Source of the DNA: Chiloscyllium plagiosum
Taxonomy: Eukaryota
Direction: 5' to 3'
Length of the DNA stretch: 56,383 bases
NCBI RefSeq assembly: GCF_004010195.1
Contig: NC_057719.1
Coordinates: 17,118,517-17,174,899, forward strand
Shown here: piece after piece, positions 1 through 56,383 of the stretch
Position numbering within the stretch: position 1 is the stretch's first letter
Layout of the letters: each line of letters starts with the position of its first letter
Made by a program: the position numbers and the translations under genes
The notes under the pieces: generated by a model
Seen by the model: the letters and a program-made list of their open reading frames with translations, nothing else
Database searches by the model: none
Told to the model about the DNA's origin: nothing

Positions 1-131
1 ACCTTTTATCTTAGCCTGCTGGACAAACTTTCCTCATTCCTGAAGAAGGGCTTATGCCCGAAACGTCGATTCTCCTGTTCCCTGGATGCTGCCTGACCTG
101 CTGCGCTTTTCCAGCAACACATTTTCAGCTC
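1..131 (+). mobile_element. Penelope-like element 3'/pLTR end (family A), truncated by window edge
   Basis: cctgaagaagggcttatgcccgaaacgtcgattctcctg...gatgctgcctgacctgctgcgcttttccagca; same motif at 2184-2333, 13116-13274, 36465, 54922. Confidence 0.8.
37..69 (+). ncRNA. Minimal hammerhead ribozyme motif (PLE type), core intact
   Basis: CTGAAGA (40-46), A, GGGC-ttat-GCCC stem II, GAA, ACGT palindrome, C (GUC cleavage triplet), short helix I. Confidence 0.7.
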
Positions 132-482
132 TAAACAGGGTAAATGCAGAGAGGATGTTCTCGATGGTGGGTGTGTCCAGAAACAGGGGTCACAGTCTGA
201 GGACTGGGGTGAGGACAGAGATGAGGAGATATTTCTTCACCCAAAGAGTAGTGAGCCTTTGGAATTCATTACCACAAAGTGGTTGATGCCAAAACATTGA
301 ATGTATTCAAGAGGCGACTAGATACAGCACTTGGGGCGAATGGGATCAAAGGTTGTGGGGAAAAAGCAGGATTAGGCTGTTGGGTTAGGTGATCAGCCAT
401 GATCGTGATGAATGGCAGAGCAGGGTCAAAGGGCTGAATGGCCTCCTCCTGCTCCTACCTTCTATGTTTCAATGTTTCTATC
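132..482 (+). mobile_element. CR1/HER1 LINE 3' end
   Basis: Encodes RNRGHSLR...RRYFFTQRVVSLWNSLP; 3' UTR aatggcctcctcctgctcct and (tctatgtt)-type tail. Confidence 0.9.
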
Positions 483-954
483 CAAGTCACATGAATTATT
501 CATGTGGCCTTGCTCAAGTGACAACTGTCCGTGAAAACAATCACTGCACTGTCACTCCAACAGAGGGGATAACTGTCACATCTGTCAGGATTACTAAGAG
601 ACAGGGCCAGGGATAGGGATGTACAGGAGGGCCCAATATTCAGGCCCTGGACACCAAGGGGCCTGCTGTGTTCAATTTATGGACAAGCCCAGGATAGCAT
701 CAAAGTCCATGATTTCTGTTCAAAGATCTCGGTGGAAGATTTTCTGTGCTTTTGTAAAATTTGTTTTTGGACTGCGGCAACACTGAGATAGGAGTCTTTA
801 CTGCCCATCATCAGTTTTTGCTGGAAGTATTGAGCAAGTCAGATAGTGTGAGAAAGAAACAACATAGGTCAGACTGGGTAGGAATAGCAGACTGATCAAA
901 TTGGGTTTTAACAATAATGCAGGAATTGTACTGGCATATTTCTCCGTGTTTTTC

Positions 955-1040
955 TGAAGATCCCAAGAACAATCATTGGACTCGAAATGTTTTTTCTCTC
1001 TCCACAGATGCTGACAGACCCACTGAGTTCTCCAGCACTT
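955..1040 (+). mobile_element. Penelope-like end fragment (family C)
   Basis: ggactcgaaatgttt...ctctccacagatgctgacagacccactgagttctccagca. Confidence 0.65.
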
Positions 1041-1044
1041 AGTT

Positions 1045-1316
1045 GAAAGATGGAGGTTTACAGGGAATTTGAGGAAAAGATTATTTACCCAGTAAGTAAT
1101 GGGGATTGGGAACGTGCTGCTTGGGAGCATTGTTGAGTTGGGAAATCTCACAACCTTTAAAAAGTACTTGGATGAGCATGTTAAAAAGTCATACTTATAA
1201 AGACTATGAGCCAACTACTAACTAGTGAGACTAGAGCAACTTTAGAGTAGTTTTTATTGGTACAGATTAGTTGGGTCAAAGAGTTTCTTCTGTCCTAAAT
1301 AAATTTTATGATTCCT
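1045..1316 (+). mobile_element. Degenerate CR1 3' end
   Basis: gggaatttgaggaaaagattatttacccag...acctttaaaaagtacttggatgagca. Confidence 0.7.
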
Positions 1317-1382
1317 ATTTTTCTTCCAGATCTCCACCACCCACTGTACTTTGCTATAGTTAACTGCAGCTACTGAATCTAC

Positions 1383-1687
1383 TTAGAATACCTAATGTAT
1401 GGAAGCAGGCCATTCGGTCCATCGTGACCACACTGACCCTCCGAAGGGCATCCCACCCAGACCAACCCCCTACCCTATATTTCCAATGGTTCATCCAGCC
1501 AAACTACACATCCCTGAACACCATGAGCAATTTAGTATGGCCATCTTTGGGTTGTGGGAGGAAACCTGAGAACCCAGAGGAAACCCACTCAGACACAGGG
1601 AGAATGTGCAGACTCTGCACAGACAGTTCCCCAAGGGTCCCCGTTGTGAGGCAGCAGTGCTAACCACTGAGACATCCTGCTGCCCAC
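1383..1687 (-). mobile_element. HE1 SINE (tRNA-derived V-SINE)
   Basis: tgtgggaggaaacc...ggaaacccac V-domain; gcagcagtgctaaccactgag head (reverse complement). Confidence 0.88.
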
Positions 1688-2183
1688 TTCCTCAGATATG
1701 AGAACGATGAGCAGAAAACTCGATCTTCAATCGATGTGAAAATATTCGGGAAACACAGAGTGAAAACCTGAGCAGCAAACAGACTAATTGCTCACACGGT
1801 GATGCTGAACAAAGCAGATCAATTGTGCTTCAATATCCTTCATTCCCTCATCATGAAGGAAAAATATATCATTTTTTCCAAAGCAAAGTAATTGTGTAAT
1901 CTCTACTTTGGATATTGGGATTTCATGTTAATACAAAAAGGAAGCGGATAGCTCTCACCCACACCAATGAGAGACAGAAGAACTTATTTGCTTGGTTCCA
2001 TCATCAGGGCATGGTTCATGGAGGCTAATTGAGTAGCAGAGTCTCTCATCAATGACAGAGACAACTCAAATTTCAATCGATGACCTTTAAATGGATGAAG
2101 AATTGGACGCCTTCTGTTACTTTCTTACCCTTTCTCACTGATGTTTTCTATGTTTCCCACTGACAATCCAATGCATCCAAGTC

Positions 2184-2360
2184 GAGAGTGTGGTGCTGGA
2201 AAAGCACAGCAGGTCAGGCAGCATCCCAGGAGCAGGAGAATCGCGTTTTGGGCATAAGCCCTTCATCAGGACAGCCTTTTCCTGCTCCTGGGATACTGCC
2301 TGACCTGCTGCGCTTTTCCAGCACCACACTCTCCAGCATCTGCAGTCCTCACTTTCTCCC
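2184..2360. mobile_element. Palindromic PLE-derived unit (family A) with degenerate hammerhead on minus strand
   Basis: Inverted arms spanning 2184-2333; putative 11-bp TSD tgcatccaagt (2172-2182) / tgcagccaagt (2363-2373). Confidence 0.8.
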
Positions 2361-3914
2361 AGTGCAGCCAAGTGTCCAACAATGCCTTCAGCAGAAGAGT
2401 AAAGAGCTTTACTAATCATCATCTGGATTCTTATTCCATACATAGCTTGGCAGGAGGAGGAAAGTTGGAGGTATGGAGATAGAATAGATGTTTGAAGGTA
2501 TAATATGAACATGTGGAGGTGGGATGGGCAGGGAATTAAGCTGTTCTGGAACAGGACAAGAGTTTGAGAATAAAATTCCTCCAAATAGTATTACTGTGGC
2601 TACCTTTGGAAGAAATGCATGAAAATGAAAAGGTATTGAAATCTCCCAAACAGGCTGCTCTGCATAAACATTGAAAACCAGAAGAAGTGAATGGTGACAT
2701 GGAACATGCTGTGTTGGAGAGTTGGGACGTGAGCTTATGCCTATGATTCCCAACACAGTGGGTTTTTGATTGCATTGAAGCTTTCAAGAAGAGATGAGAT
2801 CCATCAGATGGAAGGACGATTGTAAGATGTAATGACCCCAGGCTATTCCTTGGAACGGCACAGATGCAACCTTTCAAGATATGCAGATATTTTCTATTTC
2901 ATAACATTTTCAAGATCTTATTTTTCTTTGCACTATAACAATAGCAAACCTTGTGAGTGAAGTTGAAAAAAACCATTTAACAAGCTGCAGCATTCTGGGA
3001 ACAAATAAAGTAGCCAGAAATACAGTATTATTCATTCTATTGATGCAATTGGTATTTTCATTGCCCACAACATCAAAAGTGATCACATACACACATGAAA
3101 TACTGTAGAATCTGTCTCAGCAAAAGTCTGCAATTATCATTAATTGTTTCCATCCACATGCTAATGTCCATCAGATGTTAATATGCCTGGAGTTTTAAAA
3201 GAAAGAAATTTTTAACCCTTTGTGCACTTGCATCTCCAGAGTAATTTATTCTCACTGGGTGGTCAATTTCACCTTACACACATCACATTCAATTTCACCG
3301 TTGTAATATCATTGAGAAACACAGTTAATATAAGACCAATAAACTATCAGAAAGTTAGTGTATTGATAGTTCAAGTGTCATATACTATGGTTTTGCACTC
3401 CAAATTCTTCCCGATTGGCCAGTTAAGACTGAAATATCAAAATCGCTTACTCTCTCAAAACCTTTCTTCCTTCTTAATTTCCATGGCATCTCTAATTTCT
3501 TATGTATTAATTTAGGTTGATATTTAATATCTAGATTTTTAGCACACTTCTTCTGACCTGCTGTCAATTACTTCCTGAAGATAATTTTTAAAAGACAGTA
3601 ATTCAACTCGTCATTTCACAAATGCATTGATGCAGTTCACTGTGGAACCTAGTATTCCATTAGACATTGATTGCCTGCTTTCTACATGCACTGGAGGCAC
3701 CAGAAGACTGCAAACATTGGAAGACCACTGGCCTTTTTGCACATGCTCTGCAGGACAGCATTATGAAGAACCATGGAAATTAAGGATGACAAGAGATTTT
3801 GAGGCAGTGAACTGAAGAGCAGCCATTATCATTTTTAGATTATCACTTGCCAACGGGGAGAGCCACGCATGCAACGACCTCAATGTACAGTTTCAGTGGA
3901 AAGAAAGCGGGGTC

Positions 3915-4045
3915 TGTTCTAAAGAAAGGTCACTGGACCTGAAACATTAACTCTGCTTTCCCTCCACCGGAGTTGCCAGACCTGCTGTGTTTTTCCAGCA
4001 ACTTCTGTTTTTGTGTCAGATGTCCAGTTCTTTTGGGTTTTATTT
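3915..4045 (+). mobile_element. Penelope-like end fragment (family C), degenerate hammerhead
   Basis: gttctaaagaaaggtcactggacctgaaacattaactctg...gccagacctgctg. Confidence 0.75.
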
Positions 4046-4731
4046 GCTCAATGTACAGTCCTTGAGCTAAGCCTTCCAATCCTCACTTTATGGAAGAGTT
4101 TGTGAATTTGAAGATTTTATTTTAACATGTTGATTATGTTGTCCATGTTGCTACAGCATTTAGAATGAGGTATGAGAGTGAAAAACATTTAAATTGGACC
4201 AACACGTCACAATTGGTGACTATCAAAAAAAACAATATATTAGGGAGGAGAGTGGAAGAGAGGCTTAGAACATTAGCCATTGAGGAAGAGATTGATGAGC
4301 TTGCTGACTTGGAGATTGAAGATAATGGCAATGATCATTTGATATACACCATAAAAGCCAGATACATTATATTGCTTTATTATTCCAATTATCAACTGTG
4401 CATAAATAGAAATATATCCAAAGAGATTGAAGTTGAAATGCCACACATAATAACATCCACCACAAATCAGCCTCTAAATACACCTCCATTCTACTGACAG
4501 GAGTTTCTGAAAGTCAGTGCTGCACCTCAGTCTGCACCTGCAACTATCATTGTATTGCTATAGCGATACAACACTTTGCACTCGAGGATACACACCCACC
4601 TGATGGAATGGAGCGGCCAGTGTCTCTGGGCTATTTGCTGGGTTTTTTGGCACTTACTCACAACATCACTACCTTGCATCACCTTTCCTTTTTGCACGTT
4701 TCCAACTGAGCCAGAGATACCAGGCTCACAG

Positions 4732-4893
4732 TACAGAACAACTTTGATTATCCGAATGAGACGGGAGGAGAGTATTTTGTTCGGATAACTCATTGTTCGG
4801 ATAACGGATAACATTTTTACGGGATCTTGAGATCTTGTTCAGATAATCCAAAATTTGGATAATTGATGTTTGGATAACTGAGGTTGTTCTGTA
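4732..4893. mobile_element. pogo/Tigger-type MITE
   Basis: TA-cagaacaactttgattatccgaa ... tttggataactgaggttgttctg-TA: terminal inverted repeats, TA TSD, internal ggataa repeats. Confidence 0.8.
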
Positions 4894-5069
4894 TTGCTGT
4901 CTGGCTGTACAATTTAGCACAGGCACAAATCCATGAAACTTATCATGCAGTCATCATCAGTGAAATCAAGGGAGATAAACTTTGCTCAGGGGCTCCTGCC
5001 ACCATAAGTCAAAGGCAGCCTTTATACCAGTCGAGGTCTTAGACATAGTCAGGCAGCCGATTAGGCAGT

Positions 5070-5600
5070 CCGAATCAAGGTCCTCTCCTCATTAAGGGTG
5101 AGGCGTTGAATGTTGGTTTTTCTCCTGAACTGAATGAGTGGTAGATGTTAAGGGAGATGAAACTGTGGTACAGTTGTTATTGATACAGGTCAGGAGGTGC
5201 CCAGAATGAATGACTTGGCAGCGTAGAGTGCTGTTGGGTGTTGGTGTGTTCCAGCGAGTGAAGGAAGGTGCTGGTGAGATTGGCAGGGTTTGAGTCTTGG
5301 TGGGAGTTGGGTACATGAGCAGTGATACAGTGAGGTGGAGCTATCAGAGAGAAGATGGTGGCACTTACACCAGCAGAGTAGAGAAGCCCGTTGATGTTGT
5401 GCCCATAGTGTTGGCCACACTGACCCATGAGGCAACCTCGGACCATGCTGGCATAGTCTGGTGTCATCCTCCATTGCCAATTCTGGGCAAAGAAGACGGC
5501 CCACGTCTGCGGACTCCACCCAGTAGACTCTCCAACACCCTGTTCGCAAAAGAGGGCACTAATTTCCCCTTGTCCAGCGTAAATGGGATGAACCTTGCAG
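5070..5600 (-). mobile_element. PIF/Harbinger Myb/SANT-like gene remnant (frameshifted, intron-containing)
   Basis: Minus strand reads KGKLVPSFANRVLESLLGGV / AVFFAQ / HQTMPAWSEVASWVS / INGLLYSA, then gtaagt; downstream NIQRLTLNEER. Confidence 0.6.
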
Positions 5601-6234
5601 GCCAGATCAGGATTGCGACATTGGCTACACAGCAGCTTATAAAGGTAGCACGGGGGGAGAAAAGGGTGCTTCGTTTTCAGTAGATATCTGGTGAGTGGTA
5701 CATTGATGTGGTGGGATGAGGCCAGAATCAGAGTGAAGAATGCCATTGGGGCCGACAGACATAGTTAATGAGACAAGTTTGGTAAAATACAGCAAGAATC
5801 TTACTGAACCTCGGGGAGACAATCCCTCCTCAAAACCCTTGATGCAACTCACACTTAGCCGAAAAAAAGAGATCTGGCCCCTGTAAAGCCCACCTCCAGT
5901 GACCCTAATTCATCCACTCTGGAGACCAAAATGGCTGGCGCATCACACATTTACCGTCATCAGCCAGATAGTGCTCTGTGTTGCCTCAGGGACGGCAGAT
6001 TAAGTTTAAATCCCAGCTCCCATACATTTATTAGGTTGCTGATACTAACTGATATGAGTGTTTTTATTCAAGGTTTATCATAATGAGGCAAAAACAGATC
6101 AAAAGAGAGCAAAAAGCAAAACCTCCAGGCCTGCAAAGTTCAAACAGCACATAAGGGATATAATTGCTAATAAGAATAAAAAAGTGATTCCTCGGACTCT
6201 ACTGTTTAATATAGAAGCTCGGATTGATAGAATA

Positions 6235-6870
6235 AAGCAGCACAAAAAGACAGTGCCTGTCAATCATGGTTGTGCCAGTATTTGAAAAAGCTCTCCAGTT
6301 CATCCCACTCCCTGACTCAGTCCCTATAGACCTGCAGTTTTCTTTTCATTCATGTATTTATCCAATTTCCTTTGGAAAGTTAGTAATAAATCCATTTCTA
6401 TCACCGTTTCAGGCAGTGTATTCCAAATCATAACAGCTTGTTCAATATAATAACCAATTCTTCATGTCGTCTCTCTTTGTTTTGCCAATTACCTTAAATC
6501 AATGTCCTCTGGGTACCAATCCTCTCCAACTGGAACCAGTTTCTCTTTATTTATTTCAACTAAACTGTTCATGACCTTGAACACCTTGATCAAGTCTCCT
6601 CTCAACATTTCTGCTCTGAAAGCAATAATCCCAGTTTCTCCTGTCAGTCCATATAACTAGTCAATGATCATGTACGTCTGTTATGTTAACCTATTCTGCA
6701 CCCTCTCTAAGATGATGGCATCTTTTCCAAAGTGTTGCATCCAGAACTGGACACAATACACCAGTTGAGATCCGACCAAAGTATTATAAAGTTTCAGCAT
6801 AACATTCTTGCTTTTATACTCTTATGCTTTTATTAATACATCCAATGGTCCCACTTATTGAACTGCTGGC
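6235..6870 (-). mobile_element. CR1 LINE 3' portion, degenerate
   Basis: ccagaactggacacaatacaccag, ttgatcaagtctcctctcaac, tttcaggcagtgtattcca: reverse complement of CR1 ORF2 C-terminus. Confidence 0.8.
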
Positions 6871-7769
6871 ACAATTTTCCTGGACTATTTTTTTATTAAT
6901 TCACAGTATGTGTGTTTCGCTGGCTAGGCCATCATTTATTGACCGTGTAAAAGTATCCAAAGGACAGTTAAGAGTCAAGCACAATGCCATGGGTCTAAAA
7001 TGACATGTAGACCAGAAAAGAAAAGGTTAGGACACATTTTAAGCCAAAGGTTATAAGGAAAATTGTTAAATCAGAGCCCATAATAAATGGACGACGGTGA
7101 ATATTTTAAAAATGAAAATGTTAAAGATTTAGAGAAAGTTCTGGAAGAATGGAGATAACTGTATCATATTTTCAGAGAGGTAACACAATTGGCATACCAT
7201 GAATGGCCTTTCTCTATCCAGTAAAATATGGCAGAGAAGATTGTAGAGTAACAGGTTAGTGCTGGAACAGCCCTGAACATAAAGGTTGGCAAAGAGTTCC
7301 AGGGCAACCTAGCAAGCTGAAAAACAGCAGTGCAAGCTGGGTGGCCCCAGCTTTCCTGTATACTCATGGAAATAATCTTCACAGCTTGTTTCTTTTAAAA
7401 GTTTGGAAGTTATGGGTGGCCATTTTGAAAACACGCAAGGAATAATGCCACAAAACTCCTCAGCTCATTGGTGTTTGCTGTTTTCCAGTACATAGTCACT
7501 CCTCAGTGGGGAGTCCTGTTAATTCATAGATATTCTCATAGGACTGTGCTGCTGCAGTGATGTGATAACATTATATATTCATTCACTCTTGCAGAACTCA
7601 TGAATTATGCTTCTTTTCAGATTTGGAGAGATTTTTCTTTTGTTCCAGAAAAATAATATCTACTGTAGAGCCTCTTTAAAATCCCTATAATAAGATCCTA
7701 CATTTTAAATTTCTTTCTACAGTCTCAACCAAGATGTTGGTATGAATGTATAAAACCAGTTGTTCATCG

Positions 7770-8425
7770 TTATATTATTCATTCCTGGAATGTGGGACCA
7801 TCATGGTTTATTCCCAGTGATCTTGAGAACCTGGGCTACCCCCTGAAGCCTTTCACTCTTTGTAATGAAAACACTCTCACAGCCCTGTTGGTTTGAGTAG
7901 AAATCCTGCAGCTGTGTCCCAATAACAATGAAGAAACACTGATCGATGTCTAAGCTCGGCCTATTTGTCAATTGTAGCAGAATGGGGAGGTTTTGGTTTT
8001 CCCATCTACCAGATGACCGTGTGCTTGGAGATGGTGGAACTTGCAGGTATGGAAGGTCCTACTATTGACATCTGGTGAGATCCTGCTTTGGGTCACAACT
8101 ACATGGGACTAATTTGTGGGACAATTCTCCAGTCTTTGTCACCTGTCCCCAGTTTATTTCATTCCTGTACAGGATGTGGACATTGCTAACCCTAACCCTA
8201 ACCCTTCACGAATTGCCCTCATAAAGCTGGTGAGCTGCTTATCTAACAACTGAGTAACTTGTTGGGCCATTGCTATAGTTTTGAAGTCACTGGGCTTTCC
8301 AAAAGAGCAATGGTGAACAAGAAGGATTTCAACACAATCTTGTGGATTCTAAGTCACCACTACTGACACCAGATTTTCATCCAGATTTATTCAATTGACT
8401 GAATTTATAGTTCACAACTTGTATG
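7770..8425 (-). mobile_element. Two fragments of a second CR1-clade family 3' UTR
   Basis: attcattcctggaatgtgggac / attcctgtacaggatgtggacattgct; related to 43660, 50395, 53515. Confidence 0.65.
8186..8205. repeat. Short interstitial telomeric repeat, about 3 x CCCTAA
   Basis: ctaaccctaaccctaaccct. Confidence 0.75.
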
Positions 8426-9029
8426 GAGAAATAGAAACCCATTGTAGGAATTTTCTCTATGTCATTCGAGGCAAACTCTCAAGTTGGAGAAATTGGGAAA
8501 AATACCCATTAGGATGGCATCTCAATGTCTTGCTGCCTTATTGCACCCTTCCCAAAGACAGTTTGGGAGTTACGTCAATAATCCCGACAGTAATGTTGGA
8601 AAGGCAAGTTAAAGAGGCATTTGAGAGAAACTTTCCTTCCGCGATATTTATTTGTCAACAGCACAATAGTCACACACAACATGTGGAACATGGCAACATT
8701 ATTTTCATCTCCTTATCTAAGGAAGGATCTAAATGCATGGGAGATGGTTCAGAAGAGATTTACTAGTTTAGTAACTGGAATGAGCAGGTTGTCTTATGAG
8801 GAAAGATTGGACAAACTGGATTAATGTCCACTAAAGTTTAGAAGAGAGAAAGGTGACTTGATTGAAGTGTGTAAAATCCTGAATGATCTCAACAAAAAGC
8901 ATGTGGAAATGATGTTTCCTCTTGTGGGTGAGTACAGAACTAGGGGTACTGTTTTAAAATTAGGGGTTACCATTTTACAATAGTGATGAGGGAAAATTTC
9001 TTCTTTCAGAGGGCTTATGACATTGGAGT

Positions 9030-10370
9030 TCTTAGATTTTTAGGTTTAGATTTAGATTTTATTGTCAAGTGTACTCAAGTACAGAAATATAGGAGTAAAG
9101 TGAAAAGTGTATGTGTTCACCATTTTAGGTACAAAGGTACAAAACATTTAGGTACAATGTTAACATAACTAAGAAACATAGTTAATATTACAATCCTTCT
9201 TTAAATAAAGTAAAAAAAGGAAGAAAGTTAAACATTCACCAGTCTTTGATGAGTTCTCTGTCCTCTTGCTGTCCGAGAGACCTCAGCTGCCTGTTCTCAG
9301 CGCTGTACAGATACTCTGGGAGACCAAACACTCCAGGCTGAGACACCAACCACGCAGGACTGAGACACTAATCACTGGGCTGAGAAATGGCCATGCAGAC
9401 TGACAGACTGCCGAGACACTAACAACACTGGGCTAAGTGCCCGCAATGTAGGCCGAGAGACCGTAATGCTGGGCCAAGGGATAACTACGCATGGCTGAGA
9501 CACTAACCACTCCGGGCCGAGAGACTGCCACGCCAGGCCAAGAGACCATAACGCTTGGCCAAAAGATGATCACGCCAGGCCAAGATACCAACCACAGTGG
9601 GCCAATATACCAACCACGCTGGGCCAATATACCAACCACGCTGGGCCAAGATACCAACCACACCGGGCTAAGACACCAACCACGCTGGGACAAGACATGA
9701 ACCACGCCAGACCAAGATCCCAGCCACACTGGGCCAAGATACCAACCACGCTGGGCCAAGATACCAACCATGCCAGGCCAAAACACTAACCACTCCAGGC
9801 TGAGACGCCAACCACTCCGGGCTGAGACACCAACCACTCAAGGCTGAGACACCAACCACTCAAGGCTGAAACACCAATCACTCTGGGCTGAGACATCAAC
9901 CATTCAAGGCTGAGACACCAATCACTCTGGGTTGAGACACCAACCATGCAGGGCTGAGACACCAACCCACACGGGCTGAGGCACCTACCACTCCTGGCTG
10001 AGACACCAACACTCCAGGCCAAGACACCAATCACGCCAGGCCGAGACTCTAACCACTCCGGGCTGAGACACCAACCGCTCCTGGCTGAGACACCAACCAC
10101 GCAGGGCCGAGACACCAACCACTCCAGGCCCAGATACTAACCACGCAGGGCCGAGACACCAACCACTCCAGGCCCAGATACTAACCACTCCGGGCTGAGA
10201 CACTAACCACTCCGGGCCCAGATACTAACTACTCCGGGCTGAGATACCAACCATGCAGGGTGAGTCACCAACCATGCCAGGCCAAGAGATCAACTACACC
10301 TGGCCGAGAAACCGTCACGCTGGGCTGAGATACAAACACAGGCTGCCGAAAGACAGGCTGAGACACCAGA
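9030..10370 (-). mobile_element. Non-autonomous composite retroposon: 22-bp VNTR, AT-rich body, Rex1-like 3' tail
   Basis: (tttaga)n tail, ttttattgtcaagtgtac...gtgaaaag end shared with 50915, 32400 and the Rex1 copies; lies wholly inside a CR1. Confidence 0.6.
9320..10370. repeat. 22-bp minisatellite, roughly 45-48 units (consensus about ccgggctgagacaccaaccact)
   Basis: Direct tandem units; exact 44-bp duplication 10097-10140 / 10141-10184. Confidence 0.95.
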
Positions 10371-10402
10371 TGTAGAATTCAGAAGGCATCCGTGACCTTA
10401 TT

Positions 10403-10731
10403 AAATTAAATTAGATTCCCTACAGTGTGGAAACGGGCCATTTAGCCCAACGAGTCCACACCAACCCTCTGAAGAGTAACCCACCCAGACCTATTCCCCT
10501 ACATTTACCTCTGACTAATGGGCCTAATACTACGGACAATTTAGCATCGCCAATTTACCTGATCTGCACATCTTTGGATTATGGGAGGAAACTGGAACAC
10601 CTGGAGGAAACCCACGCAGACAAGGGGAGACGTGCAAACTCCACATAGACAGTAGTCCAAGGCTGGAATCTAACCCAGCTCCCTGGCGCTATGAGGCTGC
10701 AGTGCTAATTACTGAGCCACTGTGCTGCCCC
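10403..10731 (-). mobile_element. HE1 SINE, full length
   Basis: ttagattccctacagtgtggaaac tail, V-domain, tRNA head. Confidence 0.92.
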
Positions 10732-12094
10732 AAAATGGCGGAGCAGACTTCATGGGCTGGTTGGAGCCAGCTGCCATGATGCAAGAAGACTGCCAACACC
10801 ATTACCTTCCCATTATTACCAGACACAGAGGGTGAAAATCAGTCACAATACATCATCGCCATATGAAAGACAGCAGAAAGCCTATTTCTCATCATTTGTA
10901 TGTTCATATGTTCATGGAGCAGTTGTTACACAGCAGGATTTAAGGCCTACAACTGAAATGCCCTCAGGATTATGAAGGCGTGATAGCTGATCATCTGCAG
11001 CTATCATGCTGTGATGCTTATGTTCATTCCAGTAATGTTAATATGAGATATGGTTCACCAAATAGTGAAAAATTCAATGAGCCTTTCTTACAGTTCTTAA
11101 CGTTTACATAAGTATGCTTCAGTCACAGGTATGTGCATGTGTGAGGTCAAGCTAAGCCAATCAGATATATTTTAGCATACCTTCCCCACTGTGTCATGTT
11201 TCAAGAGAGCAGAGCTCAGTAAGTTTGAGACTCTGAACTTTATGGATTACTTGTTAGAAGATACCTCTGAACTTCTATCCCAAAAGTCGAGACATGACCA
11301 CTACACAACCAACGACCTCACTGAGAACTTTATGCCATCAGGTCATATGCTTTGATATGGTGATTGCGTCATGAACGTGTCCCTTAAAAGAAAATCTGCT
11401 ATGAGACATAACACAACAAAGGGGAAGGTGGCAAGGCTGATGAGTAGCTAAAAGCAGAGGCTATTACAGGAGAAGGTCATTGAGGTTAATATTAATTATA
11501 GCAGTCTCTGTAAGGACATTACTGTCTGTTCCTGCAGGAATGTTTCACACTTTAATGGGGCTCCAGCCCTTCCCCATCTCCCTTTCCTTATCTTCAGAAG
11601 GTCCAGATCATCACAGCACAGGTCTTGATGCAGCCCCTGTGAAGCCTATGGATGGCCCTTTTAATTCTGTCAGCTTCATCACAATCCTGACTCATGGCTC
11701 CTGGCTGCCATTCCGAATGGGGCAGTGATCTCTGAGGTGACCTCCGAATTTAAACCCTGTTGCAAAGTTCAATGGCAAGATTCACAACTCACACCCCTCA
11801 GGATATATCAACCAGGAAATTTTCCAGCTACTGCAAACCTCCACCTCATGTCTGTAGATTATTAGCATCATCTCGAGATCATTGGGTAATTTAAACATAT
11901 GCTACTGTTCCTTAATGCTTTAGTTTTTAAAGAAGACTTTCAAGGATCAGTTGACTCCGTCTTCATCATGTCTTGAGTCCATATGGTTAGGCTAAATGGT
12001 CGATCCAACCTTATTCTCATTCTTCTTTGTAGTGGATAGATACAACTGAGCTGTCAGCTAGCCCAATTCAGAAAGAGTTAACATCAACCAGCCA

Positions 12095-12300
12095 AATAAA
12101 AGCAAAATACTGCAGATGATGGAATCTGAAAGAAGCACAAAAGTCGCTGGAGAAAATGAGCAGGTCTGGCAGAATCTGTGGAGAGAGAAACTCAGTTAAT
12201 GTTTGATATCCAGTATGATTCTTCATATCAAACTTGAAATGTTTACTATTTCTCTCTCCTTGGGTGCTGCCAGGGTTGTTGAATTTCTCCAGCATTTGTT
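12095..12300. mobile_element. Old inverted pair of PLE ends (family C)
   Basis: ctggagaaaatgagcaggtctggcag ... gctgccagggttgttgaatttctccagca. Confidence 0.7.
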
Positions 12301-12402
12301 GTCAATCACCCAGACTGTGCAAAAACAAATCACTGCTATCTATTGATACCTTTCATTCTCATATTTGTGCCACCAAAGGATTGTCTGTTTCAACCTCAAT
12401 AA

Positions 12403-12745
12403 CATAGAGTCACAGAGTCATACAGTACAGTTTGGTCTAACCAGTCCATACTGACCATAGTCCCAAACTAACCTTGTCCCACCTGTCAGCTCCTGGCACA
12501 TATCTCTCCAAACCTTTCCTATTCATGTACTTATCTAAGTGTCTCTTAAACATTGGAACTGAGCCTGCATCCACCACTTCCTCAGGAAGTTTGTTACACA
12601 TACAAACCACCCTGTATGTAAAAAAAATTATCCCTTGGGTGTTTTTTAAGTCTCTCCTCACATTTTAAAAATATTCCTCCAGTCTTGAAATCCCCCATCC
12701 GAGAGAAAGTACACTTACCATTAACCCTATTATATCCCTCATGAA
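12403..12745 (-). mobile_element. CR1/HER1 3' end
   Basis: catagagtca tail; FFTYRVVCMCNKLPEEVVDAGSVPMFKRHLDKYM. Confidence 0.9.
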
Positions 12746-13114
12746 TATGGATGAGACCAAGTAGATTCTATCCTTGACCCCCCAAACCACCATCACCACC
12801 TCCCCCCCCATAAACTCCCTTCCTTATGGCAGTAAAATATTCATCTCAATAAACCTTACTTTCTTTCTTAATCCTTCCTTTCCCTATCTATGCAGAACAC
12901 CTCGAGACTCCAGTCCTGCCCTTTTCTGGAACCAGGTCTCTATTGTTACTGCAATGTTATAATTTCCTTGTGACTGAGTGCACCAACAACTTTCAAACTC
13001 ATCTCCCATATTTCCTGGATTCACATGCCAAAACTGTAAAACTAGCTAAGCCATATTTAAACCACATTAACACCACATACCTTACTGCTTCTTATTTTTA
13101 TATTATCTGACTTA

Positions 13115-13311
13115 TTTCTGGATCAGTGGTGCTGGAAGAGCACAGCAATTCAGGCAGCATCCAAGGACAGGCAAAAGCCCTTCATCAGGAAGGGCTTTTG
13201 CCCGAAACGTCGATTTTGCCTGTCCTCGGATGCTGCCTGAATTGCTGTGCTCTTCCAGCACCACTGATCCAGAATCTGGTTTCCAGCATCTGCAGTCATT
13301 GTTTTTACCTC
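13115..13311. mobile_element. Young palindromic PLE-derived insertion (family A) with 14-bp TSD
   Basis: Near-perfect inverted arms 13116-13274; tattatctgactta at 13101-13114 and 13312-13325. Confidence 0.9.
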
Positions 13312-13586
13312 TATTATCTGACTTACCCAATTCTCGATGTACTTTGTTTTCCCTCTTTAATGTTATGTTCTTGTTCCTTCCCCCTGCCAACATAGTTTAA
13401 ACCCTCTCTAGTAACTCTCTCAAACTGCTCTGCAAACACACTCCCTGCTTCTTTTGAAGAATAATTATTCAGCCTGCATAAATCCCACCTCTCCAAAACC
13501 AGACCCGGTTTTTCAGGAATTTAAAGCCTTCACTCTTGTTCTATCTTTCTACTCATGATATGGAGGTGCTGTTGTTGGACTGGGGT

Positions 13587-14447
13587 CATAGAGTCATAGA
13601 GACATAAAGCACGGAAACCTACCCTTCGCTCCAACCTGTCCATGCCGACCAGATATCCCAACCCAATCTAGTCCCACCTGGCAGCACCTGGCCCATATCC
13701 CTCTAAACCTTTCCTATTCATATACCCATCCAGATGCCTTTTAAATGGTGCAATTGTACTAGCCTCCACCACTTCCTCTGGCAGCTCATTCAAATCAAAT
13801 CCCCAACTATGACGAGTACCACCCTCTGCATAAAAAAGTTGCCCCTTTTGTCTCTTTTATATCTTTCCCCTCTCACCCTAAACCTATGCCCTCTAGTTCT
13901 GGATTCCCCGACCCCAGGGAAGAGACTTTGTCTATTTATCCTATCCATGCCCCTCACGATTTTATAAACCTCTGTAAGGTCACCCCTCAGCCTCCGATGC
14001 TCCAGGGAAAACAGCCCCAGCCTATTCAACCTCTCCCTATAGCTCAATTCCTTCAACTCTGCCAACACTCTTGTAAATCCTTTCTGAACCCTTTCAAGTT
14101 TCACAACATCTTTCCGATAGAAGGAGACCAGAATTGCACGAAATATACCAACACGGCCTAACCAATGTCCTGTACAGCCGCACCATGACCTCCCAGCTCC
14201 TGTACTTAATAATCTGACCAATAAAGCAAAACATACCAAACGCCTTCCTCACTATCCTATCTACCTGTCACTCCACTTACAAGGAGCTACAAACCTGCAC
14301 TCCAAGGTCTCTTTGTTCAGCAACACTCCCTAGGACCTTACCATTAAGCGTATAAGTCCTGCTAAGATTTGCATTCCCAAAATGCAGCACCTCGCATTTA
14401 TCTGAATTAAACTCCATCTGCCACTTCTCAGTCCATTGGCCCATCTT
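13587..14447 (-). mobile_element. CR1/HER1 LINE, 5'-truncated, young
   Basis: YRKDVVKLERVQKGFTR...RRLRGDLTEVYKIVRGMDR...RTRGHRFRVRGER; (catagagt)n tail. Confidence 0.95.
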
Positions 14448-14577
14448 TGTACAAAGTTAAAAATCACACAACATCAGGTTATAGTCCAACAGGTTTATTT
14501 GGAAGCACTAGCTTTCGGAGCACACCCCTGTACCAACCACGTCCTCTTACACTTGCCCCTACTCTTTGCAAAACAAC

Positions 14578-14612
14578 CACCTGATGAAAGAGCAGCGCTC
14601 CGAAAGCTAGTG
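14578..14612 (+). ncRNA. Minimal hammerhead ribozyme motif (family B)
   Basis: cac-CTGATGA-aa-GAGC-agc-GCTC-c-GAA-AGCT-A-gtg; helix I cac/gtg; mismatch at base of stem II. Confidence 0.6.
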
Positions 14613-15058
14613 CTTCCAAATAAACCTGTTGGACTATAACCTGGTATTGCGTGATTTTTTAACTCCATCCTCCTCGCCACACATTCATCTATGCCAACCA
14701 CCAATATCTGTGCTCACCAGCCTGTAGCATTGGGACTAATCCAGAGATTATTATCTTTTAAGTATCCAGCTTGCTGGGTTCTTTCCTAAACTCCATAAGA
14801 TCTGCATAAGGCACTCATCTACCTATGTGGTCATTTTCAACATGGGTGAATCCTCACTGGAAATCAAGCCCTGTCATTCCTAGAGTTGTGAAAAATGTTA
14901 AACACTTTATCAAAGTATGCAAAATTCTCAACTTACCAGCTCAGGTCACTGTACATAACTATGATTTATAACAAATAAATAGATTCTAACCACATGCAAG
15001 CAATAATGAACTGCCATATAAATCTGCTAGTTAAAACTCTGAGCTCTTTCTAACCAGA

Positions 15059-15113
15059 CAACACACTGACACACGCACGCACACAAACATAAACACACAC
15101 ACACACAGACACA
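15059..15113. repeat. Imperfect (CA)n microsatellite
   Basis: acacactgacacacgcacgcacacaaacataaacacacacacacacagacac. Confidence 0.8.
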
Positions 15114-16459
15114 TGTGAAAATTGGTGTGATAGGTGGAAAAAATAATTCGCTGGGGTAACAGCTCAATATCACCAGTCCTCAGAATTTGATAGGATGTTC
15201 ATTTTCCAAATGCCACCCAGGAACCATTCAAAGATTTGTGATCATGCTGACAACCTTCCATAAACCAATCAACAACTTGTTGGCAGCTGAATCTCACTTT
15301 GTACACATGCCAGCACCAACCACGCCCTCTTACACTTTCCCCTACTCTTTGCAAAACAACAGTGTAAACACAACCCACAATGATTTTCAAGAACTTGCTT
15401 TTTGAAAACACAGTAAATCCACCCTCAGTCCTTAGGGGTGAACCAATACTTTTTTTCAATTCAGTCTACAAATAAAAATAAAGTTATATAAAAGGGTCCA
15501 GTCTATTATAAATGCTCTGGACCACTCTGAACCCTCGGAGTTTTTGACAGCTATTCATTTCTTCCTTGAATCTGGCACTAGTGAGGCAAGCTACCACATT
15601 GTAGTCCCATTTATTGCCATGGTAACATCGAGCTATACCGCAACAGGCTCTTTCAGTCCACCCTCTACCTCTGTCATCCCATCTTATCCTAGTCATCTCC
15701 TTTAAGGAACAATTGGATCTTTGAGACACCTCCTCTCCAGCCATTTGCCTGAAGCAGTCCATTGAGTCTCTGCAGTTTATCCAGTGCATGATAATGAGGC
15801 CAGAGGTCCAATATTAGGTCCATCTGTCCATTCAGGCTCAGGCAATGTTCCTTCCAACCATTGCACCCATTTCCCAGATCAAACAAATCTCCCTTCTTCT
15901 GTCTTTTTTATCTAATTAACGTATATTCCTAATAGATTTTCTTCATTACCATGAATTATTCATACGCTAAAGCTATTGCATAAATAGAAATCCTGGAAAT
16001 ATTCAGCTAATTAACATATTGTGCAATTCCAATCTTCTTGTGTAGTTTAATATTATGCACCTAATTATAATATTGTTACATAACCTCACTGCTCTTACTG
16101 AAAACAGCGCTCAACATATTCTGGAACGCTCTCCCAACCTGCCAGATACACGTGTAAAGTTATATAATAACTATTTGTCTTTTAGTAATCTAACCCTTTT
16201 CCAGAAATCTAGGTCATTATAGTGATCAGCATCAAGTGCCATTTTGAACCCCAAATGATTTAGACTGAACTACTTCGGCATTCACTGAAATCCAAATTTC
16301 ACCCAATATCTTTCCAATACAGCCACTTAAGGAAAATTGAATGAAAAGAAGAAGGAATGAGTTGTTTTTACCTGTTCTGCAGTATTTTACAGTACAAAGC
16401 CTTGATTCTTTAAAATGTAATAGTACGTGTTAATGAATAGAAAAAGAAGATAAATGACT

Positions 16460-16700
16460 AATGTGCATTTATGTGGTATCTTTCAAAACCTTTGGACATA
16501 TATAAACACATTCCAGCCAAAGCTGCTCTAGTCATATAGAAAACCAAGCAAAAACGTCCTACCAATAGCTCTGGAGGTAAAGACCAGATATCTGTATCAG
16601 TGGTGTTAGATGAGGGATAAGTATTTCCCAGGACAACTTGAGAGCTCTCCAGCTTTTCTTCAAAGGCAGCTTTTATTTATGCCCACCTGAGAGGCCAGTT
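16460..16700 (-). mobile_element. SacSINE/Deu-SINE fragment
   Basis: gatgagggataagtatttcccaggacaac...cttttcttcaa...ccacctgagaggc, reverse complement of Deu domain. Confidence 0.7.
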
Positions 16701-16750
16701 GATATTTCCGCCATTTCTGTTTCATCATAAGTTTGCAAAGTAATTTTTTT

Positions 16751-17058
16751 TTAGATTAGATTCCCTACAGTGTGGAAACAGGCCCTTCGCCCAACCAGTC
16801 CACACTGACCCTCTGAAGAGTAACCCACCCAGACCCATTTCCCTCTGACTGATGTACCTAACACTGCGGGCAATTTAGCCTGGCCAATTCACCTGACCTG
16901 TACATCTTTGGACTGTGGGAGGAAACCGGAGCATCCGGAGGAAACCCACGCAGACACAGGGAGAATGTGCAAACTCCACACAGGCAGTCACCCGAGGCTG
17001 GAATCGAACCTGGGACCCTGGTGCTGTGAGGCAGCAGTGCTAACCACTGAGACACCGT
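16751..17058 (-). mobile_element. HE1 SINE, young
   Basis: Canonical tail, V-domain and head; B box ggttcgattcc on minus strand. Confidence 0.95.
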
Positions 17059-17789
17059 GAGGGAAGATTTTTCACAATCATCATTTATCCATCAGAAGAT
17101 ATCTTATCATCTCCCCATTCTAGAATCTAGTTACTTCTGATATGATTGCAGGGTTCCTGTTGCCTTTCATACATCGATGATGCGTTGTCACTGATCTTCA
17201 TCCTCTGTGCCTGGTAGTAATGGGGCAGTAATGGCGCTGCCAGTCTTCTTGCATCATTGTAGCTGGCTCCATTGTCAAAGGAACCTATTATCACATGATA
17301 AAGTTCCTTTAATATGGAAATAGATGCTCTCCAATATTAATGAGCCTGCAAACCTTCCTAACATACACTCATGGCCGGTAGTAAGAGCAGGAGAGGTTCC
17401 TGATCAGCTATGTGAAAGCAAGAACATTGGAACAGTAAATAACTATTCAAAGATGCAGACTGCAACATGCACCTAGAGGTCTACATTGCCACAGCAGACA
17501 TGGACTGCCTGAGCAGTCAAGAACCAGACCATGTAAATCGGACCCCAATTTCCATTTTGTTCAGAGCAAAGGTAATTCCATGGAATTGTTGAGCTGTATT
17601 CATGGGTCCCAAAGTATTAGGAATATTCAATACCCTTTTTAGTTTTGCTGATTACTGTTTGGACATGTTAAGCATTGGATCTGTTAAGTCTCAGAGATTT
17701 CTCCTGATCTTGATAGTAGGAACTACATCAGTGACTTTAAAAGCAGATATATCTTCTGCTGGAATAACAGCAAAATATTGCTCACTCTT

Positions 17790-18000
17790 GAAATCTGGAG
17801 AATACTGGAGAAACTCAGCAGGTCTAGGAGCATCTGTGGAGAGAGAAATATAGCTAACATTTGAAAGCTGGTCTGACCCTTCTTCAGACCGCAAGTTTTA
17901 AACAAAAATCATGTGGATCTCAAAGCATCAACTCAGTTTCTCTCTCCATAGATGCTGCCAGTCCTGTTGAGTTTCTCCGGCATTTTCTATATTTGTTTCA
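17790..18000. mobile_element. Inverted pair of PLE ends (family C)
   Basis: ctggagaaactcagcaggtc...gacccttcttcaga ... gatgctgccagtcctgttgagtttctccggca. Confidence 0.75.
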
Positions 18001-18244
18001 TATTGTCTGTTGAATTAGCCAATGTAATGATTTGCATTTTTCCCTTTAGCTTTTCGATCTTATGTCCAGAATGATAGGTGTCAAAAATGAATTTCTCTAC
18101 TTGCATGCCATGGTATGTGTGGGACAATAGCACAGATCTGGCTATGACTTACAACCTATTTTGGTTAATCCACTTAGAAAGACTTTATTGACTGTTCTTG
18201 TTAGTGCAGCACCCAATGTTCCATCGGATAAATATTTTAAAAAA

Positions 18245-18482
18245 AGGAGATTTTTCTTCCCTCAAAGGATTGTGCACTTTGGAAGTCCCTGCCTCTGAAA
18301 GTGCAGGAGGTGCGTTCATTGGACAGTTTTAAAACAGAGATGAATACATTCTTGTTAGGTAGGTGAATCAAAGGTCGTCGGGGTGCATGGAAATGTGGAA
18401 TTCAAAACACAAATGGAAGCAAGGTGATCCTATTGAATGGAAATGCAGGATCCAGTGCCTAAGGGGTTCATTTCTGCTCCTA
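18245..18482 (+). mobile_element. Degenerate CR1 3' end
   Basis: tttttcttccctcaaagg...gatcctattgaatgg...tttctgctcctattt. Confidence 0.65.
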
Positions 18483-18734
18483 TTTCAAACACTCACGTGG
18501 ATGTTGGTCAAGCAGTCTGACAATTCCGGGACAGCGGAGAAGTTGAGAAAGTCAGAGATAGAGCTGCGTGCCATCAGCGCACATGACATGATGTTTGTTA
18601 GAAGACATCACCAAGGTGAAGCATGTAAATGAGAAACAGGGAGGTGCCAAGTGCAGATCATGGAGCAGGACATCAGAGTTAGCATCACACGAGCAAAAGG
18701 AAAGTCATTTAGATCTTGGTGGCAGAGGACAATT

Positions 18735-19620
18735 TCAAATTTTGTGGATGACACAAAACTTCGGAGAACTGTAAACTGTGAGAAGACAGTGTGGAACTTT
18801 GAAAGGATATTGACAAGTTGGTGGAGTGGGCAGAGGGATGGCAGATGAAGTTCAATGAAAAGATGCCTGAGGTGATACACTTTGCTACAAAGAGCAGGGA
18901 GGGGCTGAATAAAATAAAAATTGCAATTCTAAATGGTATGCAGGAGCAGAGAGACCTGAATGTATTTGAACATAAGTCACTAACCGTGTCAGGACTGAAG
19001 GAGAGAGTTGTAAATAAAGCATACAGTATTTGAGCTTTCGTTAATAGGGACATAGAGTACAAAAGCAGGGAGGTCATGATAAAATTGTATAGATAAACCT
19101 CAGCTGGATGATCATGTATAGTTCTGGGTGCTATACTAAAGGAGAAATGTAAATGTGTTAGAAAAAGTACAGAAAAGGGTTTCAAGAATGGTTCCAGTGA
19201 TGAAACACTTCGATTATGAAAGTAAATTAGTGAAATTTCCTTGGCGAGAGGAAGGCTGGGGGTGGGGGGGGTGGTAGAAGTTTTTTTAAATAATGAGTGA
19301 TCTAGACAGAGCGGACAGAGTGAAACTGTTCCAGCTCCAAAATAGATTGTGAATCAAGGTAGGCGCAGTTTTAAAATGTTTTGCAACAGAAGCAAATGCT
19401 TTGTAAGAAAAATCATTTTCATGTAGTAAGTAGTGAGAGTATGGAATGCATTGCCTGGAAGTGTGATAAAGGCAAGATCAGCTGAGGCATTCAAAACAGT
19501 GCTGGACAATGTGCAGGATTACAGGGAAAAAGGACGTTGGCACTCAGTTAAAGAGCTTGAGAACCAGTGCAGGTCCAACGGGCCAAATGTCCTCTTTCTG
19601 CACTTTGGTGATTCTGTGAT
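18735..19620 (+). mobile_element. CR1 ORF2 3' portion
   Basis: ISNFVDDTKL, VEWAEGWQMKFN, RVWNALPGSV. Confidence 0.88.
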
Positions 19621-19994
19621 TTAAAGTTCTGGGGCTACATTAACATCAGTAAAAATAGAATGCAGTATATCCTGATGGAGGAGAGGAGTTGAAGTACAAT
19701 GATACAGTTAATCATGCCTAAGGCCGTAGACAAGTCGAGAAGAAACAGGCAGGATAGTTCACCCTTGTCACAGTCATACAGAATATAATTCAGTAAAGGT
19801 TATTTCAATCCCATGGTGGGGCAGAACCCTGAAGGCAGAGTTTCAACCATGGAGTTCCAGGAAGGATGGGCACAGATTTTGGGGGTGACAACAAATTCAA
19901 GGACATCGAAGAGGAAAGGAAGTCAGAAATGGGGCAGTCATTGACAAAGAAAATGAAATAAAGTTTGATTGTTTTCGAGGAGAGCATTGACATG

Positions 19995-20305
19995 ATTAGA
20001 TTACATGATTAGATTAGATTACATTACAGCGTGGAAACAGGCCCTTCGGCCCAACAAGTCCACACCGACCCGCCGAAGCGCAACCCACCCATGCCCCTAC
20101 ATTTACCCCTTACCTAACACTACGGGCAATTTAGCATGACCAATTCACCTGACCTGCACATCTTTGGACTGTGGGAGGAAACCGGAGCACCCGGAGGAAA
20201 CCCACGCAGACACAGGGAGAACGTGCAAACTCCACACAGTCAGTCGCCTGAGGTGGGAATTGAACCCAGGTCTCAGGTACTGTGAGGCAGTAGTGCTAAC
20301 CACTG
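19995..20305 (-). mobile_element. HE1 SINE, young subfamily
   Basis: (attag)n tail, CpG-rich body close to the 27407 copy. Confidence 0.95.
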
Positions 20306-23300
20306 ACAGTGGCAAATGTTTCTGGAGAGGGGTTTAACACCGGAAGAGAGAACACCATTAACAATATCAATAACCTGGGGTCCAAGAAAATAATAGCTTG
20401 ACAGCCTTCTAAAAGCAAGATTGAAGTCAAAGGCCAATAAGTTCAAACATTCATCCTGTTGTCATATTATGTGATAATGCTATAGCAAGATGTTAAGAAA
20501 ACAGATCCCTAACTGCCTTGTGTAGGTCAACTTAGCAGGAACAAGAAGAGACTGTGCATAGCCCCATTTGAATGTCAAAATGTAATTTCACTGGCAAGCT
20601 TTCTTCACCTCAAGAACATGGGTTTAAATCCAGGGCTGACAAGGAGGATAAAGGTCTCCACTTCCTAATGGCTGGGATGGATCCTAAGTGCAATGGGTCT
20701 GAGCAGTTAATCACAACTGAAAATGAGCTGGCCCACAATACAAAAGTGGTCATAAATCCAATGCTAATTGGTACTAGGAGTGCTTGATGCTGCCACTGGG
20801 TATAAAGTGGATAAGATTTCCATTCCGGGGGCTCACAGTCCTTCACCTCTATGAACATATGCACACAAATGTATGTTTTATGTTGTGCATCATATGACCT
20901 GTAACGCAGTGGTGCAGTTGTGCTTTCTTGCTTTATGAACTGGAAGTAATGTAAATGATGTAACACAATCTTGAAGGATACAGATCCACACCAGCAACTT
21001 AACAGCATATACTCTTCCCATCTTTTTATCGGCCCACACAAACCATTAGAACAAATAGAATTATGTAGGTGCAATGTAGAATAGAAAAATAATTGAATAT
21101 ATGGAATTGGATAATACAACAGCAAATGAGGTGAATATTCCAAATGTTGTACAGTCTATCACTGCACCCTGTTAGTAATTCAGCATTTTTCCCTTTATAC
21201 GCTGTTTTGCAATGTTTTCAAAACAGGAGAGAGGCCTGGTCTGGGTCACAAATTCTCTCAATTCTGTTTTATAATGGAACGCTCGGACAAAAGAGATTGA
21301 TCTTCAGATTTGTTTCCCACTGGATTCTGCACCTCGTTGCCACGTGATGCGTCCCCTCTCATCTCCACTTGAGAATTAGCCCCCAAACTGAGGGAATGGA
21401 TTTGGATGGCAATGTTTCCTGAGACATCAACTCTCAACTCAGTCAGACTCGGGGTACCGCTCCTTCGAGGTGGGACCAGGAATAAACTAAACTATCTTTT
21501 CATGACAGCAGCCTACGCTGTTGACCCCTCACAAGGATTCTGAAAGCGGGGTAGCATTCTGCTTCCCAGCGCCGTCTTGTCTCACCTTAATGAGGTCTGA
21601 TCGTGCTGCTGCACGTGAAGACACAGTCCACGTTCTGGGGACTCGGCGTTTGCTACATTGTTCAGCAGAATAAGCAGCGATTGTTGAACTCTTGTCATGA
21701 ATAATTTCCATACTGAAATTATCATCTTCTACTCCTGTAGATTTCAGGCCAAGGCATCAGAGGCCTCCCTTCCGTTCCCTTCCCTTCCCTCCACTGGCTT
21801 TGGGATGCTGTTTCCCTCATAAATTATTGATAGTCAAGGAGCCTGCCAACTTCACTTTCAGACAGACAAAAGGGGACAGGATGGCATCTCACGCTGCTCA
21901 GGGCCTCCTTTCATTAAAAACATTTCAGCTTGTTCTCCAAGGGCACCCTCTGTCACTCTCTGCCATGCTGGAGAAAATAGCTTTGAAGCCCAGTGAATAG
22001 TACAAATGAATTACTCTTCAGGTACTGGCACAATCTGATTATAAAACCCAATTCAGCAGTGTCCTTCACACCTTTTCACTTGTAGCTACATAATCAGCAT
22101 GCGTCATTTCATCTTTCTGTCTTTTTTCTTTCTCGTGCTTTTTTAACTTGCCTGTCCTTCCAGAAGATATAACCATTTACAGTTGCTCTGTAATTAAATA
22201 TTTATAAATCTGAGCAATGGTTAGCTGCTGAATAATAAATAATGAGACCAGGATGGCTTTGGATAATCTCCCCCAGCTTTTCATCCCCAGTCCTTTAACA
22301 TAGAGATAGGAGTTATTTGCTGAAAGTCAGTCAGAGTACACTTCTTTATTCCAGTAGCTTCGGTACTTTTTACAGTTGTTGCTGGTAGTATGTGACTGAT
22401 GGAAAATTCCAGTCACTGTTTTCCTGCACTATGTCTGCAACACAAATATGAATGACCAATCTCTAGGATAATCAATTATACCACAAATGCAATGGGATAT
22501 GTGCAGAGCTGACGGCAGGTGATATCACATGACCTTGGATCACCAGAACACATGGAAGATCCCCTGACCTTTAAAATAAATAATTGATATAGTCATGTAG
22601 CTATTATGTTATTACTTTACCGTGCTAATGACTGGTATAAATGTGATATCCAATTTTAGATGCGCCAAATAATAGTTTAACTTCCGACACTGTGCAACCC
22701 TCACAAATGTGCAGTGTCCCTCAGTCAATTATTGTGTGGAATTCTAGTCCGCTCTTGTCAGTTATCACAGTATACATTGCACTGCCTTAATATTGCAGTT
22801 ATTTTTCTCTCTTCCACACGTGTTTATTTGAACAAAGGATGGCGGTGTCAGGAACCTGTTTCTCACTTAAATTCCAAGACAGCCTTGAGGCCCAACAGGT
22901 CATCAGTTCCAGAAACCGAGCTCCTACAATCTGCTGCCATAATTGAGCACTGGACCGTAAAGCCAGGCATATAGGGCAAGGAGATCTCAATGGCCTGGAC
23001 TAACCCATGGCAACAAAGAGATGAGGAATATCTTCAAAGTGCAGGGTGGTTGAGAATGTTGATAAAATAATGGAACAGAGAGCGGACGTTCACCATGAGA
23101 CAACAACAAAAACTTGCATTTATGTAGCATTCTTAACGGGATAAAAAGAAATCCCAAAGTGCTCCCAAGGAGCAAATATCAAAATTTTGATTCTAAATGA
23201 ACAGTCTGTACCACTGCCAAGCATGTTTTATAAGTTCTATGTACTATTCCTCCCCATAAGAGAGATTTGCTGCCATCATCCTCTTTCAGGATAAGGATTT

Positions 23301-23597
23301 GGTCTCGAGTGATGGAGGACAATGACTTAGTAGTCTAACAAGAAGATCTAGTTTATTCTTTGATAGTAACTATGTACAACTTACAACTTATGTGACAAAC
23401 TTTGTTATACAGACAATGAGGAGGACTTGTTTGGTCGGCTGTACTCCTTCGAAATCCTGTTCTCTTCTTCCCACAAGTCTATACTACCTCTTCAGAGCAG
23501 ATGTTGCTGAAGTCACTTCTCAGCATTAACCCTTTCAGACTCCTACATTCTCACACAAGCCACATAAGCAGATATCACAACGGGTAACAAAAAACTT

Positions 23598-23778
23598 AGA
23601 GTCATAGTCATAGAGATGTACAGCACGGAAACAGTCCCTTCAGTCCAACTCGTCCATGCTGACCAGATATCCCAACCCAATCTAGTCCCACCTGTCAGCA
23701 CCTGGCCATGCCCCTCATGATTTTATAAACCTCTATAAGGTCACCCCTCAGCCTCCAACCCTCCAGGGAAAACAGCCC
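23598..23778 (-). mobile_element. CR1/HER1 3' end with internal deletion
   Basis: Matches the 13587 copy but lacks about 250 bp; junction cctggccatgcccctc. Confidence 0.85.
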
Positions 23779-24234
23779 TCGACCAAAGAGGTAAACTTTA
23801 TTGTAAGTTCAGAGATACAATTGTATTCTTATTTGTTGTCTGGTTCCATTCTTATCCATCTAATCACAGTCAGAATACCAACTGCAATGGCTTTTCTTCT
23901 TGTTACTGCATTGTTACCTCTAGTGTGCTCAAATAATCAATCATTGGTCCCTTTCTCGATAATATGCTGCGTACTCATGAGTCTATCCTAAAACGTGACC
24001 ACAGCTTCCACATGGACATTGACAATTCCCAGCTGTACCCAACTATCACTGTCTCCAAGTTATCAGATTGCTATTCAAAATCCAGTGCTGGATGAATATA
24101 AATTTTCTCCAATTAAATATGAGCAAGTCCAAAAATATTGTCTTCAATCCTCATCACAAGCAGGGACTCAAATCCTCTTCCAGGCAACTGCCTGAGGTTG
24201 AACCAGAGTGTTCACACCTCGGTGTCATATTTGT

Positions 24235-24507
24235 CTCTTCGGTTTTTGCCAAGTGCATGTGGGCGTGGGTTTCTTCCGAGTGTTCCAATTTCTTATTACA
24301 ATACAAAGATGTGCAGGTTAGCTGGATTGACCATACCAAGTTGCCTATAGTGTCCAGGGATGTGTTGGTTAGCTGGATTAGCCATGGGAAGTGGAGGGTT
24401 ACAGGGATACAGTAAGGGAGATGAGTCTGGGTAGGATGCTCTTCAGAGAGTTGTTGTGGACTCATTGGGCCAAATGGTCTGTTTCCACGCTATGGGATTC
24501 TGTGATT
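24235..24507 (+). mobile_element. HE1-related SINE, 5'-truncated
   Basis: caaagatgtgcaggttagctggattg...ggccaaatggtctgtttcc. Confidence 0.85.
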
Positions 24508-24759
24508 CGATGTGTTGCTGACAACATAACCAGACTACCCCCAAGACCACTTATTTCCACCTCTACAACATTGCCTGACTCTGTCAAAACTCAACTGTAG
24601 CGAAACCCTCACTCATGCCCTTTTCAACTCTCAGCATAATTATTGCAACACTCTTCTCGTTAAGTGGGAGAAGAACAGTTCTTCAAACAATAAAAGGCCA
24701 TTTTTAAAAGTCTTTATTTATGAGAACTGGCCTCTGAGGCCTTAGATTTTAATTGGCAA

Positions 24760-24880
24760 ACTCGACCCAAAATGTTAACTCTGATTTCTCTCTGCAGATG
24801 CTGCCAGACCTGCTGAGCTTTTCCAGCAATTTCTAATTTTGTCTCTGACTTGCAGCATCTGCAGATCTTTTGGTTTTTAC
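24760..24880 (+). mobile_element. PLE end fragment (family C)
   Basis: gacccaaaatgttaactctgatttctctctgcagatgctgccagacctgctgag. Confidence 0.75.
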
Positions 24881-25059
24881 CCAGATTTCAATTGTTCTAA
24901 CATTGGCATCAGGTTCCAAGGGCAGACTCTGGAATTCCTTAAATCATTCCATTTCTCCACTGCTCTCTGCTCCTATAAGGTGCTGGTGAAAAGTTGCCTT
25001 TTTTTTCACAAAGCTATTCAAATTACTTCTTTTATATCTTGGAGTCAGATCTTGAGAAT

Positions 25060-25355
25060 TATTAGATTACTTACAGTGTGGAAACAGGCCCTTCGGCCCA
25101 ACAAGTCCACACGAACCCTCCACCCACCCACACATTTATCCCTTCACTTAACACTACAGGCAATTTAGCGTGGCCAATTCACCTGACCTGCACATCTTTG
25201 GACTGTGGCAGGAAACCGGAGCACCCGGAGGAAACCCACACAGACATGGGGAGAATGTGCAAATTCCACACAGTCAGTCGCCTGAGGTGGGAATTGAACC
25301 CAGGTCTCTGGCGCTGTGAGGCAGCAGTGCTAACCACTGTGCCACCGTGCCACCC
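25060..25355 (-). mobile_element. HE1 SINE
   Basis: Canonical structure. Confidence 0.93.
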
Positions 25356-26381
25356 AATTAGCTCACGATTATGCTTTGAAATGCTTTGAGACATTTTATT
25401 TTGTTAAAGGAGCTATATAAATGCAAGATCATGTTGCTGTGAAACAATAGACAGGGGAAGGAATTTCAGAGCTTAGAGGTGTGGAAACTCAAGGTATGAT
25501 CACTAAAGGTGGAGAGTTTAAAACTGTGTTGTGCAAAGAGACAGAATTGAAGAAGTGCAAAGTTGTGAGGCTGGAGAAAATTGCAAAACAAGTTATGGAG
25601 TAAACTGCACAGGAATTTGAAAATGACGATGAGAATTATTTACAGTTCATTATAATCCCACTGTGCGTGTGTCTCTTCCTCTGTGTAATTGCCAACAAGA
25701 ATAGTTTCACAACCCCATGTCCAACTCAATCACTGGAATCCACTGTCATACCATGTGATTAAAATAGCTTTAACTACCTTTAAACACAGTTTGATCAAAC
25801 CCTAATATTGAGGCACCAGACAGTGAGGCAGGTTTTTTTTTTGATGCTGTGCAGTAAAAATGCAATTACACTGGAGCTCAGAGAGCATTTGGAGTTTGTA
25901 GAAACTCTATGCCCATATCACAGTGGGCCCATTTTAAATACTAGTGTACTTGTACACCTTAGCTTCATTGAGTTACCAGAATAAATGCAAACCTACTTGA
26001 ATGAAGCCCTATAGTAGCATATCAGATTTGCCTGAGGTTTGTCCTAGTTTTCTTTAACGTCCATTTGGAATTGAAGTGAGGCATGTTTCAGGGTCAGTAG
26101 AGCTCTTAAAGAGGAACTGAATTTATATCCCATAAAAAGCAGAAAATGTTAGACAACATCTATTGACAGAGAAAAACAGATTTAACATTTTCAGATCATG
26201 ACTTTTTTTTCAATCAGACATTATATGATCTTTATTGTGATATGTGTGTATATCATTGTTTTGAATATCTGTTTTTGACATTTTTATCAATTTTCTGGGA
26301 TCATCTTTTGGTGTTATTTCTTTTCTAAGCTTCTTCTGATAAATTTGTGGTTAAAATGTTTCCGGTACAATCCTACTTTTG

Positions 26382-26690
26382 GAGTCATAGCATTGAACAG
26401 TGTGGAAAGAGGCCCTTCAGCCCATCGTGTCCATGTCAGTCATCAACCACCAATTTCGTCTAGTCCCCTCTGCCAACATTTGGCCCATAGCCTTGTGTAC
26501 CTATGGAGTTTCAAATGTTCTTCTAAATATTTCTTAAATGTTGTGATGATTCCCAGCTCCACCATCCTCTCAGGCAGTGAGTTCCAGATTATCAACCACC
26601 CGCTGTGTGAAAAACCTTTCTTAAATTTCTTCAAAACCTACTGTCCCTTACCTTTCTTCAATAGCCCCCAGTTATTGATCCCTTCTAACC
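26382..26690 (-). mobile_element. CR1 3' end
   Basis: IWNSLPERMVELGIITTFKKYLEEHL. Confidence 0.85.
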
Positions 26691-26849
26691 AAGCTTTGTT
26701 AGCCTAACAATGATTCTTACAAAAGTACAGTGGAGACTGAATGCAGTGAGATTGAGTGTTTGAATCTGGAAACCCAGACTGTATTCCGCCTTACTCATCT
26801 AGATGGGTGAATGCTTTGCTGAACACTGATATTCTCTATGTAAAAATAA

Positions 26850-27405
26850 CCCGGTGCATCCAGTTGCCTGCCATTACAACACACTGCCATGTTCTCTGCC
26901 TAACACTGGGCTCGCTGCAGTGTTCCAGAGAAGCTCACTGCAAGCTGGAGAAACAGCATCTCATCTTCCACTTGGAGCCTTTAGCACTCAATACCAATAT
27001 CAGTAATGTTAAAGCCGCTGTTCATATCCTTTACCTTCCCTACACTCCAGCTCCTGTCATGACATGGGGTGCTTTCAGCCCAGCCAATCTATTTTCATCT
27101 ACTCACTAACCCCTTTATCAGGTTTTCTTCTTCCCTGGCTCACTATCAGCCATCGCTTAGTCTGCCTGACCTTCCCTTTCTCTGCTTGGACTCTGTCTCC
27201 ACCTATCGGCTCACTCCTTTGCCCTCCACCTCCTGTCATCAGCATTTATACTGCCTTTTCCTAGTTATTATCAGGTCTGAAGAACAGTCAGTGGACCCAA
27301 AAGGTTAACTCTGTTTTCTCTCCACAGATGTTGCCAGACCTGCTGAGTTTCTCCAGCAATTTCTGTTTTTGCTTCAGGTCTTCAGTATCCGCAGTTCTTT
27401 GTCTT
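26850..27405 (+). mobile_element. Penelope-like element: GIY-YIG C-terminus, 3' UTR and degenerate hammerhead
   Basis: LGSLQCSREAHCKLEKQHLIFHL; tctgaagaacagtcagtggacccaaaaggttaac at about 27277. Confidence 0.85.
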
Positions 27406-27406
27406 A

Positions 27407-27717
27407 TTAGATTAGATTATATTACAGTGTGGAAACAGGCCCTTTGGCCCAACAAGTCCACACCGACCCGCCGAAGCGCAACCCACCCAGACCCATTCCC
27501 CTACATTTACCCCTTCACCTAACACTACCGGCAATTTAGCATGGCCACTTCACCTAACCTGCACAGTTATTGGATTGTGGGAGGAAACCGGAGCACCTGG
27601 AGGAAACCCACGCAGACACGGGGAGAATGCGCAAACTCCACACACAGAGTCGCCTGAGGCGGGAATCAAACCCAGGTCTCTGGCGCTATGAGGCAGCAGT
27701 GCTAACCACTGTGCCAA
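27407..27717 (-). mobile_element. HE1 SINE
   Basis: Canonical structure. Confidence 0.93.
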
Positions 27718-27879
27718 CTATTATCACAGTTCAAGGAACTTCATCTTCAGGTTGTGGACATTGTAATGCATCTGGGAGGGGTAAATTGCAGTTTTCTCCA
27801 GGATAGTTCCTTCAGATTTGCTTCATGATCAAGGGCAGGTGGGTGTGACTATAAGAGAGGCAGGGATGCAGCTTAATAA

Positions 27880-28100
27880 CTTAAACCATAAGCAAATTGG
27901 CACAGAGTAAGTGAGGTCAGAGAGTTGAATGTGTGGTTCAAATATTGGCGTGGGAATAGTGCAGTTTGATTCATGGAAGACTGGTTCCAGTGTTGGGAAA
28001 AGAGCTGTACTATTTTCACAACCTTAACCTGAACTATGCTGGGATCAACATATCATCTATCTGTGACTGTAGAGGTAAAGAGAACTGTCAAGGCAGGGAA
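27880..28100 (+). mobile_element. Old CR1 ORF1 esterase C-terminal remnant
   Basis: EVRELNVWFKYW...FMEDWFQCW...LNLNYAG. Confidence 0.55.
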
Positions 28101-28184
28101 CAGGTCCTTGAATATGACTGGTTATCTTAAATTAGTTGTTGATGTAGGTATCTGCACATTCGAGATTGTTCAGCCAATGCTGCC

Positions 28185-28415
28185 TGTAGTGATTGTAACG
28201 AGGTTAGCCAGGTGGACCTCATACCATGTGAGTTCCCTGATGGGGCTGCTACTCTGATCCAAACAGGGAGCCCTGGCTGACAGATAAGGACAGGAGTGTC
28301 AGAGGTTCTATTCGCTCTGAGAGCTGGCTCTGAGGGAGCCGGACCAATGTCAAGTAGTATGCATGTGTAAATAAAGGGTGACTTGGTGACGGGATACCAA
28401 CCTCTGTGAAGTGAT
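28185..28415 (+). mobile_element. Probable solo LTR
   Basis: Begins TGTAGTG; CCAAT-like and TATA-like motifs; AATAAA near 28370; 3' end degenerate. Confidence 0.6.
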
Positions 28416-30029
28416 CTTGCTGCCCAATTTCAGAATCACATTTAACAGTCAGGTCAGCAAGTGGCACTTTGAATACAGCCTGTACTTTACCTGTTCCAAA
28501 TAACTGAAGGAATATGCCGCTTGATTTAATGAGCCATTTGTTGGAACAAATGGCCAACATATTTGACATCTCATGGCACTGAAATCCATACACGTTATTT
28601 CTCAACCATATAATGGGCAGGTTATATTTCTGGCTGATATCACCTTGTGTAGGAAGGGTAGTAAGAATGGCGAGGAGAGGACAAGCAGTTGGGAAAGGAA
28701 AAGAAAGAGCCATACTGGGCAAGTAAGAAGGAGGCACAGGAAAGGTAGAGTGTTTAAGAAAGTCCAGACCATGACATTGATCTTGAAATTGGTGGGGTAG
28801 GGAAACAGGATGTTCTGAAAGGGTGCAAATGATTCCTCGGGTGTGGGTTGCCAGCAAGACATTGGAAGACAGCTGTCAGGAAAACGCCGTGTCTTGGCTG
28901 CCTCATATTCTTAAGAATGATCAGCACCATAAATCTCCACTCCTTTCAGGAACATTGAGCCTTCCTCTCCAAATCACTGATCTGGAAGGGTGCATATTAT
29001 GAAGCAGCTTATTAGTTTTCCATTTTTTTTATGTGTACATCAGCAGAACAGCAACTGAGAATGATATTCAGGAATAAATTGACTACATCTAAACTTTACA
29101 TGTAATTTCAGACCTTGCATAGTCAAGAGTGGAAAATCTATTTTATTACATTTACATGCTAATAACATGCCAAGTTAAAATCACACAGCTTTTATTTTTG
29201 AAACGTGCTTTAGATCTGGTCACTAATGTTTGCACAAGACACTATTTGCCAAAAACTAAGTGCACAATCATTGAGATTGCCTACATTGCAAGCTGAAGTT
29301 CAGTTCATAACTATACTTAATTTGTTAATGTGCAAAAGGGTAAGGAGACCTAAATAAAATAAGGCACCTTGAATTAACTCATTGTCATATTACATTTATT
29401 CAACCTAGATCAGTGACAGGAATGCGTCCCCTCTAAAACAGGATTGATGGGACTTTATGTCAATGTTTCTCTCCCGTGTAAGCAGAGTGATAGATGCACA
29501 GCTTCACTCAAGCTTAGAACTTTATTATTCTGCATCACATGAGAACTGCTGCTGTACAATGGGTGGAATTGTAGGTAACAGCTAAAAATATGATTTAAGA
29601 CACAAATAAAAAGTATAATACGCACTCAGATTCAAGTGCATTTATCCTGCTCTCCTGCAACAATCCAGTTTAACACTGAGTCTCACTTCAAGTCAAAGAT
29701 GTATAACAAGTAATACACTGTGCTCATTGTCTGTTTTCTTATTCCCTCGTGCACAATTAAATGAGGTAGGTCCAGTTAGTGATCCATATTGGTTGTATGC
29801 TATGTTGAAACACACACTAAAGCCAATCTTGGCTCAGTGTCAATACCGTATGACTGTCTGTAATAACATTGTAGTGACAATGCATAGCAAGAGAGATAAA
29901 AGATGAATCAATATTTGAAAAAGCAAATCATAGTCCTTGTGGCAGAATTAAGCTGGACCTGGAGAAGGTCAAATCAGAATAGTCCAAATTCAATTATTCC
30001 AGTTTGCATCACATGTTGGAATATTGTCA

Positions 30030-30485
30030 ACTGCAGCTCACTTGGAGCATTCTCACTGCTGAATCAGTAACGCAATGGGTTGAAGTTCCATGCCAGGTTC
30101 TGAGTACAAACGTCAAGGTTGATACTCCAGTGCAGGACTGATGGCATGCTATGGTGTTGAAGAGTTACCTTTTTGAATGAAACATTTACCTAAAGCCCTG
30201 TCTGGCCGCTCAGATGGAAGTACACCATCACAAAACAATATTACAAAGAAGAAGGGGGAGTTACGCCCGCTTTCCTAACCAATGTTTCCCCTCAATCAAT
30301 GTCACTGATGCAGATTACAAAGACCTTATTGTAATGCTGTTTGTGGGAGCTTGCTGTATGGAAATTGGTTGTCAAGTTTCCCGCATTACAATAGTGACTA
30401 CACTTTAAGAGTAAAGTATTAGCTGTAAATCACTTTGAGATTTCTGTCAGGCATGAAATGCAGTGTATAAATGTAAGTTATTTTT
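30030..30485 (+). mobile_element. SacSINE1-like Deu-SINE, near full length
   Basis: tRNA-like head, Deu core (ccctgtctggccgctcagatgg...aagaagaagggggagtt...cccctcaatcaatgtcac), L2-type tail tataaatgtaag. Confidence 0.85.
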
Positions 30486-30774
30486 AGAATAACCATGCTT
30501 CAAGAGGAAGAGGTATCTTTCATTTGGGTTGGCCTGGAGGTGGGTTTTGCCTGTTTGCAGACTTGTTCTTGACAAGAACAACCAGAGTTGAAATTGCACC
30601 TGGACAAAAATGACTCAGATCCTTGAGCTCACCATCAAATGTACAAGGTGATAATGGCTGTATATTCTCATCGAGGTTAGCAAGAATCAGCACTGTAAGA
30701 TTGTCTGGGAAATCATCAAGAATTTGGTAATTACTCCCACAACCACACCTTCACCCCCCCCAAAACTGTTTGAA

Positions 30775-31121
30775 CCGTATTCACAGCCAAACATCTACAT
30801 GCTCTCCTACAACCACTTCCACCAGGCAGAAGATACAGAAGGTTGAACACATAGATGAGAAAGGTTCAAGTACAGCTTCTGCCCTGCCATTATTAGACTG
30901 ATGAATGGACTTTCTAACTTCACATAATGTTGATCCTGTTAATGTTGAACTTACCTCACAATGTCCTATACAGTACAATCTGTATGCCTCACTCGTCCCA
31001 AGTTTCTTTTCACCCTATGATCTGTACATCCTTACTTACTATGATCTGCCTGCACTGCTCGCAAACAAAGCTTTTCACTGTACTTAGGTACACATAACAA
31101 TAAATTAAGTCAAATCAAATC
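30775..31121 (+). mobile_element. Rex1/Babar LINE 3' end
   Basis: LLQPLPPGRRYRRLNT...RFKYSFCPAIIRLMN; aataaa and (caaat)n tail. Confidence 0.8.
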
Positions 31122-32399
31122 GAGATTCCTTCATATTGGTGGACAACAAATCCATTTTTAGATTAGATTAGATTAGATTTTCCTCACTCAACCTACAAGA
31201 GTCAAACAATCAACGATAGCAGAAATCGGAAGAATAGAACAGACCTTTCAGCCCTTTCATCCCTTTTCATCAGTCAACGAAATCATTGCCATTGTGTAGT
31301 TATTTGAATTAATCTGTATGGACATGCTGCTTTGGGAATTACATAGAACCAGTGCTGGCACAATGGATTACCTTCCTCTGCGATCTAACAGTTCTGTGCA
31401 TCTGGACCTTCTAACTTAGAGGTAGGGGTATTGGGACTATGTAGAATAGTGCATACCCCTTCACACTCCTACCCAGCAGATACCCTCATTTTTGTAATTT
31501 TCAATTGACTTAGCCATCCTCATTAGCTTCTCCTTAACTGACATTTAAGTATTTTAAATACATTTTCATGCTAGTGTGATCATTTGAACAATGCATGGCT
31601 GATAACACCACTTTAAGATATTTTACCAAAGGGAAATATTGTTTTACCTAACAAAAGAAAGAAGCTGAGCATTAACTATTTTACCTTCTCTTCTAGGAAC
31701 GAAACTCCAGTGACAGAAGAGCAGAAAATTATATCAAATCATCATACGTGCACATAAATGCACTGTACCCAGGAGTAACTGCAATAATAACACCTGTCAG
31801 AGCAGAAATGGTCCTGTCAATGAAGGTATACTGGGTAGGCACATAAGAGGAGCATTGTCTGTTTTCGCACTTTGAATGCTGAAAGGCCTTTTCAGTTTTC
31901 AAAACACAATTCTTACCGTTTTTTTAACACAGATAGGAGAATGCCACAGCGTGCAGCACTTACAATTTACAATTCGTTGACATCAGGCTTTTGTAATGGT
32001 GGCTGAAGCTCCCTCTATTCCACAACCTCAGATGGGGCCAGTGAGTGCAATTTTTTTAACCACCTTCAACTGGGGCTGGACTGAGGGTTGGAGCAGTGAG
32101 GGTGGTGAGTATAGGGTCATGTAGTAGAATGTCAAGGGGGCCATATGAAGGACTCCTCCATCTCTGCTGGAATTTAACTAAGAGTGAAGGAAATGTCAGC
32201 TGACACATCCATTGTTTGGGGCCAAGTGAGGCCCTTCAAAGGCCCAGACCCCTGACATACAAATGAGAGAGCAGTTCACCATTTTGCCTTTACATGCTTT
32301 TCTGAGGTGTACAATTTATCAACAGCGAGCTCTAAAAGACTCACAAAATGATCAATAAAAAGGTCTACCGCAGTTTTTTTTTTCAATTTCACATCCTTT

Positions 32400-32700
32400 C
32401 TTTGATTTATTTGATTTCTTTATTGTCATGTGTATTTTGTTACAAAATACAGTGAAAGTTATTGTATCTTGTTGCCATTTTCTGTCTTAAAACACAGAAA
32501 AGTTAACCAAAACATAGAAAATAATGGCAGAGAAATAAAGAAATAGTGTTCAACTTTGCAGTCTTTCTTGTTCAGTGCTCCACCATGGGCAATGGGCCTG
32601 GTGGCCAGGCACAAGTCCCCTTAGCAGCTGAAATGAAAGTTGCCATTCTTCGGCATCATCTCTCCTCCATCAACATCCTCGCTGGATTCATACAGACTCA
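32400..32700 (-). mobile_element. Non-autonomous element with Rex1-like tail
   Basis: tttgattt...tttattgtcatgtgta...tacagtgaaag followed by a non-coding body. Confidence 0.5.
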
Positions 32701-33399
32701 GACAGACCATGTAGAGAATGATTAATGCTTGAGATACATTGGCAGACATCATGAGCTTTCAGTGGCATGGAGGCAGTAGCAGTTGGAGTCTGGGTTGATA
32801 ACCATTTTCTGAACATCCAAAATCCCAGAGCCATCTTGAAGTCACTCCCTGTATATTTAGCTTTACGTGAGGGATTTTAAAAAAAAAATCGGTTCATATC
32901 AATGCCAGCAGTGGCTGTCAGTTCCTGTGTCAACCGTCACAAACTCAGAACCATTGATGCATGATGACATTCACACAAAAGGACCAATTTTGTTACAAAA
33001 TAATCTGCTGTTGATCACTGGAAATATCCACATTCACTGCATTTCTCATGGGACTTTGAGGCAATGGAAACAGGGCTGACTAAGGTCCGTAGTTTATAAA
33101 CTGTCATCAATTTCAGAGTAGCACAAGGAAGGGTTATTCTATTATTCCTGCCCTTTTACCAGTTCTGTTCAGGGTGTTTTGAAAAGGAGGGCACTTGCAG
33201 ATTTATTGTAATGGAAATAATTATCTCAGTTTTATTGACAGCCTTTTCCCCACAAGGCATCATTTTAATTACAGAATTTTAGAAAGACAGGTAAGACTGT
33301 CATGTAAGGTTTAATGCAGCGGAAAGCTTTGTGCTGAAAGAAAATAAATTTCTTCCTCACAATCTGAAAGCCTTTTACTGAACTTTGAGGTTATAATCT

Positions 33400-33700
33400 A
33401 ACTTGAAACTCCAGTGCATCACAGATGGAATGCTGCCTTGTTGGAGGTACTGTTTCTTGCTGTGAGAGCTTAAAGCAAAGCCTTGCTTGGTCTCACTCGC
33501 TCAAGTCACCTCAACGTTTTGAAGGCAAGTCATGGCTTCTGCTGGTGTCCAGACAAACACTTGATCACCAAACGGTTAACTGGTGATACACCACATCGTA
33601 AATCTCAGCTGCGTTATCTCCATGATTGAATATTGCTTCCAAAACTCAATCACTAGGTTGAAGACTGCTCGCTTTAAAGAAAGTACTAGCTGTTGTGTAA
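33400..33700 (+). mobile_element. Degenerate Deu-SINE
   Basis: actccagtgcatcacagatggaatgctgccttgttggagg...ggtgtccagacaaacac. Confidence 0.55.
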
Positions 33701-34229
33701 GGTGGTAAGAGTCTGAAATGGTTAACGTCGAGAGTGCCTGAAGCATCATCTATGATGATGTTTTATCAATTCAGAGGGACAACAGTTTGGGATCTCAAAG
33801 GAATATGACCTACCATCTGGATCTACTTGTAGGCTCTGTATCATATTAATGTAACTATATATCGTTGTTAGCAATGTAATAAACGACATCCTATTGAATA
33901 TTAGAGCACTTCTTGTTAGGTTATGAAGTGGTTTCCCTCTGCCATATCAGACCAAATAGGCCATGTAGATCCCTACTCCTACTGAGAATGGTGTCAGCAG
34001 ATCTACCTGATAACTCATACAACATGATGAATAGATGTGAGGATTCAACTTCCATTACCAGAAGTTGGCTGATGTCCTTGGGTTTTTTTTTAATTGTGTG
34101 GATTGAGAATGTAAACATTGTTGCCAAGGCTGGTTTTATTGCCTCCCGCTATTTGACTTGAGAATTTGCTGGTGCCCATCCTTTCTCTTCAAACAGCGTG
34201 TGATATGATGAAACATTAGAAGGTGCAGT

Positions 34230-35125
34230 ACAGAAACATTATAAAACCTGAGCAATGCAAATGATATGAGGACAGATGACCAAATTCTTGGTCAAAGATT
34301 TGATTTGATTTAATGCATTATTGTCACATGCACCTAGGTCCAGTGAAAAGTTTTGTTTTGTGTGCAGTACAGGCAGATCATACCATACAAAGATTATAGG
34401 TGATTGAACAGAGCGAGGAATACAAAGTTATAGCTGCAAAGAAGGTGCACGAAAAGCAAGATCAACATTGGATTTGAAATTTGAAAGGTCCATTCTAAGG
34501 TCTAATAACAGCGGGGAAGAAGCTGAATTGAACCGGTTGGTACGAGGATTTAAGCTTTTGTATCTTCTGCTTCATGGAAGAGAATATAACCAGGGTGGGA
34601 GGGGTCTTTGATGATGTTGGCTACCTTTCAAAGACATTAGAGTCATTGGTTGGAGGGTTGACTTTTGTGATGGATTGGGCCTTGTTCACAACTCTCTGTA
34701 GTTTCTCTGTAGAGGTCGGGTCTTCAGGAGTGTCCACAAGGTGGAAAGCAAAGTTGAGAGATGTAGGGAGGGAAATCTGAGAGTTTTGTACCGAAACAGC
34801 TGAAGATATGACCACCGGTGGTGGAGCAATTATAATTGGGAATGCACAAAAGGCCAAAAGGAGAGGCGTGCAGCTGCCTTGAAAGTTTATGAAGCTGGAG
34901 AAGGTTACAGAGATGGTGAAGGACCAGACAATGGAGGGATTTGAAAACAAGGATAAGAATTTTAAAATCATGGCATTGCTTTACTGGAAGCTAATGTGAG
35001 TCAGTGAGCACAGGAGCAAAAGGGGAGCAGTGACTACTGTAAGTTAAGACACAGTCGGCAGAGTTTTGGGTTTCCTCAGGTTAGAATATGAGAGGCCAGC
35101 TAGGAATGTGATGGAATAGTCCAGA
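34230..35125 (-). mobile_element. L2 3' portion interrupted by Rex1
   Basis: gatgaccaaattcttggtcaaa | gaggtcgggtcttcaggagtgtc; gatttgaaaacaaggataagaattttaaa. Confidence 0.7.
34296..34708 (-). mobile_element. Rex1/Babar LINE 3' end
   Basis: EKLQRVVNKAQSIT; (gattt)n tail. Confidence 0.82.
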
Positions 35126-35137
35126 GAAAATAAGGGA

Positions 35138-36277
35138 ACCTAATCTAGTCCCACTTGCCAGGACCTGGCCCATATCCTTCCAAATCCTTCCTATTCATCC
35201 AGATGCCTTTTAAATGTTGCAATTGTACCAGCCTCCACCACTTCCTCTGGCAGCTCATTCCATACACGTACCACCCTCTGTGTGAAAAGGTTGCTCCATA
35301 GGTCTCTTTTATATCTTTCCCCTCTCACCCTAAACCTATGCCCTCTAGTTCTGGACTCCCCCACCCCAGGGAAAAGACTTTGCCTATTTATCCTATCCAT
35401 GCCCCTCATGAATTTATAAATCTCCATAAGGTCAATCCTCAGCCTCCGACACTCGAGGGAAAACAGGCTCAGCCTATTCAGCCTCTCCCTTTAGCGCAAA
35501 TCCTCCAACCCTGGCAACATCCTTGTAAATCTTTTCTGAACCCTTTCCAGTTTCACAACATCCTTCCAATAGGAAGGAGACCAGAATTGCATGCAATACT
35601 CCAATGTCCCGCAACATGACCTCCCAACTCCTGTACTCAATACTCTGACCAATAAAGGAAAGCACACCAACCACCTTCTTCACTATCCCAGCTACCTGCA
35701 TCTCTACTCTCAAGGAGCTATGAACCTGCACTCCAAGGTCTCTTTGTTCAGTAACACTCCCTAGGCCTGATTAGAATAGATTCCCTACAGTTTGGAAACA
35801 GGCCCTTCAGCCCAACAAGTCCACAACGACCCTCCGAACAGTATTTGCCCCTGACTAATACACGTAACACCATGGGCAATTTAGCGTGGCCAATTCACCT
35901 GGCCTGCACATCTTTTGCACCCAGAGGAAACCCATGCAGACAGGGGGAGAATGTGCAAACTCCACATAGACAGTCTCCCGAGGCTGAGATCAAACCCAGG
36001 TCTCTGATGCTGTGAGGCAGCATTGCTAACCACTGAGCCACAGTGCTACCCCCTCAGAGCCTTTCCATTAAGTGTATAGGTCCTGCTAAGATTTGCTTTC
36101 CCAAAATGCAGCACCTCACATTTATCTAAATTAAACACCATCTGTCACTCCCCAGCCCATTGGCCCATCTGATCAAGATTCCGCTGTAGTCTGAGGTAAC
36201 CTTCTTCGCTGTCCACTACACCTCCTATTTTGGTGTCATCTGCAAACTTGCTAACTATACCTCCTATGTTCACATCC
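35138..36277 (-). mobile_element. CR1/HER1 LINE 3' portion, interrupted by HE1
   Basis: RTRGHRFRVRGER...QRVVRVWNELPEEVVEAG; FADDTK motif near 36230. Confidence 0.95.
35770..36052 (-). mobile_element. HE1 SINE inside CR1
   Basis: Canonical tail and head, internal deletions. Confidence 0.9.
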
Positions 36278-36464
36278 TTTTAATTAGAGATTCGAATTCA
36301 TATTCTCTGCATCAGTCCAGTAACATACCTTTACCCTACAAATCACAGCATTTTATATACATTCAACTATTCATTAAAATCTATTTTCACATGCACATAT
36401 CCCATATTCTTACTATGGAGGCAACAACCTAGTGGTATCATCGCTAGACTGTTAATCCAGGAGT

Positions 36465-36550
36465 TGAATAGTGTGGCGCTGGAAAAGTACAGCAGCTCAG
36501 ATAGCATCTGAGGAGAAAGAGGATCAACAATTTGGGCTTAAGCCCTTTAT
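36465..36550 (-). mobile_element. PLE end fragment (family A)
   Basis: gtgtggcgctggaaaagtacagcag...tttgggcttaagccctt. Confidence 0.65.
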
Positions 36551-38070
36551 CCATAGCAGCTCTCTCCAACACCGTACATGCCACCAATTCCTTGCTATAC
36601 ATCTGTGACCATAAAGGCATGTTAAGGCATTAAAAATAAGAAAAGGATTCTACAATAATAACCAACAGCATCAATTTACAATTTTCACAGCAAAATACAC
36701 ACAACCTGACAATTTGGTTCTTAAACACTTTTAAAATGTTTCGGCAACACACCTTTAGTATTCCAGCATATGCTTTGGATGAATAGGGTTACATCTTGCT
36801 GGAAAGAATGACCCAGTCAGTCGTTACAAAATCAAAGCCAATAGGTGCATTTATAAAATACATTTTGCTTCAGGTGGCACTACACCTCACTGCTGTCATT
36901 CCCCCACTGATTGTGAGCAATACAATCGAGCAACTATTAGTGTGTGCTTTGAATGTGGGCAAGTCTGTGTAATTGATGTTGTCGAATATACATTAAATAC
37001 TGGATTAAACAATGAAATAGCTGGTTCACTTTGGCTGTTCCTTGCACAGGGGAAGAGATTTCTTGACAGATTGAACAGAAAAACTTACAAAAGAGATGTT
37101 TGGGGTCAAGAGACCATTACACAAAGATCTCTTCTATGAACTGAATATTACTCTATAAAGCACAGATGTATACTGAAATTTGTATTTGCAGGAGTCAAAC
37201 AATCTGGAAAATACATCACATAAGAAGCTGAGCTGTGTCTAGTGCAAGTGAGCAATAAATAGCTACACATCTGGCCAGAAGATAGTTAGAGAATTTACTG
37301 AGCAATCATCATTAAACTGATGAGTGGTTCCTGTAAAGGTTCATAGTTCGCCAGTTGAATGAAACCTTTTTTTTGTTTTCTAGGTTTGTAGTGGGGAAAT
37401 GCTTTGAAATGGAATTGGAATTCAAACTGATGCAATTTGGATTAATTTCCAAATATCCTAATTTTAGCCAATTTTGCACAATTTGGATTTGATAGTCTGT
37501 CTGCTTAACAAAACTAATAATGGTTCTGTGCACACCCAGCAGGAAGATCTTTATATCCATCATCCCAATGTCACACTCACACAATATGGATTTATGAACT
37601 TATAAGGTATAAACTTGAAATGGGTACTTAACATTAAAGCAAAATAGGGTTGAGAGGGGTCAGGTGACCTTTTCTTTCATGTCAATATACATAGACTTAC
37701 ACAAGGCCCTTGAGCTAATCATTGTATCGGGACCAGTCATTAAACTTCAAGTAAACTTTCTGGACATATCATTGTGAAGTGATTAAAGTGCAATTGTCCT
37801 TTCCTGTGGTTAATGGCTGCCTTTTCCAAACAGTTAAAAATGAAATTGTTTTCACAATACTGCTTACAGAATTTTCAGCTTGAGTGTTGAATTCCAGACA
37901 ATGACTGTGAGAAAACCCTCTTCTATGGTATGTGAATCGGGAAAACTTGGACCCCACTATTTGACAATGGTCTCGACATCAGAAAACATCAATGAGGACA
38001 ATGGGAATAAATACTCTTGTTACAACTAGGTTTAAAATCAAGACATTTAACCTGCCATTTGTCAGTTCTT

Positions 38071-38495
38071 CATAGACATAGAGTCATACAGTTTGAAAAC
38101 AGAGCCTTCAGTCCAACTTGGCTGTGCTGTGTTGACCAGGTTTTCCAAACTAAACTACTCTGTTTTGCCTGCATTTGGCCCATATTCCTCTAAACCTTTC
38201 CTCTTCATGTAGAGATCTAAATGTCCTTTACCTGCATCCACCACTTATTCTGGCAGTTCATTCCACGTACAAACCAGCCTCTGTGTGAAAAAATTGCCTC
38301 TCAGGTCCCTTTTAAATATTTCTCCTCTCACCTTAAAAATATGGCCCCTAGTTTTGAACTCTCCCACTCTAGGGAAAGGACCTTTGCTATTCACCTTATC
38401 TATACCCCTCATGATTTTATAAACCTCCATAAGGTCATCCCTCAACCTCTTACACTCCAGTGAAAAAAAGGCCCAGCCTATCCTTATAATCAAAC
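38071..38495 (-). mobile_element. CR1 3' end
   Basis: RLRDDLMEVYKIMRGIDKV...TRGHIFKVRGE...FFTQRLVCTWNELPE. Confidence 0.92.
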
Positions 38496-38959
38496 CCTCT
38501 ATCTACTTTAACATTTGTTCTGAACTGGTTTCCATGTGGTTTGGGAGCAAATTTTAATCAGTCACAAAAGGGACCACTGTCTGAGCCAGAGTCAGTAGGA
38601 AATACTGAGAGAAAAAGTGAATGAGAGTGAAAAAAGATATTGGACTCAAAATCACTAGGACACACTGCTGCAGTGTTCTAGACTATTAGGGGATCTGGAC
38701 AAACAATAATACAAAACAAGATGTTAAGCTAAACAACAGTTCACTTCATAATCAATCCTCAGCAGCCACCAAAAATCCAAAATCTACTGTTATTTAGCAG
38801 ACTTGAGGCCTGATTAGAAACCAATGGCAATGCATCTCTGTAGAGTTCCAGACAACCAAGGGATGTTATCACTTTTCACCTCTTGACTGACCAAAACCAG
38901 ATGTATTTTTAAAAATAAAAATTTTACTATTCAGGTACTGTAAAAGAACAGGCAAATAA

Positions 38960-39185
38960 AAGAAAAATACTGTGGATGCTAAAAATCTGAAATGACAACA
39001 GAGAAATTCATCAGGTCTGGCCTCATCTGCAGAAGAAAAGAAAAATGGAGTCAATGTTTTGAGTCCCACAGCACTTGATCAGAACTGTTCAGAAGTTGTG
39101 TCATTGGATTTAAAAAGTTATTGTTGCTTCTCTTTCCAAAGATGCTGCTAGAGCTGCTGAGTTTCTCCAGCACTTTCTGTTTTTA
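38960..39185. mobile_element. Old inverted pair of PLE ends (family C)
   Basis: tcaggtctggcctcatctgcag ... gatgctgctagagctgctgagtttctccagca. Confidence 0.65.
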
Positions 39186-40437
39186 TTCCAATGAACACAT
39201 TATATGTGCTCCTTTCGGACCTGTCCTCTGCCAATGAATGGTTCAGTGTGTTGTGATACATTGCCAATCTTTTTTGGCAGGTTGGGGGTTACCAGTCCAA
39301 GCATTAGACTTGCCCCAGCTGCATGAACAGCTTTTGCTTCCTATCTACGATCTGAAACTCCAGATCTTTATTCATGTTACTGCACTGGGCTCTCAGAGTA
39401 ATCTCTCCTCCCTACATGAATACAATGTAATCATACAGCCTCAACACCACTTTAGGGGACTTCATTTTTGAATTGTCAAACTGAGCCACATCATATAGAT
39501 CTGGGAACGTCATGATGTTGCACAAAGCACCAGTGTCTATCAGACTCTTTATTTTCATCTAATGTTCTCCTTTGTGGTCATCATTCTATCACATGCCTAT
39601 CATCCTGACTGAATCAACGTGTTATATGGTATGGTATATGGTTTAGCTGGTATTCCTCCGGTGGCCTTCTTTATTTGCTTGCTATCCTTTTTTCTAGCCA
39701 TATCCTTCTGAGAAAAATGATATAGCTACTTGCAAGAAGAATATTGCTTTTGCCACACTGAACATGCCTTCTTCTCTGTTGTGTGATGTCCTCTGAAGTA
39801 TTTTCAAGCTGCCCTTTGTTCATAGTTGTTCTGCCCTTAGGGCTTGTAATATTTATCAATATTATGCAAGATTTGTCAAGAATATGTTTTAGCAGCTGAT
39901 TTAAAAAATCAGCGCTAATGCACGTCAATTTCTTCATGTTTCTCCTCTTTTAGTAGATATACTCTCATTGCAGGATCCTTATGCCTAATGCAATCTTGTT
40001 TTTAATTAGTTCATCTTCTAGTTTCACAGTTCCCACAATTTTTGATCTGACTTAATTAAGTCACACATTGACCAATGACTCTATTTTTCACTTTCAACCC
40101 TAAAACTGAAAAAGTGTCATTCATAAGTTTGTTTCACTTAGGGTTCAAAGCATGCCTTCAAGCCTTTTGCAATTTCTACATTGTTCCATTTTCCTGTTCT
40201 TCAGAGTGATTTGGAGTGGAGTACACTTTGCAACAGATTGTTCTCAGCACTGAGGAGATTAGCAACACATTGCACCTCGAGCTCGTTAAAAAGATTTGTT
40301 GCTGGTTTGCAACTTTACCATTCCACATTGAGAAAAACCTGCCAATTCTGTTTCACATGCACTGATAAATCCAATTTCAACAATGCTTTATGGCTGTTCA
40401 ACTATAAAACATAGCAAGTTCTTTTGCCTATACACAA

Positions 40438-40835
40438 AGGCTGGAGCGTCACAGGCTGAGGGGTGACTTCATAGAGTTTTGTAAAATCATGAGGGGCATG
40501 AATAGGGTGAGTAGCTAAGATATGTTTCCCAGGGTAGGGAAGTCTAAAACTAGAGGGCATAGGTTTAAGGAGAGAGGGGCAAGATTTAAAAGTGACCTGA
40601 GGAGCAATGTTTCTCACAGAGGGTAGTGTGTGTATGGAATGAGCTGCCAGAGGAAGTAGTGGAGGTGGGTACAATTACAGCATTTACAAGGCATCTGGAT
40701 GGGTACACGAATAAGAAGGGTTTAGAAGGCTATTCTGGGAAATATTGGAAAATGGGACTAGATTAATTTAGGGAAATCTGGTTGTTGGAGACGAATTGAA
40801 CCGAAGAATCTGTTTCCGTGCTGCATAAGTCTATG
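40438..40835 (+). mobile_element. CR1/HER1 3' end
   Basis: aggctgaggggtgacttcatagag...aactagagggcataggtttaagg...tggaatgagctgccagagg. Confidence 0.92.
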
Positions 40836-42264
40836 CCCACATTTGTCCAAATCCCTGGCATGTTTGCTGTTATGCACCAATAACATTTAATACCCGCCTT
40901 GGCAATCTCTTCATCAATTCCATTGGTGCCCAAGTGCTTGTTTTTATTTTAAATGGTTTCTAATTCCTTTGTGGTCTGGGAATTTCTGTCTATTTGATCC
41001 AGGTTTCCAGTCAAAATGAAGGACCTAATGCTTCCCAGCTCCCCGATAGAGGGTGATCTATGCTGCTCACATATTGGTGTCATTTAACAGATTCCATACA
41101 TGAGCAATCCAGATTTCAACAATTGGACTTGGATTCGAGTCTGACCTAAACGCCCACATTCACTCCATTCTGGAGATCTGCCATGCCTGCTATTCACTGG
41201 TGAGTTGAAGATCAAGGGAAGACGGAAAAAAAAGTGTTTTCTAAGTAAATAAAGAACAAAATAAATACAGTTCCAGCAAATTCATTTCTGGATTTTTTTT
41301 TAAAAACAAGTTGACAATACTTCTTCCATGTCAAGACCTCCCGTCGGGCCAAGCATTCTGCTCCTCTTGCTTTCCGATGTTTTGTCTAAGTATTCCTGTC
41401 CGAGGGCCAACAGGGCGCCCAGTGAAACTGGCTGACTGCCACGAAGCTGAAAAAACAACATTAAAGTATTCGCTCTTCGAAGGGGTGAACTAACAGGCTG
41501 TGCAGCAACACGTGGGGACTGCTGTGTCAAAAGCCATGCCTCCTTCATAAAAATTGCATTTGGTAATTCAACGCGTGCAGTTTTTCTTGTGTGGAAGACT
41601 ATATCAAGCAATAATTGTAGCAATTAGTTTAATATTATAAAACATTAAGCCATCATAAAACAGCTCTATTTGTTGGCTCTATCTATTTTCAGCATATTGC
41701 TTGTTAATAGGTTGAAGTCAAACTATGTGAGGCCCATCTTATTTAAAGTTAAATTTGTCTCTGCCAGTGCAGATGCCAGTCAGACAGATAAATAACACAA
41801 GGTTAAACATCCATCTCGTTGTTTGTTTTGATCCTGCAGTTCTGCCATCAGGCTTCTGCAGACTACAATCTGAACAGAGTGAGCAAATGTGCTCAGTGCA
41901 TCATCCAAGCTGGAGTTTAATGAGACATTGGCTCCCAGGTATGATGGGGGAGTGCACACTCACCACACTCTGTCAGTTCCATAGCTCTTGGAGATTTAAC
42001 TCGTGCACCCGGAAGTGCTCATTCTGCTTCTGTGCCAGTGTATGCGTGATAATGGAGACAATGGCACACTGGTTCACGTTGTGTGGTACTTGACGAAATG
42101 GAGAACAGGTCCTGTGCTTCAAGCGGGCTGGAAATTCAAAATGAATCGCTGGAAATCATGAGGGGGAGTTTTAACCACTATCCTCATGACCGGTGAGAGA
42201 GGATCTCTTGGTTCAGGGCTGGGAGAGTGAAGGAGATATAAATAACCAACCTCGAAAATACATT

Positions 42265-42598
42265 GGTGGCTCAGTGGTTTGCACTTCTGCCTCATAGCAC
42301 TAGGAGCCTGGATTTGATTCCAGCCTCAGGTGACTGCCTGTATGGAGTTTACATGTTCTCTCTGTGTCTTGCACATTTCCTCTGAGTGCTCTGGTTTCTT
42401 CCCACAGTCCAACAATGTGCAGGTTAGGTGGATTGGCCATGCTAAACTGCCCTGTAGTAACCAGGGATGTCCAGGCTAGTTGGAGTTTCATGGAAAATGC
42501 GGGATTATGGGGTTGGGTCTGTGTTGGACGCTCTTCGGTAGATCGGTACAGACTTGATGGGCTGAATGGCCTCTTTCAACACTGCAAGAATTCTGTGA
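42265..42598 (+). mobile_element. HE1-related SINE
   Basis: A box ggtggctcagtgg, B box-like gatttgattcc, V-domain. Confidence 0.88.
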
Positions 42599-42734
42599 GC
42601 TGACTCACTGTGCATAGGGCTTGCTGCAACATTATTTGCCACAGCATGGGGGGGCAATAATGTAATCATCAATATCATTAGGATAGTATTCCAGAGGTCC
42701 AGGCTAATGTTTCTGGGAGTAAAATAAAAGAAAG

Positions 42735-42875
42735 AACTGCTAGAATTCTGAAAAAAAAAACAGAAGTTACTGAAGAAACCTTGAAGGGTCACTGGACTTG
42801 AAACATCAGCTCAATTCTCTCTCCCCAGATGCTGCCAGACCTGATGAGTTACTCTTGCAACTTCTGTCTTGTCAA
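42735..42875 (+). mobile_element. PLE end fragment(s) (family C) inside a CR1-clade 3' UTR
   Basis: gaagggtcactggacttgaaacatcagctc...gatgctgccagacctg. Confidence 0.7.
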
Positions 42876-43659
42876 TGTTTTGGTATGTTGATTTACTCAT
42901 TAGCCAGTGGAATTTAAATTCAGTTAATGAATCTGGATTATAACAAGCTAGTTTAATAATGACAATGTTGATTGCTGTTAAAAACCCAGCTTCTTTACTA
43001 TTAACTTTTAGGGTAGGAAATGGTTGCATGGTCTGGTCCAGATGATGCTTCAGACTCATAGCACAATTCATTCATAACTAGTCCAACCTAAAGAACAAGT
43101 CAGCCCAAGGACAATTAGGGATGGGCCACAAATGTGTTGACGATGTCCATATAACATGAAAGAATAAAGGAAAATAATATTGGGGCTCCTCAGGAAAGCC
43201 TCAGAAACTACAGGGTTAGTGTTGCAGTGGAGCTGAGGCCAAGTTGAGACCAGCCACTATCATATTGACTGGTGCAACAAGCTTGAGCTCCTACTTCTTA
43301 TGTTCTTAAAGTATCAGAAGGTAGACACTTACCAAAGTCAAGGTTGTCACATCCCATTATGGACTGGTTGGACATTGACCCTGGTTGACATTTTACCCAC
43401 AAGGGTCACCAATTAACCGGCTGGCACGGGACAGCAATCTGACAGAGTGTCTTCCAATGGCACAAGGCATTGCCATGGGTGGGTGGGAGGTAGGGCACAC
43501 CACTTCTTTTATGGGTAATAGAGTGACCATAAGGGAAGACAATGTAGCCTATCTGCCCTTTTGGGAATATATGTAAGCTCTCGTGACATTATTCAAATAA
43601 GAGCAGTGTAGTCCTTCGTGATGGCCAGGCTAATGTTAAATCCTCAACCAACATCTCTT

Positions 43660-44337
43660 TCTTTACTATTCATTCACAGGATGAGGACATTGCTGGCTCA
43701 GCCAGCATTTATTGCCCATCCCTAATTGCCCAACGGGCAGTTAGGGGTCAACCGTATTGCTGTTGGTCAGGCATCACAAGTAGGCCAGACCAGGTAAGGA
43801 TAGCAATTTCCTTCCTTAAAGGATCTCAGTGAACCAGCACAGTGGCTCAGTGGTTAGCACTACAGTCTCACAGTGCCAGGGACTTGGGTTTGATTCCAGC
43901 CTTAGGCAACTGTCTGCATGGAGTTTGCACATTCTCCCCGTGTCTGCATGGTTTCCTCCCACAATCCAAAGATGTGTTGGCAGGTGAACTGGCCATGCTA
44001 AATTGCGCATAACATTCAGGGATATGCAGGTTAGGTGCATTACTCATGGGAAATGTAGACTAATAGCTAGGGGAATGGGTCTGCATGGGATACTCCTCAG
44101 AGGGTCGGTGTGGACTTGTTGGGCCAAATGGTCTGTTTCCGCACTGCAGGGATTCTACGATGAGTTAGGTGGGTTTTTCTGACCATTGACAACAGTTTCA
44201 TAACCAAAATTACCCTTTATTTAAGATATTTACTGAAGTCAAATTCCACTATCAGCTCTGGCAGGATTTGAACCCAGGTCCCCAGATCACTGCCTGGGCC
44301 TATGGATTAATGGTCCAACAAGGTCATTGCCTTCCCT
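43660..44337 (-). mobile_element. CR1-clade 3' UTR element, split by HE1
   Basis: ggatgaggacattgctggctcagccagcatttattgcccatccctaattgccc; homologous to 50395-50745. Confidence 0.8.
43837..44158 (+). mobile_element. HE1 SINE
   Basis: gcacagtggctcagtggttagcac head; V-domain; tail. Confidence 0.92.
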
Positions 44338-45984
44338 GTCTCTTCAAAAATAAGTAGATGATCTGATTCTTATTATACTCCTTTTGTGACAACTTCCTAT
44401 GTGCAAATCAGCTGACATAATTCTAGCATTGGTCATTAGTTCAGTAACAGCAGAGCAAATGGGGACATTCTAAGATTATGACGGCACTATATAAATGTAA
44501 GTGCTTTCTGTTCTACTTGTGATTCTATGAAAGGAAAATCAAAGTCAAGTTTCTCGTTGCTGCTCCTTTAAGGCATCACATTGACTGGAAAATGCAAGAT
44601 CTCGGGTTATTATAAACTCAGAGGGAGTGGCAATGCACTGTCACCTGGAATACTTACAATCTGAACCAACGATTACTGACCCCAGCACTGCCAATACTGG
44701 GCCTTGCCACCAGAATCGATGGCTCTTAGAATATGGCAGAATACACCAAATACAAAATAAAAGCCACTGAAGAGTAAAATTTCGCCAATACATCTGTCAA
44801 TTTATCTCATTCGACCTAAAATAGATATTGACAGTTAGTTTCAGAGTTGAAAATTGGCAGAAAGCGTGCATCATTTTAGAAGTTACAGGAAAGATTAAGT
44901 ACCAAATTAAAGTTAATGAAAAAGGAGGCACAGTGCCACAGGTATATGGCATAATGCCACCAGTGTGCCAACATGCGTTAACATGGAGTGGTAGGACCTG
45001 GGTTCGTGCCAGAGATTTCTCGCATGATGAGCTCTTAGTCTTGGCATAGTACCAGATGGAGGTGCAGAGTCAAAGCAGAACACTTCCCCATAAGGATGCA
45101 GGGAGAAACAGAGGGGATCTCACAAAACAACATCATGGCTTGCCTTGAAAAAAGTATCCCCTTTACCCCAGGTGTGATAGTCTCATTTTTTAGATCTAGA
45201 AGCAACTTATCATTGTTGTATCTTTTTACTGGGTGGCACAAAAGACCTCTCGGGACGAGTGAGACCTCATCTGTCAAGTACTCAGGTCTCTGCTATTTCT
45301 GGACCCAATAATTTGCCCCTCCAAACCCACACCTGAGCAGGAGAGTAGGAACGGCCTCAGGAAAAGCTGCACAAATATCTTTATAATTCAATATTTTATT
45401 GGGATTAGTCGTCCCTAATCTCTTAGCCTCACTCCAGCAGTACTTTCTGGAGTTATAAGGAATCGCTGCGTGTGACACCCTCCAACCTGCATGAGGTCGA
45501 GCACCAGTTCAGAGCAAGTTTTTGACAAAAAGGTTTTACTTATTCAGCCAGCACATTCCTAAGCCAAATACTTTTCCTTGTTCGGTAACTCTTATAATAT
45601 GATGAAGTTTGGCTCCTTGTTAAAATGAGCCAACTACCTTCGGATGGAATCATGACACTGCTACTGGAGGTGGATGTGTTGAAGCTGCAGCTTCCCACAG
45701 TCAACTTACTTCCTGGAAGCCCTCGCTACAAGACCACCTCTTCAAAACTGCTCATGTCTAATTTGGAGAATGTGAGTTATACTCTTAGACTGAGAAAGCA
45801 GCAACAGGTGCAACACTGCCAACAGAATATGTGCTTCATCCAACCATTTGAAACCCTCCAGCAGTTAGATATGGAGATGCTCTCTGTCAGTCTGCAGTGC
45901 AAAACATTTTTGAGGAGTTTCTTTTAGGGTTATGCATTGAGATCATTGTCCCTTGACACATTCGTCTTTATGCTCACAACCAAT

Positions 45985-46827
45985 GCCATCCATTGCCTGG
46001 GAATGGCAGTATTCGGACCAGACATCATGCATCAGTTGGAGGACGCTCAGGTAGAATCCTGTCTGTATGTACCACCGTTCGGAAGAAAATTCGCATCGGG
46101 CCCCAGGTTCCCGAATCTCTCTCAGGGGCCTGCGCCCCACAACCTGAGCCGCCTCTTGAATATGGGTTGCGTGTCTTTCAGGGAGACAAAATGGTGGTTT
46201 CTGCGTAGACTGCTGCTGCACACCATCCACCTCCATTCTTACGTCTACTGTTCAGACATGCCTTGGCGTGCTTACTTTTCACTAGGTGCTGGGAATCCCC
46301 GGTAGATGGCTCTCTACGGGGGAGCCCTCCCTTTTCCCATTGGGGACCTAGGTTGGAGGGTGTCACACACAGCGATTCCTTATAACTACAGATTGCGGTG
46401 GTTCACGTACTCCCAACTGTTTATTTTGTGGCCCTGTGGAGTCCATGGACCATGTGCATATATTGGCTGTAGGCATTTGCACTCCCTTTTCAAAAAAACC
46501 TTCTGTTATGTTTAAGGTTGTGCTTCAGCCCCACAATTCTGATCTTTGGGCACTCGGTGTCAAGTGGTGTGGGCAGATGGGAGGACCTCCTGTGGGTCTG
46601 CTCCTGGGCTTGGACAGATTGGCATTAAACAGGTCAAGGCAGAGTGGACCCTGGAGGAGGTCATTTCTACCAACTGCCTGCCGCTCTTCCGTGGTTACAT
46701 TTGAGCCTGGGTGTCCCTGGAGACGGAGCACGCGGTGGCCACCAATGCTATTGATGCCTTTAGGATGAAGTTGGGCACCGCGGGGGTGGAGTGCTTTATT
46801 TCCTCCTCCAACTCCATTTTGATTTAG
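45985..46827 (+). mobile_element. Tx1-like (L1 clade) ORF2 C-terminal remnant with zinc knuckle, frameshifted
   Basis: PHNLSRL...DMPWR...DLGWRVSH...CLFCGPVESMDH...FSPTILIFGH...VGLLLGL...CLPLFRGY...ECFISSSNSILI*. Confidence 0.85.
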
Positions 46828-47450
46828 TCCCCTCCTTCTTTTCCTAATCCCATCCTCTCCCCCTTCACATTTTGATGGAAGCCTTGTCTTTAAAAGGTTT
46901 TGCTTGTTAATGTTCAATTGGTTTTGGGCTGGTGGATAAAATGAATCATAAAATGGTGTCTTTTAACTGTTTCACTGTAGAAAAAATCATACAGAGCCAT
47001 AGGTGGTATGGGGAAAGATATAAGCATTACAGCTGGGCCCTCTTGGTGCAGTGGTCGCATGGGGGTAAAAAGGGACAATATAAATTAAATAAAGGAGGGT
47101 CTGCATAAATCCAAGTTATATAAAAGTTCTATCTTGGTGGAATTTTAATGCAATAATCTCTTCACTGAAGGCCCTCTACTTTCCTAAGGCTTGTGTTGAG
47201 AACTTGGTCACTTCAATCTGCAAAAATGAATGACAGGTGTCTACTGAATAGATTGCATTTCGGAGGTATCTTCCTGAAAAGTAACCCAAAAGGCATTGAA
47301 ACAAGACTATTCTGAGCTGTTGCTGACCATTTTGAGGATGCTTTGTGTGGACATAGGAGAGTTTACTTCGTACAAAGGGTGAAAGTAGATGTTCTAATGA
47401 GGAATGTTCTGTGTCCTCAGGGGACAGGAGACCTCCTTGGTTTCCTGCCA

Positions 47451-47479
47451 CCCCCCCCCCCCCCCCCCCCCCCCCCCCC
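47451..47479. repeat. Poly-C tract (29 nt)
   Basis: Direct count, followed by gaaagcctcc(cca)n. Confidence 0.9.
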
Positions 47480-47606
47480 GAAAGCCTCCCCACCACCACC
47501 ACCCACTCCTCTGCTGCAATTGGTTTGGTCTCCTACTCTCTTCCAATTCCTTAATCAGAGAAATGAAGACCCAAATAGGATGCCCATGACAAACCACTCC
47601 CTATCG

Positions 47607-47822
47607 TGATGTGAAGGTGCCAGTGTAGGACTGGGATGGTCAAACTTAAAAATCACACAATACCAGGTTATAGTCCAATAGGTTTATTTGGAAAAACAGC
47701 TTTCGGAGCGTAACTCTTTCATTAGGTAACTAGCTACCTGATGAAGGAGCAGCGCTCCTAAAGTTAGTACTTCCAAATAGACCTGTTGGACTATAACATG
47801 ATGTTGTGTGAGTTTTAACTTA
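47607..47822. mobile_element. Palindromic PLE-derived unit (family B), degenerate hammerheads on both strands
   Basis: aaaatcacacaataccaggttatagtcca...ctttcggagcg / cctgatgaaggagcagcgctcctaaag...ggactataacatgatgttgtgtga. Confidence 0.85.
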
Positions 47823-47997
47823 CTCCTTTCAGATGAAACTCACAAAATCTTGGTTACAACTGATGGTGAGGTCTTAACAAATGTAACAGAAAGTTCCAGT
47901 CAGCTATTTTGGAGGTCTTCTTAACCAAGCCAAGAATATGTGAATATCATTTTAAATAGTGAATATCCCTTCAAGTTATGCTTGAAATTCACATAGG

Positions 47998-48292
47998 GTC
48001 CCCACAGTGTGGAAGCCGGCCATTCAGCACATACCAAACCTCTGAAGAGCATCCCACCCAGACCCATGCCCCTATCCTTGGCTAATCCACCTAACCAGCA
48101 CATCCCTGGACACGATGGACAATTTAGCATGGCCAATCCATCGAACCTGCACATCTTTGGAAACCAGAGCGAACCCAAGCAGACACGGGGAGAATGTGCA
48201 AACTCCACACAGACAGTCACTTGAAGCTGGAATCGAACCTGGGTCCCTGGCACTGTGAGGCAGCAGTGCCAACCACTGAGACACTATGCCAC
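47998..48292 (-). mobile_element. HE1-related SINE
   Basis: V-domain and tRNA head. Confidence 0.9.
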
Positions 48293-50394
48293 CACATTTA
48301 TTTCCAAACAACTCGTGGCTGCTAGGACTGGGCATTAGCTGAAGCTGAAGCCAACAAAATGCTGTGTTGGCGCTTTACTGAGAGTAAGCACATATTTAAA
48401 TAACAATAGACTGTTTTAACAAGCTCCCAACTGGTTTCAAACCCATTGCTAAACGGTGTCCAGGATGAAACATTCATTCACTGAACACAAAATGGTAACT
48501 CTGTTTTTCTCCACACAGACCCTGCCAGACTTGCTGGGTTGTTCCAGCAAACTTTCTGTTTTTGTTTAACACTTGTGCTTCAGTTTATGAGCTGATCTTG
48601 ATCATCTTTTGTTACTGCTTTAGACTAGAAAGTGTTTGGGGAAAAGCATTCCTCTCGTGCGTTACTGATCCATGATGGGTTCAAAGTTCAATCTCAGCCA
48701 ATCCACATGCCGGGGCCAGTAAAAATAAAACCAGGGCTCCTGGTGCAGTGATCATGGCTAAAACGTGGGCGCGTGAAGCGGCTTTGTGGTGTTTTAATGC
48801 CCTGACCAAACTATGTCAGCCCTGACCCAGTAATCCCCCCTCTGCAGTTTAATCAGGCCACACTTGAGCATCACAACAGAGTTCCGACTGCAAATGTGGC
48901 CATTTAAGGGGTATAGCCACATTCTCTGAAGTCACATGAACTCCTCAGTCAGCCTGCTGCCTCATAAATGCTCCAGGTACAGCATAGAATACATCTCTGT
49001 CACCTCCTTGTCATTTCCAGAGCAGTGCAGACAAAATGAAGGGGAAGGAGTGAGAAATCTTTGTCACATTGCAGTGTGCAAGAAGTGTCATCAATACTGC
49101 TTCCTGGAACGTAGAAGGCCTCGGCAAAGCATTAATATTAAACATATGCCGGTGACATGATGGTTAGATAGCAAGCTTTTTGTGATCTTATCTGCAGTGG
49201 AGCAGGAGAGCTGAGAGAAGCAGTAGGTAGCAGAAGCCAGATGAAGCTAGGAGGTTAGTTATAAGTAGCAAAAACCATAAGAAGTAGTGTATGCTAAATA
49301 GCCCCTGGCATTCACATTCTATAACAGCAGCCCCATCCTTGCTACAAAGGAGAGCTAATTTTAACCCTCTCTGCTCCTATGTACTGCACTCTGCAGGAGC
49401 AGCACACTGATGGAAACTTGCAATTCCCTACAGTTGGAAGGGAAGAAGAAACCTGGTGAAATAAAATGCAAATCGTTCAAAAGTGATTTGGAGGAGCTGC
49501 ATTATTGCCGGCTATTTCATGTTGTGCAGTGAGAAAAGGTTGGATAAAACAAAATCAGTTCAACGAGAAAGGTCTGCATTCACACCAAAGCAGACTTCTG
49601 TAAGTGAACAACTGCAGCATATCAGCGTACTGCAGCCTGTGATCTTGTATTGCCCTTCAGTTGTGGGTCACAGATAGGAGTGAGTAAAGGACATCAGACA
49701 GGCAGAGTCGATTTCTCCTTCTGACACAGGCTTTGGGACATTCGAAGCTTTCTTTACTAGCTGCCCCTAGCTGCAGCTTAACTCCTACAAAGCTCTCCGG
49801 GGAGAATTAGTCTGCACTCTGTTCTTCCACTGAGGGGAAAGGGAAGAGAAAACTGCAGTGGGGAGGAGAGAAAACATCAAGCCTGAGAAAACTTATAGAG
49901 ATGCTATTATTGATCTGATCCTTATATCAACTGTGATGAGGAACCACTCAGCAGCCCATTTTCTTTACCAAGTAACCTTTACGCTGCCTTCATCCTGAAT
50001 GTGAGGTCACAAAAAAAATTCTCGTAGTTTCAGAGTTAGATGCGCAAACCTCACCGGCCAGGTGTAATGGGGTGAGTGCAAAGGTTTAAGCAAGGGCAAC
50101 CCCAGAAACAATATTTAAAAAGTGTCCATTAACTCAGAGAGAAGTGTTTGCCAAAACAAATCATCTTTGGGTCCATGTTAAAGCACAAAGTGTATCATAA
50201 AATTTAAAACCACAAAAGGTTACAATGTCTACATGTCTAATTACTTCCTGTGTTTGCAATGTTAATACATTGTTTTGGCAATTGGCCAACAAGCGGATGG
50301 TTTCAAGACCACCTGCCATCATGGCAGCCACTTGAGTTGTTTTTCACACCATGTCCGGTTCTTCAGCCAAGCGCACAGTCTCAGCCCAATTTTT

Positions 50395-50745
50395 AAAAAT
50401 TCTTTCCCAGGATGAGGGCGTCGCTGTCCAGACTAGCATTTATTGGCCACCCCTAATTCCCCATTGGGCTGTTGAGAGTCGACCACATTGCTGTGGGTCT
50501 GAAGTCACATGTAGGCCAGACCAGGTAAGGACGGCAGTTTCCTTCATTAAAGGACATTAGTGAACCAGATGGGTTTTTACAGCAACTAGCAATGGATTCA
50601 TGATCATCATTAGACTTTTAACTCCAGATTTTTAAAATTGAATTCCAATTCGACCATAGCAGGATTTGAAGCCAGGTCCCCAGAACGTTACCTGGGTCTC
50701 TGGATTCACAGTCCAGTGACAATACCACGAGGCTGTTGCCTCCCG
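50395..50745 (-). mobile_element. CR1-clade 3' UTR element (second family)
   Basis: ggatgagggcgtcgctg...gtaggccagaccaggtaaggacggcagtttcctt...ccaggtccccagaacgttacctgg. Confidence 0.8.
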
Positions 50746-50914
50746 CCAATACCATTATAGGTAGCGGTGAAGGCCCAACCAGTGGAGTGAACTTTCACCT
50801 GACCCCAGGTTGATTGCAGGGAGAGGGGAAGATCAGGCAGAATCTCTTCCCATTCCTTTTTCCCCTGCTGAGGCGTTGCTCAACAATGCAGGTGAGAGAA
50901 ACAAATGATCGGAT

Positions 50915-51660
50915 CGAATTGAATCAAATCGAATTGAATTGAATTGAATTGGTTTTATTGTCCCGGGTACTCAAATGAGTACAATGAAAAGTTTACAGTC
51001 GCCTTACGATTTAGGTTTAGGTACCGAGGTACAGATTCTTAACACCAAGTTCTTAGGAAACAGAAACAAATTAGAAGAATGAAGAAATAAATAGCCCAGC
51101 ATTCTAGGTCATAAAAATAAACTAGAAAAGTAAAGAAGTAAAAAATTCCGAATATCAGTTTTTCCAACCCAGACCATGCCGGACCCTAGCCTCAAGGAAG
51201 ACCTTCCCTTCCATATCCTCCACCTGCGCCTGACCCAACAATGTAGGAGTCGCCCCACTTTAGGCGCCATCTCTTCGGTGCGAGGTCCACTTTGCTGACG
51301 CCACTGATTCCACACTCACCCTGCAGCCAAGAGACCCTGGCTCCGTTGCCAGAGCAGGCCTCGAGCCCTGATCCCACTGCAGATGTCACCTGGCCAGAGC
51401 CGCCATCTTGAAGAGTCCACTATTGCTGGTTACCCCATCTCCGATCGCTAGACGAGCTGCCAAAGATCCCGAATGCGGGGAGAACATCTATCCCACTGAA
51501 CTGCAACACAGTCTCACAGAGCTCCAGCCATCCAGCTGCACAGGCTGGGAAATGGGGCAGCAAACCTGAGCTCACTTTCCTTCTGGGGTTAATGGCACCT
51601 GGTGTCATAGGACCTAAAAATAAAGGAAGAAAACAACACCCTTGAGAAAAACTGGGCAAA
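50915..51660 (-). mobile_element. Non-autonomous retroposon with Rex1-like end and (gaatt)n tail
   Basis: ttttattgtcccgggtactcaa...tacaatgaaaag...ttaggtac, shared with the 9030 element; GC-rich body with no VNTR. Confidence 0.6.
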
Positions 51661-53514
51661 ATAAAACTGCGATTGATTCATGTCGTATGTCAAATTAACC
51701 CGGCTGCCAAAATATTTGCTCATTGCAACTTGACTTGTGTTTGATTTTCTTTTCAAGTATGCACTCTCTCATCACTTCTGAAAAAATAGAATTCCAAATA
51801 ATAGCAAGAACTGATAATGAGTTGCTAACTGGGCATTTATACCTTCAGAGTGACTGTATTTTATCAGTTTTGCCCTTTTCATTCAACAGGATTGGTTTGT
51901 CCTAGTGGAAAAGTGCCACTAAAGTTAGTTAATTTTTGAAAATGAAGACCAGCAATTTGGCTGAGCAATATTAATATAAACGTTATGCAACTCCTTTGTC
52001 TGCTACTTTCAAAGTGTGAACTGTTCATTTTAAATTAAACACAGGAACATGTTGGTTAAAGAGCCAGACGAAAAGAGTTCAAATTGGCAGATCCAGCCAA
52101 GCTGTTGTCCCAGAGCTTTGGTAAATGGCGATCCAGGTTAATAAATAAATACTATTGAGTGAGTGATCAAGGTGGAGTCCAGTTGAATTTATCCTAATAT
52201 TGCACAGGGTCGATTCAAAGCTAAAATTCTTTCCATCATATCAAAAGACACTGAATGTTTTCAAAATTTCCTGCAGCTTCTTATTCATTACATGTTGTGC
52301 ATTGATTTTTCTTTCTGCATGACTTTTTGTTAACCTCAACTTACCGATGGGTGCATTTCCATTTTTAGATCGTGCTTTGACTTTGTTAATGAAATAATAG
52401 ACTTGACAAGAAACGTCAATAATGCACATTTTAGCTGCTTGAAAGAAGCAGATGTCTGTCTGTTTACATGGAGGTGCTCTTCATTTCAACGTGCACTTAG
52501 CTCCAGCCACCTCTGCTCCCACGAGGACTTCATGACAAAGGGATAATGTTGTTGCAATAATATTCAATGTAAAATGACTTTGCTGCGTTTCTGAACAAAG
52601 AGGCAGCACGAGGGCAGCAACATTGTGACCTTGCCATGTTGCAGATGACATCCACCACATAGGGCCTGAAGGGGGTGACGGAGGTGGCTAGAAGGGGAAA
52701 TAATCAGATGAGGTGACCCCGGCAAGATACTCACAGCTCCTCCCCCTCCCTCAATCTTGCCACTTCGCCAATTAAGTGCTGGGTGAAAGGATTGAGTGGG
52801 GACTGTCTTGCCAGCAATTAAGGCCCTGAGGTTGCCAACTAATGACCACTTAAGGACTCCTGATTTCCTGGCTTCTCAGCAAGTGAGGAAAGTGCTTAGT
52901 TTCCCGACTGGTTACCAAAGCCCTCCATTTGCCCAGCAATATAGCATGTGGATAGGTTTTCAGATGCTGCACTGGCATCAAGTACAGAAACACTGCACTG
53001 TTTTCTGGAGAACAAACACCTCCTTCCCACATGGGCCAGACCCATGCTCCAATTGGCGGGAACAGAAGCCTGTGTCGGGTAATACAAACAGTCTGGGTCC
53101 AGTGCTGTGTATGGAGTCCTACATGAAACTTAACAATTTCAGTTGTCGTCAGTGAAACATCCTTTCCTGACGAATGCTGCAAACCGCTCCATTAGCCTCA
53201 CCTAGCACTCTCAACTTAGCTACAGGTTTCAGAAATGTTTCATGCAAACCAAAAGTGCTGAAAAAATGCCCCCTTTCCTGTTCATTTAAGTCAGCTCTAT
53301 CTTTCCTTGATGCTGCAGCTTAAGGGGAACAGCAATGAGACCCCCATGAGTCTCAGTGGAGAGAGTGGCCTTTCAAAAGCCTGCACCTCCTTCCAGACGC
53401 CCAGCTCCTCTCCCCTTCACCAACCTTTCAAAACTCCTCCAGCCACCCAGGAGTTACACTAGCACTGCAACAGCAAGTAGATAATCAGAAGCAATTTACT
53501 TGCAATTGGTTTTT

Positions 53515-54750
53515 CTTTATTTCACTCACAGGATGTAGGCATTGCTGATACAGCCAGTGTTTATTGGCCATCCCTAGCTGCCCTTGAGAGGGTGGGGTGC
53601 CTGGAACCATTTGGTGTAGGTACACCACAATGCCATTATGGAGGGAGTTCCAGGCCTTTGACCCAGTGATCCTGAACGAAAACAGCAAAATATTTCCGAG
53701 TCAGGATGGCATGAGGCTTGGAAGGGAAGTTGCAGATGGTGATGGTGATGCAGTTACTTCCCATGTATCTGTTGCTCTTCTCCTTCAAGATAGAAGTGGC
53801 CCTGGGATTTTAGAAGGAGCAATCTAAGAAGCCTTGGTGAATTTCTGCAGTGTATCTTGTAGATGCACTACACTGCTGCTACTGAGCATCGTGCTGGAGG
53901 GAGTGGATGCTTGTGGATGTAGTGCAAATTAAACAATCTGCTTTGCCTGGATAGTATCAAGTGTTGTTGGAGCTGCACCCATCCAGGCAAGTGAGGAGTA
54001 TCCCATCAGACTCCTGTCTTCTACCTTGTAGATTGTGGACAGACTGTGGGGAGTCAGGAAGTGTGGTACTTGTTGCAAGATTCCAAGTGTCTGATGCATT
54101 TGTAGCCACAGTATGTACTTGGTGAGTCAAGTTCAGTTTCTCATCAACAGTAAGCCTCAGATGTCGATAATGGAGGATTCAGTGATAGTGATACCATTGA
54201 ATATCAAGGCACAACAGTTGAATTCTCTACTGTTAGACATGCTCATGGCTTACACTTATGTGGCACAAATGTTACATGCTACTTCTTAGCCGAAACTTGA
54301 ATTTGTCCAGGCCTTGCTGCATTTGGGAATGGTTTGCTTCCAAAAGTGAGGAGTCATGAATGGTGTCGAACAATGTTCGGTCATCCCATTTATGAACTTA
54401 TAATGATGGAAAGGTCATTGATGAAGTTGGGCTTATGACACTACCCTGAGGAACTTCTGTAGAGATATCCCAGAGCTACAATGACTAAGCTATAATAACC
54501 ACAACCATCTTCCTACGTATCAGGTATGCTTCAACCAGCAGACAGTTTTCCCCTTTTCCCAGTGAATTCAATTCTGCTCAGGCTCCTTGATGCCACACTC
54601 AGTCAAAAACAGTCTTGATATCAAGGAGAAACACTCTCATCAGCTTGTTTTTACATGTTTGGACCAAAGCTATTATGAGGTTAGGAACTGAGTAGCTCTG
54701 GCAGAACCCAACACTGAACAGGGTATTGCTTAGCAAATAGTGATGCCTTT
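53515..54750 (-). mobile_element. CR1-clade LINE with degenerate RT (second family)
   Basis: Reverse complement VPQGSVISP..FINDL; 3' UTR ggatgtaggcattgctg. Confidence 0.8.
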
Positions 54751-54921
54751 AAATAGCACTGCTTGTGGGTGGGGGATTTCATATGGCTCTTCATATAGTT
54801 GAACACAAATCTAGTTGTGAATCTGTAAGAAGGAACATTAATAAAGTGACAAAGTTCACCACAAAAGGCTGGGTGATAATAACATTAGATGCTGACTGAT
54901 ATAACAAACTAGGCAGAAGTG

Positions 54922-55010
54922 GGTACTGCAAATGCTGGAGATTAGAGTCAAGATTAGAGTGGTGCTGGAAAAGCACAGCAGGTCAGGCAGCATTCGAGGA
55001 GCAGGAAAAT
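54922..55010 (-). mobile_element. PLE end fragment (family A)
   Basis: gagtggtgctggaaaagcacagcaggtcaggcagcattcgaggagcagg. Confidence 0.8.
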
Positions 55011-55986
55011 CCTCATTTTCCTAATATCACAAACTACCCACGCAGTACACTTTCAATGCTTACACAGAATATCTGTACTATTGCTCTCTTTAACATGACA
55101 GCTGGTATTTGCCATGCTAAAAGAGGTTGGGAATTAATAGCTCCAACCAACCCTCACCAATATTCATCTTCACCAGATTTCGGAGTGGCTGCACTACTGA
55201 ATTTAACTTTGCAAACAGTATTTTTATCCTTAATTTCCATTTTCATTAAGATGTAATAAGCTTGTGCTGGATAAGGAACTAATGCACCGTCCTTCGTGCT
55301 TGGAGTCAACACCACAAACTAAAAGGATGCAATAGCCATCACATATAACAGATAACAGCAAACCAAAACGGCTGTGCTTTTAGGCTGTGATTGGGATTGT
55401 GGCCACTGCTAGCAGAGTATCAGTGGCTAATTACCTGCTTCAAACTGCATTGGACCTGATCTAGGAAGACTAATGCAGAAAAGGTGCTGGGTGTAAAGCT
55501 GAGTAAAGTGTCCCACATTCTCTCTCACTATCATCCCTCACCCTGAGTAAATAATATTCACCAAAAGTTTACAAGGAAGTTATCGTGTATCATCAAAGAA
55601 GAATCAAACAGAAAATTCAAATCAGTAAAAACCTTAATCTCCTAATCTCCATAATTTTACATCACATCCCACCATGATAGTTTTAAAATTATAATTACAT
55701 TTAAACTACAGATCAAATATAATGAGAGGCAATTTTTACTGAAAGCCCGGTATTTATATAGTTAAGAATTGTAGGAGGAGAATTGTTGAGTAACATAGTC
55801 AAGATAAATTGAATGATCTAAAGAGAAAATATCAATAATTATTTTGTGTTTGTTCATGATGCCCAACAATAGAAAAAAACCTACTTGAGATTATTCAAAA
55901 GCTCAATCGGTCTCACTAGGTTATCCCTTGAGCTGAATATTCCCATGAAGTACAATGGAACATCTTGAATCAGGAACAAGTCAAAT

Positions 55987-56383
55987 CTTTTGGAAACAGT
56001 AGAGACAGATAACACTGCCAGTCCGTGAGGCAGCCAGGTCTGTCAATCAAAAGTTGGCGCAGAGGCAGAGTGGAAGAGTCGGACATCGCACAGAGCTGTG
56101 GTAATAGGGGACTCCATAGTGAGAGGAACTGACCGGGGTTTTTGTGGCAGCAGACGGGACTTAAGGATGGTGTGTTGCCTTCCTGGTGCCAGGGTTAAAG
56201 ACATCACAGACAGGGTGCAGGAAATCCTCAAGGACGAAGGTGAAGAGCCAGAGGTGGTGGTGCATGTCGGCACAAATGATGTCGGGAAGAAGAGGAGGGA
56301 CATACTACAGCGGGACTTTGGAGAACTAGGAAGAAGGCTGAAAAGCAGGACGTCCAGGGTGGTTATCTCCGGTTTGCTTCCAG
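55987..56383 (+). mobile_element. CR1 LINE ORF1 SGNH/GDSL esterase domain, runs off the window
   Basis: Open from 56029: RAVVIGDSIVRGTDRGFCG...CCLPGARVKD...VVHVGTNDVG...SRVVISGLLP; in-frame TGA at 56026. Confidence 0.92.

Follow-up and report, generated by a model that had tools for sequence, protein, structure and literature searches.

Results

A palindromic insertion with a one-sided tail

The window analyzed here is the whole 56,383-nt stretch of the Chiloscyllium plagiosum genome (NC_057719.1, positions 17,118,517 to 17,174,899). It is repeat-rich and has a G+C content of about 41%. The insertion under study and its relatives in the window are listed in Table 1. A perfect 14-mer was found exactly twice in the whole window, at 13101-13114 and 13312-13325, and the insert between these copies of the target-site duplication (TSD) is 197 bp long (13115-13311). 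Outside a tandem array at 9571-10345, this was the sole perfect 14-mer in the window to recur 150-260 nt downstream. The array itself is composed of a 22-bp unit in about 35 copies with 77% matches and a 66-bp higher period. Two inverted arms of 61 nt each (13116-13176 and 13214-13274) lie within the insert and are identical at 60 of 61 positions, in agreement with the initial annotation, which had described a perfect 14-bp TSD around near-perfect inverted arms. The only mismatch is TCG versus TTG, a difference that would fit CpG decay after insertion. The right arm is followed by an unpaired tail of 37 nt (13275-13311), and the arms are thus asymmetric about the TSD. This tail had not been mentioned in the initial annotation. 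In the sense of the element, a probable Penelope-like element (PLE), the right half is a tail-bearing direct copy starting with GAAGGGC at 13189, and the left half is an inverted copy that has no tail and reaches just past CTGATGA.

Table 1. Parts of the focal insertion and related copies in the window
Feature	Position	Strand	Remarks
Family-A direct end with complete hammerhead core (~40-63)	25-130	+	Truncated by the window start
Family-A hairpin with a different centre	2183-2358	+	Near-complete hammerhead on minus; direct arm from about the cut site; right tail; 15-bp TSD with 2 mismatches
Old family-C hairpin	12095-12302		42-nt left tail
Left TSD copy, 14 bp	13101-13114		AT-rich target, 74% A+T over 13080-13114; single copy at the organism B empty site
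Inverted, tail-less copy of the element end	13115-13191	-	On minus, runs from just upstream of CTGATGA to the boundary between arm and tail
Single GGCAAAA left by the 18-nt loss between two such repeats	13170-13176	+	Alignment; intact form in 18,224 loose-end reads at 13167
Hammerhead CTGATGA box	13182-13188	-	Minus only; pattern scan
Head-to-head junction with 3-nt GAA microhomology	13189-13191	+	Comparison with a plain copy at 28-70; loose-end consensus before 13189 (21,259 reads)
Direct end copy with its 5' truncation within the hammerhead	13189-13274	+	Stem II 13192-13203; GAAAC 13204-13208; GTC 13209-13211; paired arm 13214-13274
One-sided 37-nt 3' tail, the PLE "tail" signature	13275-13311	+	Tails of 30-40 bp known from the accessible text of PMC3846280, PMC8557442 and PMC11167929
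Right TSD copy, 14 bp	13312-13325		Repeat search plus read and contig evidence
Family-B hairpin with complete core on plus (~14580-14605) and ~57-nt spacer	14449-14662	+	Tail 13557-13587, separated by an 861-bp repeat
Old family-C hairpin	17765-18003		Left tail
Old, strongly decayed family-C hairpin	38955-39185		Left tail
Family-B near-symmetric hairpin	47607-47821		Decayed hammerhead motif on both strands; 36-nt left tail
Family-A copy with a single arm that bears a tail and has its end at the hammerhead cut site	54912-55020	-	Followed by a 6-7-bp mini fold-back; degenerate TSD of 13-16 bp with 1-2 mismatches

The split hammerhead is a defect of one copy

Pattern scans of both strands confirmed the earlier observation that the halves of a hammerhead motif sit on opposite strands. 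The plus strand reads GGGC-TTTT-GCCC-GAAAC-GTC at 13192-13211 and has no CTGATGA, while the minus strand has CTGATGA at 13188-13182 and stem II but no GAAAC after them. CTGATGA is missing on the plus strand because of the head-to-head junction, where the inverted copy ends and the direct copy starts on a GAA common to both. GAAAC-GTC is missing on the minus strand because of an 18-nt loss from the left half. With these nucleotides the minus-strand motif lost its GAAAC and its GTC cut site, and the intact 18-nt stretch is carried by 18,224 family reads. This loss was either a template slip in reverse transcription or later replication slippage. The split was seen in only one of the seven two-armed units of the window, and two microhomology events explain it. 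It is therefore a copy-specific defect, and the meaning that the initial annotation had attached to it was not upheld.

Computed folding gave a full plain duplex for the two focal strands together (-421 kcal/mol) and a long hairpin for each strand alone, with -139 to -143 kcal/mol for the hairpin transcript. No hammerhead match was found in Rfam with E values up to 1. Three Rfam matches to microRNA hairpins were rejected, as they were weak, far below the gathering scores and attributable to generic hairpin similarity.

The orthologous site is empty in a relative

Reads and contigs from four runs (X14, X15, X20 and X23), out of the 24 listed for 12700-13556, were compared. Record 17 of X20 (organism B), a contig of 907 nt with a depth of 3.2 and about 96% identity to the window, matches 12701-13100 at its bases 368-775 and 13312-13556 at its bases 124-367. 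The two pieces are contiguous (367/368), and thus 211 bases (197 + 14) are skipped and one TSD copy is kept. Record 8 of X14 (organism C) matches 13312-13554 from its base 81. Its depth of 4.93 equals that of the bin 13048-13076, and the bin 13077-13105 reads 4.08, which is the value expected if the contig ended at 13100. The left piece of this contig is not among the matches listed, and the depth arithmetic points to a probable second empty site in organism C. Both empty-site contigs are shallow (depths of 3.2 and 4.9), and X23 has nearly no coverage of the flanks. Record 16 of X15 (organism A, from another study) spans the right junction over 13290-13556 with zero differences. A contig of organism C (X14) also has a 14-nt AT-rich insertion relative to the window at 12952, seen at a depth of 2.4 in one contig.

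Since organism B, and probably organism C, has a single TSD copy and no insert at the orthologous site, the 197 bp and the 14-bp duplication arrived in a single recent event, after organism A split from B and C. Insertion as one event had been claimed in the initial annotation, which had also proposed a search for empty orthologous sites. The claim was borne out, and the search succeeded by direct observation in organism B and probably, by depth arithmetic, in organism C.

Seven hairpins of three families

Seven two-armed units were identified in the window, in addition to single-armed copies. They fall into three terminal families: A (2183 and the focal unit at 13115), B (14455 and 47607) and C (12095, 17790 and 38960). 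The recurrences noted earlier at 2184, 14455, 47607, 12095, 17790 and 38960 are thus real hairpins, but they represent three terminal families and not one. A tail is present on exactly one arm in all seven units. It is 36-42 nt long in the units at 13115, 47607 and 12095, about 36 nt in the unit at 14455 when an 861-bp insert is allowed for, and 10-25 nt in the hairpins at 2183, 17765 and 38955. The centres lie in or at the hammerhead region in every case and differ in all seven; none of the six others matches the focal centre. This base-by-base examination covered the seven hairpins, two of which belong to focal family A.

For the unit at 2184, previously assigned an 11-bp TSD, a 15-bp duplication with 2 mismatches (2168-2182 and 2359-2373) is the better reading. 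The TSDs of three family-A copies are 14 bp, 15 bp (2 mismatches) and 13-16 bp (1-2 mismatches). Convincing TSDs were not found at the five family-B and family-C hairpins, where the top candidates were imperfect direct repeats of 8-13 bp. The family-B hairpin at 14449-14662 predates the 861-bp repeat at 13588-14448, since the repeat splits it, separating its tail from its body. This repeat has seven further matches in the window, and we take it to be the end of a CR1-type LINE. The spacer of about 57 nt between the arms of this hairpin (14522-14578) matches neither arm and was possibly captured at the junction.

As rough values that include junction columns, arm likeness in family B was 0.84 and 0.79 within units and 0.84 between units, and in family C it was 0.53-0.65 within units and 0.66 between units. 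The old units show no sign of their arms being kept alike. More single-armed copies of families A and C are found at 950, 3918, 24760, 27270, 36460, 42715 and 48470. The start of several single-armed copies falls on or close to the CTGA box or stem II, and truncation points seem clustered at the hammerhead. Also, the arm of the copy at 54912-55020 ends at the predicted cut site and the direct arm of the unit at 2183 starts at about that site, a possible sign of cleaved templates.

Few reads fit the whole focal unit

The X23 sample comprised 1,934 million letters, and its reads were matched to the stretch at 85% likeness. Of the 85,314 reads that matched, 176 fit the whole and 85,138 fit partly, with 21,259 departing at 13189 and 18,224 at 13167 into other sequence. 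The summed arm depth of about 73,000 gives an estimated 95,000-170,000 arm copies for an assumed genome of 2.5-4.5 Gb. If all 176 whole-fit reads shared the focal architecture, they would represent about 700-1,300 copies, or about 0.75% of the arms, which is an upper bound for a hairpin family and is compatible with a small copying family. Both focal arms carry the same minority subfamily letters, and 93-95% of the reads differ from them at 13148-13149.

The joints shown (15 of 301) were, artefacts apart, varied and low in count. Two of them, 13191>13275 and 13191>13278, were present in all four runs, and so the centres are not all unique genome-wide. These recurrent joints could mark hot spots at the boundary of the tail, or they could stem from shared insertions of some age or from small families. 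The 13191-13278 joints run from the end of the inverted arm to the tail boundary, as if a long inverted arm were combined with a tail-only direct part. The "opposite strands" joints 13167>13213/13215 and 13126>13275 were rejected as hairpin junctions, being ordinary family reads across both arms. A leftward crossing of the focal centre was seen in 0 of the 24 contig pieces listed, which come from a set with 58,781 more and from an assembly type, short-read contigs, that breaks at hairpins.

Since the centres differ in all seven hairpins and only 176 of 85,314 reads fit the whole unit, the hairpins were most likely built anew at each insertion. Of the two options in the initial annotation, a non-autonomous hairpin class and a habitual fold-back product of PLE reverse transcription, the second was supported as far as a habitual product is concerned, while an amplifying class found little support at best, at no more than about 0.75% of the arms. 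The comparison of inversion breakpoints that it had proposed gave a mixed answer: they are unique in all seven window hairpins, yet two joints recur in all four runs.

Coding capacity of the window

No Pfam match to an RT or GIY-YIG domain was found in the 70 stop-to-stop frames of at least 90 aa in the whole window. Two sub-threshold Pfam matches among these frames were rejected, and none was above threshold. A 56-aa stop-free frame on the plus strand (26849-27016), which we take to resemble the C-terminus of a PLE GIY-YIG endonuclease, lies about 250 nt upstream of the family-C copy at 27268-27410. Sequence searches with this frame gave no homologue, its atlas scores were at most 0.80 and there was no meaningful PDB match. 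Two HMMER matches, to a tandem-repeat protein and a PPR protein, were rejected as spurious. None of these searches tied an RT or GIY-YIG ORF to the focal family.

Discussion

Proposed integration by two converging cDNAs

We consider it highly probable that an endonuclease-bearing (EN+) PLE gave rise to the focal unit through an insertion that was extremely 5'-truncated and dead on arrival, and that the hairpin was built during integration. No function is expected of this copy. On each strand, the 3' end of the flank is followed directly by antisense element sequence, which starts at the tail end on the minus strand and 36-37 nt further in on the plus strand. In the scheme that we propose, the element protein would nick both target strands 14 nt apart, and the two free 3' ends would then serve as primers, each starting reverse transcription from one of two internal sites. 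The resulting cDNAs would both stop at the hammerhead region, and the converging cDNAs would anneal by microhomology, here the 3-nt GAA, followed by fill-in. Overall, the likeliest mechanism, which we regard as an even bet, is that of two cDNAs converging from two nicked target strands and meeting at the hammerhead. The wider proposal, that PLE integration is two-sided, with both nicked strands priming at the two start sites and the cDNAs joined where they stalled at the hammerhead, is offered tentatively, at a little short of even. Alternatively, the palindrome may once have been fuller, with the present junction left by a deletion that later struck its centre.

The activities described for the anole PLE protein in the accessible text of PMC11167929 include cleavage and extension of both target strands, two internal start sites with a spacing equal to the tail and a bias toward AT-rich DNA. 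The protein uses mainly uncleaved RNA and is a predicted dimer. In that text, the two-strand extension observed in vitro is not linked to inverted repeats, and the accessible portions of PMC11167929, PMC3846280 and PMC8557442 do not state two-sided priming as a cause of PLE inversions. A combined search for Penelope, twin priming and inverted gave no such link in the literature covered. No published account of such mini hairpins was found there either, which is weak evidence since subscription papers and repeat databases lie mostly outside that search.

The main competitor also has the hairpin made at each insertion, through fold-back. The cDNA would run from the tail inward, and its 3' end would snap back and prime a copy of itself. 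That copy would be trimmed short of the tail by endonuclease resolution or repair, with the centre cut by deletion then or later. Self-priming is argued for in the accessible text of PMC3846280, and "EN-mediated resolution" is proposed for the tail in that of PMC8557442. The 54912 copy, with its 6-7-bp fold-back at the truncation point, fits self-priming better than two cDNAs. The arms of the focal unit, which are 60/61 identical with the same minority subfamily letters, are also as fold-back would make them, but shared letters are equally expected if both cDNAs derive from one transcript. Moreover, the left arm holds CTGATGA sequence that is absent from the tailed arm, and fold-back would thus need an extra deletion. 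The self-copy would also have to end at the boundary of the tail, something that the two RT start sites measured account for directly. On this evidence we find fold-back less likely than two cDNAs, but a serious competitor. Copying of a ready-made hairpin is clearly less probable still. Here, the 197-bp unit would be transcribed and re-inserted in trans by PLE proteins, and its junction would be inherited. The unit does keep the tail needed as the RT start, pLTRs alone can mobilize DNA in trans according to the accessible text of PMC3846280, some joints recur in all four runs and the read bound leaves room for up to about 700-1,300 copies in an assumed 2.5-4.5 Gb genome. However, the centre is common to none of the six other window hairpins, whole-unit fits make up just 176 of the 85,314 reads and, as a weak point, no listed contig piece of the 24 crosses the centre leftwards. 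A transcript that folds at -139 to -143 kcal/mol would also likely be a poor RT template.

Two further explanations are very improbable. MITEs are cut-and-paste DNA transposons that are non-autonomous and carry terminal inverted repeats, and a MITE would likewise be short and non-coding, with inverted arms, a TSD and a very high copy number. The inverted repeat is not terminal here, however, as one arm is inset by 37 nt, and single-armed 5'-truncated copies are common in the window. DDE transposases give short TSDs of fixed length, whereas those of the three family-A copies vary (14, 15 and 13-16 bp). We give marginally less credence yet to a functional bipartite ribozyme or a selected dsRNA or cruciform device, in which sense and antisense transcripts would each supply half a hammerhead. 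The two halves do sit on opposite strands, and minimal hammerheads of metazoans have been proposed to act as dimers (accessible text of PMC4209133). Against this, six of the seven units lack the split, with a complete core on plus at 14455 and a near-complete one on minus at 2183. The focal strands would also pair into the full duplex or fold singly into hairpins, the site is empty in two relatives (seen in organism B and probable in organism C) and, by the rough likeness values, the arms of old units are no more alike than those of different units.

Significance

The focal copy itself is unremarkable. It shows a known PLE insertion layout in a clean and young form, and its presence or absence can serve as a marker to separate organism A from its relatives. 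What gives it value is its bearing on how PLEs produce their inverted ends and tails. With exact junctions, a perfect TSD and an orthologous site that is empty, this 197-bp insertion comes close to a minimal integration product, and thousands of such units would separate fold-back from two-sided priming by genome data alone. If two-sided priming is true, it would account jointly for the inverted pLTR, the one-sided tail and the TSD, and it could be tested on the order of 100,000 products that the genome itself would supply, with close relatives providing the empty sites. There is also a risk of such units being wrongly filed as MITEs or as microRNA hairpins, as the three weak Rfam matches illustrate.

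Comparison with known systems

Possible parallels are palindromic Penelope-derived repeats, such as Chompy and Penelope1_Vert, of crocodilians and other vertebrates. Beyond one table row, these leads found no confirmation in the literature searched. Family pattern scans of genome, viral and metagenome contig collections gave 0 matches; animal DNA is not expected in those collections, and the result is thus uninformative on range.

The non-LTR retrozymes (accessible text of bioRxiv 10.64898/2026.07.22.740005) are similar to the present units in being short, non-coding and hammerhead-bearing, and they are proposed to be PLE-derived. They form head-to-tail tandem units with working hammerheads and circular RNAs, whereas the focal unit is dispersed and head-to-head, with a broken core and no tandem array at the locus. 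The minimal hammerheads of metazoan PLEs described in the accessible text of PMC4209133 have CTGA(N)GA, stem II and GAAAC-GTC without a helix III loop, as do the intact copies at 25-130 and ~14580-14605. Pairs of such motifs occur there on opposite strands 100-700 bp apart. Unlike those motifs, the focal copy has no complete core on either strand.

In the accessible text of PMC3846280 and PMC8557442, complex insertions of EN+ PLEs consist of a direct pLTR, an adjoining inverted 5'-truncated copy and a one-sided tail of 30-40 bp. PMC8557442 presents the pattern of inverted copy and tail as general to EN+ PLEs. In the rotifer PLEs of PMC3846280, the inverted pLTR is 37 bp shorter, with an optional 31-bp tail and a TSD. 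Judged by its sequence, the focal unit looks like a truncated EN+ PLE insertion on every anatomical test, with the known layout in miniature, and its PLE membership rests on this anatomy. An inverted 5'-truncated end copy stands head to head with a direct copy, and the 37-nt tail is one-sided and within 30-40 bp. The TSD lies in an AT-rich target and is single at the empty site. The minimal hammerhead motif is present, with complete cores in the family copies at 40-63 and ~14580-14605 and a broken core in the focal copy by pattern scan. As far as the accessible sources go, the inverted copy is shorter by the tail in both cases (by 36-37 nt in the focal unit and by 37 bp in rotifer Pen2a, where the tail is 31 bp), and the palindromic junction, the TSD and microhomology deletions are shared as well. 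The differences are that both focal copies are cut to the terminal 80-120 nt with no ORF between them, that the TSD is 14 bp compared to 8-10 bp in the rotifer examples (accessible text of PMC3846280), and that the arms here number an estimated ~100,000.

An experimental parallel in layout is Poseidon of Anolis carolinensis (PAc). In the accessible text of PMC11167929, PAc shares with the present units two 3' end points one tail apart, an AT-rich target, a hammerhead motif about 100-120 nt upstream of the 3' end and a mostly uncleaved template. The likeness is one of layout, as the present family is known from its end sequence alone.

Follow-up and report, generated by a model that had tools for sequence, protein, structure and literature searches.

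A locally templated spacer between the inverted arms of a truncated Penelope-like insertion in Chiloscyllium plagiosum

The two inverted arms of a truncated Penelope-like element (PLE) in a 56,383-nucleotide stretch of Chiloscyllium plagiosum DNA (contig NC_057719.1; here called the window) are separated by a spacer that is a copy of local single-copy DNA, joined to the element via microhomology as a template switch predicts. We think it probable that this spacer is templated filler that arose at insertion, when the ends of two cDNAs primed separately were being joined.

Comparison of the window with itself revealed a direct match between 14532-14577 and 15315-15360, at an offset of 783, that is 44/46 identical (2 mismatches), just as a sequence-only reading of the window had reported. 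The expectation of this match is ~6e-19 (chance about 1e-18), and 15315-15360 is the only match to the spacer across the window. At the same offset, the similarity continues for 11 nt on the left (14521-14531 vs 15304-15314; 7/11 identical, P = 0.009), and the full duplicated tract is 51/57 identical, with 6 mismatches. When the donor letters of a second organism (organism B, described below) were used, the left extension rose to 9/11 (P = 1.5e-4); of the four additional mismatches, two (15308 and 15314) disappear in this way, as the organism B donor has the letter of the spacer there. As extra contigs over 15308 carry the organism A letter, this position is weaker evidence than 15314, and the extension to 57 nt rests firmly only on 15314 and the 7/11 match. 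The spacer sits between arms at 14455-14523 and 14595-14664 and adjoins the hammerhead motif CAC-CTGATGA at 14578-14587, which is the placement given in the sequence-only reading. That reading described 46 bp of captured neighbouring DNA. The capture holds but the length does not: the tract is ~57 nt, its last 5 nt are also the element's own, and it appears to be a replacement rather than a pure addition. The donor begins 640 nt past the right end of the insertion (Table 1), is surrounded by low-level repeat matches in the reads, and has no convincing target-site duplication or terminal repeats around it. The dispersed repeat at 14850-15420 has many differences from its relatives in the reads and includes a CA microsatellite at ~15061-15121. 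The patch has no evident function and would be a fossil of one insertion event.

Table 1. Positions of the insertion, its spacer, the donor and a sister copy in the window
Feature	Position	Strand	Remarks
Distal tail, 31 nt (element 3' end)	13556..13586	-	Aligns with the left end of the sister copy (47607-47637) and with the family loose-end consensus before 14448/14451
LINE-type fragment nested in the tail	13587..14446	-	7 further matches in the window; the family continues with other letters behind 14446
Proximal 6 nt of tail and left arm	14449..14523	-	Antisense on +; 5'-truncated inside hammerhead stem II; family continuation in loose ends behind 14508
Captured tract	14521..14577	+	57 nt including overlaps; 49 nt (14524-14572) foreign to the element; single-copy depth in organisms A and B
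Left junction overlap	14521..14523	+	1 nt, or 3 nt if a CpG change at 14522 preceded capture
Right junction microhomology	14573..14577	+	5 nt common to donor and element; P of at least 5 nt = 0.005
Right arm, tail-less, sense	14573..14664	+	Minimal type I hammerhead motif 14578-14612; core CTGATGA 14581-14587, GAAA 14602-14605 (motif scan)
Tail-like stretch at donor left edge	15296..15320	+	Exact 11-mer 15296-15306, weaker likeness to ~15320; sense of the right arm
Donor	15304..15360	+	Within an old low-copy dispersed repeat (~14850-15420); single-copy depth at 15314 and 15321
Sister copy	47607..47821		Tail likewise on the left; left arm longer; loop of 6 nt at the centre, without foreign spacer

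We read the host as a PLE insertion that is truncated at its 5' end, has an inverted arm and a minimal hammerhead motif, and bears a tail of 37 nt on one side only. An adjacent inverted, 5'-truncated copy and a one-sided tail of 30-40 bp are given as marks of PLEs in the accessible text of PMC8557442 and PMC3846280. The arms differ by 4 substitutions and 1 gap in 69 columns, and the hairpin that they form is predicted to be very stable (69-bp stem, z = -14.7). The true left end of the element is 13556, not 14455, and is hidden by a LINE fragment that lies inside the tail. The two parts of the tail (31 + 6 nt) add up to 37 nt, on the left side only, as in the sister copy. As it is inserted inside the tail, the nested LINE, which we take to be CR1-like from its short-repeat 3' end, is younger than the element; it differs by 10-13% from its nearest copies in the window, a figure that includes subfamily differences. 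The hammerhead core (14581-14609), with its short stems, fits the minimal type I description in the available part of PMC4209133, and activity is only predicted: Rfam returned 0 matches at the gathering score for the hammerhead region, and the fold did not exceed that of shuffled sequences (z = 0.11). No match to a telomerase-like RT or a GIY-YIG endonuclease was found with Pfam in 57 ORFs of the window, and no coding part is left in the truncated copy. A target-site duplication, which PLE insertions often but not always have, was not found at the spacer-bearing copy, and there is at most a degenerate one at the sister. The sister, said in the sequence-only reading to have only a few bases at its centre, indeed has a central loop of 6 nt. 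A run of ~30 C at 47450-47480, 130 bp to the left of the sister, is a possible minus-strand G-quadruplex tract or an assembly-prone homopolymer.

Four of 23 listed public runs were aligned to 14400-15600 at 85% likeness. In X1 (organism A), a 107-nt contig (14495-14601) spans both junctions with 0 differences, at a depth of 23.3 compared with 23.1-23.6 in the unique flanks; X1 is possibly the same sample as the window, and it tests the assembly rather than an independent individual. X6 (organism B) yielded a 114-nt contig (14495-14607) with 4 differences and a depth of 13.9; the donor contig of this run has a depth of 13.8 and departs from the window at 14/479 letters. The comparison with a related organism that the sequence-only reading had proposed finds the spacer in organism B, and the spacer therefore predates the split between A and B. 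In X12 (organism C), a contig for the right arm and flank (14630-14829) is present, while the spacer and donor are without coverage, a gap that proves nothing. In the raw reads of X21 (~4/100 of the run), the arm bins have depths of ~20,000-29,000, the unique bins ~0-2, and 14556 has 0; the spacer is therefore not part of the family consensus. Judged by the arm depth, the copies of the family number roughly ten thousand or more. In the reads the family falls into at least two subtypes, as ~44% have another letter at 14498 and ~9% carry a 2-nt insertion behind 14505. At 14556, 15314 and 15321, only the single-copy contig matches at a likeness of at least 85% in X1 and X6, with ~84-85/100 of each run read.

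Both ends of the spacer were examined for overlap with the element. On the right, 7,847 reads of X21 have a loose end just before 14573, where the family sequence diverges from the spacer, and the 5 nt that follow therefore belong to both element and donor. The left overlap is not above chance (P of at least 3 nt = 0.054). Compared with the sister, the left arm is ~17 nt shorter and the loop is missing, so that the spacer would either replace element sequence or adjoin a left arm that never extended that far. Position 15356 does not prove a local source: other copies of the repeat differ there from the donor, but its partner 14573 belongs to the microhomology, and the element carries the identical letter at that place. 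The match to unique nearby DNA (51/57) and the right microhomology are the features of a locally templated junction insertion. A template jump to local DNA or RNA, either at insertion or during later repair, had been suggested in the sequence-only reading; local copying with microhomology is borne out, and for the timing the evidence only leans to insertion.

The anatomy of the copy and the available text of PMC11167929 suggest how such a junction might arise. First, uncleaved element RNA would serve both target DNA ends as template, with priming at the tail end giving the left arm and priming at an internal start site the right arm, which leaves two truncated cDNAs head to head. Next, one nascent 3' end would have left its template for chromosomal DNA lying 640 nt off on the right side, of which it copied ~50 nt. 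Finally, this extension and the other cDNA would have been sealed together by way of overlaps of 5 nt on the right and 1-3 nt on the left; the junction itself is visible in the sequence, and the order of the steps is our suggestion. The polymerase could be the RT of the element or a host repair enzyme, and the template could be resected DNA or a nascent transcript.

Each arm includes sequence that is absent from the other, namely the 37-nt tail on the left and 14573-14594 on the right. As neither arm is wholly contained in the other, fold-back of a single cDNA cannot give both, unless the left arm was trimmed later. Both arms cross the hammerhead cut site (its position is inferred), as expected of unprocessed RNA. 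In the part of PMC11167929 that is available, a PLE protein is reported to cut and extend both target strands in vitro, with two internal start sites that delimit the tail and with uncleaved RNA. Among 15 of 1,391 joints, several other copies of the family join at the places where the spacer ends (left 14520-14523, right 14573-14574), and both ends of the spacer therefore fall where arms can end without a spacer; the joint table was aligned to the spacer-bearing copy, where left arms longer than 14523 are invisible, which biases this argument. Twelve of 800 fillers were examined, and 8 look element-derived by eye while 4 are too short to place; the filler table favours well-supported joints and holds at most 40 letters per filler, so cases like the 57-nt spacer are not detectable in it. 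The divergence between spacer and donor is similar to the 10-13% found between the nested LINE and its nearest copies. Against filler made at insertion speak the distance of the template (640 nt), which is far compared with those of L1 and POLQ, the missing target-site duplication, and organism C, in which spacer and donor have no coverage.

The strongest alternative is later repair of the palindrome, in which a hairpin copy was cut at its centre, by way of a cruciform or a replication stall, lost ~17 nt of the left arm and the loop, and was patched from 640-780 nt away. We consider this a real but rather unlikely possibility. The stem of 69 bp is very stable, the left arm is shorter than that of the sister, deletion plus insertion with microhomology is a known signature of templated repair according to the available text of PMC11541566, and a 43-nt inverted duplication at 900 bp exists in the window outside any palindrome. 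However, the start of the right arm has been kept just upstream of the hammerhead, where the joints of other copies also fall, the spacer is already present in organism B, and there is no sign that it is younger than the arms. The divergence between spacer and donor is 6/57 (95% CI 4-22%) and that between the arms is 4/69 (2-14%; Fisher p = 0.35), a weak comparison of low power. As hairpin arms may be homogenised, dating from them is limited, and a later capture would be compatible with these figures. On balance, the evidence leans to insertion time.

A more specific version of events at insertion, which we regard as improbable, is that the machinery of the element picked the donor because its left edge mimics the tail, either through binding of the PLE protein or through pairing with tail RNA or folded-back cDNA, with the seams then following a recurring, homology-guided copying route. 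The tail-likeness score at the donor edge is reached by 0/5,554 other 60-nt windows on the same strand and by 5 overlapping ones (one site) on the other; among 1,500 random segments, 11 score as high against some part of the element. This test was post hoc, with n = 1, and gives p ~0.001-0.007. The tail-like 11-mer with one mismatch is not enriched in the window (2 found vs 1.2 expected), and it is only as an exact match that the 11-mer at the donor edge is remarkable. The spacer, too, starts with 10 nt that are close to the tail. A two-step path is possible, with fold-back onto the tail followed by pairing with the tail-like donor, although no more than the final 4 letters of the 11-mer would be used in it. 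For the endonuclease of D. virilis, recognition is reported to depend on the tail (as cited in the accessible text of PMC11167929), and by analogy a PLE protein might have bound at the tail-like donor. Some contigs of the surrounding old repeat also cover 15296-15320, and the tail likeness may belong to that repeat family. If the donor was indeed chosen in this way, tens of thousands of seams in the genome would form a readable record of the unsolved step that produces PLE inverted repeats.

An RNA route in cis is a further alternative. Here, a read-through or host transcript over the donor would have been the template, reached by a jump of the RT at insertion or used in later patching. The insertion-time form overlaps with filler made during the joining of the two cDNAs; the later, separate form seems to us very unlikely. 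Tract and right arm agree in sense, and one RT moving along sense RNA could copy the arm and then the donor, a course for which a long distance is no obstacle. Template switches between two RNAs have been described for L1 (PMC11702581) and template jumps proposed for PLEs (PMC3846280), in both cases according to the portions of these papers that are accessible. Direct orientation is, however, equally given by cross-junction DNA synthesis, and no host gene or direction of transcription was found. Pfam was queried with 57 of the 70 ORFs that reach 90 aa, the other 13 lying in obvious repeats; this gave 0 convincing matches and 2 weak ones below the cut-off, and 85/93 exon-like stretches gave 0 convincing matches. 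Even less likely is an origin from a different copy of the old repeat, located elsewhere in the genome, with the local match being incidental. The donor does lie in a dispersed repeat, and other contigs match 15261-15301 and 15343-15424, but the single-copy contig alone covers 14556, 15314 and 15321 in X1 and X6, and the repeat family looks low-copy, which makes the chance presence of a member within 800 bp unlikely. Palindromes and the tandem or inverted structures of PLEs are prone to misassembly (PMC8557442, in the part available), but an assembly artefact or an origin in the family consensus, the two outcomes that the sequence-only reading had named as fatal to its claim, is refuted by junction-spanning contigs at single-copy depth in two organisms and by the zero depth of family reads at 14556, and has next to no probability left.

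Templated filler at insertion can be set beside known systems. The copy resembles the PLE insertions described in the available text of PMC8557442, PMC3846280 and PMC11167929 in its head-to-head arms, one-sided tail (37 nt here), heavy 5' truncation and minimal hammerhead motif. It differs in that no ORF is left and foreign local DNA lies at the junction, where these papers, as far as they are accessible, describe overlaps or palindromes. Host DNA captured by PLEs is placed there between pLTRs, or in spacers of 0.9-1.5 kb before the 3' pLTR, and in the same available portions is not mapped to the flank of the same insertion. Our search of the literature, mostly without subscription papers and supplements, did not find flank-derived filler at a PLE head-to-head junction. 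Templated insertions of L1 are closer: 22 are reported in a set of 3,598 truncated somatic L1s, typically <250 bp and no more than 15 bp from the site (bioRxiv 10.1101/2024.08.27.596794), and 3 cases have genomic templates near the site (PMC11702581), both sources being known from part of their text. In these, too, the insertion contains a second copy of a short genomic segment from close to the target, in some cases at the internal junction of products of twin priming. However, the template there is typically within 15 bp, compared with 640 nt here, and the present case is germline, is fixed across two species and involves a PLE. Cross-junction insertions by POLQ (PMC11541566, accessible in part) share direct orientation, priming and resolving microhomologies, and a template across the break, but their templates peak within 20 bp and their total size is usually <10 bp; at ~50 nt long and 640 nt away, the spacer falls outside the size and distance of TMEJ. 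The available text of PMC11371274 reports that the 3' end of R2 cDNA primes on itself, on nearby target rDNA or on another RNA before joining. The snap-back and extra-template classes of R2 are alike in that a cDNA 3' end primes more synthesis before it is joined; they differ in having one primed end and a fixed site, whereas in the present copy each arm has sequence that the other lacks. Non-LTR retrozymes (bioRxiv 10.64898/2026.07.22.740005, in the portion available) are likewise short non-coding PLE derivatives with a type I hammerhead, but are defined by two or more hammerhead-bearing units in direct tandem; with its single intact sense motif, the inverted pair described here does not belong to this class. 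By analogy, the spacer appears to work like the templated insertions at L1 and R2 junctions, and to differ from them in element class and distance.

For the inverted structure of PLEs, self-priming has been proposed from rotifer copies in the accessible part of PMC3846280. The junction described here favours two separately primed cDNAs joined by end-joining, and suggests that a template can lie hundreds of bases from the free ends that use it. Given the copy number of the family, a single assembly would allow fillers to be scored for rate, side, strand, distance and tail-likeness, which would tell the models apart.

The sequence-only reading had gone on to propose that these palindromes may act as capture sites for flanking sequence. 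Of the 9 centres tested in the window (8/9 two-armed), only one has a local source (score 72), and that centre had been preselected in the reading itself; the next best score was 47, to another copy of the same family, followed by scores of at most 27. One event is an anecdote and does not establish palindromes as general capture sites. Among 15 of 1,391 joints, centres vary from copy to copy, and this makes a seam where two truncated cDNAs meet a better picture of the centre than a loop that absorbs spacers.

A blastn comparison of the window with itself, limited to pairs <6 kb apart whose partners are otherwise unique in the window, returned two pairs besides spacer and donor. One is a 313-nt inverted pair at 67%. 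The other is the 43-nt inverted duplication mentioned above (45446-45488 / 46350-46392; 2 mismatches, 95%, ~900 bp apart). As 46350-46392 lies in a reading frame of a LINE 3' remnant (~46020-46830, plus strand; presumably Tx1/L1-like) that has no Pfam match, its source need not be local. Copies of the family were not found in public viral contigs or in metagenome contigs (0 in each). Another 22 loci, returned by a second-motif search, were rejected as family copies, as their likeness to the window is at most 26 nt each and is attributable to chance. Six more two-armed copies, at 2184-2333, 13116-13274, 36473-36547, 12137-12302, 17791-17994 and 39001-39190, belong to two other hammerhead-type families, in which the length of the centre differs and several single-armed copies also occur. 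A 22-bp minisatellite of >30 units occupies 9490-10330.
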